DNA of 64,000 nt, taken from assembly GCA_038874655.1 (NCBI GenBank), contig JAVZBY010000001.1:133007-197006 (forward strand). The letters are read 5' to 3'. The first letter of the stretch is position 1; each line of letters starts with the position of its first letter. The notes beneath the pieces were generated by a model. That model ran no database searches. It worked only from the letters and a program-made list of their open reading frames with translations, and had not been told where the DNA came from. This DNA is from Candidatus Woesearchaeota archaeon. Its GTDB lineage: Archaea > Nanobdellota > Nanobdellia > Woesearchaeales > GW2011-AR15. The translations under genes were made by a program, and so were the position numbers. Of this stretch, positions 1 to 64,000 are shown piece after piece.

Positions 1-423
1 AGAATCTTTAATACATATGGCCCTAGAATGAGAGTAGATGATGGTAGAGTTATCCCTAATTTTATAACACAAGCATTGAAAAATAAGCCTATAACTATTT
101 ATGGAGATGGAAAACAAACAAGAAGTTTTTGTTATGTTGATGACATGGTTGAAGGTATTATTAGAATGATGAAGTCTAATGAAACAGGACCAAAAAATTT
201 GGGTAATCCTAAAGAATTTACTGTTTTAGAAACTGCTATGTTGATAAAAAAATTAACCAAATCAAAATCAGAGATTAAGTTTTTGCCTTTGCCACAAGAC
301 GATCCTACTAAAAGGCAACCAGATATATCAAAAGCTAGACAATTATTAGGATGGGAGCCAAAAGTTGATTTTGAAACTGGATTGAAAAGAACAATTGATT
401 ATTTTAAAAAGATAACTAAATAA
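1..423 (+). CDS. UDP-glucuronate decarboxylase / NAD-dependent nucleotide-sugar epimerase-dehydratase, 5'-truncated by window edge
   Basis: Frame open from base 1 ([10 protein letters not shown]), then [39 protein letters not shown], typical of UXS-type SDRs. Confidence 0.88.
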
Positions 424-446
424 ATTAGTATATGCATTAAATTAAA

Positions 447-629
447 ATGAGATTTGAAACAACTAAAATTGTAAAAAGATTTGGTTTTATTTTTGGTTAT
501 TTTTTATTTAATTTTTTTTTATATTTTATTTTAATGTTTACAAAAAGGTATTTGAAACTATATATGATTTTTTTAATTACTTTTTTTATTAGTTTTTTTG
601 GTTTTTTATTGAAAAGGTATTTAAAATGA
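447..629 (+). CDS. Small two-TM membrane protein, possibly the N-terminal half of a split SxtJ-like protein
   Basis: Two hydrophobic stretches with a KRFG motif; stop codon overlaps the next start (ATGA at 626-629). Confidence 0.5.
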   Translation: MRFETTKIVKRFGFIFGYFLFNFFLYFILMFTKRYLKLYMIFLITFFISFFGFLLKRYLK

Positions 630-898
630 GACAAAATAAAGAAAAAAAATATTGTTTGAAAAATTATTTATATGAATTTAAAGAAGGGTTTAAAGAATTT
701 GGCGAAAATATTAGTATTTTAGTGAATTCTGTTTTACTTTCTCTTGTTTATTTTACTGGTGTTGGAATAACTTCAATAATAGCAAAAATATTTAAAAAAT
801 CTTTTTTAGACACAAAAATTAATAAAAAAGCAAAAACATATTGGCATGATTTAAATCTTGAAAAAAGACCTATTGAAGAGTATTATAGACAATTTTGA
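626..898 (+). CDS. SxtJ-family membrane protein (C-terminal part)
   Basis: FGENI..LVNSVLLSLVYF.GVG..SII.K....FL........KTYW.........YYRQF pattern; carbamoyltransferase context. Confidence 0.72.
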   Translation: MRQNKEKKYCLKNYLYEFKEGFKEFGENISILVNSVLLSLVYFTGVGITSIIAKIFKKSFLDTKINKKAKTYWHDLNLEKRPIEEYYRQF

Positions 899-951
899 TT
901 TATAAAATTTAATTTATAAAAAGTTCCTATATAATTGCATAAGGTGAAATT

Positions 952-1881
952 ATGAAAAGAGATCTAATCAATTTAACTGATTTAAATGAAAAAGAATTAT
1001 TGTATATTATAGATAAATCAATTGAAATTAAAAAAAATCCTAGTTCTGTTAAAAATGTGATGAATCAAAAAACATTGCTTATGATTTTTGAAAAACCTTC
1101 ATTAAGAACCAGAGTAAGTTTTGAAACAGCAATGACAAAAATGGGTGGACATGCAATATACTATGATGTAAAAAATTCACCCTTAGGTGTTGGAGAAACA
1201 ATTGCAGATACTGCAAAATGCGCTTCAAGATATGTTGACATAATAATGGCAAGATTATTAAAGCAATCTGATACAATAGAATTGGCAAAAAATTCAAGTG
1301 TTCCTGTAATAGATGCATTATCTGATGTTGCACATCCATGTCAAATAATTGCTGACTTAATGACAATAAAAGAAAAAAAAGGTTTTTTTAAAGGTTTAAA
1401 ATTAGTTTATTTAGGTGATGCAGATAATAATGTAACTTATTCATTAATGCAGGGTTGTGCTATGACAGGAATTAATATGTTTGTTATTTCACCACAAAAT
1501 GAAAGTGATTTGAAAAAAGATATCTTGAATAATGCTAAAAAAATTGCTGAAAAAAATAACTGCATTTTAAAATTAAGTAAAGACATAAATGATGTAAAGA
1601 ATGCAGATATTGTTGTCACTGATACTTGGATGAGTTATCATATTCCACAAGAACAAAAAGAAGCAAGAGTAAAAATGTTTATGCCTTATCAAGTTAATTC
1701 TGAACTAATGAAAAAAGCAAAAAAAGATGCTATTTTTATGCATTGTTTACCTGCTAAAAGGGGGTATGAAGTAACAAATGAAGTCATTGATAGTAATCAA
1801 AGCGTTGTTTTTGATGAAGCTGAAAATAGAATGTGGACAGAGATGAGTATTATTCTTTTTTTATTAAACAAGCTAAATTAA
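952..1881 (+). CDS. argF: Ornithine carbamoyltransferase
   Basis: FEKPSLRTRVSFE, HPCQ, GD.NNV, HCLPA, FDEAENR; upstream RBS AGGTGA. Confidence 0.93.
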   Translation: MKRDLINLTDLNEKELLYIIDKSIEIKKNPSSVKNVMNQKTLLMIFEKPSLRTRVSFETAMTKMGGHAIYYDVKNSPLGVGETIADTAKCASRYVDIIMARLLKQSDTIELAKNSSVPVIDALSDVAHPCQIIADLMTIKEKKGFFKGLKLVYLGDADNNVTYSLMQGCAMTGINMFVISPQNESDLKKDILNNAKKIAEKNNCILKLSKDINDVKNADIVVTDTWMSYHIPQEQKEARVKMFMPYQVNSELMKKAKKDAIFMHCLPAKRGYEVTNEVIDSNQSVVFDEAENRMWTEMSIILFLLNKLN

Positions 1882-1896
1882 AAATAAAAAATAAGC

Positions 1897-3666
1897 GTGA
1901 TAAAAATGTATGTTTTAGGAATAGGATGTTATTATCATGATTCATCCGCTGCATTAATTAAAGATGGTGTTGTTGTAGCAGCTGCAGAAGAAGAAAGATT
2001 TACAAGAAAAAAACATGATTCTAGTTTTCCTATTAATGCTATAAAATTTTGTTTGGAATGGGAAAAAATTGATATTAATAAAGTAGATTATATTGGTTTT
2101 TATGAAAAACCTTTTTTAAAGTTTGAAAGATTATTATGTCAACATTTAGAGTTTTTTCCTAAATCTTGGAAAGTTTTTCTAAGCTCAACACCTTCTTGGA
2201 TAAATGAAAAATTAAGGGTTGTCTCTAAAATAAAAAAAGAATTAAAGTATCAAGGAGATATTCTTTTTATTAACCATCATTTGGCACATGCAGCAAGTTG
2301 TTTTTTAATTAGTCCTTTTGAAAATGCAGCAATTTTTACTGTAGATGGTGTTGGTGAATGGAACACAACAACTTATGGAATAGGTAAAGGTAATAATATA
2401 AAATTAATTAAAGAATTAAAATTTCCTCATTCTGTGGGTTTGCTTTATTCTACTATAACAGCTTATTTGGGTTTTAGTGTTAATAATTCAGAGTATAAAG
2501 TTATGGGATTAAGCCCTTATGGAGATATGAATCCAAAAACTAATAAATATTACAAAAAATTAAAAAAGGTCTTGGATTTAAAAGAAGATGGTTCTTTTAA
2601 GTTCGATTTAAATTATTTTAAATTTCATTACTCAGATAGGATGCCTTCTAAAAAATTATGTGAATTATTAGAAGGGCCTGTTAGAAAAAAAGAATCTGAA
2701 ATAACACAAAGACACAAAGATATCGCTGCTGCTTTGCAATTAATTACAGAAGAGATTCTAACAAAAATGTTAATATATGTTCATAAAGAAACAAAGCAAG
2801 AAAATTTAGTAATGGCTGGTGGTGTTGCTTTAAATAGTGTTTTTAATGGTAAAATTTTAAAGAAAACACCTTTTAAAAAGATTTGGATTCAGCCTAATGC
2901 TAGTGATGGAGGAGGTTCTTTAGGAGCTGCTGCATATATTTATTATACTCTATTAAATAACAAAAGAAAATATATAATGAAAGATGCTTATTTTGGCCCT
3001 GGTTTTTCTGATAAAGAGATAAAAAATTTTTTAGATTCCAATAAAATAAAATATTATATTTTTAAAAATGATAAAGAATTACTTGAAAAAACTGCAAAAT
3101 TAATTTACGAGGATAATGTTGTTGCATGGTTCCAAGGAAGAATGGAATGGGGACCTAGAGCTTTAGGCGCAAGAAGTATTTTATCTAATCCATGTAATCC
3201 TAATATGCAAGAAATTTTGAATTTAAAAGTTAAACACAGAGAAAAATTCAGACCTTTTGCTCCTGTTTTTTGTGAAGATGACGCATTAACTTACTTTGAT
3301 TGTGATATTCCTGTACCTGAGCCAACTGATTTTATGTTGATGGTTTATCCAATAAAAAAAGAATGGCATTCAAAAATACCATCTGTAACTCATGTTGATG
3401 GCTCTGGAAGATTGCAAACAATAAGAAGAGAGCAAAATCCTCTTTATTATGATCTAATAAAAGAGTTTGGTAAATTATCAGGAATCCCTATTTTAATAAA
3501 CACTTCTTTCAATATAAGAGGAGAACCAATTGTTTTAAGTCCTTATGATGCATATAAATGTATGATGGGAACAGGGATTGATTATTTAGTAATGGGTAAA
3601 TATTTAATAAAAAGAGAAGATAATTTAAAAGATAGGTGGGATAGTGAAAAAATCGCAAAAGACTAA
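1897..3666 (+). CDS. NodU/CmcH (SxtI-like) O-carbamoyltransferase; start may be ATG 1906
   Basis: YHDSSAAL, EEERFTRKKH, HHLAHAAS, DGVGE, EYKVMGL, AGGVALN, EWGPRALGARSIL, HREKFRPFAP, NTSFN. Confidence 0.95.
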   Translation: MIKMYVLGIGCYYHDSSAALIKDGVVVAAAEEERFTRKKHDSSFPINAIKFCLEWEKIDINKVDYIGFYEKPFLKFERLLCQHLEFFPKSWKVFLSSTPSWINEKLRVVSKIKKELKYQGDILFINHHLAHAASCFLISPFENAAIFTVDGVGEWNTTTYGIGKGNNIKLIKELKFPHSVGLLYSTITAYLGFSVNNSEYKVMGLSPYGDMNPKTNKYYKKLKKVLDLKEDGSFKFDLNYFKFHYSDRMPSKKLCELLEGPVRKKESEITQRHKDIAAALQLITEEILTKMLIYVHKETKQENLVMAGGVALNSVFNGKILKKTPFKKIWIQPNASDGGGSLGAAAYIYYTLLNNKRKYIMKDAYFGPGFSDKEIKNFLDSNKIKYYIFKNDKELLEKTAKLIYEDNVVAWFQGRMEWGPRALGARSILSNPCNPNMQEILNLKVKHREKFRPFAPVFCEDDALTYFDCDIPVPEPTDFMLMVYPIKKEWHSKIPSVTHVDGSGRLQTIRREQNPLYYDLIKEFGKLSGIPILINTSFNIRGEPIVLSPYDAYKCMMGTGIDYLVMGKYLIKREDNLKDRWDSEKIAKD

Positions 3667-4828
3667 AAACTTTTTTTTGAATATAACTATATTTTTTATT
3701 TCACTTTTAATTATAACTATATTTATTGAGATATTTTTGAATACGTTTTATCCACAAAAAAAACAAGTAATTTACATAAAAAAAGTTGGTGAAAAGTATG
3801 ATGAATCTGTTGGTTTTGTGAGATCAAGAAATTCAACAGTTAGATTAAGAACTCCTGAATATGATAGAATTTATTATATAAACAGTGAAGGATTTGTTGA
3901 TAAAGAATGGCAGATTAATAAAAAACCTGGTGAATATAGGATTGTTATTCTTGGTGATTCTTTCCCTGAAGCTGTAGATGTAAAGATTGAAGACAGATTT
4001 TCAAGTTTACTTGAAAAAAAACTAAATAAAGAAAAATTTGAAAATATAAAAGAAATAAATGTAATGAATTTTGCTGTTGGTGGATATAGCACTTGCAATT
4101 CTTATCTGGTGTTAAAAAATAAATCATTAAAATATTCTCCTGATTTAGTAATTTTATTTATATATAATGGAAATGATTTTGAAGATAATATGGCTAATGA
4201 TAGTATGCATGTAAGATGTATTCTAGATAATAATGGAAATCTTATATCTACTTGGGTTCCTAACAAGGAAACATTCTCCCAAAGTGAAAAATTAGGATTA
4301 ATAGATATTTTATTCTCAAATACAAATATTGGTTCTCTTTTTATGAATAATTTTAGATATTCACCACTATCTTATAAAATATCAAAAATGTTAGGCTTAA
4401 ATCCTGAATATGCCAAAATAAAAATAATTGATATGAAAAGAGAAAAAGAAAACAAAATACTTATAGAGCATACTGCAAAAATGATAAAAGGAATGAATTC
4501 TATTCTTAAAAAGAATAATATAAAGTTTCTTGTTGTTATGATTCCAGATAGAGTTCAAGTTGATGATAGACTTTGGAATAATGTTATAAAAAAATATAAC
4601 TATAACCCTGATGAATATATAAGAGATTTTCCTGAGAGATATCTTTCAGAGCTTCTTAAAAAAGAAGATATAGATACTATTGCTTTATTTGATATATTTA
4701 AAAATGAATCAAATAAAAAGCTTATTTATTTTCCTATAGATAGACATCTTAATGAAGAAGGTCACAAAATTGTAAGTAATATTCTTTATGATTATGTGAA
4801 AGAGATTATTATTAAAGAAGATTATTGA
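3644..4828 (+). CDS. Membrane-anchored SGNH/GDSL hydrolase-like protein (AlgJ/AlgX/SxtL-like)
   Basis: N-terminal TM; LGDSF (block I), G (block II), GND (block III), DRHLN (DxH block V). Confidence 0.88.
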   Translation: MKKSQKTKNFFLNITIFFISLLIITIFIEIFLNTFYPQKKQVIYIKKVGEKYDESVGFVRSRNSTVRLRTPEYDRIYYINSEGFVDKEWQINKKPGEYRIVILGDSFPEAVDVKIEDRFSSLLEKKLNKEKFENIKEINVMNFAVGGYSTCNSYLVLKNKSLKYSPDLVILFIYNGNDFEDNMANDSMHVRCILDNNGNLISTWVPNKETFSQSEKLGLIDILFSNTNIGSLFMNNFRYSPLSYKISKMLGLNPEYAKIKIIDMKREKENKILIEHTAKMIKGMNSILKKNNIKFLVVMIPDRVQVDDRLWNNVIKKYNYNPDEYIRDFPERYLSELLKKEDIDTIALFDIFKNESNKKLIYFPIDRHLNEEGHKIVSNILYDYVKEIIIKEDY

Positions 4829-4886
4829 AAATAAATAATAAAAAGTAATAGTTAAATTTTTTAATGAGTATGATTTACTAAAATAT

Positions 4887-5045
4887 ATGAAAAATAAATC
4901 TTTTTTACTGGAGATTTGGGATTTTTTAAAGGTTAGAAAAGCATGGTGGCTTACACCAATAATTCTTATGCTTATTTTAATTAGTGTGTTAATAATATTT
5001 AGTCAAAGCTCTGCTGTAAGTCCTTTTATTTACTCGTTGTTTTAA
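4887..5045 (+). CDS. SxtK/DUF5989-family small membrane peptide (52 aa; absent from ORF track)
   Basis: Hand translation MKNKSFLLEIWDFLKVRKAWWLTPIILMLILISVLIIFSQSSAVSPFIYSLF*; characteristic RKxWWLxP and PFIYxLF ends. Confidence 0.9.
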   Translation: MKNKSFLLEIWDFLKVRKAWWLTPIILMLILISVLIIFSQSSAVSPFIYSLF

Positions 5046-5049
5046 TTTT

Positions 5050-5451
5050 TTATTTGTTTTTTATTTCTTTGTTTTTATATAAAGCTAATTTCAAAACCTT
5101 TAAAGGCAACATTGCACATTTTATTCTGACATGACTTAATTCTACATTAAGCATTTCTAAAATATCTTTTTTATCTATCTGTAAGACATCATCTATTTTT
5201 TTTCCAATTATTTTTTCAGTTAGCATTGAGGCAGAGGCAGTAGAAATTGCACAACCATGTCCATTAAATCTAACATCTTTGATTATTATGTTTCCTTGTT
5301 TGTCTTTTGAAGTTTTTATTTCAAAATCAAAAGTATCACCACATAAAGGATTTGAGTCATGTGCTTTAAGATCTGGATTTTTTAATTTACCAAAATTTCT
5401 TGGATTCTGATAATGATCTAAGATATTTTCTTGATATATGTTTAATGACAT
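5050..5451 (-). CDS. sufU: SufU/IscU-type Fe-S scaffold / sulfur-transfer protein
   Basis: YQENILDHYQNPRNFG, NPLCGD, GCAISTASAS, RIKCAML. Confidence 0.93.
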   Translation of the reverse strand: MSLNIYQENILDHYQNPRNFGKLKNPDLKAHDSNPLCGDTFDFEIKTSKDKQGNIIIKDVRFNGHGCAISTASASMLTEKIIGKKIDDVLQIDKKDILEMLNVELSHVRIKCAMLPLKVLKLALYKNKEIKNK

Positions 5452-5482
5452 CTATCTCACTTATGTTATGGTTTTTTTGGTA

Positions 5483-6677
5483 TTAATTAAATATTTCTTT
5501 TACTTTTTTTAATCCTTGAATTAATATATCTATTTCTTGTTCTGTGTTGTAAATGTAAAAACTAGCTCTACATGTTGAGGATTGTTTTAATCTTTCTGTT
5601 AATGGTTGTGCACAATGATGTCCTGTCCTTATTGCAACACCAAATTCAGCATCTAGTATTGAACCAACATCATGGGGATGTATTTTTTTAAAGTTAAAAG
5701 CAATTAATCCTGTTCTTTTTTCTGCTTCTTTTGGACCATAAATTTCAATGTCTTTAAAATTAGATTGCATTTCTTCAATTGCATATTTTGTTAGTTTTAT
5801 TTCGTGTTTTCTTATGTTTTCCAAGCCAATTTTTGTTATATAATCTATTGCTGCTGAAAGTCCAACTGCCGAGCCTACATCTGGAGTTCCTGCTTCAAAT
5901 TTCCATGGCAAGTCGTTCCAAGTTGATTCTTCTAATTTTACTTCTCTTATCATATCTCCACCATAATGAGCCTGTGCCCATTGGTGCCATCATTTTATGG
6001 CCTGAAAAGATCATAAAATCACAATCAATGTTTTTAACATCTACTTTCATATGTGGGATACTTTGTGCTGCATCAATCATAAATTTTGCATTATTGTCAT
6101 GTGCAATTTTTCCAATTTCTTTTACAGGATTTATTGTGCCAACAACATTAGAAGCATGTGTTAGCGTTATTAATTTTGTTTTTTTTGTTATTTTTTCATT
6201 TAAATCATCTAAATTTAAAAAACCATCATCAGTAATATCAACAAATTTTAATTTAATGCCTTTTTCTTTTAAAAATTGCCAAGGCACAATATTAGCATGA
6301 TGTTCCATTACTGTTGAAATAATTTCATCCCCCTCTTTTAAATTAGAAGCCCATGCATATGAAACTAAATTGGCTGCCTCTGTTGCATTTCTAACAAATA
6401 TAATTTCTTCCATTGATTTTGCGTTAATAAATTTAGCAACTTTTTTATGACTTTCTTCATATAACTCTGAAGCTTCTTGTGATAATTGATGAACACCTCT
6501 ATGGATATTTGCATTATGTTCTTTATAATAGTTATTTACTGCTTCAATTACTTGAATAGGTTTTTGTGTTGTTGCTGCATTATCTAAATAAACTAATTTT
6601 TTTCCATTAACTTTTTTATTAAGAATTGGGAAATCTTGTCTTATTTTTTCAACATTAAAGTTATTGAATATTGCCAT
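5483..6677 (-). pseudogene. sufS: Cysteine desulfurase SufS, interrupted by a frameshifting apparent internal deletion near 5969
   Basis: N part has YLDNAATTQKP, NIHRG, SGHKM; C part in another frame has YGGDMI, FEAGTP, RTGHHCAQPL; about 15 expected residues between GTG and YGGDM are absent. Confidence 0.85.
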
Positions 6678-6723
6678 TTTTTTATTAAATTTAATTGTGT
6701 TTTAAAATTTTATTATTTATTTT

Positions 6724-7815
6724 TTATTTATTTTCAAAAAAATCTATAAACTTTTGTTTTATTACTTCATCATTTATTCTATTGAATATATCAATTAAAA
6801 ATCCTTTTGTGATTAGGTTTTCTGCTTCCTCTTTTTTGATACCTCTGCTCATTAAATAAAACAAAATTTCTTTTTCTATTTTTCCTGTACTTGCACTATG
6901 TGATGCTTTAACATCATTAGCATCTATTTCTAAAGAAGGAATAGAAAAAGATTTAGAAGTTTCACCCAATAATAAAGAATGATCTGATAAAAAAGATATT
7001 GTTTTTTGTGCGTTTTTATTTATTTTAATTTTACCTCTATAAATAGATTGACTATTTTGATTTAAAACACCTTTAACTAAGATATCACTTTTTGTGTTTA
7101 AAGAGCTATGAATTGTGTTTGTAGTTATGTCAATAAGATCATTGTTATTTCCTAAAAAAGATGAGTATATTTTTGAATCTGATTCTCCTTTATTATGATA
7201 AACATTTATTTTGAGTCTATTAAGCTTTCCTTTTTTTTGTGCTGTGATTATATTAAAAAAACTATTTTTTCCTAAATAGACATCTATATTTATTATGTTT
7301 TGACTTTCTTCATTAGTATCAATAAATAAATAAAAATTCATTTTGGAATTTGCTTTTAGATAAATTTTAGTAAATTCTGTTCTAAAAATACCTTTATTTA
7401 TTGTATTTGTTTGAATATAGTTAAAATTTGTTTTTTGATTAACTATAATTATATTTTTAGTATTATATAATCCTTCTAAAAAAGAAGTATATTTTGATTC
7501 AAGTTTTTCATTAGATTTAATTTCAATAAACAGGCCATTATTGTAATAATCTGAGTTTAATGCTTCAATTTTATCATTGATATCTTTTTTTTTAATCCAA
7601 TTATCAATATTTTTTTCAACTATAGTTTCTATTTTATTTCTTGACTTAGTTATTATAATTTCATCTTTTTTTATTTTTTTAAAAACAGAATTAAAGAGTT
7701 CATAATCAATTTTAGTATATTTCCAAGTATCTTCTTTTGGATTTGGCCAATCTATTCTTTGAAATATTTTTGTTTTTTCTTTTGATTTTATTTTATTATT
7801 AAATTTTGTATTCAT
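6724..7815 (-). CDS. sufD: Fe-S assembly protein SufD
   Basis: E.WKYT, PSLEIDANDVKASHSASTG, FYLMSRG; follows sufB. Confidence 0.9.
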   Translation of the reverse strand: MNTKFNNKIKSKEKTKIFQRIDWPNPKEDTWKYTKIDYELFNSVFKKIKKDEIIITKSRNKIETIVEKNIDNWIKKKDINDKIEALNSDYYNNGLFIEIKSNEKLESKYTSFLEGLYNTKNIIIVNQKTNFNYIQTNTINKGIFRTEFTKIYLKANSKMNFYLFIDTNEESQNIINIDVYLGKNSFFNIITAQKKGKLNRLKINVYHNKGESDSKIYSSFLGNNNDLIDITTNTIHSSLNTKSDILVKGVLNQNSQSIYRGKIKINKNAQKTISFLSDHSLLLGETSKSFSIPSLEIDANDVKASHSASTGKIEKEILFYLMSRGIKKEEAENLITKGFLIDIFNRINDEVIKQKFIDFFENK

Positions 7816-7816
7816 T

Positions 7817-9244
7817 TTAACCTACACTGCCTTCCATGTTTAGTTTTATTAATCTGTTAAGCTCTAAAGCATATTCCATAGGCAATTCTCTTACAAAAGA
7901 ATCCATGAAACCTCTAACTATCATTGCTAATGCTTCTTCTTCTGACAAACCTCTGCTCATTAAATAAAATAGTTGCTCTTCTGAGACCTTTCCTGTAGAG
8001 GCTTCGTGTCCAACTAAAACATCTTTTTCTTGGATTTCCATGTAAGGAATTGTATCTGATGAAGATTTATCATCTAAGATTAATGCATCACAATTTACTC
8101 TTGATTTTACATTTTTGCATCCTTCATTTATTCTCAATAAGCCTCTATAAACTGTTTTACCACCATCTTTAGAAACTGATTTTGAGGTTATTTGGGAGGT
8201 TGTATTTTTTGCTAAATGAATTATTTTAGCGCCTGCATCTTGTATTTGATTTTTTCCTGCAAATGCAACTGAAATTACTTCCCCATGTGCTTTTTCGCCT
8301 AATAAATAGATAGCAGGGTATTTCATTGTTATTTTGCTACCTAAATTACCATCTACCCATTCAACTCTTGCTTTTTCATAAGCAAATGCTCTTTTTGTAA
8401 CTAAGTTATAAACATTTTGAGACCAATTTTGTATTGTTGTATATCTAACTGTTGAGCCACGGAGAGCAATTATTTCCACTACTGCAGAATGCAAAGAATC
8501 TGTTGTATATACAGGGGCAGTACAACCCTCTATGTAATGCACATATGAACCTTCATCTGCAATAATTAAGGTTCTTTCAAATTGACCTATGTTTTTTGCA
8601 TTTATTCTGAAATATGCTTGTAAAGGTAAATCAACTCTAACATTTTTAGGAACATAAATAAAAGAGCCACCGCTCCAAACTGCTGTATTCAATGCTGCAA
8701 ATTTATTATCTGTGTAAGGAACAACTTTTCCAAACCATTTTTTAACTATGTCTGGATGTTTTTTTAAGCCACCGTCCATATCTAAAAAGATAATTCCTTT
8801 TTTCTTTAACTCTTTTCTTAGATTATGATAAACTACTTCTGATTCATATTGTGCACCAACTCCTGCTAAAAATTTTTTTTCTGCTTCTGGAATTCCTAAT
8901 TTATCAAAGGTATTTTTTATATATGAAGGGACATCTTCCCATTTGTTTGCTTGATTACCCTCAGGCTTGCCATAATAATAGATATCATCAAAATTAATTT
9001 TTGATAAGTCTTGACCCCATTTTGGCAAAGGTCTTTGTTTAAAATGACGATATGCTTTTAATCTTATATCCAACATCCAGTTTGGTTCTTTTTTTATTCG
9101 AGAAATTGTTTTTATAATTTCTTCATTTAACCCTTTTTCTGTTTTAAATGAAAATTTTTCAGGATCTTTAAAACCATATTTATATTCAAATGCAAGCTCT
9201 TCTGGTTTGACCTCAATTTGTGTATCTAAATTTTTTTCTCCCAT
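7817..9244 (-). CDS. sufB: Fe-S assembly protein SufB
   Basis: [39 protein letters not shown]-terminal MEGSVG. Confidence 0.97.
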
Positions 9245-9284
9245 TTTTATCCTTTAAAAAGTTAAGATGAAATCTTTTTGAAAC

Positions 9285-10019
9285 TTATTTTTGAAAAATT
9301 TTATAGCCATTTTTTTCAATTTTTTCTGCTAATTCTTTATTTCCAGTTGCAATGATTTTACCATCAATTAAGACATATACTTTATCAGGAATTACATAGT
9401 GTAAAATTCTTTGATAATGTGTAATTAATAAAATACTTGACTTATTTCTTTTTAATTCATTAATACCCTTTGATACATCTTTTAATGCATCTACATCTAA
9501 ACCTGAATCTGTTTCATCTAAAATGGCATATTTTGGTTGCAATACTAACATTTGTAAAATTTCTGATCTTTTTTTTTCACCACCAGAGAAACCTACATTT
9601 AGATCTCTTTTTGTAAAATCAGATTTCATATTTAAAAAAGACATTTTTTTATTTATCATTTTAACAAAATCCATAACAGAAATTTTATTTTCAGGATAGA
9701 TAGAGTTATAAGCGGTTTTTAGAAAATTGACAATATTTACACCTTGTATTTCCTGGGGGTATTGAAATGATAAAAATAAACCTTTTTTTGCTCTTTCATC
9801 TGGCTCTAAAAAAGTTATGTCCTCATTATCTAATAAAATTTGACCTTTTGTTATTTTATAATTTGGATGTCCCATTAATACTAAAGATAATGTACTTTTT
9901 CCAGAACCATTTGGTCCCATTAATGCTGTTATTTCATTTTCTTTAATTTCAAGATTTATTCCTTTTAATATTTCTTTATTATCAACTTCTACATATAGAT
10001 CTTTTATTATTAAAGACAT
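9285..10019 (-). CDS. sufC: Fe-S assembly ATPase SufC
   Basis: GPNGSGKST, FQYP, FSGGEKKR, LDETDSGLD, ITHY. Confidence 0.96.
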   Translation of the reverse strand: MSLIIKDLYVEVDNKEILKGINLEIKENEITALMGPNGSGKSTLSLVLMGHPNYKITKGQILLDNEDITFLEPDERAKKGLFLSFQYPQEIQGVNIVNFLKTAYNSIYPENKISVMDFVKMINKKMSFLNMKSDFTKRDLNVGFSGGEKKRSEILQMLVLQPKYAILDETDSGLDVDALKDVSKGINELKRNKSSILLITHYQRILHYVIPDKVYVLIDGKIIATGNKELAEKIEKNGYKIFQK

Positions 10020-10082
10020 TGTTTCACCATTTATTTTCTTTCTTTAAGAGATTTTATTAATAGTGTTATAATAACTTTTAAA

Positions 10083-10436
10083 TTATTCATAACAGATGTT
10101 ACAATTAGGATCTGAATTTGTGTGTTTTTGACAAATCTTACAAATTATTTTTTCATTGCTAATTTTTTTTAAATTTCTTTGAAGTTCTATTTTAAAATTT
10201 GATTTTTTTGATAATATATTTTCTATGGATTTTTTAATTTCTTTATCTATATTTTTTGACATTAAATCAATATTAGCTCTCTTATTTTTTAGATATTGGC
10301 TTACTGCTGCTTCTGTAATATTCATTATTTCTGCTATTTGTTTTTGTTTATAGCCTTTGTTTTTTAAAAAAAGTGCATATTTTTTTCTTAATGCTGGTAA
10401 AACATACCAAACTTGAATTTCTTGGGGTGTATCCAT
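10083..10436 (-). CDS. HTH transcriptional regulator (COG2522-like) with C-terminal Cys cluster
   Basis: PQEI.VWYVLPALR, QKQIAEIMNITEAAVSQYL..KR; CKICQKH..CNIC tail; first gene of the SUF cluster. Confidence 0.85.
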   Translation of the reverse strand: MDTPQEIQVWYVLPALRKKYALFLKNKGYKQKQIAEIMNITEAAVSQYLKNKRANIDLMSKNIDKEIKKSIENILSKKSNFKIELQRNLKKISNEKIICKICQKHTNSDPNCNICYE

Positions 10437-10443
10437 CAGAAAA

Positions 10444-10461
10444 AATTAACAATTGTTAATT
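10444..10461. promoter_or_regulatory. Perfect 18-bp palindrome, probable operator of the SUF-cluster regulator
   Basis: AATTAACAATTGTTAATT lies between a minus-strand TTTATAAA TATA box (~10463-10470) and the start codon at 10436. Confidence 0.6.
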
Positions 10462-10537
10462 ATTTATAAAGTTTGTCTTTAATTTTTAATTAGAGAATCA
10501 TGTATATAAAAAAAAGGTATATAAAAAATTCTATTTA

Positions 10538-11173
10538 TTATAACTCAGCTTGTTTTTCATCATTCCCAAAGATATGACCTTTATATAATGTAACTTTTTT
10601 CTCTGAGATAAGCCAAACTGCTCTATTAAATAAGGAATATAATTTAGGGTCTTTTATTTTCTTTTTTGAGATATATGAGATTGTTTTTTTTAAGTCATCT
10701 AAATTTGCACTTGGCGTATTAAACCCTTGAACAAAAGCATCTAATGCATCTGCAAATTTAACTATCTGTGCTTCTATAGAGGATAATGTTTGATATTCTT
10801 TGAAATATGAAAGCATTTCTTCATTAAAATCTATGTTTCTAAATAATAATGAAAAAGCATCCAACTCTACTTTATCAAAAACACCTCTGGCTAGTTCTTT
10901 TGCGTATGTTCCAATATCACCTATGATTGTTTCTCCTAAATCATGAAATAATGCAATTTTCAATGTCTTTTCTGGATTAATGCTTTTGTTTTCTTTATGT
11001 AATTCTTTTGCTAAAAGATATGAAAAAACAGAAACACTAAATGAATGTGCTGCTACAGAATCTGCTTCATTTCTTTTAAATCCTGAATATAGAAAACCTT
11101 GTCTTGGCAATTCTTTTGAAACCTGAACAGTTAAAAAGATTTCTAAAATGTTTGCTAATTCTTTGTCTTCCAT
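10538..11173 (-). CDS. HD-domain hydrolase (5'-deoxynucleotidase YfbR/HDDC2-like)
   Basis: LPRQG, SVAAHS, HDLGE..GDI, VKFADALD. Confidence 0.85.
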   Translation of the reverse strand: MEDKELANILEIFLTVQVSKELPRQGFLYSGFKRNEADSVAAHSFSVSVFSYLLAKELHKENKSINPEKTLKIALFHDLGETIIGDIGTYAKELARGVFDKVELDAFSLLFRNIDFNEEMLSYFKEYQTLSSIEAQIVKFADALDAFVQGFNTPSANLDDLKKTISYISKKKIKDPKLYSLFNRAVWLISEKKVTLYKGHIFGNDEKQAEL

Positions 11174-11215
11174 ATTTTCAACCTCATAATATAATTTTAA
11201 ATTAAATTTAAAAAA

Positions 11216-11680
11216 TTAATTCGTTTTTTTAGATTTTGTTAATTTTTTTAATTCTTCTTCAAATTCTTCTGGGTCTTTAAAATCTTTATATACTGAAGCA
11301 AATCTTATGTAAGCAACTTTATCTAATTTTTTAAGTTTATTCATTACTAATTTTCCTATATAAGAAGAACTTATTTCTGTTGTACCTTTATTTTTTAGAT
11401 TATAATCTATATCCATAAGCATATTTTTTATTGTGTCTATGGTAATTGGTCTTTTCTCACATGCTTTTAATATTCCTTTTTCTATTTTAGAAAGGTCATA
11501 TGGCTCCTTTCTACCATCTTTTTTTATAACAATTAGTTGAATTAGTTCTGATTTTTCATAAGTGGTAAATCTTTTTTTACAAGAAAGACATTCACGCCTT
11601 CTTCTTGTTATTTCATTGTTTTGTGTTTCTCTTTTATCAACAACTTTAGTTTCTAAATAACCGCAATATGGACATTTCAT
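11216..11680 (-). CDS. nrdR: Transcriptional repressor NrdR
   Basis: MKCPYC..TKVVDKR..RRRRECLSC..RFTTYE; ATP-cone KKDGR.E; VAYIRFASVY. Confidence 0.96.
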   Translation of the reverse strand: MKCPYCGYLETKVVDKRETQNNEITRRRRECLSCKKRFTTYEKSELIQLIVIKKDGRKEPYDLSKIEKGILKACEKRPITIDTIKNMLMDIDYNLKNKGTTEISSSYIGKLVMNKLKKLDKVAYIRFASVYKDFKDPEEFEEELKKLTKSKKTN

Positions 11681-11791
11681 TACATCTTGAAATATTTAAT
11701 ATATATTAAAAGTTTTCATTATTGCAATTTTTTGCTTTAATTTTTTTTATTTTAAAAAGATTTATTAATAGGATATGCTTAATAATTTTAT

Positions 11792-11986
11792 ATGGGCCAA
11801 CAAGAGGTTTTTAATTTTTTAAAAAAACATAATGGAAAATGGCTTACTTCTAAAGAGATATCTGAGATGATGAATGTTTCTATTGGTTCTGTAACAAATA
11901 ATTTGAAAAAGTTAAGAAAAACAGAAAAAAGATTAATTAAGTATAAGGTTGTAGGAAACAAATATTATTATATGTTTAAAAAATAA
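11792..11986 (+). CDS. Small winged-HTH DNA-binding protein
   Basis: WLTSKEISE....SIGSVTNNLKKL HTH pattern; TATA-like TTTATTAA ~25-30 bp upstream. Confidence 0.75.
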   Translation: MGQQEVFNFLKKHNGKWLTSKEISEMMNVSIGSVTNNLKKLRKTEKRLIKYKVVGNKYYYMFKK

Positions 11987-12073
11987 TTTCTTTTATGTTC
12001 TCTTTAACTAGATTTTTTATTTAGAATTGATATGAATAAATTTAAATGAACTAATTGAGAATTTTTAAAAAAA

Positions 12074-12143
12074 GGAGTTTTCTTCAGGCATTTAGTCATA
12101 ATGACATAAGCTCTGAAGCTCCTCCCCTAGTGCATTTCTGCAC
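12074..12143 (-). ncRNA. Putative structured small RNA of unknown class
   Basis: GC-rich island; 5' hairpin GTGCA-GAAA-TGCAC plus long stem GGAG-CTTCAG...CTGAAG-CTCC; TATAAAAA ~25-30 bp upstream and T7 tract downstream on the minus strand. Confidence 0.55.
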
Positions 12144-12259
12144 AATTTTAGAATGTTATGATTATTTTTATATTTTTTTGTTTTTATTTTATTTGGATTT
12201 GTTATAAATGTATTTCTTTTTCCAAAAATTTTATATAGCAATACTCTAATTTTATAGAT

Positions 12260-13018
12260 ATGGGCTCTTTTGCTTCTGAGAAAGAAACATTTTTTTATAA
12301 TTTAAAAAGATATGGATTAAGTTTATCTAAAGAAGAAATTAAACAATCTTTAATAACTATTTCTTTAATTGCTTTTATGTGGTCTTTTGATAAATGGGGC
12401 ACTAATGCTTTTGATGTTGTTGAAGGTTTAAAGAATTTTCTTATTGCTTTTTTGTTTACTGGGATTGCGCTGTTTTTTTTTCAAATAGGACAAAGAATTT
12501 TTGCTGTTTATTATGGTTATGATCCTGTTTATGAATCTTGTATGACCGGTTTAATGATTGGAATGATTATTACTTTTGCTTCAAGAGGTAAGATATTGTT
12601 TTTTTTGCCAGGAGGAATTAATATTAGGCATTTAAGAGCATCTAGGTTAGGAGAATTTAGATATTATACAAATCAATGGGAATGGGCTAAAATAGGATTT
12701 TTAGGGCCTTTTTTGAATGTTTTTATTGCTGTTATTTTATCTTTTTTAAAACAGTATGATTTAGTAAGAGAATTGATTTTTATTAACATTATGTTTGCAT
12801 GGTTATCTTTAATTCCTGCTCCTGGAAATTCTGGGATGTATTTGTTTTATCCTCATATTTATTTTTGGGTTTTCATAATTGGATTTGTATTTGCATCTAG
12901 TCTATTATTACTTGCTGTTATGTTTTTTGATTTTAATCCTTTATTAATAATTGTTATAGGTATGATTTTTGGGTTTTATTTGATGTTTACTTATTACAAG
13001 AAAGATGGTAAATGGTGA
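12260..13018 (+). CDS. Polytopic membrane protein, degenerate site-2 protease (M50) homolog
   Basis: Multiple TMs; LPGG, IGFLGPFLN, SLIPAPGNSG resemble the M50 GPxxN and NLxPxxxLDG motifs; HExxH absent. Confidence 0.65.
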   Translation: MGSFASEKETFFYNLKRYGLSLSKEEIKQSLITISLIAFMWSFDKWGTNAFDVVEGLKNFLIAFLFTGIALFFFQIGQRIFAVYYGYDPVYESCMTGLMIGMIITFASRGKILFFLPGGINIRHLRASRLGEFRYYTNQWEWAKIGFLGPFLNVFIAVILSFLKQYDLVRELIFINIMFAWLSLIPAPGNSGMYLFYPHIYFWVFIIGFVFASSLLLLAVMFFDFNPLLIIVIGMIFGFYLMFTYYKKDGKW

Positions 13019-13094
13019 AATTTAATAGAAATCTTTATATAAGTTAAATAAATATAATTTTATTATCATATTTAAAGTAAAGAGGTAGATAATT

Positions 13095-13385
13095 ATGCCA
13101 GAAAAAGAAAAAAAGCCAGTTGTTGAAGATGAAACAAAGAAATTTTCAAAACAACTAATTGGAAAAACAATTGTTAGCAAAACAGGAAAAAGATTTGGAG
13201 AAGTTGGGGATATAATTTTTGAAGCTAAGTCAGGAGAACTAATACATATGGTAGTTAATAATCCAACCCCTTATACAGAAAAATTAGAATTAGAAAAGGA
13301 TAAACAAGGTAGAATTTTAATTCCATTTAGTGCGGTTATTGCAATGGGAGATTTTATGGTTATTGCTGAAGAAGATATTGTTTAA
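13095..13385 (+). CDS. PRC-barrel domain protein
   Basis: LIGKTIVSKTGKRFGEVGDIIF...IPFSAV.AMGDF; RBS GAGGT. Confidence 0.88.
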   Translation: MPEKEKKPVVEDETKKFSKQLIGKTIVSKTGKRFGEVGDIIFEAKSGELIHMVVNNPTPYTEKLELEKDKQGRILIPFSAVIAMGDFMVIAEEDIV

Positions 13386-13457
13386 TCTATTAATTTTTTT
13401 TATTTTTTAAAAAAGAATTAAGTTAATTTTTTAAATTGTTTTTTATTCTTAAAATTT

Positions 13458-14411
13458 ATGGATTCAATGATTTGGACTGAGAAGTATAGACCTAAAAAGT
13501 TTTCTGAAATAAAAGGGCAAGAAGATATTGTAAAAAGAGCTAAAGCCTTTGTAGAACAAAAAAATATGCCTCATTTACTTTTTGCAGGTCCTGCAGGAAT
13601 TGGAAAATCAACCTTAGCTTTAGTTATTGCTAGAGAATTATATGGTGATAGTTGGAAAGATAATTTTTTAGAATTAAATGCTTCTGATGAGAGAGGAATT
13701 GATGTTGTAAGAATAAAAGTTAAAGATTTTGCAAGAACAAAAGCAATTGGAGAGGTGCCTTTTAAAATTATTTTTTTAGATGAATGCGATGCTTTAACAA
13801 AAGAAGCACAACAAGCATTAAGAAGAACAATGGAAAATTATACAAAAACATGTAGATTTATTTTATCTTGTAATTATTCTTCTAAGATAATTGATCCAAT
13901 ACAAAGCAGATGTGCTGTTTTTAAATTTAAACCATTAAAAAAAGAGGATGTTTTTTCGATAATAGATGATATAGCTAAAAATGAAAATTTTACAATACAT
14001 AATGATGCAAAAGAAGCTCTTTACTTAGTAAGTAAAGGTGATTGTAGAAAAGTAGAAAACATTTTACAAAGTTGTAGCGCTATAAGCAATGAGATTGATG
14101 AAAAATTAATTTATTCTGTTGCTTCGCAAGCAATTCCAGAAGAGATTAATAAAATTTTAAATGTTGCTATAAAAGATGATTTTTTAGAAGCAAGAAAATT
14201 GTTATTTAATGCTATGATGGAAAATGGTTTATCTGGTTTGGATATTATAAAACAAATTCAAGAGAATATTTGGAATCTTAATATTGAAAATTTAAAAAAA
14301 TTAGAAATGATTAAATTATGTGGAGAAATAGAATTTAGAATGGTTGAAGGAAGCGATGAATTTATACAAATAGAAGCATTAATTGCTGGTATTTCTTTAA
14401 TTGCTAAATAG
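13458..14411 (+). CDS. rfcS: Replication factor C small subunit
   Basis: WTEKYRP, GPAGIGKS, ELNASDERG, LDECD, AQQALRRTME, SRC. Confidence 0.96.
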   Translation: MDSMIWTEKYRPKKFSEIKGQEDIVKRAKAFVEQKNMPHLLFAGPAGIGKSTLALVIARELYGDSWKDNFLELNASDERGIDVVRIKVKDFARTKAIGEVPFKIIFLDECDALTKEAQQALRRTMENYTKTCRFILSCNYSSKIIDPIQSRCAVFKFKPLKKEDVFSIIDDIAKNENFTIHNDAKEALYLVSKGDCRKVENILQSCSAISNEIDEKLIYSVASQAIPEEINKILNVAIKDDFLEARKLLFNAMMENGLSGLDIIKQIQENIWNLNIENLKKLEMIKLCGEIEFRMVEGSDEFIQIEALIAGISLIAK

Positions 14412-14555
14412 TTTTTAATTACTTTTTCTTACTCTTTTTTAAATAGAGAATTATTTAAATAGATGCTTATTTTAATATATAAAATATAAAAACTTATATA
14501 AAATTAATTAAATAATTATTATCTTTCATTATTATCTTTGAAAAAAAGAGGCTAA

Positions 14556-15521
14556 ATGGCAGAAAATAACTCCTTTGATAAAGGGGATTTTGAGATAAAT
14601 AAAAGTTTTGAAGATATCTATAAAAATAATAATCTTAGTTCTACTGAAGCAATATTAAAAAGATTATTAATAAATATTGAAGCCTTTAAAAAAATTGAAG
14701 AAGAAAATAAAAAGTTAAAAGAACAATTATTACAAAACCAAAAAATTTTAAGTTTTGATTATAAAAAGAAGATAAGTGAGTTAAATAAATTAATCAAAGA
14801 AAATGAAGATATAAAAAATAAGGTAAAAACAGAAATCCTGTTGAAATATAAGAGTTATATTGATAGATTAGTAAGAGAATTAGTAAAAACAAAAGAAGAA
14901 AATAAGCTATTAAGAAAAAAATACACTGATTTGTATTTAATGGCAAAAAAAACAATAGAAGATAATAAAAAATTAAAGATTATTTTACAAGAAAATAAAA
15001 ATTTACAAGAAGTAGAATTTCAAAAAAGATTGTTTAAAATATTAAAAGATTATAAAGACAATAAATTACTTTTAGAGAAAAAGCATAAAGATATTTTAAA
15101 AGATTATGAAAGTAAGAAATTAGAATATATAAAAAAATACGAGATAGAAAAAAAGAATTTGTTAGTTTTAAAACAAAAGTATGATATCTTAATTGAAAAA
15201 TTTAAAAAAAGAGAAAATGAATTTAAAGAGGTTGTTTTATTAAACCAAAAACTTTTAAAGAGAGTTTCTGAATTAGAAAAAAATAGCATTGGTAATGAAA
15301 TTATATTAAAAGAAAGAATTGAAGAAATAAAAAAAGCGTTTGAAGAAAAATTAAAAGAAATCATGAAAGAATTTTTAGGAAAAGAAGTTGAATATAAATC
15401 AAGGATTAAATCATTAATGGACGACCTAGAAAAATATTATAGTGAATTAAAAGAAACTAAGAAAAAATATTATAATAGAGAAAAACAGATAAAAGAAAAA
15501 TTAAAAGAAATTTTAGAATAA
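14556..15521 (+). CDS. Long coiled-coil protein, unknown function
   Basis: K/E/L heptad-rich, no Pro; RBS GAGG. Confidence 0.7.
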   Translation: MAENNSFDKGDFEINKSFEDIYKNNNLSSTEAILKRLLINIEAFKKIEEENKKLKEQLLQNQKILSFDYKKKISELNKLIKENEDIKNKVKTEILLKYKSYIDRLVRELVKTKEENKLLRKKYTDLYLMAKKTIEDNKKLKIILQENKNLQEVEFQKRLFKILKDYKDNKLLLEKKHKDILKDYESKKLEYIKKYEIEKKNLLVLKQKYDILIEKFKKRENEFKEVVLLNQKLLKRVSELEKNSIGNEIILKERIEEIKKAFEEKLKEIMKEFLGKEVEYKSRIKSLMDDLEKYYSELKETKKKYYNREKQIKEKLKEILE

Positions 15522-15560
15522 AAATTTATGATAAAATAAAAATTAAATAAAAAAATATTA

Positions 15561-16499
15561 TTAATCACTCTTTTTAACTAAAATATCTTTGTCAGCTGTT
15601 TCTAAATAATCATAAGTTAAAGTGATTTGCATTCTCTGATTAAATACAATACTACTCGTTTGAACTTGAGTACATCTTACTGTTGCTTCCCCATCTCTTA
15701 AAATAACATATCCTTCCTTACCTTGACCTCCTTCTAAACCTGAACAAGTAAAGTCAATAGAAGTTTCTCCAGGAAATTCTAATTTAAAGTAAATTTTATT
15801 AAATGTTTCTCTTGATTCAGGACATTTAGATTTTGGTGAATAAACTTTTCCTGTGCCGACATGCTTTATTTTAAAAAGATATCTAACTTTATCTGTACCA
15901 CTAGAAATTTCTTCAAAAGATTCAATTTGAATAGGTGCTGCAGAATTATAGATTGGCTTTTTTTCGTTAATCATACAAATATCATTTGGTGTTTCTCTAC
16001 TGGGATTTGGTTTTATGCAGCCTGTTGTTGATGCTTCTGTTTTATAATTATAACAAACCTCTGCTCTTACTTTTGTTTTAAAATTTCCAGGTAAGGCATC
16101 TTTAAAATTCAACCCTGGAAAAGATACTATTACATCAGAAGGTTTTATAATATTTCCTTCATAATCTTTATACATCGCTAAAATATCTTCATCTATACCA
16201 TTTTTTATAAAAAAATCTTGTGTTTTACCAAAATCACTAGGATTTAAACCAGAAATTTTTATTAGAACATCTTCTTTTTTTATATCTGCTTCTCCATTAT
16301 TTAGTAATTTAACTTCTATATTAAAAGGAAATTGGCCTCTATCAAAAACTTCTGCAGGAGGTGCATCATCCATAAACTGAACAGATAACCCACTTTGACC
16401 CCCGATGTAAGGTGTTTCTTTTCCTGTATTTTGTGTTTGCTGTTCACATGAATATATTAAAACCAATAGAACAAATACTAAAATTAATTTTTTATTCAT
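15561..16499 (-). CDS. Putative lipoprotein, paralog family member 1
   Basis: Signal peptide ending YSC; shared CYxY, APIxI, YDY motifs. Confidence 0.75.
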   Translation of the reverse strand: MNKKLILVFVLLVLIYSCEQQTQNTGKETPYIGGQSGLSVQFMDDAPPAEVFDRGQFPFNIEVKLLNNGEADIKKEDVLIKISGLNPSDFGKTQDFFIKNGIDEDILAMYKDYEGNIIKPSDVIVSFPGLNFKDALPGNFKTKVRAEVCYNYKTEASTTGCIKPNPSRETPNDICMINEKKPIYNSAAPIQIESFEEISSGTDKVRYLFKIKHVGTGKVYSPKSKCPESRETFNKIYFKLEFPGETSIDFTCSGLEGGQGKEGYVILRDGEATVRCTQVQTSSIVFNQRMQITLTYDYLETADKDILVKKSD

Positions 16500-16527
16500 T
16501 TTTTCACCTTTGTTTTATTTATAACTT

Positions 16528-17436
16528 TTATTTGTAATTAACAATTTTTATTGTTTTTGATATTGTTTCTCTATAATTATAATCTAAAATTATATTTATA
16601 GGTGTTATATAATAGGATTTTGTGTTTATTGGGGCTTCACATATTGCAAAACCTTGGCCATTCGTTAATCTTATTTTACCTTCTGGTTTACATGTAAAGG
16701 TTGTTCCTGAAGATGTTACTCTGATGTAATTTATAGTATCGATATCTTTGATATCTACACTATTATAACAATTATTATTGTTTCCTGAGAAAGGATTTCC
16801 TTTTCCTTTATTGCTAAATTGAATCTCTAAATATAGTGTGTCTTCTGTTGTTTTTGGATTTATACTTGTTATTGCTAAAGGTGCGCCTTGACTACTACCT
16901 AAATCTTGAACAGTAAATTTACATTTTTGTGTTGCTTTATCATAGGTATTAGGTTCTATACATATAGTTGGGTTTGCTATAGTTTGATAATGATAACATG
17001 CTGTTAAAATTAAATCTTGTTTAAAGGTGTCTGCATTACTTGGACTATTTATTTTAGTTTTCCACGATACATATTCTATTTGACTGCCTTGTGGAACATA
17101 CATAGATTTTCCTTCTACTGATAATGGATTTGTTGTCATAACATTATAACCAAATAAAATACTAGGATCATAACCTGTTAAATATAATCTTAAGTCATTT
17201 ACATTATAAGCACCTTTATTACTATATTCTGCTACAACATTTAATTCTTGCCTACTTAGAACTTCATTTGGTGGATTATCTGGATTAAAATTAATTACTA
17301 TTCCATTTGTTCCTGTTCGCCATTCTTGTTTGTTTGAACTTTGATTTTCTTGGCATGATGAAAAAATAAAAATAAATACAAATATTATAAATATTTTAAT
17401 TTGATTTTTGAATGTTGAATTATTTTTTTTATTCAT
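16528..17436 (-). CDS. Putative lipoprotein, paralog family member 2
   Basis: Signal ending SSC; TGTNG, CYHY.T, ICI, SQGAPLAI, DYNY. Confidence 0.75.
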   Translation of the reverse strand: MNKKNNSTFKNQIKIFIIFVFIFIFSSCQENQSSNKQEWRTGTNGIVINFNPDNPPNEVLSRQELNVVAEYSNKGAYNVNDLRLYLTGYDPSILFGYNVMTTNPLSVEGKSMYVPQGSQIEYVSWKTKINSPSNADTFKQDLILTACYHYQTIANPTICIEPNTYDKATQKCKFTVQDLGSSQGAPLAITSINPKTTEDTLYLEIQFSNKGKGNPFSGNNNNCYNSVDIKDIDTINYIRVTSSGTTFTCKPEGKIRLTNGQGFAICEAPINTKSYYITPINIILDYNYRETISKTIKIVNYK

Positions 17437-17453
17437 TTTAAAAATTATATTTT

Positions 17454-18455
17454 TTAATATTTCAATAATTTTTTTATTTTAATATTTTTTGAATCTGTTA
17501 TGAAATAACCATATTCAATTTCTACTCTTAATGGTGTTGAATAAGTAGAAATTTCTTTTGATAGTAATCCTGGTTTTAAGGTACATGTTATTGAATTTTG
17601 TTCTTGCTTTAATATTAATTCTTCTGGATAACATTCAAAGTCATTTATATGAAATTTTGAAAATGAAATATCTTTTAAAGTAATTACATTATAAACCTCT
17701 TGTAATGAATCCTTATTACAGACTTTATCTATTGTGCCTTTTTTTATAACAATACCATTGCCAACATTTTGAAAGCTTATTTTAAATTGTGGTCTAAGAT
17801 AATTGTTTTCTGAAAGCATTCTTGTTTCAATTAATGATATTTTTAATGGCCCTCCTTGTCCTTCACTAAATTCTAAATTGTGAGTATTACATACTTTTTT
17901 TAGCGATTTTAAATTATAAGGATCTGAATCTATGCATACATCATTAATTAAAATGCCTTTATAATCATAACAAAAACTTGTTAAAATATTTGTTAATTGA
18001 TATTCACTCTGAGAATCTATTTTTTTTGCTTTTATTGGCTTTTCAATTAGTGAGAAATCATCAATAAGATTATTCAAAGATTTGCCTTCCAAATTTATAT
18101 TTTTTATTTCTGCTATATTTGAAGAATCTGAAAATTCCATATAATTTTTTTCCAAAGTTATAAGAAGTTTTGCGTTATTAACTTCATATGGACCTTTATT
18201 AACAACTTTAATTATATAGTTTAAGATTTCTCCTTCATAAATAGAATCTGGTAAATTTGAAAAGACCTCTATGAGAACACCTTCTGTTCCTGTATAAATT
18301 TTTTTTCCTATATTTTTAGTATTGTTTATTGATGTACAACTTGTAAAGATAAGTGAAATTATAAAAAAAAACAGAATTAATTTTTGATTAATTTTTAGAT
18401 TAATAAAATGATTTTTTTTAAACTGTATTTTTATAATATTATTTTTTTTAACCAT
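17454..18455 (-). CDS. Putative lipoprotein, paralog family member 3
   Basis: Signal ending TSC; TGTEG, CYDY, VCID, QGGPLKI, EYGY. Confidence 0.75.
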   Translation of the reverse strand: MVKKNNIIKIQFKKNHFINLKINQKLILFFFIISLIFTSCTSINNTKNIGKKIYTGTEGVLIEVFSNLPDSIYEGEILNYIIKVVNKGPYEVNNAKLLITLEKNYMEFSDSSNIAEIKNINLEGKSLNNLIDDFSLIEKPIKAKKIDSQSEYQLTNILTSFCYDYKGILINDVCIDSDPYNLKSLKKVCNTHNLEFSEGQGGPLKISLIETRMLSENNYLRPQFKISFQNVGNGIVIKKGTIDKVCNKDSLQEVYNVITLKDISFSKFHINDFECYPEELILKQEQNSITCTLKPGLLSKEISTYSTPLRVEIEYGYFITDSKNIKIKKLLKY

Positions 18456-18467
18456 TTTTAGAGAAAT

Positions 18468-20192
18468 TTAACTATTAATCTGATTTTCCTCTATATTTAT
18501 GTTTATTTTTTTTATTAATTCATAATCATAGACAATTTTTGCTTTTAAATATCTTGTTGTTATAGGTGTATTATCTAAAGAAGTTTTATCAATATCTAAA
18601 AGACAATTATATGTTAAGTAGTTTTCAATTTCACTAATATCAAGTAATTCTGAAACAGGAATTTTATATGTTTTCATTGACTTTTCTTTTTCTTCATCTG
18701 TTGAAGACACATCTTCAACAGCAATTCCTGTGCATGTGTTCTCTAAGATATTGAATGTATCTGGTATCTTTAAATAGATTGTTTTTAATCTAGAGATTTT
18801 ACCTCCGTCTATCCATTTGTTTTGTATTTTTAAACCAAATCTTGGATTAATATTTTCTTCACCTATATCCCATGGAACATTTTCTGTTCCAATTGATAAT
18901 TCTACTGGACCTGTGGTATAAATTGAGGGTTGATTTGCATCATTTATTTTATATAGATCTAAAATTGCTTGTTTTGATGGTTCAATGTTTTTAGTAGATA
19001 AAAGTCTATAATCTGTAAGCATTCTTTCTCTGTCCATTAAATAGATTTTTTTAATTGACTCTGTGGAAAACTCAAAAGAGGCATTTATTGTAAGGGTATA
19101 TTCTCCATAAGGTAATGCGTCTTTTTCAAATATACATTGAATTGTTGTTTCTGCTCCACTTATTATTTTAAGTGTTTTTTCTTTTTGGCCTATTTTGTTT
19201 ATATATCCAAATATTTGCTCTTTTTTACCAATATCATTTATTTTTTGTGTATAACATTGTACTTTTACATCAAATGGTTGATCTATTTTTCTTGCTTCTA
19301 AAATGGCTGAGATATAAATAGGCATGCCTTCTTTATAAACATAGTCTCCTGCTTTTATTTCTTTTAAATAAACTCCTTGTGGTTTTTCAGATTCTTGTTG
19401 TGTTCCTGTATATGTGTATTGGCTAATATTGAATAATTGCCCTAAATTTTGAAATCCTAACGAGACAGATTCAAAAATATTTGATATTGCTGATATTCCT
19501 CTTTTAAAAAACAAAAGCCCATCTCTTAAATCTTCTATTGAATTTTCACCATAAGCATTTAAGATTGAAAATCTTAAACCAAAATTAAAAAGAAATAATA
19601 ATATTAAAAAGATAATACTAATCATTGAAAATGTTTTAAAAAATTTGCTTTCTGCATATGTTGCTGCATTAAATAAAGTATATACTAAATAAGGATGGGC
19701 AACAAATCTTATTCCGTTTAATGATAAAATATATGTGCTTAATAAAGAATATAAAACAAAATCAATAAAATACATAATAAGTAATGTTCTTATTTTTGAT
19801 TCTGTTTCAATTTCAACAGCATTTACTATAAAATATCCAAGAATTAAATGTAATATTGCGCCTATACTAAAAGGCAATCCTAAAACAACAAAAAGAGCAA
19901 TTTCTATTGAAAATAATATTAAATATTTTGATAATGTTTCTTCTATTACTCCCTTTTTCAAAAAATATATTATTATGTATATAATTAAAACAAGTATAAC
20001 TATTGTTGTTAAAACCCTAAATGAAAAAATATTATTTAACCTAGTAATCTCAACACCTTTAAAAGATGTTGGAAAAAAAGGTAAATCAAAAAATAAAAGT
20101 AATAATGAAAGAATAAATGCTAAAAAAAATGATCTTTGTTTTTCTACAAACATATTTGAGATTGTTTGCTTGATACTATTTTTTAAATCCAT
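18468..20192 (-). CDS. Multi-TM membrane protein with C-terminal extracellular domain related to the adjacent lipoproteins
   Basis: N-terminal ~210 aa hydrophobic; C-terminal TGPVELSI and IVYDY..KKINI. Confidence 0.7.
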   Translation of the reverse strand: MDLKNSIKQTISNMFVEKQRSFFLAFILSLLLLFFDLPFFPTSFKGVEITRLNNIFSFRVLTTIVILVLIIYIIIYFLKKGVIEETLSKYLILFSIEIALFVVLGLPFSIGAILHLILGYFIVNAVEIETESKIRTLLIMYFIDFVLYSLLSTYILSLNGIRFVAHPYLVYTLFNAATYAESKFFKTFSMISIIFLILLFLFNFGLRFSILNAYGENSIEDLRDGLLFFKRGISAISNIFESVSLGFQNLGQLFNISQYTYTGTQQESEKPQGVYLKEIKAGDYVYKEGMPIYISAILEARKIDQPFDVKVQCYTQKINDIGKKEQIFGYINKIGQKEKTLKIISGAETTIQCIFEKDALPYGEYTLTINASFEFSTESIKKIYLMDRERMLTDYRLLSTKNIEPSKQAILDLYKINDANQPSIYTTGPVELSIGTENVPWDIGEENINPRFGLKIQNKWIDGGKISRLKTIYLKIPDTFNILENTCTGIAVEDVSSTDEEKEKSMKTYKIPVSELLDISEIENYLTYNCLLDIDKTSLDNTPITTRYLKAKIVYDYELIKKININIEENQINS

Positions 20193-20193
20193 T

Positions 20194-21393
20194 TTATTCT
20201 GCCAAGATTAGATTCATTTCAAGAATATCAAGTTTTTCTGATTTTGGCCTGATTTCAATTGCATTGTTTCCTTTTCTAAGAAAGTTGTTTATTACCCTAG
20301 AATAAGATTTTTCTGATGTGTCTATCTCTGTTTTATATTCATTAACTAAGATATAGCCAGACTTATAATCCTCTTCATTTGTAAATTCTAATGTTATGTT
20401 AATATCTGCTTGATTGTTTTTAATTTTATTATATAGTTCGTCATTTATATAGAAATAATATGTTGGATATATTGTTTTTTTGAGTTTAAGTTTTGCTTCT
20501 ACTGCATATATATCATAAAAACCATCTTTAATTGTAAAGGTTAAATCATTTTCACCTTCTTTTAATCTTGATGGTTCTTGAATTGGTAGTTTAATTAATT
20601 GCCCACAATCTGGAATAGATGAATATATTTGTCTTTTATTTAAATGAACTTCTAATGGATTGTTTGTTCCTTGTTTACAATCTGCTACAAATGACAACTG
20701 AAAACTTTCTAAATTTGCTTTTTCCTGCTCACTTAAAACAAAGATTTGTTTGTTTATTGTGCCACTATCCTCTGTAAAGTCAGCATAGATTTTAAAATTC
20801 TTTATTAAATATTCATTATATGACCAGAACTCTGCACTAGGGCCTGATACTTTAAAGATTATTGTGTTTTGATCTTTTAAGTAATCTTTTGGCAATCTTA
20901 TTGGTGGAGGACTTTCTGTTTGAAATTCTTCGCTTGTTAATATATAATCATTTAAGTAAATTGTTAATGTTCCTTTATGTTTTGGTATTGTAAAAGACAT
21001 TATATAATTATTTGTTTTTTTAAAATCTGAGATAGAAAAGGTAATATTTCTTGTTTGTTCTTCAAACAAACTTTTTTTTATATAAATTGTGTCTAGCTCT
21101 ACTAGTGTTCTAGTATCTGTTCTAGAAAATAATGTAAAACTTGGAAAATCAATTATTTTTTCGTTATCTGTGATTGTGGATAATGTTCCTATATCTTTAG
21201 TTAAAAGAACTTTTATATTTGATTTTGTATCTGTGCCTGTTGTTCTATTCTGTTCTAACAAAAGTGCTCTCTCATCTGGAGGAATCATTAATATATAAAC
21301 TACTAAAGCAATTGTAATTACTAATATTAATAAAGATATATAAGATTGGGGACTACCATCTTGTGCTTTTTTTTTTAGCATTTTTTTAACCAT
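20194..21393 (-). CDS. Secreted/surface protein with class III (prepilin-like) signal peptide
   Basis: KKKAQ followed by a hydrophobic helix; repeated beta-rich LxxGxN modules. Confidence 0.65.
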   Translation of the reverse strand: MVKKMLKKKAQDGSPQSYISLLILVITIALVVYILMIPPDERALLLEQNRTTGTDTKSNIKVLLTKDIGTLSTITDNEKIIDFPSFTLFSRTDTRTLVELDTIYIKKSLFEEQTRNITFSISDFKKTNNYIMSFTIPKHKGTLTIYLNDYILTSEEFQTESPPPIRLPKDYLKDQNTIIFKVSGPSAEFWSYNEYLIKNFKIYADFTEDSGTINKQIFVLSEQEKANLESFQLSFVADCKQGTNNPLEVHLNKRQIYSSIPDCGQLIKLPIQEPSRLKEGENDLTFTIKDGFYDIYAVEAKLKLKKTIYPTYYFYINDELYNKIKNNQADINITLEFTNEEDYKSGYILVNEYKTEIDTSEKSYSRVINNFLRKGNNAIEIRPKSEKLDILEMNLILAE

Positions 21394-21506
21394 GTTTTTT
21401 GTATCTTTTTGTTTAGTTTTTTTTATTAAATTTTTTTATTAAAGTCATAAAATTATATTAAAAACATATAATTACATATATAAATCTTATTATTTTCTTA
21501 TTTAAT

Positions 21507-22571
21507 ATGAAAGTTATTTTCAAAGATTTAAAAAAAGGTATTTTAAAATTAAAGATTGAAAACTCTGAGGATTTGTGGTATTTAAACTATATAATTGAGA
21601 AAGGTGATTTTTTAAAATCATTCACTTTTAGAAAAATAAAATTAGGTAATGACTCTGAGAGAGATGCTAAGATAATAAAAAAACCTGTTGTTATTACAAT
21701 AGAAGTTGAAAAGGTTGAGTTTTCAAAATATACAAATGTTTTAAGAGTATCTGGAATTATAAAAGAAGCTCCTGAGGATATACCCTTAGGAAGTCATCAT
21801 ACGATAAATATTGAGGAGAATAGTGAATTTGTTTTAGAGAAAAAAGAAATATTAAAATATCAATTAGAAAAACTTAATGAAGCTGAAACAAAAAATAATG
21901 AAAAGATATTAATTTGTGTACATGATAGAGATGAAGCTATTTTTGCTATTCTAAAAAAATATGGATATGATATTGTTTTAGAATTAAAAGGAAATTCTCA
22001 AAAAAAAGCTGATATGAAAATAGATAGTAAAGATTTTTTTAAAGATATTAAAGAAAATCTAGAAGAATATGATAAAAGATATAATCTTTCTAGTATTGTT
22101 GTGGCTTCTCCTGGTTTTTGGAAAGATTACATAGAAAAAGAATTAAAAAATAGTGATTTAAAAAATAAAGTTATTTATGCTACATGTTCTAGTGTTGGAA
22201 TAAATGGTATTAACGAAGTAATAAAAAGAGATGAAATAAAAATTGCTTTGAAAAAAGAAAAATTTGCTAAAGAAACAGAGAAAGTTGAATTATTATTAAA
22301 GGAGATTTCTATTAGCGGAAAAGCAGAATATGGCTTAAAAAATGTGGAAAAAGCAATTAACTTAGGTGCTGTAAATGAGTTATTAATAAGTGATGATTTT
22401 TTATTAAAAAAAAGGCAAGAAGAAGATTTTTATAAAATTGAAGAATTAATGAAACTTGTTGAAAAAATGAATGGTTCTATAACAATAATAAGCTCTGAGC
22501 ATGAAGCAGGACAAAAATTAAATGGTTTAGGAGGGATTGCAGCATTATTAAGATATAAAATTAATTATTAA
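21507..22571 (+). CDS. pelA: Pelota/Dom34 ribosome rescue factor
   Basis: EDLWYL..II..GD, GSHHT, SPGFWK, HEAGQKL.GLGGIAALLRY. Confidence 0.95.
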   Translation: MKVIFKDLKKGILKLKIENSEDLWYLNYIIEKGDFLKSFTFRKIKLGNDSERDAKIIKKPVVITIEVEKVEFSKYTNVLRVSGIIKEAPEDIPLGSHHTINIEENSEFVLEKKEILKYQLEKLNEAETKNNEKILICVHDRDEAIFAILKKYGYDIVLELKGNSQKKADMKIDSKDFFKDIKENLEEYDKRYNLSSIVVASPGFWKDYIEKELKNSDLKNKVIYATCSSVGINGINEVIKRDEIKIALKKEKFAKETEKVELLLKEISISGKAEYGLKNVEKAINLGAVNELLISDDFLLKKRQEEDFYKIEELMKLVEKMNGSITIISSEHEAGQKLNGLGGIAALLRYKINY

Positions 22572-22632
22572 TTATTGTAAAAATTTATTATTTTTTATTA
22601 ACATAAAAAATTATAAAAAGTTGTTGTAATTT

Positions 22633-24060
22633 TTAATTTATGGATTCTTTTTTCTCTTGATTTATTTTTTTAAGCCATTTACCTCTTTCAATTAGTGCTT
22701 TCATATGAACTGCTGATTTATATGGATTATTGAAATGTGTAATATTATTTGCTTGCAATATTTTTATAGATTTTTTTGTAAATTTTCCCCCCATATAATT
22801 TGCTATTATTGGTTTTTTTGGAAATTTTTTTCTTGCTTCAATTAAAGCATATGCATCTAAAACTGATTCTGTCATTGTTTGCAATGTTTGTATAACTATT
22901 AAACCATAAATGTCATTTTGATTTAGCAATGTATCAATAGCAACTTTATATCTATCATGTAATGCATCTCCTATTAAATCTAATGGATTACTTCTTGAAT
23001 ATGCTGGATGCATTTTTTTAGAGTCATCTAATTTTTTTATTGTTTCTTCTGAAAGTTTTGCTAAATTTACACCTAAATTTTCACAATGATCTGCACATAA
23101 AACACCTGCACCGCCACCATTTGTTATTATAGCAATATTATTTTCTAAACATGGTGGTTGTGTTGCCAATGTTTGGGCTATTTCAAAGAGGTCTTCTACA
23201 TTTTCTGCAATAATTACACCTGATTGTTTAAATGCTGCTTTATAGATTTCATAAGAACCTGCTAAACTTCCTGTATGGCTGCTTGCTGCTTTAATTCCTG
23301 ATTCTGTTTTTCCTGCTTTTAATGCAATTATTGGTTTAATTTTAGAAACTTTTTTTGCAATTTTCATGAATCTTTTACCATCTTTTAATCCTTCTATATA
23401 AAGAGCAATTGCTTTTGTTTTTTCATCATTAGCAGCCCATTCTATAAAATCTGAAATATCTAAATCGGATTGATTACCTAGGCTAACTATTGCACTGAAA
23501 CCGTAGCTTCTTTCTAAAGACCAATCTATAACACTATCAACTAATGCGCCACTTTGTGAAAAAAATGCTATATTACCTTGTTCTGGCATACATGGACCAA
23601 ATGAAGCATTTAAAATTCCAGGTCTAATTAAACCTAAACAATTTGGACCAAGTATTCTTATTTTATTTTCATTTGCTATTTTTACAATTTCTTGTTCTAA
23701 TTTCTTTCCTTCATCACCTATTTCAGAAAATCCAGCTGAGATTATTATAACTGCTTTAACTTTTTTTTTTGCACATTCTTGCAAAACAGAAGGCACTATT
23801 CTTGAATTAACTGCTATTATTGCTAAATCAACATTATAGGGTATATTTAAAATACTAGGATAACATTTTTTTCCTAAAATTTTTTTTGCATTTGGATTTA
23901 CTGGATAAATTTTTCCTTTATAGGGCTTGTTTGTTGAGTTTTGAAAAACTCCACCAGTAATTAAACTTTTTAATATACCATGACCTGCTGATTTTTCTTT
24001 TCTTGATGCGCCTATTATTGCTACTGATTTTGGATTAAAAAAAAGATTTAGGTTTGACAT
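22633..24060 (-). CDS. acdA: ADP-forming acetate-CoA ligase alpha subunit
   Basis: FFNPKSVAIIGAS, GPNCLG, SQSGA, SHTGSLAG (catalytic His), TNGGGAGV, NPLDL. Confidence 0.93.
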   Translation of the reverse strand: MSNLNLFFNPKSVAIIGASRKEKSAGHGILKSLITGGVFQNSTNKPYKGKIYPVNPNAKKILGKKCYPSILNIPYNVDLAIIAVNSRIVPSVLQECAKKKVKAVIIISAGFSEIGDEGKKLEQEIVKIANENKIRILGPNCLGLIRPGILNASFGPCMPEQGNIAFFSQSGALVDSVIDWSLERSYGFSAIVSLGNQSDLDISDFIEWAANDEKTKAIALYIEGLKDGKRFMKIAKKVSKIKPIIALKAGKTESGIKAASSHTGSLAGSYEIYKAAFKQSGVIIAENVEDLFEIAQTLATQPPCLENNIAIITNGGGAGVLCADHCENLGVNLAKLSEETIKKLDDSKKMHPAYSRSNPLDLIGDALHDRYKVAIDTLLNQNDIYGLIVIQTLQTMTESVLDAYALIEARKKFPKKPIIANYMGGKFTKKSIKILQANNITHFNNPYKSAVHMKALIERGKWLKKINQEKKESIN

Positions 24061-24144
24061 TATTTCACCTTTTTTGAAAAATTTGTTTTCTATTTTATTC
24101 TTGTTTCAATTTTATCCATTATAGATTTTACTTATAAAAATAAA

Positions 24145-24951
24145 TCATTGAATATCAAACTTATCTAATTTTTGTTGTATTTTTATATGCTCTTTTGGTT
24201 TATTAATAAATCTAGCATCAACAACATAACAATCGTTTTCATTTGCTATAACCGGGTTAAAATCAATTTCAAAAAAATTTTCTTTTTCTGCTAAATTAGA
24301 AAAATTAAGCATTAAATTTATTAAAGATTCAAAATTTATTGATTTTGTATTTCTATAATTTTCTAAAAATTTTTTTGATTTTAATTCTGATATCATCTCA
24401 TGACAATCTTCTTTAGTTATTGGTAAAACTCTAACTGAAAAGTCTTTTAGAATTTCTGTATATATGCCTCCTAATCCAAGTAAGATTGATTTACCAAAAA
24501 TAGGATCTGTTTTCATTCCCAATATTAATTCTTTTCCAAAAATCATTTTTTGAATTACTAAGTTATAATGTTCTATTTTTTTATTTTTTAATATTGTTTC
24601 AATTAGATCTATTTTTTTATATAACTCTAAGAAATTATTTATATTTGTATAAACTAAACCAAAATCTGTTTTATGTATAATTTCAGGAGAATCTACTTTT
24701 AAAACTACGGGAAAATCTATTTTTATGTGTTCTAAATCTTTTTTATTATCTACAATAAATATATCTGGAAAATTTATATTATATTCTTTTAAAAGAAGTA
24801 TTGCATTTTTTTGAGATAAAAGGTTTGAATTATTTTCTTGTTTGTTTTTTTCAAAACTTGTTGTTTTGTTTTTATTATCTTCATTAATTTTCTCAGAAAA
24901 ATTATCTTGAAAAGTTTTTAAAGATTTTAGTTTATCTAATAATTTTTTCAT
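24145..24951 (-). CDS. acdB: ADP-forming acetate-CoA ligase beta subunit (ATP-grasp)
   Basis: FPVVLK..SP.I.HKTD.G.V, D..FG, GLGGIYTE, EIDFNP, VDAR. Confidence 0.9.
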   Translation of the reverse strand: MKKLLDKLKSLKTFQDNFSEKINEDNKNKTTSFEKNKQENNSNLLSQKNAILLLKEYNINFPDIFIVDNKKDLEHIKIDFPVVLKVDSPEIIHKTDFGLVYTNINNFLELYKKIDLIETILKNKKIEHYNLVIQKMIFGKELILGMKTDPIFGKSILLGLGGIYTEILKDFSVRVLPITKEDCHEMISELKSKKFLENYRNTKSINFESLINLMLNFSNLAEKENFFEIDFNPVIANENDCYVVDARFINKPKEHIKIQQKLDKFDIQ

Positions 24952-25112
24952 TTTAAACCTCTTTTTTATTTTTATTGCAATTAATTTAGTTTATAAAATT
25001 TTAGTTTTTTAGAATAAAAAAAGTAATTAGATTATTATATTTAAAATTATTAATATATTATTAATATTATATATGCGATATATTTATAAATGTTTATTTT
25101 TTCCAAGAAAAT

Positions 25113-25379
25113 ATGCCTGCACCAAGATTTAGATCAAGAACATTTAGAAGAGTTGCAAAAAAATTGCCTAGTGGTAAAGTTAAAATTCATTATGAAAAAA
25201 GAAAAAATGCTTTACCAAAATGTGCAATTTGTAAGAAAGAGTTAAAAGGAATACCAAAAACAACAAATACTGATTTAAAAAAATTAGCTAAATCTGAGAA
25301 AAGTGTTGAAAGAAAATATGGCGGTTATTTATGTTCTAAATGTGCTAGAGAAAAAATAAAAGCAGAAGTTAGAGTTTAA
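25113..25379 (+). CDS. rpl34e: 50S ribosomal protein L34e
   Basis: RSRTFRR...PSG, CAIC...GI, ERKYGGYLCSKC. Confidence 0.95.
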   Translation: MPAPRFRSRTFRRVAKKLPSGKVKIHYEKRKNALPKCAICKKELKGIPKTTNTDLKKLAKSEKSVERKYGGYLCSKCAREKIKAEVRV

Positions 25380-25390
25380 TGTTTTAGAAA

Positions 25391-25433
25391 AATCTCTTGT
25401 GTGTTTGGCGACAACACATTAATACGAGAGATT
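25391..25433 (+). other. Intergenic stem-loop between rpl34e and rpl14e
   Basis: AATCTCTTGT pairs with ACGAGAGATT (one G-U), enclosing GTGTT/AACAC; ends just before RBS GAGGTG. Confidence 0.55.
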
Positions 25434-25449
25434 GTATGAGGTGAAAAAA

Positions 25450-25797
25450 ATGTTTGAAATTGGCAGATTGTGTGTGAAAATTGCTGGAAGAGATTCTGGT
25501 AAAAAAGCTTTAATAATTGATGTTTTAGATAATAATTATGTTTTAATTGATGGCGAAGTCAGAAGAAAAAAATGCAATGTTAGACATTTAGAACCATTAG
25601 ATAAAGTATTAAAAATTAATAAAAATGCTTCTCATGAAGAAGTTATTGATGCTTTGAAAAAAGAAGGAATAATTGTTAAAGAAAAAATATCTAAACAAAA
25701 AGAAGATAATAGTAATTTAGATAATAATTTAGAAAAAGAAAATAAAAAAGATAAAAAAGAATCAAAAGAAACTAAAAAGGTTAATAAGAAAAAATAA
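25450..25797 (+). CDS. rpl14e: 50S ribosomal protein L14e
   Basis: EIGRLCVKIAGRDSGK, RRKKCN..HLEP; start moved to ATG 25450 after RBS GAGGTG. Confidence 0.94.
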   Translation: MFEIGRLCVKIAGRDSGKKALIIDVLDNNYVLIDGEVRRKKCNVRHLEPLDKVLKINKNASHEEVIDALKKEGIIVKEKISKQKEDNSNLDNNLEKENKKDKKESKETKKVNKKK

Positions 25798-25806
25798 AAA
25801 ATTTTT

Positions 25807-26625
25807 TTAATTCTTTTTTGCTATTTCTAAGGGTTTCATTTCTTTCCAAGCTAAATGAAATAATTCTGATAATGCATTAGCAAAGAAAGGTGTATTTATC
25901 CATATACCAATATCATAGCTTGGATGAACTTCTTTATCATTTGTAATCATAAAGATTAATTCTTCGTTATCTACTAATACAAATCTTGCTTTTGTGTTAG
26001 TTATTCTAACTTCTGCAAATTTTGAAACATCTTTTAAATGTTTTTCGTTTTGCTTTGTGTATTCTGTTGCAATTTTTATTTTTACTCCTCTTTTATGAAG
26101 TTCTTCAAACAAAGGTAACATTGATTCTATTTTTCTCATTGAACCTTCTTCTGTTGTCATTATTATTACTTCTTTTTCTGCTTCTTTTAGTGTCATTTCA
26201 ATATGGTTATATAAATTATGTCTACCTCTTAAAGAACCTGTTAATTCACTTGGTTCAATTAATTCTACACCTTGTGTGTGTAAATTACTTAATTCTGTTA
26301 ATACATCTGTGTTTTTTAAAGATTCTAATCTTTTAACAGATTCCTCTGCTTCCTTCCTAACATTTTTTTTAACTCTTTCTACTACTTCTTGTGGTGGCAA
26401 AGCAATATATTTTATAGGTTTTCCTACTTTTTGTGTTATGAATCCTTTTTTTTCCAAGCTTTCTAAAACATCATAAGACCTGCTTCTTGGAACATTTGCT
26501 ATGTCTGATAATTCTCCTGCTGTTGAAACACCCCTAGATAATAATGCTGTCCAAATTTTTACTTCATATAAATTTAAATTAAAATATCTTCTAAGTTTGC
26601 TTAAAAATTCATCTTTAACAATCAT
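25807..26625 (-). CDS. TrmB-family transcriptional regulator (paralog 1)
   Basis: LNLYEVKIWTALL, TAGELSDIANVPRSRSYDVLESLEKKGF, GKPIKY; PLD-like effector domain. Confidence 0.92.
   Translation of the reverse strand: MIVKDEFLSKLRRYFNLNLYEVKIWTALLSRGVSTAGELSDIANVPRSRSYDVLESLEKKGFITQKVGKPIKYIALPPQEVVERVKKNVRKEAEESVKRLESLKNTDVLTELSNLHTQGVELIEPSELTGSLRGRHNLYNHIEMTLKEAEKEVIIMTTEEGSMRKIESMLPLFEELHKRGVKIKIATEYTKQNEKHLKDVSKFAEVRITNTKARFVLVDNEELIFMITNDKEVHPSYDIGIWINTPFFANALSELFHLAWKEMKPLEIAKKN
26392..26549. repeat. 158-bp near-identical repeat, copy A (in TrmB paralog 1)
   Basis: Matches 46014-46171 at all but 2 positions by manual comparison. Confidence 0.9.
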
Positions 26626-26778
26626 TTTTTCACCCCGACCTCTTTTTTCAATTATGTTTAATTATAACTACTATTAAAATCTTGCGATTTTTTCTATGTA
26701 TATGTAGTAGCAATATTTTGTCCCTCTATTTGAAAAACATAAACATTAGAAAATATAAAAAATTTATATGCTTTTTAT

Positions 26779-27579
26779 TTAATAAACATTTAATAGTTTT
26801 CTTAATAAAATTGTGAAAAATATAGAAAAAAGAAGATATGTTCCTAACCAACCAAAACCATTAATCCATGGAATTGAACCTAGAATTGGAACATTCTTTA
26901 AAGGAATTATTTTTTCTTGATTTATAATTATTTTATTTAATCCATCTGTATTACATGAAAAAAGAAAACATTTTTTAAAGTTTGTTTCTATTGGTAAATA
27001 TTCTCTTTGTGTTGTTATTAATACCTCTTTTTCATATGTTTTATTTTTGTAATTAATTTGAATTTTTTGTATTCCTTTTTCTAATGCTAAAATCTGCCAT
27101 GAAATTGTTTTTTTTACTTCTTTTATGTTTGATTCATCGTTTATCAGTTTTAAATTATTATTTAATATAATTTCAGCATTTCCTTTTGCTGTTTCTTCAA
27201 ATTCAACTGTAATAGAAAAAGTTGTGTTAGGTTGAATTGGATAATAGCCCATATGCGAATTTAACCATGCAAAAACAAGCCAAAAAGGAATTAAGGTAAA
27301 TAATGTTGCTTTCATTGATTCATTCATATATTTAAAATTTATTTCCATTAATCTTGTATTTATCTTTGAAAGTTTTTTTGGGTTGTTTTTTTCTGTTCTT
27401 ATCTCTTTTTGTAATTTTATTTGCTCTTCTCTTATTTCTTTCATTAGTTTTTGATTTGTTAAAAATTTATTAACCAGTGTTATTATTAAAGATAAGATAA
27501 ATGAGATAAATAATATACTTAAAGCAGGATTAATATTTAATAACCAATTTAAAAAGTTATTCAATAAAGGAAAAGCCAT
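26779..27579 (-). CDS. EMC3/TMCO1/DUF106 (Oxa1 superfamily) membrane insertase homolog
   Basis: TM1, coiled coil, MKATLFTLIPF, C-terminal GWLGTYLLFSI...LRKLL. Confidence 0.88.
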   Translation of the reverse strand: MAFPLLNNFLNWLLNINPALSILFISFILSLIITLVNKFLTNQKLMKEIREEQIKLQKEIRTEKNNPKKLSKINTRLMEINFKYMNESMKATLFTLIPFWLVFAWLNSHMGYYPIQPNTTFSITVEFEETAKGNAEIILNNNLKLINDESNIKEVKKTISWQILALEKGIQKIQINYKNKTYEKEVLITTQREYLPIETNFKKCFLFSCNTDGLNKIIINQEKIIPLKNVPILGSIPWINGFGWLGTYLLFSIFFTILLRKLLNVY

Positions 27580-27757
27580 ATATAAAAAGAAAAATAGATA
27601 GTATATAAAATTAATTGTAATGGGTCAAAAAAAGGATATAAATGCTATAGAGAAATAAAAATAAATAAATATATAAATAAATATAAAAATAAGAAATAAT
27701 GTTATTAAAAGATTTATTAAAAATAATTTTTTAAAGTTATGATCTTTCATTTTATAA

Positions 27758-30004
27758 ATGATTAAGAATTTTGTTCCTAGATTGTATCAAGAAACAATTT
27801 TAGCTAGTGCAATTGAAAAAAATACTTTGGTTGTTTTGCCAACTGGCTTAGGAAAAACTTTTATTTTTTTGTTGCTAAGTGCTCATAGATTAAAACTTTT
27901 TCCTGATTCTAAAATTTTATTTTTAGGTCCTACTAGACCTTTAATAAATCAATATTATCAAATATTTCTAAAACATTTTGAGATTGATAAAGAAAAATTA
28001 GCTGTTTTTACTGGACAAGTCAATCCTGAAAAAAGAGCATTACTTTGGGAAAAATGTAAAATTATCTTTTCAACACCACAAGGATTAGAAAATGATATTA
28101 TATCAAATAGAATTAATTTGGAAAATGTTTCTTTAATTGGTTTTGACGAGGCACATAGAGCAACTGGAAATTATGAATATGTTTGGATAGCTAATCAATA
28201 TGTTAAAAAAGCAAAAAATCCAAGAATTTTGGCTTTAACTGCTAGCCCTGGAAGTGATGTTGAAAAGATTTGGGAAATTTGTAAAAATTTATATATTGAA
28301 AATATTGAAATAAGAACTGAAAAAGATCCTGATGTAGCTTCATATGTGAAAAAGATAGATATAAAATGGATTTATGTTGAATTGCCGAAGTATTTTAAAG
28401 ACATAAAAAAGTATTTAGATGTTTGCTACAAAGAAAAATTTGAAGAATTGAAAAAATTAAATTCTGATTTTGATTTAAAAAATATAAAAACTAAAAGAGA
28501 TTTGTTAAAAATCCAATCAGAAATTTTATCTGAAATAGGAAAAGGAAATAGAGATTTTAATGTTATGAAATCTCTTTCTTTAATTGCTGAATTATTAAAG
28601 ATTGAACATGCTATAGAATTATTAGAAAGTCAAGGGATAAGTGCATTTTTAGAATTTATGGAATCTCTTGTTTCTAAAGCATCAAATACAAAAGTAATTG
28701 CAGTAAAAAATTTAGTTTCAAATTTAAATTTTAAAAGTGCATTAATTATTGCTAGAAGATTAAAAGAATTAAATATTGAACATCCTAAGTATGATGAATT
28801 GAAAAAAATTTTGCCTAATTATGTAAAAAATCAAAAAAAGGTTATTATTTTTAGTCAGTATAGAGATAATATTTCAAATCTAGAAAAAGTTGTAAATAAA
28901 ATAGAAGGTGTGAATGCAAAGTATTTTGTTGGACAACAAAAAAAGAAAAACACTGGAATGAGCCAAAAAGAACAAATCAAAGTTATAGAACAATTTAGAA
29001 ATAATGAATTTAATGTTTTAATTATGTCTAGTGTTGGTGAAGAGGGTTTAGATATTCCAAGTGTTGATTGTGTTATATTTTATGAACCAATTCCAAGTGC
29101 TATAAGAACTATACAAAGAAAAGGTAGAACTGGAAGGCAAGAAAAAGGTGAAGTTATTGTTTTAGTTACTAAAGGAACAAGAGATGAAGCATTTAGATGG
29201 GTAGCACATAATAAAGAAAAAAGAATGAAAGAGATTATTAAAGAATTAAAAAAGAAATTCACAAATAGTAAGATATCGATTAATAATGGTAGTTTGAATT
29301 CAAATTTAGATAATTTTTATATTAATAGTGAAAATAAAAAAATTAGTGATTTTTTATTTGAAAAAGAGGTTATTGTTTATGCTGATTTTAGAGAAAAAGG
29401 TTCTGGAGTAATTAAAAAATTGGTTGATTTAGGAATAAATGTTAAATTAACTACATTAGAAGTTGCTGATTATGTTTTAAGTGATAGATTGTGTATTGAA
29501 CATAAAACCATTGCTGATTTTGTTGATTCTTTATTAGATAAAAGAATTTTTTCACAATTAAAAGATATGAAAAAATATGAAAAACAAGTTTTAATTATTG
29601 AGGGTGAAGATGATATATTTAGTTTAAGAAATGTTCATCCAAATGCTATAAGAGGTTTAATTTCAATGATATGTGTTGATTATAGTGTGCCTATTATTTA
29701 TACTAAAAATTTTGAAGAAACTGCTTATATGATTGCAGTTATGGCTAAGAGAGAACAAGAAAATAATAACAATGGTTTTACTTTTCACACTTCTAAACCA
29801 TTGACATTAAAAGAACAACAAGAATATATTGTTTCATCTTTCCCTGGGATAGGAAGTATTCTAGCAAAACCTCTTTTAGATAAATTTAAAACTATAAAAA
29901 ATATAGTAAACGCAAGTGAAGACGAACTTAAAAGTGTTGATTTAATTGGTGATAAAAAGGCTTCTAAAATTAGAGAAGTTCTTGATAGTGAATATAAAGA
30001 TTAA
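27758..30004 (+). CDS. hef: Hef helicase-nuclease (FANCM/XPF-like)
   Basis: PRLYQ, LPTGLGKT, DEAH, TASPG, EEGLD, QRKGRTGR; C-terminal ERCC4 and HhH domains. Confidence 0.95.
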   Translation: MIKNFVPRLYQETILASAIEKNTLVVLPTGLGKTFIFLLLSAHRLKLFPDSKILFLGPTRPLINQYYQIFLKHFEIDKEKLAVFTGQVNPEKRALLWEKCKIIFSTPQGLENDIISNRINLENVSLIGFDEAHRATGNYEYVWIANQYVKKAKNPRILALTASPGSDVEKIWEICKNLYIENIEIRTEKDPDVASYVKKIDIKWIYVELPKYFKDIKKYLDVCYKEKFEELKKLNSDFDLKNIKTKRDLLKIQSEILSEIGKGNRDFNVMKSLSLIAELLKIEHAIELLESQGISAFLEFMESLVSKASNTKVIAVKNLVSNLNFKSALIIARRLKELNIEHPKYDELKKILPNYVKNQKKVIIFSQYRDNISNLEKVVNKIEGVNAKYFVGQQKKKNTGMSQKEQIKVIEQFRNNEFNVLIMSSVGEEGLDIPSVDCVIFYEPIPSAIRTIQRKGRTGRQEKGEVIVLVTKGTRDEAFRWVAHNKEKRMKEIIKELKKKFTNSKISINNGSLNSNLDNFYINSENKKISDFLFEKEVIVYADFREKGSGVIKKLVDLGINVKLTTLEVADYVLSDRLCIEHKTIADFVDSLLDKRIFSQLKDMKKYEKQVLIIEGEDDIFSLRNVHPNAIRGLISMICVDYSVPIIYTKNFEETAYMIAVMAKREQENNNNGFTFHTSKPLTLKEQQEYIVSSFPGIGSILAKPLLDKFKTIKNIVNASEDELKSVDLIGDKKASKIREVLDSEYKD

Positions 30005-30119
30005 TACATTAAAATTGATTAATATATTAAAGAGTATATATTTTTATGCTTAAAATGCTAAATAAACTAATTAAATGAAATAAAAAAACTTATAAAGTTT
30101 ATTTATATAATTTTTTAAT

Positions 30120-31052
30120 ATGGATAGTTTTTATGTTTATTTGAAAAAGCAATTACTAAATTATGTAGAAGCAGAACATAAAAAAGGCATTCCTTTAGAG
30201 GTTATTGAAAATAATTTGCTGAATGCTGGCCATGACAAAAACATTATCGATGAGGTTTTAATTGAAATAAAAAAAGAAGAAAAAGGTAAAAAGGTTGTTG
30301 AAAGTAAAGATCCTGTGAAAAAAGAACTTAATTCTAATTTGAAAGAAAGTATAGTAAATTTTTTCGGTAAAGAAAAAATAAATAATGAAAAGAAAAAAGA
30401 AGAAGTAAAAAAAGAGATTGAAGAGATAAAAGAAAAATCTGATAATATTATTAATGAAGTAATTGAAGAAGCTGAAGTAATTGAAGAACAAAAAATTTTG
30501 GAAGGAATTGCCTTTTTCATTTATTTAATTTTATTAGGTATTATTATTGTTTTGATAGCAGGTTATTCTAACTCTGAAATAGTTAATGTTTTTTTTGGAT
30601 TTCTGCCAACGATTATTAATTCATTTGTTTCTTTGTATTTAGTTTTTTTATCAGATAATCTTCCATTATATATGATTATTCCTTTGTTAATAAGTGGTCT
30701 TTTTTATGTTATTGGAAAATTCGCAAATCTTTCTTTATTTAGTGGAATGACATTAGAACCATTGGCAAGTATTAATTTTATTTTTTCATTTATATATAAT
30801 TTTTTATTAACATATGTAAGATCTGTTAAACCTAATTTTATGAAAAAAAGAATTGTGAAAAAGAATTTGATTAATAAGAATGAAAAAGGCAAAGAAAAAA
30901 TTGATGAAAAAAAAGAAGAAATTAAACATGAGGTAAAAAGTAATGTGAATGAAACTAATATAAATCAAAATAATATAAAATTTGATAATATTTATTCTCA
31001 TAAAGAAAGAAAAGAAATTAGTGATTTAAAAAAAGAGTTTAATATAAAATAG
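30120..31052 (+). CDS. Membrane protein of unknown function
   Basis: Charged N-terminal domain, about four central TM helices, charged tail. Confidence 0.7.
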   Translation: MDSFYVYLKKQLLNYVEAEHKKGIPLEVIENNLLNAGHDKNIIDEVLIEIKKEEKGKKVVESKDPVKKELNSNLKESIVNFFGKEKINNEKKKEEVKKEIEEIKEKSDNIINEVIEEAEVIEEQKILEGIAFFIYLILLGIIIVLIAGYSNSEIVNVFFGFLPTIINSFVSLYLVFLSDNLPLYMIIPLLISGLFYVIGKFANLSLFSGMTLEPLASINFIFSFIYNFLLTYVRSVKPNFMKKRIVKKNLINKNEKGKEKIDEKKEEIKHEVKSNVNETNINQNNIKFDNIYSHKERKEISDLKKEFNIK

Positions 31053-31079
31053 AATTACAAAAAAATTAGATTCTAAGTT

Positions 31080-33386
31080 TTATTTGTTTTGGTTGTTTGT
31101 GTTGTTTAAGGGTTTTGTAAATCTACATTTTGGAAATCTATTACAAGCCAAGAATTTTCCGTAGATGCTTTGTCTTATTACCATTGTTCCTTCCTTACAT
31201 AAAGGACATTTTTCATGTGTTAAATTGTTTTCTTCAATTTTATTAGTGTCTTTATGAGAAGAAACATCTTTTATATTTTTTTTAATTGGGGTTGATTTTT
31301 TTGAGTCATCTATTTTTGTCAATTGAAGATTATTATTAAAAGCAATATTATCTTTTGAAGGACATTTTGGATTTATGCAAATTTTTTGTTTGTTTTTTGA
31401 AGAAGATATTTCTATAATTGGATAATTACATGAAGAACACAACTCTGTTGTTGATTTTATTAATTTACTATTTTGTGGTATAGAGAATATTGTTTTACAA
31501 TCTGGATATCTGTCGCAAGCAATAAATCTTGAATTATTTTTTTTGTTATTAATTATCCTTAAATTTCCTTCTTTACAAACAGGACATTTGCCAATGAAAT
31601 TTTTTTTTTCCTCGCTTTCTTTTATTGCTTTTGCAAGTAATTCCCCTATTTTTGCTTCATTTTTTTTAAAATCATCCAATATTTTTGTTAATTCTTTTTT
31701 TGCCCGATCTAATACAGAATTTGGTTCTATTTTTTGTTCCCTTATTTTTTCCATGTCTATTTCAAATTCTCTTGTTAATTCTTCGTCTAATATCTCTGGG
31801 CAATATTTTTCCAATGTTTCAATTGTTTTTAACCCTATTTTTGTTACTTCTATTTTTTGATTTATTATATAACCACTTTTATATAACTTTTCTATTACTT
31901 CTGCTCTTGTTGATTTGGTTCCTAAATTTCTAGATTCTAACTCTTTTATTAAAGAAGCTTGATTATATCTTTTTGGTGGTTGTGTTTCTTTTTCAAGTTT
32001 GTCTATTTTTTTTATATATACTATTTCTTTGAAATCAACTTTAGGCAATTCTTCTTCTTTTATTTTTACATATGGTTCATAATAAATGTGCCATCCTTTT
32101 TCTTTTGTTATTGTGCCTTTTGCAATAAAATTTTCTTTTTCTATATCTATTGTTATAGTTTGTGTTTCTCTAATTGCTGGATCACCAAATGTTGCAAAAA
32201 ATCTCTTAACAATTAAGTCATATAATTTTTGTAAATTTTTATCTAAATTTTCAGGAATTATTCCTGTTGGATAAATTGCAGGATGTGCCGGATCTGTTTT
32301 TTTACCATTATTGGGTTTTAGATTCTTATTTAAAAGTGATTTTGCAAAAGTATAGTTTGGATTATTTGTTAATGAAGCTATTATTTTTTTATAACCGATT
32401 TTTTCATTAAGTTGTTGGCTACTTGTTCTAGGATAAGAAATATAACCTCTTGTATAAAGCTCTTGTGCATATTCTAATGTTTTTGATGGCGTAAATCCAA
32501 AAACAGAATAAGCTTCTGTTTGTAAAGTTGTTAAATCAAAAGGGTTTGGTGCTAATTGTTTTGCTTCTGTTTTTTTTATTTCTTTTATAATGCCATTTTT
32601 TCCTTTTATTTTTTTTATGATATCATCAACTTCATTTTCCTGCCAAAAAACATCTTTTTCATGTGTCGCTTTAATAGATCCATTTTTAACATTTCCTAAA
32701 ATAGTTAATTGCCAATATTTTTGTGGTTTAAAGTTTTGTATTTCTTTTTCTCTCTCTACTAATATTTTTAAAGTCGGTCCTTGTACTCTACCAATTGAGA
32801 TAGTTGTATATGCTTTATTTTTTCTTATTGCTAGTGTTAATGCTCTAGTTAGATTTATACCATACATCCAATCTAAGAAATGTCTTACTTCACCTGCTTT
32901 AGCTTGACCAACAACAATAGAATTTAATATATTTTCATATGATTCAATTAAATCTGGTTTTGTTAATGCAGAAAATTTCATTCTTTTTGCTTGATTTTGA
33001 TTACAAATAAATCTTAATATGTTATAACCTATAAGTTCTCCTTCTATATCAAAATCACAAGCTATTACAAAAGAATTTGAGGTTTTTGCTTTTTCTTTTA
33101 TTAAATCAGCATATTTTTTAACATATTGTGCTTTTTTATCCTCTTCATAGACAGGTTTCCAGATTAAATCAAACGATGGATACTTAAAAGATTTGTATCT
33201 TTCTGCAACAGTGAATATATGACCTACCGCAGGAACAATTGTTATATTCTTATTACCTCTCTTTATACTATAATAAACAACATCTCCTTGCTTTTTATAT
33301 TCTATTTTTGATTCTGATAATGCTTCTGCTAATTTTTTTGCTGCTGAAGGTTTTTCTGTTATTATAAGTTCATTTATTAAAGTCAT
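31080..33386 (-). CDS. topA: DNA topoisomerase IA
   Basis: TEKPS, D.DIEGE, GRVQ, ISYPRT (catalytic Tyr), AHPAIYPT; C-terminal Zn ribbons. Confidence 0.96.
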   Translation of the reverse strand: MTLINELIITEKPSAAKKLAEALSESKIEYKKQGDVVYYSIKRGNKNITIVPAVGHIFTVAERYKSFKYPSFDLIWKPVYEEDKKAQYVKKYADLIKEKAKTSNSFVIACDFDIEGELIGYNILRFICNQNQAKRMKFSALTKPDLIESYENILNSIVVGQAKAGEVRHFLDWMYGINLTRALTLAIRKNKAYTTISIGRVQGPTLKILVEREKEIQNFKPQKYWQLTILGNVKNGSIKATHEKDVFWQENEVDDIIKKIKGKNGIIKEIKKTEAKQLAPNPFDLTTLQTEAYSVFGFTPSKTLEYAQELYTRGYISYPRTSSQQLNEKIGYKKIIASLTNNPNYTFAKSLLNKNLKPNNGKKTDPAHPAIYPTGIIPENLDKNLQKLYDLIVKRFFATFGDPAIRETQTITIDIEKENFIAKGTITKEKGWHIYYEPYVKIKEEELPKVDFKEIVYIKKIDKLEKETQPPKRYNQASLIKELESRNLGTKSTRAEVIEKLYKSGYIINQKIEVTKIGLKTIETLEKYCPEILDEELTREFEIDMEKIREQKIEPNSVLDRAKKELTKILDDFKKNEAKIGELLAKAIKESEEKKNFIGKCPVCKEGNLRIINNKKNNSRFIACDRYPDCKTIFSIPQNSKLIKSTTELCSSCNYPIIEISSSKNKQKICINPKCPSKDNIAFNNNLQLTKIDDSKKSTPIKKNIKDVSSHKDTNKIEENNLTHEKCPLCKEGTMVIRQSIYGKFLACNRFPKCRFTKPLNNTNNQNK

Positions 33387-33544
33387 CTGATATTGGAATT
33401 TTATTTGTGTATAAAAAAATTTGTATTTCGTAAAAAGATTTTTTTAATTGATTATAAACATCTTAAATAATAAACACCTTAATCTTTTTTAAATATAAAT
33501 TAGCAAAATCAATTTAAAAGGATTAATATTTTATAAAAATAAAT

Positions 33545-34723
33545 ATGAAAGAGATTATAGAAAAAATAACAAAAATTTTAGAACAAAACAATAATTTTGA
33601 AAAAGAAATAAAAATCAATAAAATAGAAGATATGCATGAAATTGTATATAATGATGAGGGTAAATCAATAAAAATAAAAAAAAATAATTTTTTTAGACTC
33701 AACTTTAACATAAATAGTAAGGAAAAAGAAAATATTTTATCAAAAAAAATTGCTTTTGTTGATGGTGGTTTTTGTGAAATTTTGAAAACTAATGTTCTGG
33801 GTGTTTTTTTTAACAGAATATATTATACAATATATCAAAATAATAAAAGGATTAGTAATGGTTTTTGTGAATTTTATTCATATGTTAGTCCTTATTTTTT
33901 TAATGATAAAAATAAAAAAGAAAACAAAAAGGATGAAGATAATTTAGTTATAGATTTTGTAGGGGAAAAAGAAAACTTTTATTTCAATGTTGATTTATTT
34001 TTTAACGAAGAAAAGAATATGTATATTTTTAATGATATAAATTTAAGATTTAATGCTTTTGACAAAAAAATTTCTATAAATAATAAATTTTCTGATATCT
34101 CTTTAATAGGAAATGCTGTCCGAAGGTTTGCTGAATTATTAACTATTAAAAATATTAATGCTGATTATATTGTTATAGATGGCTCTTTTGATATAAACTA
34201 TCCTAATGAAGAAGATATAATAAACAATGTCTTAAAAGAATCTTGTGAAAAAAATAAAATATTAATAGGATTATCAAAAAGTAATAGTTTTTTTACTAAA
34301 TTTGGTTTGCCTTTGAATTATTTTATTTTAAATGAAAGCAAGAAATTAGAAATCAATAAGTTTATTTATTATTTAGATAAAAACCAATTTTCTGATATTT
34401 TTTTTGTTAAATTAAATGAAAATAGTGATTTTGTCTTTAGAATGGATATTTGTAATTCAAAAAATATTCTATTAGATGATAATAATTATAATATTTTATT
34501 AGATAATATTTATTTTTTATTGCATGAGAATAGTAAAGATCCTATTTTTTTAGGATACCCTTATGGGTTAATTGAAGCTGATATGTTTGCAAGAATAAGT
34601 AATAAAGAAAAAGAATTTTTAACTTTTAAGTTTTTTTCTAATTTCGGTAATTTTGGAAAAGAATTAAAAAAATTATATGCAATAAATAATACACATGATA
34701 TCTTAGATAATTTGAGATTTTAG
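33545..34723 (+). CDS. nurA: NurA-family nuclease
   Basis: FVDGG, RRFAEL, IDGS, GLSKS, GYPYGLIEAD..ARI. Confidence 0.88.
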   Translation: MKEIIEKITKILEQNNNFEKEIKINKIEDMHEIVYNDEGKSIKIKKNNFFRLNFNINSKEKENILSKKIAFVDGGFCEILKTNVLGVFFNRIYYTIYQNNKRISNGFCEFYSYVSPYFFNDKNKKENKKDEDNLVIDFVGEKENFYFNVDLFFNEEKNMYIFNDINLRFNAFDKKISINNKFSDISLIGNAVRRFAELLTIKNINADYIVIDGSFDINYPNEEDIINNVLKESCEKNKILIGLSKSNSFFTKFGLPLNYFILNESKKLEINKFIYYLDKNQFSDIFFVKLNENSDFVFRMDICNSKNILLDDNNYNILLDNIYFLLHENSKDPIFLGYPYGLIEADMFARISNKEKEFLTFKFFSNFGNFGKELKKLYAINNTHDILDNLRF

Positions 34724-34779
34724 TTTATAATAGCAAATAAAATTCTATTATAAAAAATATGAAGCAAAAATAAAAAAAG

Positions 34780-34845
34780 TGTACGCTCGGTAGTTACTAC
34801 CTTCGGTCATTAAATCCCTGGGTGTTCACTTCGTCATCGCGTACA
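34780..34845 (-). ncRNA. Probable box C/D guide sRNA
   Basis: Terminal stem TGTACGC/GCGTACA; C-like ATGACGA, 12-nt spacer, GGGA, C'-like ATGACCGA, 12-nt spacer, D-like CCGA; TTTAAATA upstream and T tract downstream. Confidence 0.7.
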
Positions 34846-34924
34846 ATTAAGAGAAAGTAAATTATATTTAAATCCATATCTAAATTTAATTTTTAAATTG
34901 CAGAAATAAAAAAACTATACATAA

Positions 34925-36052
34925 TTAACCAAAAATATTTAGAAATTCTTCATTTGGAACTTCTTTTACTTTTTTAATAGCATTAATAAAATCGCTTTCT
35001 ATTACATAAGTTCTATTTCCTCTTATTGCAAAGTAGCCAGCTTCAGTACAAACAGCTTTAATTTCAGCACCTGAAAAACCAATCATTCTATTTACTATTT
35101 TATTTATATTTGTATTTACAATTTTCATATTTCTCGTGTGTATTTCAAATATTTGTTTTATACCTTCTTTATTTGGAAGAGGAACATAAATTAATCTATC
35201 TAATCTTCCTGGCCTAGTAATAGCTGGATCTAAAATATCTCTTCTATTAGTACATCCAATAATTTTTACATCTCCCAAAGCACAAAAACCATCAATTTCA
35301 GCCAATAATTGCATAAATGTTCTTTGTACTTCTCTTTCACCAGATGTTCCAATATCTACTCTTATAGAAGCTAATGCATCAAGTTCATCTATAAAAATAA
35401 TAGAAGGAGATTTTTCCTTTGCTAATTCAAAAATCTCCTTCACAAGTTTGGCCCCTTCCCCAATGAATTTTTGAACTAATTCAGAAGCAACAACTTCAAT
35501 GAATGTGCTATTTGTAGAATTTGCAACAGCTTTAGCCAATAATGTTTTTCCTGTTCCAGGCTCACCATAAAGTAAAATTCCCTTTGGAGGAGTTATTCCT
35601 AATTTTTTAAACAACTCTGGTTTTTTAAGAGGCAATTCAACAACTTCTTTTATTTCATTAATTTGTTCTTTTAAGCCACCAATATCTTCAAACTTAACAT
35701 TAGGTTTTTCAATAATTACAAATTGTTCTACATTAAAATTTTTATTTTTATCTAACTTTTTTAATATGTTCAAATTTTTTTGATCAACTAAAACAGTATC
35801 TCCTGGTTTTAAATTTTTACATGAATCAGAAATGCAAACATAAAATTGATTTCCATTTGGTATTTTTATAATGGCATTTTTATGATCAATAATCTCTTTT
35901 AACTCACAAACCATTAAAGGTGGTGTTCTTAATCTTTCAATTTCGTTTCTTAAATGCACAATTGTTTCTTTCAGAATTCTATTTTCTTCCTCTAAATCAG
36001 ATGAGGGATAGAAAACTAAATTTTGAACTTCTTTACTGCTATTTCCCTCCAT
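34925..36052 (-). CDS. pan: Proteasome-activating nucleotidase
   Basis: Coiled coil and OB domain; DIGGL, GEPGTGKT, KFIGEGA, REVQRT, RPGRLDR; C-terminal IFG; start taken at MEGN. Confidence 0.94.
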   Translation of the reverse strand: MEGNSSKEVQNLVFYPSSDLEEENRILKETIVHLRNEIERLRTPPLMVCELKEIIDHKNAIIKIPNGNQFYVCISDSCKNLKPGDTVLVDQKNLNILKKLDKNKNFNVEQFVIIEKPNVKFEDIGGLKEQINEIKEVVELPLKKPELFKKLGITPPKGILLYGEPGTGKTLLAKAVANSTNSTFIEVVASELVQKFIGEGAKLVKEIFELAKEKSPSIIFIDELDALASIRVDIGTSGEREVQRTFMQLLAEIDGFCALGDVKIIGCTNRRDILDPAITRPGRLDRLIYVPLPNKEGIKQIFEIHTRNMKIVNTNINKIVNRMIGFSGAEIKAVCTEAGYFAIRGNRTYVIESDFINAIKKVKEVPNEEFLNIFG

Positions 36053-36115
36053 AATGATATAATAGAATAAAAAATGCATTAATAAAGATTTTGGATTTTT
36101 TAGTCAACAAATTTT

Positions 36116-37228
36116 TTAATATCTACTTTTTATTTTTGAATTTTTTAAATTATTTTTTATAATTATTAATTCTTTTTTTGATTTTGTTAATACTTCAATT
36201 TTATTTTTTCTATAAACTATTGTATCCTCTATTCTTATTCCGTATTTATTTGGAAAATATATTCCAGGCTCAATAGTAAAAACAACATTATCTTTAATTA
36301 TATTTTTATCATCCAGATTTAAAGAAGGACTTTCATGAATATCTAATCCGACACCATGTCCTAATGAATGCGTAAAAAACTTAGATTTTTCATCTAAAAT
36401 TTTTATTGCTTTTTCATAAATTTTTGAAAATTTTTTTTCTTTCAAAACACTTTTTTCACATTCAATAATTGTTTTTAAAACTAAATTATAATTTTCAATT
36501 TCATCTTTTTTTGGATTCCCAATGTAAATCATTCTAGTCATATCTGAACAATATTCATTAAATTTAGCACCAAAATCTAACAATAAAAATCCATCCTTTA
36601 TCCTACAATCTTTTTCATTATTATAATGTGCCATTGAACTATTTTTTCCAGACGCAACAATAGGCTCAAAAGATAAATCACAATTATTTTTTCTAATTTC
36701 AAACTCAATAAATCTTTTTAATTCTTTTTCAGTTTTAAAATTAAAATTTTTACAAATTTTATTAAAAACAATATCAACAACACTACAAGCTTTTTTTATT
36801 AATCTTATTTCATTTTCATCTTTTATTTGCCTAAGCTCATTAAAAATTTTTTCAGCATCTTCAAAATAAACACCATTAAAATTCTTGCTAAAATAATTTC
36901 TTAATTTTTTATAAATTATAACATTAGTTTCATACATATCAAAAGCAACTTTTTTCAATTCTTTATTTCTAATTAAATATAATAAAGTGTCTAGCATTCT
37001 TTTTTTTCTCTCAGCTTTATAAACTTTTTTAAAAACATTTTTTGCTTTTTCATATTCCATTTCAGGCACAATTAAAAAAGAATTATCCTTTAAAACGCAA
37101 AAAATACCAATACCTTTGTAATTAGTAAAATAGAATATATTTTTGTTAAAATCAACATCAAAAGAAAAAACTAGAACAACATCAATATTTTTTTTAATCA
37201 TTATTTCTTGCAATCTTTTAATTCGCAT
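36116..37228 (-). CDS. pepQ: Xaa-Pro peptidase (M24)
   Basis: DFG...YCSDMTR, HSLGHGVGLDIHE.P, TIEPGIY, GIRIED. Confidence 0.92.
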   Translation of the reverse strand: MRIKRLQEIMIKKNIDVVLVFSFDVDFNKNIFYFTNYKGIGIFCVLKDNSFLIVPEMEYEKAKNVFKKVYKAERKKRMLDTLLYLIRNKELKKVAFDMYETNVIIYKKLRNYFSKNFNGVYFEDAEKIFNELRQIKDENEIRLIKKACSVVDIVFNKICKNFNFKTEKELKRFIEFEIRKNNCDLSFEPIVASGKNSSMAHYNNEKDCRIKDGFLLLDFGAKFNEYCSDMTRMIYIGNPKKDEIENYNLVLKTIIECEKSVLKEKKFSKIYEKAIKILDEKSKFFTHSLGHGVGLDIHESPSLNLDDKNIIKDNVVFTIEPGIYFPNKYGIRIEDTIVYRKNKIEVLTKSKKELIIIKNNLKNSKIKSRY

Positions 37229-37297
37229 TAAAAATTTAAAGTTATTTTAATTAATAAATTTTATTTTTTAATATTAAAAGATAAAAAAGAAAAAAAA

Positions 37298-37444
37298 TTA
37301 ACTAACAACAAACAAAATAATTACAATAATTAACAAAACAAAAAGAAAAACATTCATAAAGTCAATATTGCTCTCTTTTTTCATAGAAAGCTTTTGTTTT
37401 TTGTTTCTTTTTATATATAAACCTTGTCTACTATATTGAATCAT
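37298..37444 (-). CDS. Possible 48-aa tail-anchored membrane peptide (absent from ORF track)
   Basis: MIQYSRQGLYIKRNKKQKLSMKKESNIDFMNVFLFVLLIIVIILFVVS*; fills the intergenic gap. Confidence 0.45.
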   Translation of the reverse strand: MIQYSRQGLYIKRNKKQKLSMKKESNIDFMNVFLFVLLIIVIILFVVS

Positions 37445-37537
37445 TTATAAAAAAATATGAATAAATAAATGATTTAAATATATTACGATTTTTATTTTAC
37501 ATAACCTATACTATTATCTATATTTTAAAAATTATTT

Positions 37538-38518
37538 TTATAAAGTTTCTTTTTTAACTATTAATGGATTTACCTTAGAAAATTTTAATAATTCTTCCCA
37601 AGTTAATAAACCTTTTTTAGCACCTTTCTCAGAAATCACTGATTCTGCCTGTTTTGTTCCTAATTTTAAACTTTCTTCAATGTTTTTTCCTTTTATTAAG
37701 CAAGCTAAAAAAGTTGAAGCAAATGCATCTCCTGCTCCTGTAGTTTCAGTAGATTTAACATGATTTGGTATAACCTGATAAAAATAATTATTATTTATAG
37801 TATATGAACCATTTTTTCCATCAGTTATAATCACAACTTTTGGTCCAAAATTCATCAAATCTAGAATTAGTTTTTTAATCTCATGATTTCCTGCTAAAAG
37901 CATTGCTTCTTCCTTATTTAATACAAGCAAATAAGTTCTAGACAAAACTTCTTTTAAATAAATGCTACCTTTTTCTGCTAAATAATTACTAGGATTAAAA
38001 GCAATTTTAATATTATTTTTTTCTGCATATTCTGCTAATTTTTCTAAAGTTTTATATGATTCATTAACCATACTAGAAAAATAAAACCACTTTGTTTTCA
38101 ATTTTTTTGTATCTATTTCTTTAAAATATAAGAAATCATTAACTCCTTTATATGTTAAAATTGTTCTATCTCCTTCTAGGCTATCTAAAATTATAGAATA
38201 ACCTGACATTCCTTTTGCTTTTAGTCCAATAAACTTAACTTTTTCTTTTTTTAGTTCTTTTAAAATCATAGTACTATTTGTATCATTTCCAATTTTTCCT
38301 AAATATGCAACTTTTAATCCTGCTTTAGATAAAGAAACTGCTGTGTTTGTGCCACCTCCTCCAGACAAAAAAACTAAATCTTCAATTAAAATCTTGCTTC
38401 CTGAGGGATATGCAATTAATTCTTGTGTTTCTTTCAAAGATTTTATTTTAATAAATTCAGAAACAACCTTAGCAAAAACATCAATAGTAGATGAGCCAAC
38501 TGTTATAACATCGTACAT
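37538..38518 (-). CDS. PfkB/ribokinase-family carbohydrate or nucleoside kinase
   Basis: GGGGTNTAV, GKIGND, NKEEA, ETTGAGDAF. Confidence 0.92.
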   Translation of the reverse strand: MYDVITVGSSTIDVFAKVVSEFIKIKSLKETQELIAYPSGSKILIEDLVFLSGGGGTNTAVSLSKAGLKVAYLGKIGNDTNSTMILKELKKEKVKFIGLKAKGMSGYSIILDSLEGDRTILTYKGVNDFLYFKEIDTKKLKTKWFYFSSMVNESYKTLEKLAEYAEKNNIKIAFNPSNYLAEKGSIYLKEVLSRTYLLVLNKEEAMLLAGNHEIKKLILDLMNFGPKVVIITDGKNGSYTINNNYFYQVIPNHVKSTETTGAGDAFASTFLACLIKGKNIEESLKLGTKQAESVISEKGAKKGLLTWEELLKFSKVNPLIVKKETL

Positions 38519-38572
38519 TTTGAATTTATAATGAGATTCATAATTTATAAATTTTTTTGATTTTTACTTTTG

Positions 38573-39601
38573 TTAATACATGTTTTTTATTTCAAAATCC
38601 ACACAGATTCTATATTTTCCAGGACTATATTGACCACATTTTACAATTTTTTTTATTTCATAATGTATTTTTTTATTATAGTTATTAATTGCATTTTTTA
38701 TTTTTTCCTCTGATTTATAAATCTCTGTTTCTTGTTCAAAATCATAAAAATGAATTATTGTATTTTTTTTTGAAACTAAAAAAGCTAAATCTAAAAAATT
38801 TTCTGCTCCTTTTGGCAATGGCATTAAAATTCTATCAAAATATATTTTTTTTGATGCTAGTTTTGGTATTTCTGTTTTTACATCGCCATTTATAAAGAGA
38901 ATGTTTTCTGTTTTGTTTATTTTTTGATTTTCTAATGCATATTTATGTGCTATTTCATTTTTTTCAATTGCTATTATGTTTTTTGCAATTGTGTTTTTTG
39001 ATATAACAATTGGATAAACTCCTGAACCTGAAAACATTACCAATATTGTTTCGGGTTTTTTTATTTGTTCATAGATTCTTTTTCTTTCTGTGCTTAATCT
39101 TGGAGAAAAATAAACTTTTTCAACATCTAATTTTATTTTTACATTGTTTTCCTTATGTATTGTTTCTTTTTTATTTTCACCATATACAAAAGATAATTTT
39201 CTTGTTCTAAATTCTCCTTCAAAAATACCTGATTTTTTTAATATTGTTTTAATGTTTTTGTTTATTTTAAGTAATGCTTTTGCAATATCTATTTCTTCTT
39301 TTTTTGTATAACCTTTTAATTCAATAATTATTATATCTCCTATTATGTCATAAGAGCTTGGTAATCTTTGCTTTTTTTCAATTGTGAAATTTAATAATTC
39401 TCTATAGTCTGTTATTTTTTCTTTTTTTTCTAATTCTTTATCTAAATATGAAACATTTTTTAAATCAATTTTTTCAGAAACTGGAAAATATATATATTCA
39501 AAATCTTTTTCTGGTTTAACACCTTTTATTAAGATTTTTTTTTCTAATAGTATTTTTTTTATTTTCTCTGCTTCTTTTAGTTTTACTTTTGCTACTAGCA
39601 T
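38573..39601 (-). CDS. trm5: Trm5/Met10-family tRNA methyltransferase
   Basis: SYDIIGDI, GEFR.R, HKEN, VYFSPRLSTER, MFSG.G, DRILMPLP. Confidence 0.9.
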   Translation of the reverse strand: MLVAKVKLKEAEKIKKILLEKKILIKGVKPEKDFEYIYFPVSEKIDLKNVSYLDKELEKKEKITDYRELLNFTIEKKQRLPSSYDIIGDIIIIELKGYTKKEEIDIAKALLKINKNIKTILKKSGIFEGEFRTRKLSFVYGENKKETIHKENNVKIKLDVEKVYFSPRLSTERKRIYEQIKKPETILVMFSGSGVYPIVISKNTIAKNIIAIEKNEIAHKYALENQKINKTENILFINGDVKTEIPKLASKKIYFDRILMPLPKGAENFLDLAFLVSKKNTIIHFYDFEQETEIYKSEEKIKNAINNYNKKIHYEIKKIVKCGQYSPGKYRICVDFEIKNMY

Positions 39602-39768
39602 ATTATTTTGTTATTTGTAAATATTTAAAAAAATATCTTATAACAAAAATATTTTATAACAAATTTCTATATTTTTTTCTATTATGATTTTTTAGAATAA
39701 TTAAAAAAATTTTATAAATTAAAAAAATATTAACAAAAAGAATATAAAAATATAAAACTAGCTTTAAA

Positions 39769-40887
39769 ATGATAGATAAAGATAAGGTTAAAGAATTTGT
39801 AAAATTAAAAGGTCCAGTTTTACCTCGAGATGTTTCTAAGGAATTTAAAGTAGATACTTTTATTACTGGTGCTGTATTAAGTACTTTAGTAGATAATAAA
39901 GAATTAAAAATTAGTTATGCGAAAATTGGAGGAAGCCCTGTTTATTATGCTGATGGACAAGAAAGTAAATTAGTTATGCTTTATAATTACTTGCCTAGTA
40001 AAGAAAAAGAAGCTTTTAATTTGCTAAAAGAAAAAAAGGTTTTGAGAGATGCTGATTTAGAACCTTCTATAAGAGTTGCTTTAAAAAACATAAAGGATTT
40101 TGCTAAACCATTAGAAGTTAATATAAATAACAATAAAGAAATTTTTTGGAAATGGTTTTTATTAAGTAATAATGAAGCTGAAATATATATTAAAAATGTT
40201 ATGATAGGTTTAATATCTAAAAATCAAGAAAATATTGAAAATATTGATAAAAAAATTGATACAGAAAAAGAAATATTAAATGATGAAAAAAATAATATTA
40301 TGGATAATGAAAAAAATTTTATTAATAATATGCATAATAAAAACCTAAATCACTATGATAATATTGAAAATGATAATATTGAAAAGAAAGAAACAATTAT
40401 TTATTCAAAAAATAATATTGACAAAAATAATATTGAGAAGTTAAGGAATAAAAAATTAGAAAAAGAGATTATAAATAAAAAAATTGATTCTATGAAAAAT
40501 GAAACTAATATTATAGAAAATTTGATAAAAACTGATACTTTAAATAAATTAAACCTAGAAAAAGATTCTGAAAGTGATGCTTTTTTAAGAAAAATTATAA
40601 ATTTATTTAAAGAAAAAAATGTGGAGATAATTAATTATAATATTATAAGAAAAAATAATGATATTGAGATGAAAATTATTATACCTTCTAATGTCGGAAA
40701 ATTAAATTATTATTGTAAAGCAAAAAATAAAAAGAAAGTTGATGATAAAGAATTAAGTTCTATTTTTGTTTTGAGCCAAATGAAAAAATTGCCTATTTTA
40801 TATATTACAACAGGAGAATTAAGTAAAAAAGCTAAAGAATTATTAGAAAATGAATTTAAAAATATTTGTGTTTATAAATTAGAATAA
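39769..40887 (+). CDS. Hypothetical protein: N-terminal wHTH-like domain, Asn-rich linker, C-terminal alpha/beta domain
   Basis: GPVLP, KIGGSPVYY; low-complexity middle; C-terminal KAKNKK..D..EL...ILYITTG. Confidence 0.72.
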   Translation: MIDKDKVKEFVKLKGPVLPRDVSKEFKVDTFITGAVLSTLVDNKELKISYAKIGGSPVYYADGQESKLVMLYNYLPSKEKEAFNLLKEKKVLRDADLEPSIRVALKNIKDFAKPLEVNINNNKEIFWKWFLLSNNEAEIYIKNVMIGLISKNQENIENIDKKIDTEKEILNDEKNNIMDNEKNFINNMHNKNLNHYDNIENDNIEKKETIIYSKNNIDKNNIEKLRNKKLEKEIINKKIDSMKNETNIIENLIKTDTLNKLNLEKDSESDAFLRKIINLFKEKNVEIINYNIIRKNNDIEMKIIIPSNVGKLNYYCKAKNKKKVDDKELSSIFVLSQMKKLPILYITTGELSKKAKELLENEFKNICVYKLE

Positions 40888-40981
40888 AAGTTAAACTAAA
40901 AGATATATCATTTAAAATTATATTAAAAATCACATAATAGATATAATATATAAAAATTAGTATGATTGTTTTAGATGTAAG

Positions 40982-42007
40982 ATGGGTACAAATTTAGAAC
41001 CTTTAATTGTTTCAAAAGAAATTTCAATTGAAGATTTAAATGGAAAAAGATTAGTTGTTGATAGTTTTAATATGCTTTATCAGTTTTTAACTACTATAAG
41101 ACAACCAGATGGCAATCTTTTGATGGATTCAAAAGGAAGAATTACAAGTCATTTATCTGGCTTGTTTTTTAGAATTTCTGCTTTGTTAAAAAATAATATA
41201 AAATTGGCTTTTGTTTTTGATGGAGTTTCTCCTGATTTAAAAAAAGAAGAAAAAATAAGAAGAGCAGAATTAAAAGAAGATGCTTATCTTAAATATAAAG
41301 AAGCTGTTGAAAAAGAAGATATTGAATTAATGAAAAAATATGCCTCAAGAGTTAGTTTTTTAACAAAAGAAATTATTGAAGAAAGTAAAATTTTAATTGA
41401 TGCGTTTGGTTTGCCAATTATACAAGCTCCTAGTGAAGGAGAAGCTCAAGCTGCGTTTATGGTTAAAAATAATGATTTTTATGCTGTATTAAGTCAAGAT
41501 ACAGATAGTTTATTATTTGGTTCATTAAGAGTTATAAAAAATTTAAGTGTTTCTAGAAAAAGAAAATTAGCTAATAAAATGTCTTATGTAAACGTTAACC
41601 CAGAGTTAATTGAGTTAAGCAATATTTTAAATAATTTAGGGATTGATTTAGATCAATTAATTGTTATTGGTATTTTATGTGGTACTGATTTCAATATTGG
41701 TGGTATTAAAGGAATTGGGCCTAAAAAAGCACTTGGTTTAATTAAAAAATATAATAAAAATTTTGATTCATTATTTCATGAAGTAAAATGGAATGATTTC
41801 TTTAATTATGATTGGAAACTTGTTTTTGATACTATAAAAAATATGCCTGTAAATAAAGATTATAAGTTAATATGGAAAGATATTGACAAAAATAAAATTT
41901 ATAATTTTTTAGTAAATGAGTATGATTTTAATAGGGAAAGGGTTGAAAAAATCTTGACAGAATTAGGAAAAAAACAAGAACAAAAAGGGCTTAGTTCTTT
42001 TTTTTAA
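40982..42007 (+). CDS. fen: Flap endonuclease FEN-1
   Basis: YQFL..IRQPDG, FVFDG, APSEGEAQAA, SQD.D, GTDFN.GGIKGIGPK; PIP box QKGLSSFF. Confidence 0.97.
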   Translation: MGTNLEPLIVSKEISIEDLNGKRLVVDSFNMLYQFLTTIRQPDGNLLMDSKGRITSHLSGLFFRISALLKNNIKLAFVFDGVSPDLKKEEKIRRAELKEDAYLKYKEAVEKEDIELMKKYASRVSFLTKEIIEESKILIDAFGLPIIQAPSEGEAQAAFMVKNNDFYAVLSQDTDSLLFGSLRVIKNLSVSRKRKLANKMSYVNVNPELIELSNILNNLGIDLDQLIVIGILCGTDFNIGGIKGIGPKKALGLIKKYNKNFDSLFHEVKWNDFFNYDWKLVFDTIKNMPVNKDYKLIWKDIDKNKIYNFLVNEYDFNRERVEKILTELGKKQEQKGLSSFF

Positions 42008-42040
42008 TACTTAGTTATAATTAAAATTAATTAATAGAAA

Positions 42041-42670
42041 TTAAGGTCTAAGCCATCTACATTCCCAATAAGAAACATCTAATTCATCATCTACAACAGC
42101 TATTAATAATCTTTTTCTTGTGCTATGTGCTACTCTATTTTTTGCTGCAAATTCATACCATGTTAAAGATGAATCTTCCTTAACTGGATAAACAATCCAT
42201 TTGGCATGATCTTCTCCTGGTTTAATACCTCTATCATATACTCTAAAATCTGCACCAAATTTTAATGCTGTTTTTACTATATAACCTCTGTTTCTTAAAT
42301 CTTTATACACTGAGTATCTCACAAAAAAATTTTTGTCTAATTTTTTTGCTTTTTTTAAAAATTGCTCTTTTGTTAATATTTTTTTTGAATCATATATTTC
42401 TATTTTTTCTTTTTCTAATAAATAAAAGCCTTCTATTTGTGATAATTGAACTTTTCCATCTTCCAATAAAACACCAAACCTGCTTTGGTTGTAGAGCTCT
42501 TTTGCTTCGTTTGAATTTTCTGTTATAACTAAACCTTGTGCATATTGGGTTTTTATTTTATATTTTGGTTTTTTTTCCTCTCTTTTTTGGTCTTCAGAAT
42601 CTTGAATTGTGTCTTCTTCTTGAATTATTAATTCTTTTTTTTGATTCTTTGTGATTAATTTTTTAGGCAT
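42041..42670 (-). CDS. endA: tRNA splicing endonuclease
   Basis: VYKDLR.RGY..K.ALKFGADF.VY..G....HA, RVAHSTRK. Confidence 0.93.
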   Translation of the reverse strand: MPKKLITKNQKKELIIQEEDTIQDSEDQKREEKKPKYKIKTQYAQGLVITENSNEAKELYNQSRFGVLLEDGKVQLSQIEGFYLLEKEKIEIYDSKKILTKEQFLKKAKKLDKNFFVRYSVYKDLRNRGYIVKTALKFGADFRVYDRGIKPGEDHAKWIVYPVKEDSSLTWYEFAAKNRVAHSTRKRLLIAVVDDELDVSYWECRWLRP

Positions 42671-42772
42671 GCTGTATTGAAGTATTTTTTAGTTTAAAAA
42701 ATTTGTTGATTATTTTTTATTTTCATTGTTTAAAAAAATAATTATAAAAATAAGATTATGTTTCAATATATT

Positions 42773-43663
42773 ATGGAGATAACTTTTTTAGGAACTAGTT
42801 GTATGGTGCCTACTAAAGAAAGAAATCATCAATCTATATTTTTGTTTTACAAAGGTGAAGGTATTTTAATTGATTGTGGTGAAGGTACACAAAGGCAAAT
42901 GAAAATTGCAGATATAAAGTTTAGTAAAATAAATAAGATTTTAATTAGTCATTGGCATGGAGATCATGTTTTAGGATTACCTGGCTTATTGCAAAGTATT
43001 AATGCTTCTGGTTATGAAGGTAAATTATTAATATATGGGCCAAAAGAGACTAAAGAAAGATTTTTTTTTATGACAAAGGCTTTTTCATTTAATTTAAATT
43101 TTGACTATGAAATTATAGAATTAAAAAATAAAGATGTTATTGAGAGTAGAGATTTAATTATTGAAACAAGAGAATTAGAGCATGGAATCCCTTGTTTAGG
43201 ATATTCTATAAAAGAGAAAGATATAAGAAAAATTAGGCTGAATTTTGTAAGAAAATTAGGAATTCCTGATGGTCCTTTATTAGGGGAATTACAAAATAAT
43301 AAAGAGATAATATGGGAAGGAAAGAAAATACACCCTGATGAAGCTACTTATATTGTAAAAGGTAAAAAAGTTTCTATTATATTAGACACAAATTTTTGTA
43401 ATAATGCATTAGAATTGGCAAAAGATTCTGATTTACTTATTTCTGAATCTGTTTATCCAGACGAGTTGTACAATAAAGCAGAAGAATATAAGCATATGAC
43501 TGCAAAAAATGCTGCTTATTTAGCTTCAAAAAGTAATTCAAAAAAATTAATTTTAACTCATTTTAGTCAAAGATTTAAAACAATAGAAAATATTTTAGAT
43601 GAAGCAAAAGAAATTTTTCCTGAGACATATGCATCATATGATTTAATGAAAGTAAAAGTATAA
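42773..43663 (+). CDS. rnz: Ribonuclease Z
   Basis: FLGTS..PT.ERN, DCGEGTQ, SHWHGDH, GP exosite, THFSQR; start taken at MEITF. Confidence 0.95.
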   Translation: MEITFLGTSCMVPTKERNHQSIFLFYKGEGILIDCGEGTQRQMKIADIKFSKINKILISHWHGDHVLGLPGLLQSINASGYEGKLLIYGPKETKERFFFMTKAFSFNLNFDYEIIELKNKDVIESRDLIIETRELEHGIPCLGYSIKEKDIRKIRLNFVRKLGIPDGPLLGELQNNKEIIWEGKKIHPDEATYIVKGKKVSIILDTNFCNNALELAKDSDLLISESVYPDELYNKAEEYKHMTAKNAAYLASKSNSKKLILTHFSQRFKTIENILDEAKEIFPETYASYDLMKVKV

Positions 43664-43710
43664 TTTTTATATTTTTTTAATTTGTTGTTTTATAATTTTT
43701 TTATTAGAAA

Positions 43711-44106
43711 ATGTCAAAAATAAAAGGAACAAGAGCTGAAAGAGAATTAATAAAAATGTTTTGGGCATCTGGATGGGCTGCAATTAGAAGTGCAGGCTCT
43801 GGAAGTATGCACTATCCTAGCCCAGATATTTTAGCAGGAAATAAATTAAGAATTTTAGCAGTTGAAGTAAAATTTACAAACGAAGATAAAAAATATTTTT
43901 CTGAGGAAGATAAAAAACAATTAATTAACTTTTCTGAGTATTTTGGCGCTGAACCATGGATTGCTATTAAGTTTTCTACTACTTGGGTTTTTGTAAATCC
44001 TGAAGATTTGAAAAAAACAAAAGAGGGATATGTTTTTTCTATTGAAGATACAGAGATAAAAGGAATTTCTTTTGAAGAACTTATTGGTTTTTCTATAAAA
44101 GAGTAA
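43711..44106 (+). CDS. hjc: Holliday junction resolvase Hjc
   Basis: KG.RAEREL, R.AGSG, PDILAG, IEVK-like AVEVK. Confidence 0.93.
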   Translation: MSKIKGTRAERELIKMFWASGWAAIRSAGSGSMHYPSPDILAGNKLRILAVEVKFTNEDKKYFSEEDKKQLINFSEYFGAEPWIAIKFSTTWVFVNPEDLKKTKEGYVFSIEDTEIKGISFEELIGFSIKE

Positions 44107-44213
44107 TATTAAAAAAATAAATTTTATTATAAAATATACAACGATAGAATATATAAAGATTACAATATATAATAAATTACAATATTAGTTTTTTATTATA
44201 TTTATTATTATTG

Positions 44214-45005
44214 CTAATGAAACAGCTTACTATTATGAAATTTTATTTCTTTTTCTAAATGTTCTGGTTTTAAAATACCATATTCACATATATATGCTGT
44301 TATGTTTTCTGGCTCTATAATTTCGTAATTTATTATTTTGTGTTCTTTATCTGTATATTTTAGTGAATGAGTTATAACATATAAGGGAATTCTGTTTTTG
44401 TTAATGTAATGTGCTATTGCTTCTGAACCTTTTTTTGTTAGTGATTTGTTTTTTATGATTCCTTCTGAACCAAATAAAGATAAATCTATGTTTTTAATTG
44501 CTTCTTTAATTTCTAGATCATTAAAGAGATTTACTTTAATTCCTTGTGATCTAAATTTTTCTGCTGCTAACTCGCCAAACGGTTTTGAAGATAATAGATT
44601 TATGTTTAGTTTTTTTTCTTTAGATATAGATAAAATAGAATCATAAACCAGATTATTTATTGAATGAATAAATATTGTTGAATTATTTTTTATTTTTTTA
44701 TGTAAATTTTTAGTAATTTCGTTTTTTGAAAATTCTAAATGTGTTAATATTTTTTCATATTTTTCTTTGGCTATTTTTTCTATATCTGTTGGATGTAAAT
44801 TTGTTAAAAAAAAATCTAGTGTGTTTTTTAAAACAATGTTATTTGGTTCTTTTTCTTTTAATATATTACTTGTAATAATTAGATCTTGAACAACAGAATT
44901 TTTAGGATTATTTTTTATAATAGAATAAAGCAAAAATGCACTAGATTTTGCACTTATATCTTGATTGTAATAAGGAATTAGGTCTCTATCTAATAGTTTT
45001 TCCAT
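44214..45005 (-). CDS. eIF-2B alpha/beta/delta / ribose-1,5-bisphosphate isomerase-fold protein (divergent)
   Basis: IKNNSTIFIHS, SKPFG, KKGS..IA, PLYV....KY, ITAYICEYG. Confidence 0.75.
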   Translation of the reverse strand: MEKLLDRDLIPYYNQDISAKSSAFLLYSIIKNNPKNSVVQDLIITSNILKEKEPNNIVLKNTLDFFLTNLHPTDIEKIAKEKYEKILTHLEFSKNEITKNLHKKIKNNSTIFIHSINNLVYDSILSISKEKKLNINLLSSKPFGELAAEKFRSQGIKVNLFNDLEIKEAIKNIDLSLFGSEGIIKNKSLTKKGSEAIAHYINKNRIPLYVITHSLKYTDKEHKIINYEIIEPENITAYICEYGILKPEHLEKEIKFHNSKLFH

Positions 45006-45039
45006 TTTATAATTTTATTTATATTGATTTTTTTAAAAA

Positions 45040-45288
45040 TTATTTTTTTAATTTTTTTTCTATTTCTTTTTCTACTTTTCGCTCTTCTTTTTCTATTTCT
45101 TTTTCTAATTTTTCTATTTTGATTTCTTCTGATAAAACTTTTTGAACTAATTTTTCTATGTTTTCATCTATTTTTGCCATTCTCCTTTCCATTAATACTA
45201 GGATTCTTAAACTATATACTATTGCTGCTAACGTACCAACTATTATTGCTAGAATTAAATTTAACATTTCTGCTGGTTGTAATGCCAT
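45040..45288 (-). CDS. Small membrane protein with C-terminal coiled coil
   Basis: One TM (IIVGTLAAIVYSLRILVLMERR) then E/K-rich helix; RBS GAGGTG. Confidence 0.75.
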   Translation of the reverse strand: MALQPAEMLNLILAIIVGTLAAIVYSLRILVLMERRMAKIDENIEKLVQKVLSEEIKIEKLEKEIEKEERKVEKEIEKKLKK

Positions 45289-45470
45289 TTTTACACCTCT
45301 TTTTTGTTTGACATTTTTTTAAATATTATGTTTTATTATTTTTTATTTTGATTTTTATAGTTTTAAAATTTAATTTATGAACTTACTTAAAAAGTCTATA
45401 AAAATAAGATATATAAAACTTTTGGTTTTGAATTATTAAAAAAGAAGATGATAATTAAAAAGTTGGTTTT

Positions 45471-46244
45471 TTAATTTATAGAAGAAAGCAATGTTTTTGC
45501 TAATTGCTCTGATTCTGTCCATAGTGCTATTTCGTAATTAGGATGTACTTCTTTTTCTTTTGTTAAAAATACTGCTACATTTTTGTTGTCTGCTATAAAA
45601 AACCTAGTATGTGGTTCTGAAATATTTTTAAGAGTTACATAATTTGAAAGTATTTCTTGTTCAGATTTTGTTTTTTCTGTTAGTGGTGCAGCAATTGTAA
45701 TAGAAACACCCCTTTCTTTTGCTTTTTTGATGTGCTTTAAAAATTCTTGTGTTTTTCTTTTAAATCCTGTTTCTGTTGTAACAATAACTATGTTTTCTTT
45801 TGCGTTTTTTAAGAGATATTCCATATGAGCATAAATATTTTCGTGTCCTCTTAATGAGCCAGTAATATCTGAAGGATCTCTTGATTCGATTCCTTGTGTG
45901 TGTAATAAAACTAATTCATTTAAAATTTCGCTATTTTTAAGTTCTTCTAATTTTTTTTCTTCATCTTCTGCATTTTGTTTTATTCTTTTTTTTACTCTTT
46001 CTAATGCTTCCTCTGGTGGCAAAGCAATATATTTTATAGGTTTTCCTACTTTTTGTGTTATGAATCCTTTTTTTTCTAAGCTTTCTAAAACATCATAAGA
46101 CCTGCTTCTTGGAACATTTGCTATGTCTGATAGTTCTCCTGCTGTTGAAACACCCCTAGATAATAATGCTGCCCATATTTTTGATTCATAACTATTTAAA
46201 CCGAATTCTTTTAATTTTGAAAGAGTTTTTTTATCTACTATCAT
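45471..46244 (-). CDS. TrmB-family transcriptional regulator (paralog 2)
   Basis: Same HTH as 25807-26625; start taken at MIVD after GAGG (ORF track start 46259). Confidence 0.9.
   Translation of the reverse strand: MIVDKKTLSKLKEFGLNSYESKIWAALLSRGVSTAGELSDIANVPRSRSYDVLESLEKKGFITQKVGKPIKYIALPPEEALERVKKRIKQNAEDEEKKLEELKNSEILNELVLLHTQGIESRDPSDITGSLRGHENIYAHMEYLLKNAKENIVIVTTETGFKRKTQEFLKHIKKAKERGVSITIAAPLTEKTKSEQEILSNYVTLKNISEPHTRFFIADNKNVAVFLTKEKEVHPNYEIALWTESEQLAKTLLSSIN
46014..46171. repeat. 158-bp near-identical repeat, copy B (in TrmB paralog 2)
   Basis: Matches 26392-26549 except two synonymous positions. Confidence 0.9.
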
Positions 46245-46339
46245 TTTTTTCCTCTTCATATGTTTTTTTCATTTAAAAATATACTATAGAAAAAAGATTA
46301 TTATATTTAAACCTTTTTATATTTACTATTTGTTAGTGA

Positions 46340-46600
46340 TTACAAAATAACAAAGTGTTATTTTTTTAACATATTTACAAAATTTTAAGATATTTTTGAA
46401 TATCTCTGACACCTTTGTTTCCTATGTATGGTTTTATCAATACTTTAAAAAATTTTGATTTATATTTATTAAAAATATAAAAAAAGTTAATATGATATAT
46501 ATAGCTAGATATAGATAGCAAGAGTCAATTATTTTCAATATTGAAAATAATTAAATAATTTATAATATTTTTTCCATAAGAAAAAAAGGGGTAGGTCTTT
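46340..46600. other. Probable chromosomal replication origin (oriC)
   Basis: Inverted ORB-like boxes at 46409-46428 (minus: TACATAGGAAACAAAGGTGT) and 46572-46592 (plus: TTCCATAAGAAAAAAAGGGGT) flank an AT-rich segment directly upstream of cdc6. Confidence 0.75.
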
Positions 46601-46652
46601 TATTTCTTTTAGAATATAAATCTTTTTAAAGAAAATATAAATTTTTTATCAT

Positions 46653-47864
46653 ATGACACAAAAAGGGCTTTCTAATTTTTTTGAGAAGTTTTTAGAGGAT
46701 AATAAAATATTCAAAAATAGAAATATATTACAATCAAGCTATATTCCAGAAGTTGTTTTTCATAGAGATGAACAAATTAATACAATTGCTTCTGTTTTAG
46801 CACCTTCTTTGAAAGGTTCTAAACCTTCTAATCTATTTTTATATGGAAATCCAGGAACAGGAAAAACATTGTGTATAAAATATGTATCAAGACAAATGCA
46901 AGAGATAATTGATAAAAAAGAGCTTCCAGTTAAAATTTTATATTTAAATTGTAAAATGAAAAGAATTGCGGATACAGAATATAGATTAATAGCACAAATT
47001 ATTAAAGAGATGGGTGACGATGTTCCGGCAACAGGATTGCCGACAGATGAAGTTTATAATATTTTTTTTAACTTATTAAGCAAAGGAAAGGAAAGAGTTA
47101 TTATTTTAATTTTAGATGAAATAGACCAGTTAATAAATAAAGCAGGAGATGAAGTGATATATAATTTAATTAGATTAAATAGCGAGATAAATAATGTGCA
47201 ATTATCTTTAGTTGGAATAAGTAATAATGCTGCTTTTACAGAGGCAATGGATCCAAGAGTAAAATCGTCTTTAAGTGAAGAAGATGTTTTATTTACACCA
47301 TATAATGCACTACAAATAAAAGATATTTTGAAAAATAGAGCAGAAATGGCTTTTTTTGATGGTGTTTTAGAAACAGGATTAATAGAAAAATGTGCTGCTA
47401 TTGCTGCAAGAGAACATGGTGATGCAAGAAGAGCATTAGAACTTTTGAGGGTTGCCGGAGAAATTGCTGAAAGAAAAGGGTTATCAAAAGTTAGGTTAGA
47501 TCATTTAGATGAAGCAGAAGAAAGAATTGAAAAAGAAAGAATTTTAGACCTTGTAAAAGCACAGCCAAAACAAACACATATTACTTTGTATAGTATATTA
47601 ACTCTTTTTGAAAAAACAAATAAACCGGTTTACACAGGGGATATTTACGATGTTTATAAAAAACTTTGTATAAAAACAGATTTAAGGCCTTTGACACAAA
47701 GAAGAGTTTCAGATATTATTGGTGAATTAGATTTGCTTGGAATAATTAATGCAAAAATTGTTTTTAAAGGAAGACACGGAAAGACAAGAGAGATAACACC
47801 AACAATGAATATGACTTTAAAAGAAAGAATTTTAGAAATACTTAAAGAAGAAATTGACTTGTAA
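46653..47864 (+). CDS. cdc6: Orc1/Cdc6 replication initiator
   Basis: HRDEQI, GNPGTGKT, LDEID, DPRVKSSL, GDARRAL, wHTH ELDLLGII...GRHG.T. Confidence 0.97.
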   Translation: MTQKGLSNFFEKFLEDNKIFKNRNILQSSYIPEVVFHRDEQINTIASVLAPSLKGSKPSNLFLYGNPGTGKTLCIKYVSRQMQEIIDKKELPVKILYLNCKMKRIADTEYRLIAQIIKEMGDDVPATGLPTDEVYNIFFNLLSKGKERVIILILDEIDQLINKAGDEVIYNLIRLNSEINNVQLSLVGISNNAAFTEAMDPRVKSSLSEEDVLFTPYNALQIKDILKNRAEMAFFDGVLETGLIEKCAAIAAREHGDARRALELLRVAGEIAERKGLSKVRLDHLDEAEERIEKERILDLVKAQPKQTHITLYSILTLFEKTNKPVYTGDIYDVYKKLCIKTDLRPLTQRRVSDIIGELDLLGIINAKIVFKGRHGKTREITPTMNMTLKERILEILKEEIDL

Positions 47865-47928
47865 TAACAAAGTAAAATTATTTAGAAAAATAATATTTTT
47901 CATATATCTTTTTTAAATATACATTAAA

Positions 47929-49443
47929 ATGGATGAAATTATTTTAAAGTTGATTAAAAAGAATTATTTAGTTAGTGAGGATTTTTTATCTTCAGTTAAA
48001 AGTAAAGTTATTAATTTAAAAAATTTTGATGATTTTTTGAAATTTTTAGATGAAAATAATTTTTTTGTTGTTGATATTAAAGCATATAATTCTTTTTTAA
48101 ATAAAATAAAAGAAAAAGAAACACAAAAAAAAGAAAATAAGAATTATCCATATGGAAAAATTAATGATGAAGGCAATAAAAATTTTTCCGATATTGAAAT
48201 TTTGGAGTCATATACAGAAAAAAATGTTAAAATTTCTGTAAATGATTTTGTTAATCTTTATAATAAAAGATTTATATCCTTGCAATCAATATTGAGACAG
48301 AGAAAAGAATTAGAGGGAGCAGTTTCAATTAAAAGAATTTCTTTTTTGGATGATAAAGAAAATGTTAGTTTTATTGGAATGATATCAGAAATAAATTATA
48401 CTAAGAATAATAATCTTATTTTGACTTTAGAAGATAATACTGGAAAAATAAAAGCAATTCTTACAAAGAATAAAGAATTAGAGTTTAATGTTAAAGAATT
48501 AACACTTGATGAAGTTATTGGAATTGTAGGTGTTAAGTCAGAAAGTGTTGTTTTTGTAAATTCAATTATTTTACCAGATGTTCCTTTAAATGGAGAACCA
48601 AAAAAATCATTAAAGAAAGAATCAGCTGTTTTTATCAGCGATGTTCATATTGGATCTAAAGCATTTTTAAAGAAACAGTTCGAAAATTTTGTTGAGTGGT
48701 TGAAAGGAAATTATGGAGATGAAAACTTAAAAGAACTTTCAAAATATGTAAAATATCTTTTTATTATAGGAGATTTAGTTGAAGGAATTGGTATATTTCC
48801 AGACCAAGAAAAAGATTTAGAGGTTTTAGATATTTATGAACAATATTCTATTTTTAGTGGTTATATAAAAAAAATTCCAAACCATATAAGAGTGATAATT
48901 GCACCAGGTAATCATGATTCCTTAAGAATTGCAGAACCACAACCACAAATACCAAAAGAATTAGTTCCTGAATTATATGATAAAGAAAATATTTTTTTCG
49001 TATCAAGTCCTTCTTTAGTTAAGATTGCAAAAGATAGTTCTTTCAGCGGATTTGATGTTCTTGTATATCATGGGTTTTCTTTTCCTTATTATGCAGATGC
49101 AATAGAGCCATTAAGAATCAAAGGCGGTCTTGAAAATACAGAAAATATATTACATTTTTTATTAAGAAAAAGACATTTAGCACCAACACATGGTTCAACA
49201 CAATATCAATTAGGTTATGATGAAGATCCTTTAGTAATAAAAAAAGTTCCTGATTTTTTTGTTAGTGGACATGTTCATAGAGCAAGTGTGAAAAATTATA
49301 GAAATGTGATACTTTTAAATTGTGGTTGTTGGGTAACACAAACAGAATATCAGGAAAAAAGAGGCTTAGTTCCAATGCCTGCAAAAGCAATTTATGTAGA
49401 TTTATCAACAAGAGAAACAAAGATTTTGGATTTTATGAATTAA
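47929..49443 (+). CDS. polB: DNA polymerase D small subunit DP1
   Basis: OB fold; SDVHIGS, GDLVEG.G, PGNHD, YHG, RHLAPT, GHVH. Confidence 0.95.
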   Translation: MDEIILKLIKKNYLVSEDFLSSVKSKVINLKNFDDFLKFLDENNFFVVDIKAYNSFLNKIKEKETQKKENKNYPYGKINDEGNKNFSDIEILESYTEKNVKISVNDFVNLYNKRFISLQSILRQRKELEGAVSIKRISFLDDKENVSFIGMISEINYTKNNNLILTLEDNTGKIKAILTKNKELEFNVKELTLDEVIGIVGVKSESVVFVNSIILPDVPLNGEPKKSLKKESAVFISDVHIGSKAFLKKQFENFVEWLKGNYGDENLKELSKYVKYLFIIGDLVEGIGIFPDQEKDLEVLDIYEQYSIFSGYIKKIPNHIRVIIAPGNHDSLRIAEPQPQIPKELVPELYDKENIFFVSSPSLVKIAKDSSFSGFDVLVYHGFSFPYYADAIEPLRIKGGLENTENILHFLLRKRHLAPTHGSTQYQLGYDEDPLVIKKVPDFFVSGHVHRASVKNYRNVILLNCGCWVTQTEYQEKRGLVPMPAKAIYVDLSTRETKILDFMN

Positions 49444-49502
49444 CTTTTAAAAATATATTAAAGGTTATTTAATCATGAAAATTTATTATTTTAAGATATA
49501 AA

Positions 49503-52500
49503 ATGGAAGCAACAAAAGAAATGAAAGAGTATTTTAATTATATAGAGAATGAAGTAAAAAAAATTTATAATATTAGCACAGAAGCAAGAAAAAAAGGATA
49601 TGATCCAGAAGAAAAAGTAGATATTCCTTTAGCTAAAGGAATATCAGAAAGAGTAGAAGGTTTAGTGAGTGCAGCAGTTCCAGAAATTTTGAATTCTGGT
49701 GTTTCTCAAAGAATATTGAAATTAGAAAAAGAATATGGTTTATTAGACTGGAGAGTAGCTTTAAAGATAGCTGAGGAAGTTTCACAAGAAAAGTTTTGTA
49801 AATTTGAAAATAAGATAAAAGCAATGGAGACTGGTGTAAGAGTAGGATTAGCTTATATTACCTTAGGTGTTATCTCTGCACCATTAGAAGGGTTTATTGA
49901 ATTAAGAGCCAAAAAAAGAAAGGATGGCAAAGAATATATTTCAGCTTTTTATGCTGGACCAATTAGAGCGGCAGGTGGAACAGCAGAAGCTGTTTCTTTA
50001 ATAATAGCTGATTATGTAAGATTAAAAAATGGCTATTTTCCTTATGACCCAACAGAAAAAGAAATAAAAAGATATGTAATGGAATTAAAAGATTATCATG
50101 AAAGAGTTACTAATTTACAATACAACCCCTCTGAAGAAGAAATTGAATTTTTAGTTAAAAATTTGCCAATTGAAATAAATGGAGATCCAACAGAAGATAT
50201 AGAAGTTTCAAATTATAAAGATTTGGAAAGAGTAGAAACAAACAGAATTAGAGGTGGTTTATGTTTAGTTTTGGCAGAGGGGTTAGCTCAAAAAGCACCA
50301 AAATTATATAAGCAAGTAAAAAAGTGGGGAAAATCATTTGGATTAAGCTGGGATTTTCTATCTGATTTTATTGAAATACAAAAAAAAATTAAAGCAAAAT
50401 CAGATGTAAAAAAGGAAAAACAAGAAGAAAAAATTTTACCAAATTACACTTTTATTAAAGATTTAGTTGCAGGTAGGCCTGTATTAGCTTTTCCTTTGAA
50501 ATATGGTGGATTAAGATTAAGATATGGAAGAACAAGAACGACAGGGTTGGCTGCTGCAGCATTACATCCACAAACAATGCATGTTTTAAATGAATATATT
50601 GCAATAGGGACACAAATAAAGGTTGAAAGACCTGGAAAAGCTGCTGCAATAACATCTTGTGATACAATAGATGGTCCAATAGTTAAGTTAAAAGATGGTT
50701 CAGTAATAAAACTAGAAACAACAAAAATAGAAAACGAAAAAATTGAGAAAATACTTTTTTTAGGTGATATATTAATAAATTATGGCGATTTTTCTGAAAA
50801 CGGACACAAATTAGTTCCATGTGGTTATTGTCAGGAATGGTGGATAAAAGATTTTGAAAAATCTGCAGTTAATTTGTTTGGTGCTTTAGATTTTAATAAA
50901 ATTGCAACACTCCTCTCTGTAGATAGAACAATAATAAAAAATCTTTTTTCCAATCCTTTAAAAACAAAAATAACACCAAATTTAGCATTTAAAATATCAA
51001 AGCAATTTAAAATTCCTTTGCACCCAGATTTTATTTATTATTGGACAGCATTAAATATGAAAGAGCTAAAAGAACTTTTTAATTGGTTTTATGAGGGAAA
51101 TAAAATTTATGAAAATAATAAGCTTTTGAAATTAATTCTAAAGCATTCAAAAGAAAAGGAATTTTTAGAAAAAATAGGAATGCCACATTTGTTTGTAAAT
51201 AAAGAATATGTTGTTATTGAACATGAAAATGCGGTTGTTTTAGATGAATTGTTCTTGAAAAAAGATAAAGAATATGTTTTTTCTTTTTTTGAAAATAATG
51301 AAGAAGATGTTTTAGAAATTTTATCAAACATTAGCGGATTTATTATTAGAGATAAAGCAGGAACTTTTATAGGAGCAAGAATGGGTAGGCCAGAAAAAGC
51401 AAAAATGAGAAAATTAAAAGGTAGCCCACATTTCTTATTTCCTGTTGGCGAAGAAGGGGGAAAATTAAGAAGCATACAATCCGCACTTGAAAAAGGAAAA
51501 ATTAAAGCAGATTTTGCCCTTTTTTATTGTGATAAATGCAAAAAAGAAACAATCTTTTCTGTTTGTGAATATTGCAATACTAAAACAGAAAAAAGGTATT
51601 TTTGTGATAAATGTGGTTTACTAAAACAAAAATGTAAACATGAAAAGGTTGTTTCATATAAAAATAAAGAAATATCCATAAATGATATTTTTAATTCAAT
51701 TATTATTAGGTATAATTTTAATATTTTTCCTGATTTGATTAAAGGAGTTAAGGGAACAAGTAATAAAGAACATATTCCAGAACATTTAATTAAAGGCATA
51801 TTAAGAGCAAAACACCATATTTATGTTAATAAAGATGGAACAATAAGATACGATATGATTGAAGTTCCAATAACACATTTTAAACCAAAAGAAATTGGAA
51901 CCTCTATTGAAAAATTAAAAGAAATGGGATATCTTTATGATGTTAAAGGAAACCCTTTAGTAAATGAAGATCAAGTTTTAGAATTAAAACCACAAGATAT
52001 CATTATGCCAGCATCATTAGAAACAGGAGATGAGCCAAGTGATGAAGTATTTTTTAGAATAGCAAATTTTGTAGATGATTTATTAGAGATTATGTATGGA
52101 TTGCCTAGATATTATAATTTGAAAAATAAAAAAGATATTATAGGTCATTTAGTTATAGGCTTAGCACCACATACATCAGCAGGGATTATTGGGAGAATTA
52201 TAGGGTTTTCAAAAACACAAGGTATGTTAACACATCCATTGTATCATGCAGCAATGCGTAGAAATTGTGATGGGGATGAAGCATGTGCAATTCTTTTGTT
52301 AGATGCGTTGCTTAATTTTTCAAGATCTTTTTTACCAGATAAAAGAGGTTCTAGAACAATGGATGCACCTTTAGTTTTAACAACAATATTAGTGCCAGGA
52401 GAGGTTGATGATGAAGTTCATGGTTTAGATGTTGTTTGGGAGTATCCATTAGAATTTTATGAAGCAGCACAACAATATAAAAACCCGTGGGATGTTAAAA

Positions 52501-53015
52501 TTGCACAAATAGATAATTTTTTAGGAACAGAAAGACAATATGAAAAAATGGGGTATACACATGAAACAACTAATATTAATAATGGTGTTTTGTGTTCTGC
52601 ATACAAATTACTTCCAACAATGGAAGATAAATTAAAAGGTCAGATGGATTTAGCTGATAAAATTTGTGCTGTTGTAGCAGATGATGTTGCACAATTAGTT
52701 ATAGAAAAACATTTTTTAAAAGATATAAAAGGAAATTTAAGAAAGTTTTCTACACAACAATTTAGGTGCTCCAATTGTAATCAAAAATATAGAAGACCTC
52801 CATTAAAAGGAAAGTGTGATTGTGGCGGAAAAATAATTTTTACTATTTCAGAGGGAAGTATTATAAAATATTTAGAACCAACAATGAGTATGTCAAGGAA
52901 GTATAGATTACCTAAATATTTAATGCAAACTTTAGAAGCATTACAAAGACAAGTAGATTCTATTTTAGGCAAAGAAAAAGAAAAACAAGTTGGGTTAGGA
53001 AATTGGTTTGGTTGA
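49503..53015 (+). CDS. polC: DNA polymerase D large subunit DP2
   Basis: AGPIRAAGGT, RLRYGR, GARMGRPEK, RRNCDGDE, MDAPLVL; no intein evident. Confidence 0.97.
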   Translation: MEATKEMKEYFNYIENEVKKIYNISTEARKKGYDPEEKVDIPLAKGISERVEGLVSAAVPEILNSGVSQRILKLEKEYGLLDWRVALKIAEEVSQEKFCKFENKIKAMETGVRVGLAYITLGVISAPLEGFIELRAKKRKDGKEYISAFYAGPIRAAGGTAEAVSLIIADYVRLKNGYFPYDPTEKEIKRYVMELKDYHERVTNLQYNPSEEEIEFLVKNLPIEINGDPTEDIEVSNYKDLERVETNRIRGGLCLVLAEGLAQKAPKLYKQVKKWGKSFGLSWDFLSDFIEIQKKIKAKSDVKKEKQEEKILPNYTFIKDLVAGRPVLAFPLKYGGLRLRYGRTRTTGLAAAALHPQTMHVLNEYIAIGTQIKVERPGKAAAITSCDTIDGPIVKLKDGSVIKLETTKIENEKIEKILFLGDILINYGDFSENGHKLVPCGYCQEWWIKDFEKSAVNLFGALDFNKIATLLSVDRTIIKNLFSNPLKTKITPNLAFKISKQFKIPLHPDFIYYWTALNMKELKELFNWFYEGNKIYENNKLLKLILKHSKEKEFLEKIGMPHLFVNKEYVVIEHENAVVLDELFLKKDKEYVFSFFENNEEDVLEILSNISGFIIRDKAGTFIGARMGRPEKAKMRKLKGSPHFLFPVGEEGGKLRSIQSALEKGKIKADFALFYCDKCKKETIFSVCEYCNTKTEKRYFCDKCGLLKQKCKHEKVVSYKNKEISINDIFNSIIIRYNFNIFPDLIKGVKGTSNKEHIPEHLIKGILRAKHHIYVNKDGTIRYDMIEVPITHFKPKEIGTSIEKLKEMGYLYDVKGNPLVNEDQVLELKPQDIIMPASLETGDEPSDEVFFRIANFVDDLLEIMYGLPRYYNLKNKKDIIGHLVIGLAPHTSAGIIGRIIGFSKTQGMLTHPLYHAAMRRNCDGDEACAILLLDALLNFSRSFLPDKRGSRTMDAPLVLTTILVPGEVDDEVHGLDVVWEYPLEFYEAAQQYKNPWDVKIAQIDNFLGTERQYEKMGYTHETTNINNGVLCSAYKLLPTMEDKLKGQMDLADKICAVVADDVAQLVIEKHFLKDIKGNLRKFSTQQFRCSNCNQKYRRPPLKGKCDCGGKIIFTISEGSIIKYLEPTMSMSRKYRLPKYLMQTLEALQRQVDSILGKEKEKQVGLGNWFG

Positions 53016-53032
53016 ATATTTTTAAATTATTT

Positions 53033-53326
53033 TTAATAATAAAAAATAATGTTTATATAAGGGATATCTTTTATTTTTTTAACATTATTTTCAGAAATTA
53101 TTTTCTCTTTTATTAAAAAATTGATAGTTTTTATACCAACAGCGTTTATGCTAGAAGCATTAGATATTTCCATCAATATTTCTGATTCAGATTTTTTTTC
53201 TCCTTTATAAAAATTAGAGCTTAAATCTAAAATTAATGTTTCAGTTTCTATTTTTTTTCCTAGTAATTCAGAATCACATATAGCAAGAATTTTTTTCTCT
53301 CCTGCAATATGTTTTTTTAATATCAT
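53033..53326 (-). CDS. DUF424-family protein
   Basis: LAICDSELLGK, FY.GE, NAVG. Confidence 0.85.
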   Translation of the reverse strand: MILKKHIAGEKKILAICDSELLGKKIETETLILDLSSNFYKGEKKSESEILMEISNASSINAVGIKTINFLIKEKIISENNVKKIKDIPYINIIFYY

Positions 53327-53349
53327 TTTTTAATTTTTTTTGAATATTA

Positions 53350-53748
53350 TTAATTTACAGGGTATTTTGCACCGCATGCATTACATCTTAAAAAAGTAAT
53401 TCTATCTTGTTTGGTTAGTGTTGTTTCTGGTTTGCCACATTCTTTACAGATAACATATTTTTTTGTATATTCTTGTATTTTTTGATTTATTGTTGAAGCG
53501 CTTATTTTTCTTCCTAAAATTAGAAGAGGTTTTTTAACTTCTGCAGGTGTTGCTAATTCTTTTAAAATATATTTTAAGAAGTGTTCTTCATCTCTTTGAA
53601 GTTCATTAGCAATTTGGAAAAAGTTTGATAAAACTGTTTTATTTCCTTGTATATGACCTCTTATATTTGAAACAGTAAATCTTTCTGTTCTTAATACAGA
53701 TTCAGGTAAGTTAGCACGAGCTCTTTTTAGTAATTCATCATAATTCAT
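53350..53748 (-). CDS. eif2b: Translation initiation factor aIF-2 beta
   Basis: YDELLKRA, GNKT...NF, YVICKECGKPET, C.ACGA. Confidence 0.95.
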   Translation of the reverse strand: MNYDELLKRARANLPESVLRTERFTVSNIRGHIQGNKTVLSNFFQIANELQRDEEHFLKYILKELATPAEVKKPLLILGRKISASTINQKIQEYTKKYVICKECGKPETTLTKQDRITFLRCNACGAKYPVN

Positions 53749-53801
53749 AAGAAAAAGAAAAAAAAGAAGATATTTAAAAGTGTTTGTAATTTTTTTTATA
53801 T

Positions 53802-54269
53802 TTAAGCAACTTTACCTCTAATTGAACCTACAGCGTTATTTGTTAATCCACTTTCTGTGTTTGTATATGTTACTGTTACATCATTAGCATCAAATTTGTT
53901 TCCTTTATTTAAGCTACAAGCAATATTTACCTTTAATACTTCATTATTTGGAACTACAGCAGATGAGGTAAATGTTGTATTACTAGCACCAACTGCAAAA
54001 GTTGCTGTTCCTTGGCAAGCTGTTGTTGTTGCACTTGAAACAGTGACAGGGAAACCATTGTTATTTTTTAATGCAAAAGTAATTCCTGTTGTTGTTATAG
54101 CTGCTTTATCAATACAATCCATTCCTGCTGGGAATTGACATCTCTCAGGCAATAACCTTGCAGGATCTAATACACCAAAATATGCTAAAGCAGCAATTGC
54201 AGCAATTACTACTAATATTGCCCAACCATAGGTCATTAAAAATTCCATGGCTGCTTGTCCTTTTTTCAT
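53802..54269 (-). CDS. Archaeal type IV pilin-like protein
   Basis: Class III signal MKKGQ/AAMEFLMTYGWAILVV; Thr/Ala-rich beta domain; RBS GAGGTGA. Confidence 0.88.
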   Translation of the reverse strand: MKKGQAAMEFLMTYGWAILVVIAAIAALAYFGVLDPARLLPERCQFPAGMDCIDKAAITTTGITFALKNNNGFPVTVSSATTTACQGTATFAVGASNTTFTSSAVVPNNEVLKVNIACSLNKGNKFDANDVTVTYTNTESGLTNNAVGSIRGKVA

Positions 54270-54401
54270 TATATCACCTCTTTCCCTGGAAGGGATTCAA
54301 TAGTATATTTTATTTTATATTTTATTTTAATTAAATATTATAAAGATATCTAATATATAAATATTACGCTTTTGTATACTGGTTTGTAAAATTATTTATT
54401 T

Positions 54402-55487
54402 TTACCTAGTTATTTCAAAAGATTCAACTTTTTCTTTTAACTTTTTAGCTTCTAGGTTATTTTCAAAATATAATCTTGTAGGTTTGATTAGTTCATTAAT
54501 ATAATAAGCACAAGATTTTTTTAAATCTAAAGGATGTATTTTACCTTCAACGTATAATGATTCTAACTCATTATAACTTTTAATTATTAGTGTTCCTCCA
54601 AATTTATCAGGTCTTTTTATTTCGATGTTATTATATTTTTCAAATATTATATATTTAAAATATTCTAGAATTGGATTTTCATTAGATTGTTTTTCAGGAC
54701 AATATGCTTTGTTTATTTTTCTATTAATATCTTCTTCTTTGTCAGTCATGAAAATAGCAGTATCTGGTTTTGATTTTGACATTTTTAATTCAATTGCTCT
54801 CTCTATGGTATCTTTTTTCTCAGTTTTTATCTGTTGTAAGCCTAAAAGCATATGATGGCTAACAATTATTGGTTTATAGAATCCAATTTTTTCTCCAATT
54901 TCTCTTGCTAAAACATTTACTTTTCTTTGATCAAGGCCTAATTGACATATATCTGCTTTTAAATGAAATATGTCTGCTGCTTGCATACAAGGATATAAAA
55001 TATGGGATGCTTGTAAAATATCTTTTTCAGTTCTACCCATAATTTGTGTTGTTCTAAGTATTCTGTTTAGTGTCGTGTTTCTTGCTATTTGCATGACAGT
55101 TTTCCAGTATTCTTTATTATTTAACAAATCAGAAGCCCATATAAATTCTACATTATTTATATCTAAATCACAAGATTTCCAAACTTCAATGAAATATTTG
55201 CCAACAATTTGTATTTTTTCTAAATCACCGGACATTTTATTGTTTGCCCAAGCATGCCAATCAGCAATCAACATTTTAAATTTGGCTCCAGCTTTTGTCA
55301 TTTTGTTTATGTTAATTGCTCTTAATAATCCTTGTGCAATGTGTATTTTACCAGAAGGCTCAAAGCCATCATAAGCAATAAAGCTTTCTTTTTTTTCAAG
55401 AAGTTCAATTAATTCTTGTTCAGTTATTATTTCTTCACCAACAGATTTTATTATATCTAATCTTTCTTTATTTGTTAGTTTAACCAT
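54402..55487 (-). CDS. tyrS: Tyrosine-tRNA ligase
   Basis: AYDGFEPSG.IH, YPCMQAADI, GLDQRK, KMSKS. Confidence 0.96.
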   Translation of the reverse strand: MVKLTNKERLDIIKSVGEEIITEQELIELLEKKESFIAYDGFEPSGKIHIAQGLLRAININKMTKAGAKFKMLIADWHAWANNKMSGDLEKIQIVGKYFIEVWKSCDLDINNVEFIWASDLLNNKEYWKTVMQIARNTTLNRILRTTQIMGRTEKDILQASHILYPCMQAADIFHLKADICQLGLDQRKVNVLAREIGEKIGFYKPIIVSHHMLLGLQQIKTEKKDTIERAIELKMSKSKPDTAIFMTDKEEDINRKINKAYCPEKQSNENPILEYFKYIIFEKYNNIEIKRPDKFGGTLIIKSYNELESLYVEGKIHPLDLKKSCAYYINELIKPTRLYFENNLEAKKLKEKVESFEITR

Positions 55488-55576
55488 TTTAAAAGAAATC
55501 TTTTTTAATATTATAAAATTTATTGTTAAATATATTTTATGATAAAATTTTTATAAATTATGATATTATAGAAAAA

Positions 55577-55691
55577 ACGACAGCGATTCTGGCTTCCCGC
55601 ACCTAAGTGCAGTACAACCAGAAACATAGGCAGGTTTAACTTCTGTGTTCGAAATGGGAACAGGTGGAACCCTGCCACTATGGCCGTCTTA
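55577..55691 (-). rRNA. rrf: 5S ribosomal RNA (stand-alone)
   Basis: Minus strand GACGGCCATAG...CACCTGTTCCCATTTCGAACACAGAAGTTAA...GTACTG...GGGAA...CGCTGTC. Confidence 0.95.
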
Positions 55692-55734
55692 TTCAATATG
55701 AAAAAACAATTCCTTTATAAATTTTATTTTTTAG

Positions 55735-56535
55735 TTAGATTTTTATAGAGTAAGTATCTTCTTTTTTTCTTATTTTTATAATTTTGCATGTTGTTAAATA
55801 TCCATTAAGTAATCCTTTTTTTGCTAATAATGGAAAAATATCTTCTTCTAAACTTTTACCTTGGTATTCTAGAATTTCCGGCTGTGCTATAAAAATAGAT
55901 GAAAAACCCAAGTAAATATCAGTTTTTTCAGGTTTTTGCTGAAATTCTAAAATTTTTGAACCTTCTATTTTTACAATACCTTTTTTTTCAGGCTCTGGTG
56001 TTGTTGTTAATAATAATGTAGCAATGCCCTTTCTTTTTATGTGCTCTTCCCATAATTTATCTAAATCTAAATCTGAAAAATATATATCACCATATAAAAC
56101 TAAAAAGCTGCCTTTTATTTTTCCTCTAATTAAACTTAATGTGTAAAAAGTTCCTAATGATTCTCTTTCTTCAATATATTCTACAGAAACTCCATATTTT
56201 GAACCATTTTGAATAATAGGAAAGACAGAATTTATTATTTTTTCTTGTGCAATTATATATATTTTTTTAAAATCATGTTCTTTTAGCTTCTTAATAATTA
56301 ATTCTATGAGAGGCATATTTTTAATTTTTGCTGTAATTCTATATTCCTCATTAGATATTTTTATATTTTCTTCTGAGCCACCAGATAAAATAACAGCAGT
56401 TTTATTTTCTCCTAATGCATAACTTACTAATAATTCAATGGCTTGACTTCTATTTCTTATATAGATATTATCAATCAAAGAATCAATTTCTTTTAGTGTT
56501 TTTTCATTAATAGTAATTGAAATTTTATGTTTCAT
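55735..56535 (-). CDS. Ribbon-helix-helix / nucleotidyltransferase-like fusion, putative regulator
   Basis: N-terminal KISITI...LKEID......NRSQAIE (CopG/NikR RHH); then AVILSGG, EYIEE...LGT, VLYGD (NTP_transferase fold). Confidence 0.85.
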   Translation of the reverse strand: MKHKISITINEKTLKEIDSLIDNIYIRNRSQAIELLVSYALGENKTAVILSGGSEENIKISNEEYRITAKIKNMPLIELIIKKLKEHDFKKIYIIAQEKIINSVFPIIQNGSKYGVSVEYIEERESLGTFYTLSLIRGKIKGSFLVLYGDIYFSDLDLDKLWEEHIKRKGIATLLLTTTPEPEKKGIVKIEGSKILEFQQKPEKTDIYLGFSSIFIAQPEILEYQGKSLEEDIFPLLAKKGLLNGYLTTCKIIKIRKKEDTYSIKI

Positions 56536-56572
56536 AATAAAAATATAAATAATTTTAATATATAAATATTAT

Positions 56573-56602
56573 TATCTTACTAAGTAGGATAAAAGTAAGA
56601 TA
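56573..56602. promoter_or_regulatory. Tripartite operator between divergent promoters
   Basis: TATCTTAC-TAA-GTAGGATA-AAA-GTAAGATA: one inverted and two direct 8-mers at 11-bp period, between TATA-like boxes on each strand. Confidence 0.62.
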
Positions 56603-56674
56603 TTTAAATATGAATTATTCTTTTCAGAAAAGCAAAAAATATGGCAAAAATAAAATATTAAAAAAGGTGAAAAA

Positions 56675-57985
56675 ATGAGTAAAGAAAATAAAAAACAAAA
56701 GAATGAAAAAAAAGAAGTTTTATCTGTAATTGGTTTAGGTTATGTGGGGTTAATTCAAGCTGCTGGTATGGCAAAATTAGGATATAAGGTTATTGGTTTG
56801 GATATTGATAAAGAAAAGGTAGAAAAAATAAATAAACAAATTCCACCTATTTATGAAAAAGGTCTTAAAGAATTATTAGAAGAAATAGTTCCAAGATATT
56901 TTACAGCAACAACAGATATGAAAGAAGCAATTATGAATTCAGATATAACCTTTATTTCTGTTGGTACACCATCAAAGAAGGAAGGTAGTATGTCAATGCA
57001 TCAATTAGAATCAGTTGTCAAAGAAATTGCACCAATGTTAAAAGATAAGAAATATCATATTTTTGTTGTTAAATCAACAGTTATTCCAGGAACATGCGAA
57101 AACATAGTTATTAAAAATATTGAGAATTTATCCGGAAAAAAGTTTGGTAAAGATTTTAGTGTTGTTATGAATCCAGAGTTTTTAAAAGAAGGTGAAGCAA
57201 TAGAAGATTTCTTTAAACCGGATAGAATTGTTTTGGGTAGTTCAGATAAAAAGGCATTAGAAAAGATTAAAGAAATATATTCTTCATTTACATGTCCTAT
57301 TTTAGAGACAGGATTTAAAGAAGCAGAGATGATTAAATATGCTTCAAATGCATTTTTAGCAACAAAAATTTCCTTTATCAATGAAATAGGAAATATTTCT
57401 AAAAGAATGGGTATAGATGCAAATATGGTTGCTAAGGGAATGGGGTTAGATAAAAGAATTAATCCTTATTTTTTGAGGTCAGGAATTGGTTTTGGAGGAA
57501 GTTGCTTTCCTAAAGATGTTAATGCATTAGTATATAAAGCAACAGAAATAGGATATACACCAAGATTATTAAGAGCTGTTTTAGATGTAAATAGAGACCA
57601 ACCAATAAGATTATTAGAGATTTTAGAACAAAAAGGACCAATTAAAGGCAAGAAAATTGGTATTTTGGGTTTAACATTTAAAGCTGGAACAGATGACACA
57701 AGAGAAAGTCCTGCATTGCAAGTAGTTAAAGAGTTGATGATGGAAGAAGCAGATTTAATTTTATACGACCCAGAAGCAATGGAAAAAGTTAAAAAATATT
57801 TCCCTCATTTGAAATATGCAAAAACAGGGCAAGAAGTTATTGATAAAAGTGATATAATTTTAATATTAACAGAGTGGCCACAATTCAGAGAATTGAATTA
57901 TGGCAATAAATTAGTAATTGATGGCAAAAACTTATTTTATGATAAGCCAAACAAGCCTAAAAATTATGAAGGGTTGTGTTGGTAA
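56675..57985 (+). CDS. ugd: UDP-glucose 6-dehydrogenase
   Basis: GLGYVG, VGTP, KST, NPEFL.EG, KYASNAFLA.KISF.NE, GFGGSCFPKD, FK..TDD.RESP. Confidence 0.93.
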   Translation: MSKENKKQKNEKKEVLSVIGLGYVGLIQAAGMAKLGYKVIGLDIDKEKVEKINKQIPPIYEKGLKELLEEIVPRYFTATTDMKEAIMNSDITFISVGTPSKKEGSMSMHQLESVVKEIAPMLKDKKYHIFVVKSTVIPGTCENIVIKNIENLSGKKFGKDFSVVMNPEFLKEGEAIEDFFKPDRIVLGSSDKKALEKIKEIYSSFTCPILETGFKEAEMIKYASNAFLATKISFINEIGNISKRMGIDANMVAKGMGLDKRINPYFLRSGIGFGGSCFPKDVNALVYKATEIGYTPRLLRAVLDVNRDQPIRLLEILEQKGPIKGKKIGILGLTFKAGTDDTRESPALQVVKELMMEEADLILYDPEAMEKVKKYFPHLKYAKTGQEVIDKSDIILILTEWPQFRELNYGNKLVIDGKNLFYDKPNKPKNYEGLCW

Positions 57986-58161
57986 ATTCTTTATTTTTCT
58001 TTTTTAAATTAATTTTTTTATTTTTTTGAAAGTCTGTTATAAACTAAAAAAGAAAATAGTTATTCTATAAAGGGATAAAAAATTATAAATAATAAGGTTT
58101 TTTTTCTATATTAGTTACTAAAAAATAGTAAAATTTATAAATAAAAAAAAAACATTCTATT

Positions 58162-58701
58162 ATGGTAAACTTAAAAGATTTAATCGAAAAAGGTAAATAT
58201 ACTTTAGTGGGTTTAGTTGTTGGTGGAGCATTATTTTTAACACCATTTGATCACTATCTTTTAAACGTCAGTCAAAGAGCTATTGCAACGATTAGTACAA
58301 GAGGGAGTTTTAGTGAAAGAGTTGCAGATTATTTAGGAAAGGGAGGCCTGGAAACACAAGTAACTTTAAATTTTAGGTGCGAAGAAGGAAAAGTACCAAA
58401 CACAAACTATTTAGAGCAACTTTTAGGAGAAAAAAGCAATATACGTGTGGGTCCTACTGAAGAGATATATGAAATTACATTTAAGAGAGGGGAGAGGATA
58501 GTAGAACAAAAAGAAATAGAATCTTTTAATGAAACAATTACTGTTAATCATGTGCCTATTCCTTCAAAAAAAGTAGTAAAATATGAGGTTGTAAGTAAAC
58601 AAAGAAGAACTTTTGAAAATAGAAAGAGTATAATGGCTAACTATAATCCAGGAAATCTCTGCCATGAAGGTTTCACAACAAAAGGCTATAGAGGTAGATA
58701 A
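58162..58701 (+). CDS. Hypothetical protein with N-terminal membrane anchor
   Basis: 179-aa ORF with a hydrophobic segment and two Cys; TATA upstream. Confidence 0.6.
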   Translation: MVNLKDLIEKGKYTLVGLVVGGALFLTPFDHYLLNVSQRAIATISTRGSFSERVADYLGKGGLETQVTLNFRCEEGKVPNTNYLEQLLGEKSNIRVGPTEEIYEITFKRGERIVEQKEIESFNETITVNHVPIPSKKVVKYEVVSKQRRTFENRKSIMANYNPGNLCHEGFTTKGYRGR

Positions 58702-58827
58702 AGTTATTATTATTTTACTAAAATAGAAAACTTTTTATACTAATTTGTTATTCTTTTTCTTATTTTTTATTAATTTATTAGTAATATTTTATTTTAAATA
58801 ATTAAAATAAAAAAAGAGGGGAAGAAT

Positions 58828-61221
58828 ATGAAGAATATTTTTTTTTATGTGTTTTCTTTTTTTGTGTTTTTAGTTTTTGTTTTTAGTTTTGTTAAAGCAG
58901 AAGACTTTTTTTACGAAGATTTTTCAGATGAAAATATAAATGAAGGATATTTATGGAAAACTAGAAATAATGCATATTATTTTGAAAATGGTAAGTTAAA
59001 TGCAGATGGTATTTCTGATAATGTTGGAAGATATTTTTCACAATTTGATTATTTTTTTAATTTTTCTACAGAAGATTTTGTATTTTCTTTTGAGGGTCTT
59101 TTGAAATCTAATGGAAATCCACAAGAGGGAAAGGGTATTACAGCTTCTTTAGTCGGAAACAATGCGAGATATGATTTGAGAATTTTAAATGGTCAAACCA
59201 GCGGTTTTCCTTTAAATTATTATACTATCTCTTTAGGGTATGGAGATACAACTTTGCATGATTTAATAACAACAAATTTTATTCCATCGAGGGATGTTTT
59301 TTATAATGTAAAAGCAGTTAGAATTAATTGGACATGGTATCTTTTTGTTAATGGTGAGTTAATTGGTCAAGCTAAAGATAATTTAAAGATAACAGATTTT
59401 ATTCAAATCCATATCCCTTGTGTGGGCAGTATAATAATTGATAATATTAATATTAGTTCTATAAAAAAAAGTTATATGTCTAATTTAAGTCAAGAATCAA
59501 CAGAGTTTATAGATGAAGGATTACTTAAATATGCACCAGTTTTTTATTTACATCCAAATGAATATTATGAACCAAAAGAAATAGAATCTATGTTAAATTT
59601 ATCTTTTTTAAAAAATGAAAAAACTATTGTTAAAGAAAATCCTATTTATTATTTTGATATTGAAAATTTAAGTTCAGATTATTATTTAGATTTACAAAAT
59701 GTGGATATAGAAACAGAATTATTGCCTAAAATTTCTGATTTTGATGTTTTTAAGCCAGTTATTTATGGAAGAGCTATTTATTATAATAATCATTCACATT
59801 ATCAATATTTTATTTTTTATCCATTTCAAAAAAGAGGAATAATGAGTCATGAAGGAGATTGGGAATTAGTTCAAGTTAATGTTGATTCTGCAGAAAAAAT
59901 TGAAAGTGTGCATTATTATTTTGACATGTTTAGTTTAGCACATTATAATTTAGAAGATTTAGAATTTGTTAATCAAACACATCCAGTAGTTTATGTTGCA
60001 TTAGGAAGTCATAATAATTATGCACATGATAAAGAAATTGTTTTTGAAAACCCATATGTTTTTTTTCAAAAGTTTTTTGCAGATTTTAAAAAATTAGAGA
60101 AAATAAGTAAAAATGGAATTGTTTATAAACCAAATAATTTAGAAATTTTAAATGAAAAAGAAAAGCAATATGAAATAAAAAATATTTATGATATACCTTA
60201 TGATTTTAAGGGTTATTGGGGACAAATAACAAATAAGGTTTTAAAACAAAGTCCAAAAAGTCCAAAATATGATGGAAGATTTTATAAAATATGGAGAGAA
60301 CCAGAAACATTTGCATATGCACCAGATTTTCCATTTTTTAGTGTTTTTTTATATAGTCCTGTGAATTTTGAAATATTAGATAAAGAAAATAATCAGATAA
60401 ATGATATAAATGAAAAATTACTTTTTTTAAATTATGAACCAAAATCAGCAATAATAAAAGGAAATAACTATAATTTAAAATTAAAATCAAATGATAGCGG
60501 ACAATTTAGTCTTGATGTCTATTTATATGATAATGAAACAAATAAAGGAATTATGGTTTCTTATAAAAATATTACAACAGAGATGTGTTCAAAAGGATAT
60601 TTAAATGCATCTTTTGATTCATATTTTGTTTTATATTATGATAGTAATTGCGATGAGATTTATGAAAAATATTTTCCTAATGAAAATATAACTTTAAATT
60701 TTGATTATACCCTACCAGATAAAGATGAAGATGGAATTAATGATTTTGTAGATAATTGTGTTGATAAATTTAATCCAGATCAAAAAGATTTTAATAATAA
60801 TGGTTTTGGAGATGCATGTGATAATCCAAGATATTATAAAATTAAAGCATTGGAATTATTAAAAAATATAGAAAGAGATTCGAAAAAGGAGAATCATTCT
60901 TATTATGCAATTAATAAGAGTTTAATCTTAGATTATTGGTTTGATGAATTTCGTCCTAAAACTATCAAAGTTTTCTTGTATGAATTATTTGCAGTGCAAC
61001 ACATAAATAATACAGAAATAGAATATTTGTTAGCAAAGGCTGATAAATTAATTTTGGAAAAATTATTTGAAGATTATGAGAAAGAGTCTATAAAACATAA
61101 AAGAAATTTTAAAATCGGTTTTGCAAAAAAGGAATATGAAGAAGGATTAAAGTATTTTGAAAAAAATGAATATAAAAAATCAATTTTGTCTTTCATGAAA
61201 GCATGGAATTTTTTAAATTAA
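58828..61221 (+). CDS. Large secreted multidomain protein (beta-sandwich, Vps62/NPP1-like domain, thrombospondin type 3 repeat)
   Basis: Signal peptide ending VKA; YAP..YLH..E...P, HEGDWE, HPVVYVALGSH; DKDEDGINDFVDNC...NPDQKD...GDACD. Confidence 0.75.
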   Translation: MKNIFFYVFSFFVFLVFVFSFVKAEDFFYEDFSDENINEGYLWKTRNNAYYFENGKLNADGISDNVGRYFSQFDYFFNFSTEDFVFSFEGLLKSNGNPQEGKGITASLVGNNARYDLRILNGQTSGFPLNYYTISLGYGDTTLHDLITTNFIPSRDVFYNVKAVRINWTWYLFVNGELIGQAKDNLKITDFIQIHIPCVGSIIIDNINISSIKKSYMSNLSQESTEFIDEGLLKYAPVFYLHPNEYYEPKEIESMLNLSFLKNEKTIVKENPIYYFDIENLSSDYYLDLQNVDIETELLPKISDFDVFKPVIYGRAIYYNNHSHYQYFIFYPFQKRGIMSHEGDWELVQVNVDSAEKIESVHYYFDMFSLAHYNLEDLEFVNQTHPVVYVALGSHNNYAHDKEIVFENPYVFFQKFFADFKKLEKISKNGIVYKPNNLEILNEKEKQYEIKNIYDIPYDFKGYWGQITNKVLKQSPKSPKYDGRFYKIWREPETFAYAPDFPFFSVFLYSPVNFEILDKENNQINDINEKLLFLNYEPKSAIIKGNNYNLKLKSNDSGQFSLDVYLYDNETNKGIMVSYKNITTEMCSKGYLNASFDSYFVLYYDSNCDEIYEKYFPNENITLNFDYTLPDKDEDGINDFVDNCVDKFNPDQKDFNNNGFGDACDNPRYYKIKALELLKNIERDSKKENHSYYAINKSLILDYWFDEFRPKTIKVFLYELFAVQHINNTEIEYLLAKADKLILEKLFEDYEKESIKHKRNFKIGFAKKEYEEGLKYFEKNEYKKSILSFMKAWNFLN

Positions 61222-61284
61222 TGATCTTATAAAAAAATTTTATAACAAATATATTTAAATTCAAATTTTTTTTCTTTTATACAA

Positions 61285-62211
61285 ATGAAGTATATTGTAA
61301 CAGGAGGAGCAGGCTTTATAGGAAGCCATATAGTGGAAAGATTGGTTAATGAAAAAAAGGAAGTTCTTGTTTTAGATGATTTATCAACAGGAAAATTGGA
61401 TAATATAAGATTATTTTTAGATAAACTAACTTTTGTTAAAGGTACAATATTGGATTTGAATATTCTTAGAAGTTTAATTAAAGAAGGAGATATAATTTTT
61501 CATCAAGCAGCAATACCTTCTGTTTCTAGGTCTTTAAAAGAACCAATATTATCAAATAAGGTTAATGTAGAAGGAACATTAAATTTATTGGTTGTTGCGA
61601 AAGAAAAAAAAGCAAAAAGGTTTATATTTGCATCAAGCAGTTCAATATATGGCGATTCTGAAAAATTACCAAAAAATGAAAATATGCCTCCAAACCCAAA
61701 ATCTCCATATGCTTTATCAAAATATACAGCAGAGACATATGTAATTCTTTTTAATAAATTATATGGTTTAGAAACCGTTTCATTAAGATATTTTAATGTT
61801 TTTGGACCAAGACAAGATCCAGAATCAGAATATGCAGCGGTGATTCCAAAATTTATAAAAATAATGATTAATAATGAAAGTCCTATTATTTTTGGTGATG
61901 GCAAACAAACGAGGGATTTTACATATGTTTCTAATGTTGTTGATGCAAATATTTTAGCTTCTGTTTCTGAAAAAGCAATAGGAAAAATAATTAATGTTGC
62001 CTGTGGTGAGAGATATTCTTTAATAGATTTAGTTAATATTTTAAATAAAAAATTGCAAAAAAATATTAAACCAGTATTTAATGATGAAAGAAAAGGAGAT
62101 GTGAAACATTCTTTAGCAGATATTTCATCAGCAAAAGAATTATTAGGGTATGTTCCCAAAATTAATTTTGAAAGAGGTATTGAGTTAACTATTAAAAGTT
62201 TTATGGTTTAA
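61285..62211 (+). CDS. NAD-dependent nucleotide-sugar epimerase (UDP-GlcNAc 4-epimerase-like)
   Basis: TGGAGFIGS, ASSSSIYG, SPYALSK, RYFNVFGPRQ, GDGKQTRDF. Confidence 0.92.
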   Translation: MKYIVTGGAGFIGSHIVERLVNEKKEVLVLDDLSTGKLDNIRLFLDKLTFVKGTILDLNILRSLIKEGDIIFHQAAIPSVSRSLKEPILSNKVNVEGTLNLLVVAKEKKAKRFIFASSSSIYGDSEKLPKNENMPPNPKSPYALSKYTAETYVILFNKLYGLETVSLRYFNVFGPRQDPESEYAAVIPKFIKIMINNESPIIFGDGKQTRDFTYVSNVVDANILASVSEKAIGKIINVACGERYSLIDLVNILNKKLQKNIKPVFNDERKGDVKHSLADISSAKELLGYVPKINFERGIELTIKSFMV

Positions 62212-62234
62212 AAAAAGTAATAGAGGTAAAAAAA

Positions 62235-63596
62235 ATGAATAAAGTTTGTGTTGTAGGTTTGGGTTATGTTGGTTTGCCTTTAGCATGTTTGTGTGCAAAA
62301 AAAGGATATTCTGTTATAGGTTTAGAAAGAAACAAAGATATAGTAGATAAAGTAAATAAAGGTATAAGTCATATAAAAGATGAAAAATTACAAAAAGAAC
62401 TTAATGAAGCCAAGAATAATTTAAGAGCGACAATAAATCCATTAGATGCAAAAGAATGTAATGTTTTTGTTATTTGTGTTCCTACACCTGTAGATGAAAA
62501 TAAAGAACCAGATTTTGAACCTTTAATATCTGCATCATATAGTATAGGTAAATTAATTAAGAAAAATGACTTAGTTGTTGTTGAATCTACAGTATTTCCT
62601 GGAACATGTGAGGAATATGTTTTACCTATTTTGGAAAAAGAATCTAAGTTAAAGAGAGATGATTTTTATTTTGCACATTGTCCAGAAAGAGTTAATCCTG
62701 GAGATGTTTTTTGGACTGTTGAAAATATTCCTAGAGTAGTAGGTGGATTAACCAAAGAAGCTACAGAAAAAGCAGCGTTGTTTTATCAAAGTATTTTAGG
62801 AGGAAAAATTTATAGTGTTGATGAAATAAAAAAAGTGCTTAGACCTAAGGTAATTATTCAAGAAAATGATTATAAGATTAATACAATGCCTTTATCTAGT
62901 ATAACTATGATGAATTCACTAAGAGATGCAGAAGCTGTTAAAGTAATGGAAAATGCAGTTAGGGATGTTAATATTGCTTTTGTTAATGAATTAGCTAAAA
63001 TAAGTGATGTTTTAGGTTTAGATGTTTTAGATATAGTAGAAGGAATGGCAACAAAACCTTTTGGAAAAGGGCCTTTTTATCCAGGTATTGGTGTAGGAGG
63101 ACATTGTATTGCTGTTGATCCTGAGTGGCTTAAGAGTGCATCAATAAAAGCAGGGTTTTTTCCAAAGATGATACAAATTGCTAGAGATACAAATAATAGC
63201 ATGCCAGAATATGCAGTTTCTTTGTTAGAAAAAGAGATAGGAAATTTAGCAAATAAAAAAATTGCAGTTTTGGGTGTTACTTATAAAGGAAATATTGATG
63301 ATCCAAGAGAAAGTCCTTTTTATGAAGTTAGGAGGATTTTGTTAGAGAAAAAAGCAATAATAAATGTTTTTGATCCTTGGTATGAAAAAGAAAATAATGT
63401 AGATTCTATTGAAAATGCTTTAAAAGATAGGGAAGCATTAATATTAGTAACAGATCACGATATTTTTAAAGAAAAGGTAAAAGGTAATTTGTTAAAAAAA
63501 CACAATATTAAAGTAGTGATAGATGGAAGAAATTGTTTGGATAAAAGAGATATAACACAATATGGAATTAAATATTTTGGAATAGGGAGACATTAG
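62235..63596 (+). CDS. UDP-N-acetylhexosamine dehydrogenase (WecC/WbpA-like)
   Basis: GLGYVGLP, CVPTP, EST.FPG, PERVNPG, EN..RDVNIAFVNE, GVGGHCI..DP, YK.N.DD.RESP. Confidence 0.92.
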   Translation: MNKVCVVGLGYVGLPLACLCAKKGYSVIGLERNKDIVDKVNKGISHIKDEKLQKELNEAKNNLRATINPLDAKECNVFVICVPTPVDENKEPDFEPLISASYSIGKLIKKNDLVVVESTVFPGTCEEYVLPILEKESKLKRDDFYFAHCPERVNPGDVFWTVENIPRVVGGLTKEATEKAALFYQSILGGKIYSVDEIKKVLRPKVIIQENDYKINTMPLSSITMMNSLRDAEAVKVMENAVRDVNIAFVNELAKISDVLGLDVLDIVEGMATKPFGKGPFYPGIGVGGHCIAVDPEWLKSASIKAGFFPKMIQIARDTNNSMPEYAVSLLEKEIGNLANKKIAVLGVTYKGNIDDPRESPFYEVRRILLEKKAIINVFDPWYEKENNVDSIENALKDREALILVTDHDIFKEKVKGNLLKKHNIKVVIDGRNCLDKRDITQYGIKYFGIGRH

Positions 63597-63626
63597 AGAT
63601 AATAATAATTTTTTTATATTATCTTA

Positions 63627-64000
63627 TTATTTTTTGCTCCATAAACAAATAAAATCTTCTTTTTCAATTAATTTAAAGTTTAAGTTAGGTGTAGAATTAC
63701 ATGGAGCAACTAAATAAGATATATTAGTAACATATTGAAATTCTTTGTTTGCTTTTCCTTCTAAAAGAGATTGGTAAAAAATAATGTTTTCTTTTTTTTC
63801 ATTACCGCAGCATTCACCTAGTAAAACCATTTTATTACTAAGGCTGGGAATAAATAAACTTAATTCTGAAGAAGCAATAACAACACCATCAGGCATGGTT
63901 TTTAATTTTTTTAATAGATTAATTTCTTGATTTTTTAAAGATAAAGTACTTATACTTAGATAGTAGAATGAAGTTAATAATGATAATGTTCCAAAAATTA
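63627..64000 (-). CDS. C-terminal fragment of a membrane protein, possibly a GT-C-type glycosyltransferase; 5'-truncated
   Basis: Frame stays open to the window edge with hydrophobic IFGTLSLLTSFYYLSI before the soluble tail. Confidence 0.5.
   Translation of the reverse strand, partial: IFGTLSLLTSFYYLSISTLSLKNQEINLLKKLKTMPDGVVIASSELSLFIPSLSNKMVLLGECCGNEKKENIIFYQSLLEGKANKEFQYVTNISYLVAPCNSTPNLNFKLIEKEDFICLWSKK

Follow-up and report, generated by a model that had tools for sequence, protein, structure and literature searches.

A ribbon-helix-helix protein with a nucleotidyltransferase fold is very probably a previously undescribed switch that controls cell-surface sugar supply in a woesearchaeal archaeon

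One gene in a 64,000-nucleotide stretch of DNA from a Candidatus Woesearchaeota archaeon (the window, meaning the whole stretch that was analyzed) very probably encodes a hitherto undescribed switch for the supply of cell-surface sugars. The gene (55735..56535, minus strand, stop codon included) encodes a 266-aa fusion of a NikR-type ribbon-helix-helix (RHH) head with a sugar-nucleotidyltransferase (NTase) fold. It is divergent from its proposed target, a gene for a UDP-glucose 6-dehydrogenase (AglM/TuaD-like; 56675..57985, plus strand). The fusion protein is probably a one-component, local and autoregulated repressor that senses a UDP-sugar through a non-catalytic NTase fold. A homology search returned 624 homologues of the protein, with full-length ones of 55–84% identity coming from Woesearchaeota/Nanoarchaeota assemblies.

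The RHH head spans residues 1–45 (56401..56535, minus strand) and is made of a strand (KISITI), a helix (residues 11–20), an NRS cap and a second helix (residues 29–40). When the whole protein was compared with the Pfam RHH_1 model, the match was weak (residues 5–41, E 0.042, 14.3 bits vs a cut-off of 20.5), and the N-terminus alone, at 18.9 bits, was also under the cut-off. RHH_1 was matched at E ≤ 1 by 17 of 20 family N-termini, the best at 4.9e-05. A profile built from the N-terminal 45 residues of 20 members of the family matched, over about 40 residues, the RHH domains of NikR from both E. coli (1q5v, E 5.3e-05) and P. horikoshii (2bj1, E 1.5e-04), in agreement with the CopG/NikR-type head of the original prediction. 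The strand residues K4, S6 and T8 are invariant in all 114 relatives (of 120) that have the N-terminus. In the structural model of the monomer the β-α-α topology is present, with the two helices following KISITI; the model does not form this strand, and the RHH part has a pLDDT below 50, a low confidence that is expected because RHH domains fold only as dimers. A homodimer prediction for the full protein scored 0.23 vs a mark of 0.42 and was given no weight either way. We also considered that the protein might be NikR itself and rejected this: the equivalog scores were 14–15.5 bits vs cut-offs of 83–175, and the C-terminal 220 residues have the NTP_transferase fold.

Residues 46–266 (55738..56400, minus strand) form this second domain, the proposed ligand sensor, in which catalytic positions are replaced. 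Pfam NTP_transferase (PF00483) matches residues 47–231 (E 1.5e-19, 71 bits, cut-off 21.2), and the predicted structure has pLDDT values of 78–95 across residues 41–260. The best Foldseek matches were 8x7s, 3hl3, GMPPA/GMPPB (7d74) and RmlA, with E values of about 1e-17 to 1e-18 and TM scores of 0.72–0.74. Identification with a particular enzyme was rejected for AglF (34.7 vs an NCBIfam equivalog cut-off of 400), rmlA_long (45.4 vs 320) and Arch_glmU (65.1 vs 292).

The roles of the metal-binding/catalytic Asp pair and of the E-K-P sugar-phosphate motif are known from work on RmlA and GlmU. In a profile alignment to a solved thymidylyltransferase, 'GGeeeelk.iseeeyrit' is aligned with 'GGTGSRLYPITKVTNKHL'; the target reads SEEN at the phosphate loop and YRI at the catalytic-Lys motif. 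Replaced in the target are the G-x-G-T-R loop, the catalytic Lys, a Glu involved in sugar binding and the second of the catalytic Asp pair. Among 120 relatives, the loop Gly has become Glu in 108, the loop Arg is retained in only 8, the catalytic Lys is Arg in 115, the Glu of EKP is Gln (QKP) in all 120, and His or Lys stands in place of the second Asp in 119. The first Asp is retained in 119. G128, T129, G186 and K201 are also retained. An eroded signature without the catalytic Arg and Lys had been predicted; the Arg is indeed lost, but the Lys is substituted by Arg, not simply absent. The pattern suggests that the NTase-fold domain is no longer catalytic.

A different reading would make the protein a trigger enzyme, that is, a DNA-binding nucleotidyltransferase that is still active, if perhaps in altered form, and regulates through turnover of its substrate. 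Residual or altered catalysis could in principle occur, as Arg66 could replace the catalytic Lys and the first Asp and K201 are retained; the family keeps D150, K201 and G186, and Arg66 is a conservative replacement. Nonetheless, four of the five or six catalytic positions known from RmlA/GlmU-type enzymes are replaced, and fixed as such; the phosphate-binding loop carries two acidic residues and the metal-binding Asp has given way to His/Lys; and genes for canonical NTases are present at other sites in the genome and, in 40 loci, within the regulated operon. On balance we regard a trigger enzyme as unlikely.

The same reading draws some support from the other RHH-NTases of this organism. The genome encodes three RHH-NTase paralogues, one of which has an intact catalytic signature (GGKGTR...PKA...EKPK...WFDTGTP), lies directly ahead of a phosphohexomutase gene on contig 13 and has boxes of its own upstream. 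Because this intact paralogue also has an RHH head and boxes, an RHH fusion alone is no proof of a dead enzyme; the paralogue itself may work like a trigger enzyme.

The DNA between the two divergent genes holds three candidate operator boxes of 8 bp, with starts 11 bp apart, spanning 56573–56602. Box 1 (56595..56602, plus strand) reads GTAAGATA, or TATCTTAC in the regulator's orientation, and box 2 (56584..56591, plus strand) reads GTAGGATA, or TATCCTAC in that orientation. Box 3 (56573..56580) reads GTAAGATA on the minus strand and is inverted with respect to boxes 1 and 2, an orientation that the original prediction had missed. Box 1 adjoins the TATA box of the dehydrogenase (TTTAAATA, 56603..56610, plus strand, assigned from the archaeal consensus), at the BRE position of that promoter. 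A putative TATA box for the regulator (TTTATATA on the minus strand, TATATAAA on the forward strand; 56559..56566) lies 23 nt ahead of its ATG, and the regulator mRNA would therefore be leaderless or nearly so; for the dehydrogenase, GGTGA at 56666–56670 is a likely ribosome-binding site. The array thus occupies the 36 bp between two divergent TATA boxes and adjoins both, and the predicted spacing of one helical turn was confirmed as steps of 11 bp. The GTARGATA 8-mer is not enriched across the window (6 matches vs 3.9 expected; 17 of 100 shuffles reach 6). A scan for sigma-70 promoters and terminators, which is uninformative for an archaeon, gave 9 promoter-like sites vs 10.3 expected, and no terminators.

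The boxes are conserved across orthologous loci. When the consensus TATCTTACCNTTATCCTAC was searched within 1.5 kb upstream of the gene in 81 such loci, the box core was present in 77 (51 with no mismatch, 19 with one, 6 with two and 1 with four) and was not found in 4, counts that come from related genomes and not from independent samples. On the opposite strand, used as a control, the best match had at least 5 mismatches in 81 of 81 loci, so that the operator was found in none. All eight positions of box 1 are at least 99% conserved (76 loci) and those of box 2 are 93–100% conserved. Box 3 is the variable one: other loci read TATnCGATA, TRTAAGATA or TATACTACC, the form differs between clades, and the inverted form of the window is in the minority, with the A at +27 invariant. 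Near-invariance extends to positions outside the alignment anchor (−6 to −1 and +19 to +28), with 80–100% conservation at −6 to −1; most flanking positions, and all those beyond −9 and +40, carry less than 0.5 bit. Beyond box 3, another TATA-like element is present in 39 of the 77 operator-bearing loci.

Within the genome the array stands alone. A weight matrix made from the 76 other loci, with the window's own locus left out, found a single site above the threshold of 12 bits in the 1.26-Mb genome, namely the window's own (32.4 bits), and none in the reversed genome used as a control. The exact two-box pattern likewise occurs once. A multi-site regulon was rejected: allowing up to 2 mismatches in the two-box pattern added 4 matches vs 4 in the control, and no other site emerged from the matrix scan.

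Some of this conservation could have a simpler origin, as conservation of the TATA/BRE part of the block would be expected anyway. If the whole block were a shared basal promoter (TATA, BRE and initiator), and the N-terminal 45 residues an enzyme appendage, there would be no regulator here at all. The block does include a TATA box, box 1 is at the BRE position, and the RHH_1 score of the target is below the Pfam cut-off. However, the conserved block measures 37 bp and has three phased repeats, far more than BRE plus TATA; it is unique in the genome, which TATA/BRE elements are not; paralogue families have different but related phased boxes; and profile comparison matches the head to NikR RHH domains. 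We consider this explanation very improbable. The conserved, phased boxes lend indirect support to an intertwined RHH dimer that would bind DNA specifically.

The genetic context points to sugar nucleotides. The dehydrogenase carries all three UDPG_MGDP_dh domains and scores 468.6 bits against TIGR03026 (cut-off 189.8). The divergent UDP-glucose dehydrogenase noted in the original prediction is present, and a gene of this family is divergent and upstream of the regulator in 74 of the 81 loci. Operator and dehydrogenase occur together in these 74; 3 loci have the operator only (two of them with less than 120 nt of upstream DNA), 4 have neither, and none has the dehydrogenase only. Downstream of the dehydrogenase, 40 loci have a canonical 246-aa NTase and 40 loci an epimerase/dehydratase. 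The genome of the window has four other PF00483 genes. Recent duplication of the operon's own NTase was rejected as the origin of the sensor, the two being only 22% identical, as compared with 30–35% for RHH-fused paralogues.

The probable repressor, for which we infer DNA binding, oligomeric state, ligand identity and the sign of regulation, would work as follows. The NikR-type head would dimerize and read the 8-bp TATCYTAC boxes, and the NTase-fold domains would hold the protein together as an oligomer across them. Box 1 would occupy the site at which TFB contacts the BRE of the dehydrogenase, and protein on box 3 would sit immediately upstream of the TATA box that serves the regulator itself. 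Because the array lies between the two TATA boxes, an oligomer bound there would exclude TBP and TFB and shut off both promoters, leading to repression of the dehydrogenase and autorepression. The NTase fold, with nucleotide-side and sugar-side residues retained, may serve as a UDP-sugar pocket. The likeliest ligand would be UDP-glucuronate or UDP-xylose, an end product that would serve as co-repressor; an inducing role for UDP-glucose seems less likely.

The pocket might instead sense nothing, with the NTase fold serving as an oligomerization scaffold in a constitutive, autoregulating repressor or activator. In the wider RHH-NTase family, 92 of 119 representatives have neither the G-loop nor the PK motif, and several have lost the loop entirely, which shows that nucleotide-phosphate binding is dispensable there. 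A pure scaffold is nevertheless hard to fit to the strong constraint on the remodelled pocket of the target, in which nine residues (G52, G53, R66, E123, G128, D150, G186, Q200 and K201) are each the same in 114–120 of 120 relatives, and the tight pairing with NDP-sugar genes suggests a metabolic signal. A ligand-blind regulator therefore seems improbable to us.

The proposed sensor resembles NikR in several respects. The RHH domains are of the same subtype and share the NRSxAI cap, a C-terminal ligand-binding and oligomerizing domain would follow the head, and the protein would be a local repressor at a promoter. The half-site TC(A/T/C)TAC also resembles the TCATAC of the NikR operator, which is GTATGA-N16-TCATAC according to PMC7055735; the boxes of the target are tandem and 11 bp apart, whereas those of NikR form an inverted pair with 16 bp between. 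Furthermore, the C-terminus is an NTase fold in the target and an ACT-like, tetrameric nickel-binding domain in NikR, and the presumed ligand of the target is an NDP-sugar.

PutA, BirA and NadR are trigger enzymes, fusions of a DNA-binding head with an enzyme from the pathway under control; in PutA, too, the head is an RHH domain, and the protein works between divergent genes. The target differs in that its enzyme domain is without a catalytic signature, so sensing would occur by binding alone. GMPPA, an inactive paralogue of GDP-mannose pyrophosphorylase, is an NDP-sugar sensor that regulates GMPPB allosterically through protein contacts. It thus offers a parallel for an NTP_transferase fold as a non-catalytic sensor, as proposed here, and 7d72/7d74 are among the top fold matches; unlike the target, GMPPA has no DNA-binding domain. 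Enzyme folds also act as effector domains in the bacterial regulators MocR/GabR (aminotransferase fold) and in bacterial ROK repressors (sugar-kinase fold), where, as we propose for the target, the fold of a pathway enzyme is reused in a one-component regulator, but the folds, the DNA-binding heads and the domain of life are different.

We know of no transcription factor, in any domain of life, in which an NTase fold reads NDP-sugars, and of no bacterial regulator with an enzyme-derived sensor that either has such a fold or reads such sugars. In DPANN archaea the control of transcription has, to our knowledge, hardly been studied. No description of an RHH-NTase regulator was found in the literature searched, of which coverage was partial, in agreement with the original statement that there is no characterized example. 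In passages of PMC6393860, RHH domains and nucleotidyltransferases are mentioned only in toxin-antitoxin contexts. The unit is compact and testable (a 266-aa protein, a 50-bp operator and few candidate ligands), and the same genome supplies natural controls in two other paralogues, one catalytically intact and one more degenerate. If the proposal is true, the protein would show a pathway enzyme turning into a sensor, would offer a way into the tuning of surface-glycan synthesis in tiny symbiotic archaea and could provide a part for a UDP-sugar biosensor.

Phased boxes are present at the paralogue types too, each type having its own TCATAC-like version, similar to the NikR half-site. TCATAY-N4-5-TCATAY was present upstream in 10 of 13 loci of the paralogue-2 type and in none on the reverse strand, and paralogue-3 orthologues carry TTCATAC pairs. 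A tentative extension, which we hold with somewhat less than even confidence, is that RHH-NTases are lineage-wide transcription factors of Woesearchaeota-like DPANN archaea, several per 1–2 Mb genome. They may range from intact trigger enzymes to pseudoenzyme sensors, each with its own NDP-sugar and its own phased variant of the NikR-like TCNTAC, and may together be the main transcriptional control of surface-glycan precursor supply. Of ten distant RHH-NTase representatives, a single one carried a name, as a Micrarchaeota-type record labelled AglF.

The target, a 266-aa protein in which a ribbon-helix-helix (RHH) head is fused to a sugar-nucleotidyltransferase (NTase) domain, is encoded by an ORF at 55735–56535 on the minus strand. 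Divergent from it lies a UDP-glucose 6-dehydrogenase gene (56675–57985, plus strand; Pfam, NCBIfam). Between the two genes there are three operator boxes at 11-bp spacing: box 3 (GTAAGATA, 56573–56580, minus strand), box 2 (GTAGGATA, 56584–56591, plus strand) and box 1 (GTAAGATA, 56595–56602, plus strand), one of the three being inverted relative to the other two. They are flanked by TATATAAA (56559–56566), read on the minus strand as the predicted TATA box of the regulator, 23 nt 5′ of its ATG, and by TTTAAATA (56603–56610, plus strand), the predicted TATA box of the dehydrogenase. The 8-mer box is not enriched across the window (6 found vs 3.9 expected).

Relatives turned up in 184 species genomes when a genome collection was scanned; 80 loci were retained, and we sought the two-box consensus TATCTTACCNTTATCCTAC 5′ of the gene in these and in the window (81 loci). 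It was present without mismatch in 51 loci, with one mismatch in 19, with two in 6 and with four in 1, and absent from 4. Searched on the opposite strand, these regions gave no match with fewer than 5 mismatches at any of the 81 loci. The motif is thus found near orthologs, as the original prediction required, with up to four mismatches in 77/81 loci. Non-anchor positions proved near-invariant too, namely the TATA box (−6 to −1) and TTTAT.C.A (+19 to +28), in the 76 loci whose flanks were long enough; outside the conserved block most positions in these loci carry <0.5 bit, as does everything past −9 and +40. Because the block is near-invariant while the regulator proteins of these loci share just 51–81% identity, it is a phylogenetic footprint of ~37 bp. 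A conserved promoter on which no regulator acts would account for the TATA box in this block; for a block that also holds the boxes, we regard it as very improbable.

A whole-genome scan with a weight matrix trained on the 76 other loci (threshold 12 bits) returned a single site, the target operator at 32.4 bits, and none in the reversed genome used as control. The genome-wide search for box arrays proposed at the outset therefore leads back to this one operator, and the predicted regulon is limited to the target/dehydrogenase locus.

The divergent pairing with UDP-glucose dehydrogenase, originally seen in the window, recurs widely: by clustering of all ORFs, a divergent upstream dehydrogenase-family gene is present in 74/81 loci. 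All 74 have the operator. Three further loci have the operator with no dehydrogenase found (two of them with <120 nt of upstream DNA), four lack both, and none has the dehydrogenase alone. A canonical 246-aa nucleotidyltransferase follows the dehydrogenase in 40 loci, and an NAD-dependent epimerase/dehydratase does so in 40; the three enzymes make up a route from glucose-1-phosphate to UDP-uronate/pentose.

Two promoter layouts were observed. In 39 loci, the window included, a second TATA element lies past box 3, and 27 of them encode a dehydrogenase sharing ≥55% identity with the AglM-like enzyme of the window. The other layout (38 loci) has one TATA element, with the dehydrogenase start 27–33 nt (usually 29–31) off one side in most loci and the regulator start 27–48 nt off the other in many; here the dehydrogenase is TuaD-like in 34/38. 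Since box 1 immediately adjoins the TATA box in both layouts, on the expected BRE side of the dehydrogenase promoter, we favor repression via TBP/TFB exclusion: a target repressor sitting on box 1 would keep these factors off the dehydrogenase promoter, and the target would repress its own gene as well.

Eight loci (L032, L039, L042, L044, L045, L050, L060 and L066) carry 200–450 bp of extra DNA, partly G+C-rich and repeat-like, between operator and regulator start. The operator still adjoins the dehydrogenase start in these loci (29–30 nt where measurable), so the dehydrogenase promoter may be the primary target of regulation. In seven loci (L019, L022, L023, L024, L027, L049 and L077), a 305-aa ORF without any Pfam or NCBIfam match lies between operator and dehydrogenase, on the dehydrogenase strand; it is the first gene beside the boxes, and the operator-to-dehydrogenase distance is ~0.9 kb. 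Two genes past the window's dehydrogenase is a 797-aa ORF (58828–61221, plus strand); by eye, its product seems to start with a signal sequence and to contain Asp-rich calcium-binding-type repeats. Eight loci have related ORFs past the dehydrogenase and on the same strand as it, one such ORF (L005:60–2489) having a weak Vps62 match; the 797-aa product may be a glycoprotein tied to the pathway.

Pfam matched RHH_1 to residues 5–41 of the target at 14.3 bits, under the 20.5-bit cut-off, and NCBIfam matched the NikR N-terminus weakly. A profile (A3) built from residues 1–45 of 20 sequences, family members and paralogues, matched the RHH domains of NikR from E. coli (1q5v, E 5.3e-05) and P. horikoshii (2bj1, E 1.5e-04) over ~40 residues, with a common N-R-S-x-A-I helix cap. 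The AlphaFold model of the target (overall pLDDT 81) has helices at 11–20 and 29–40; low confidence over residues 1–42 is expected in a monomer model, because the RHH fold forms only as an intertwined dimer.

NTP_transferase (PF00483) covers residues 47–231 (E 1.5e-19), while the NCBIfam sugar-1-phosphate nucleotidyltransferase models were all sub-threshold. Foldseek assigned the model to the sugar nucleotidyltransferase fold (8x7s, 3hl3, GMPPA/GMPPB, RmlA; E ~1e-17 to 1e-18, TM 0.72–0.74). When the target was aligned to a solved thymidylyltransferase and to a canonical RHH-fused paralogue of the same genome, G-x-G-T-R was replaced by S/P-E-E-x, P-K-P by Y-R-I, E-K-P by Q-K-P and W-x-D-x-G by I-x-K/H-x-R/H; the G-D motif, the G-T base loop, G186 and K201 were unchanged. 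The catalytic roles of the replaced positions are presumably those assigned in RmlA/GlmU work. Among 120 relatives, the loop Gly is Glu in 108, the loop Arg is retained in 8, the catalytic Lys is Arg in 115, the Glu of EKP is Gln in all 120, the second Asp is His or Lys in 119 and the first Asp is retained in 119. Given these fixed states, the pocket is remodelled under constraint rather than in decay. That the target is an active trigger enzyme would suit the unchanged motifs and, given the replacements, is unlikely. A ligand-blind regulator using the NTase fold as a scaffold would suit the wider family, most of which lacks both the loop and the PK motif, and we consider it quite unlikely for a pocket so constrained.

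We thus think it probable that the target acts locally, as a NikR-like one-component regulator that also controls its own gene and whose pseudo-nucleotidyltransferase domain would sense a UDP-sugar from the pathway under control. Our confidence is higher for a sequence-specific local regulator as such, and lower for ligand identity and the sign of regulation. The reuse of an enzyme fold as effector domain of a one-component regulator is already known, as is the fusion of RHH head and ligand domain, which the target has in common with NikR. What is new is the pairing of RHH with NTase, along with the presumed class of ligand; the part of the full-text literature searched describes no RHH-NTase regulator.

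RHH-NTase proteins form a family, not a one-off. Ortholog-level matches to the target (E ≤ 1e-74) occur in 27 of 61 related genomes: its own, 18/19 of the same family and 8/41 of the rest of the order. After exclusion of 32/150 representatives for length or lack of an N-terminal RHH motif, the G.G[TS][RK] loop and PK were both kept in 7/119 proteins (the target and 118 distant representatives of full length) and both missing in 92/119.

The genome has five PF00483 genes, three with an RHH head, and every paralogue type carries boxes of its own upstream. Paralogue 2 (contig 13, L081:740–1570, plus strand; outside the window) has all catalytic motifs intact (GGKGTR, PKA, EKPK, WFDTGTP), and a phosphohexomutase gene (L081:1609–2946, plus strand) comes after it. 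Two ATCATAC/TTCATAC boxes lie just 5′ of its TATA-like element; 10/13 loci of this type have TCATAY-N4-5-TCATAY between −29 and −68, and none of the 13 has it on the reverse strand. Paralogue 3 (contig 1, L085:1309–2061, plus strand; ~20 kb from the target, ~13 kb past the window end) wholly lacks the G-loop; a cupin-like ORF and an epimerase lie divergent to it, and a heptosyltransferase-like ORF follows it (all three named by eye). With its orthologues from 9 other genomes, TTCATAC pairs were counted by eye near the start codon in most of ten loci, several of which also have a distal GTATGAA-N4-TTCATAC palindrome. These paralogue boxes resemble the TCATAC half-site of E. coli NikR, given as GTATGA-N16-TCATAC in PMC7055735.

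The source genome (1.26 Mb, 24.5% G+C, completeness 97%) has its closest public relatives labelled Woesearchaeota or Nanoarchaeota. Genes upstream in the window (49503–55487) are of housekeeping type, as named by eye from their translations: DNA polymerase II large subunit (49503–53015), an aIF2-beta-like ORF (53350–53748), a pilin-like ORF (53802–54269; no significant Pfam match) and tyrosyl-tRNA synthetase (54402–55487). A 5S rRNA gene (55575–55691, minus strand) lies 44 nt 3′ of the target gene on the same strand, separated from the 23S gene, which sits on another contig; paralogue 2 is directly 3′ of a 23S rRNA gene (L081:1–629) and starts ~110 nt past its end.
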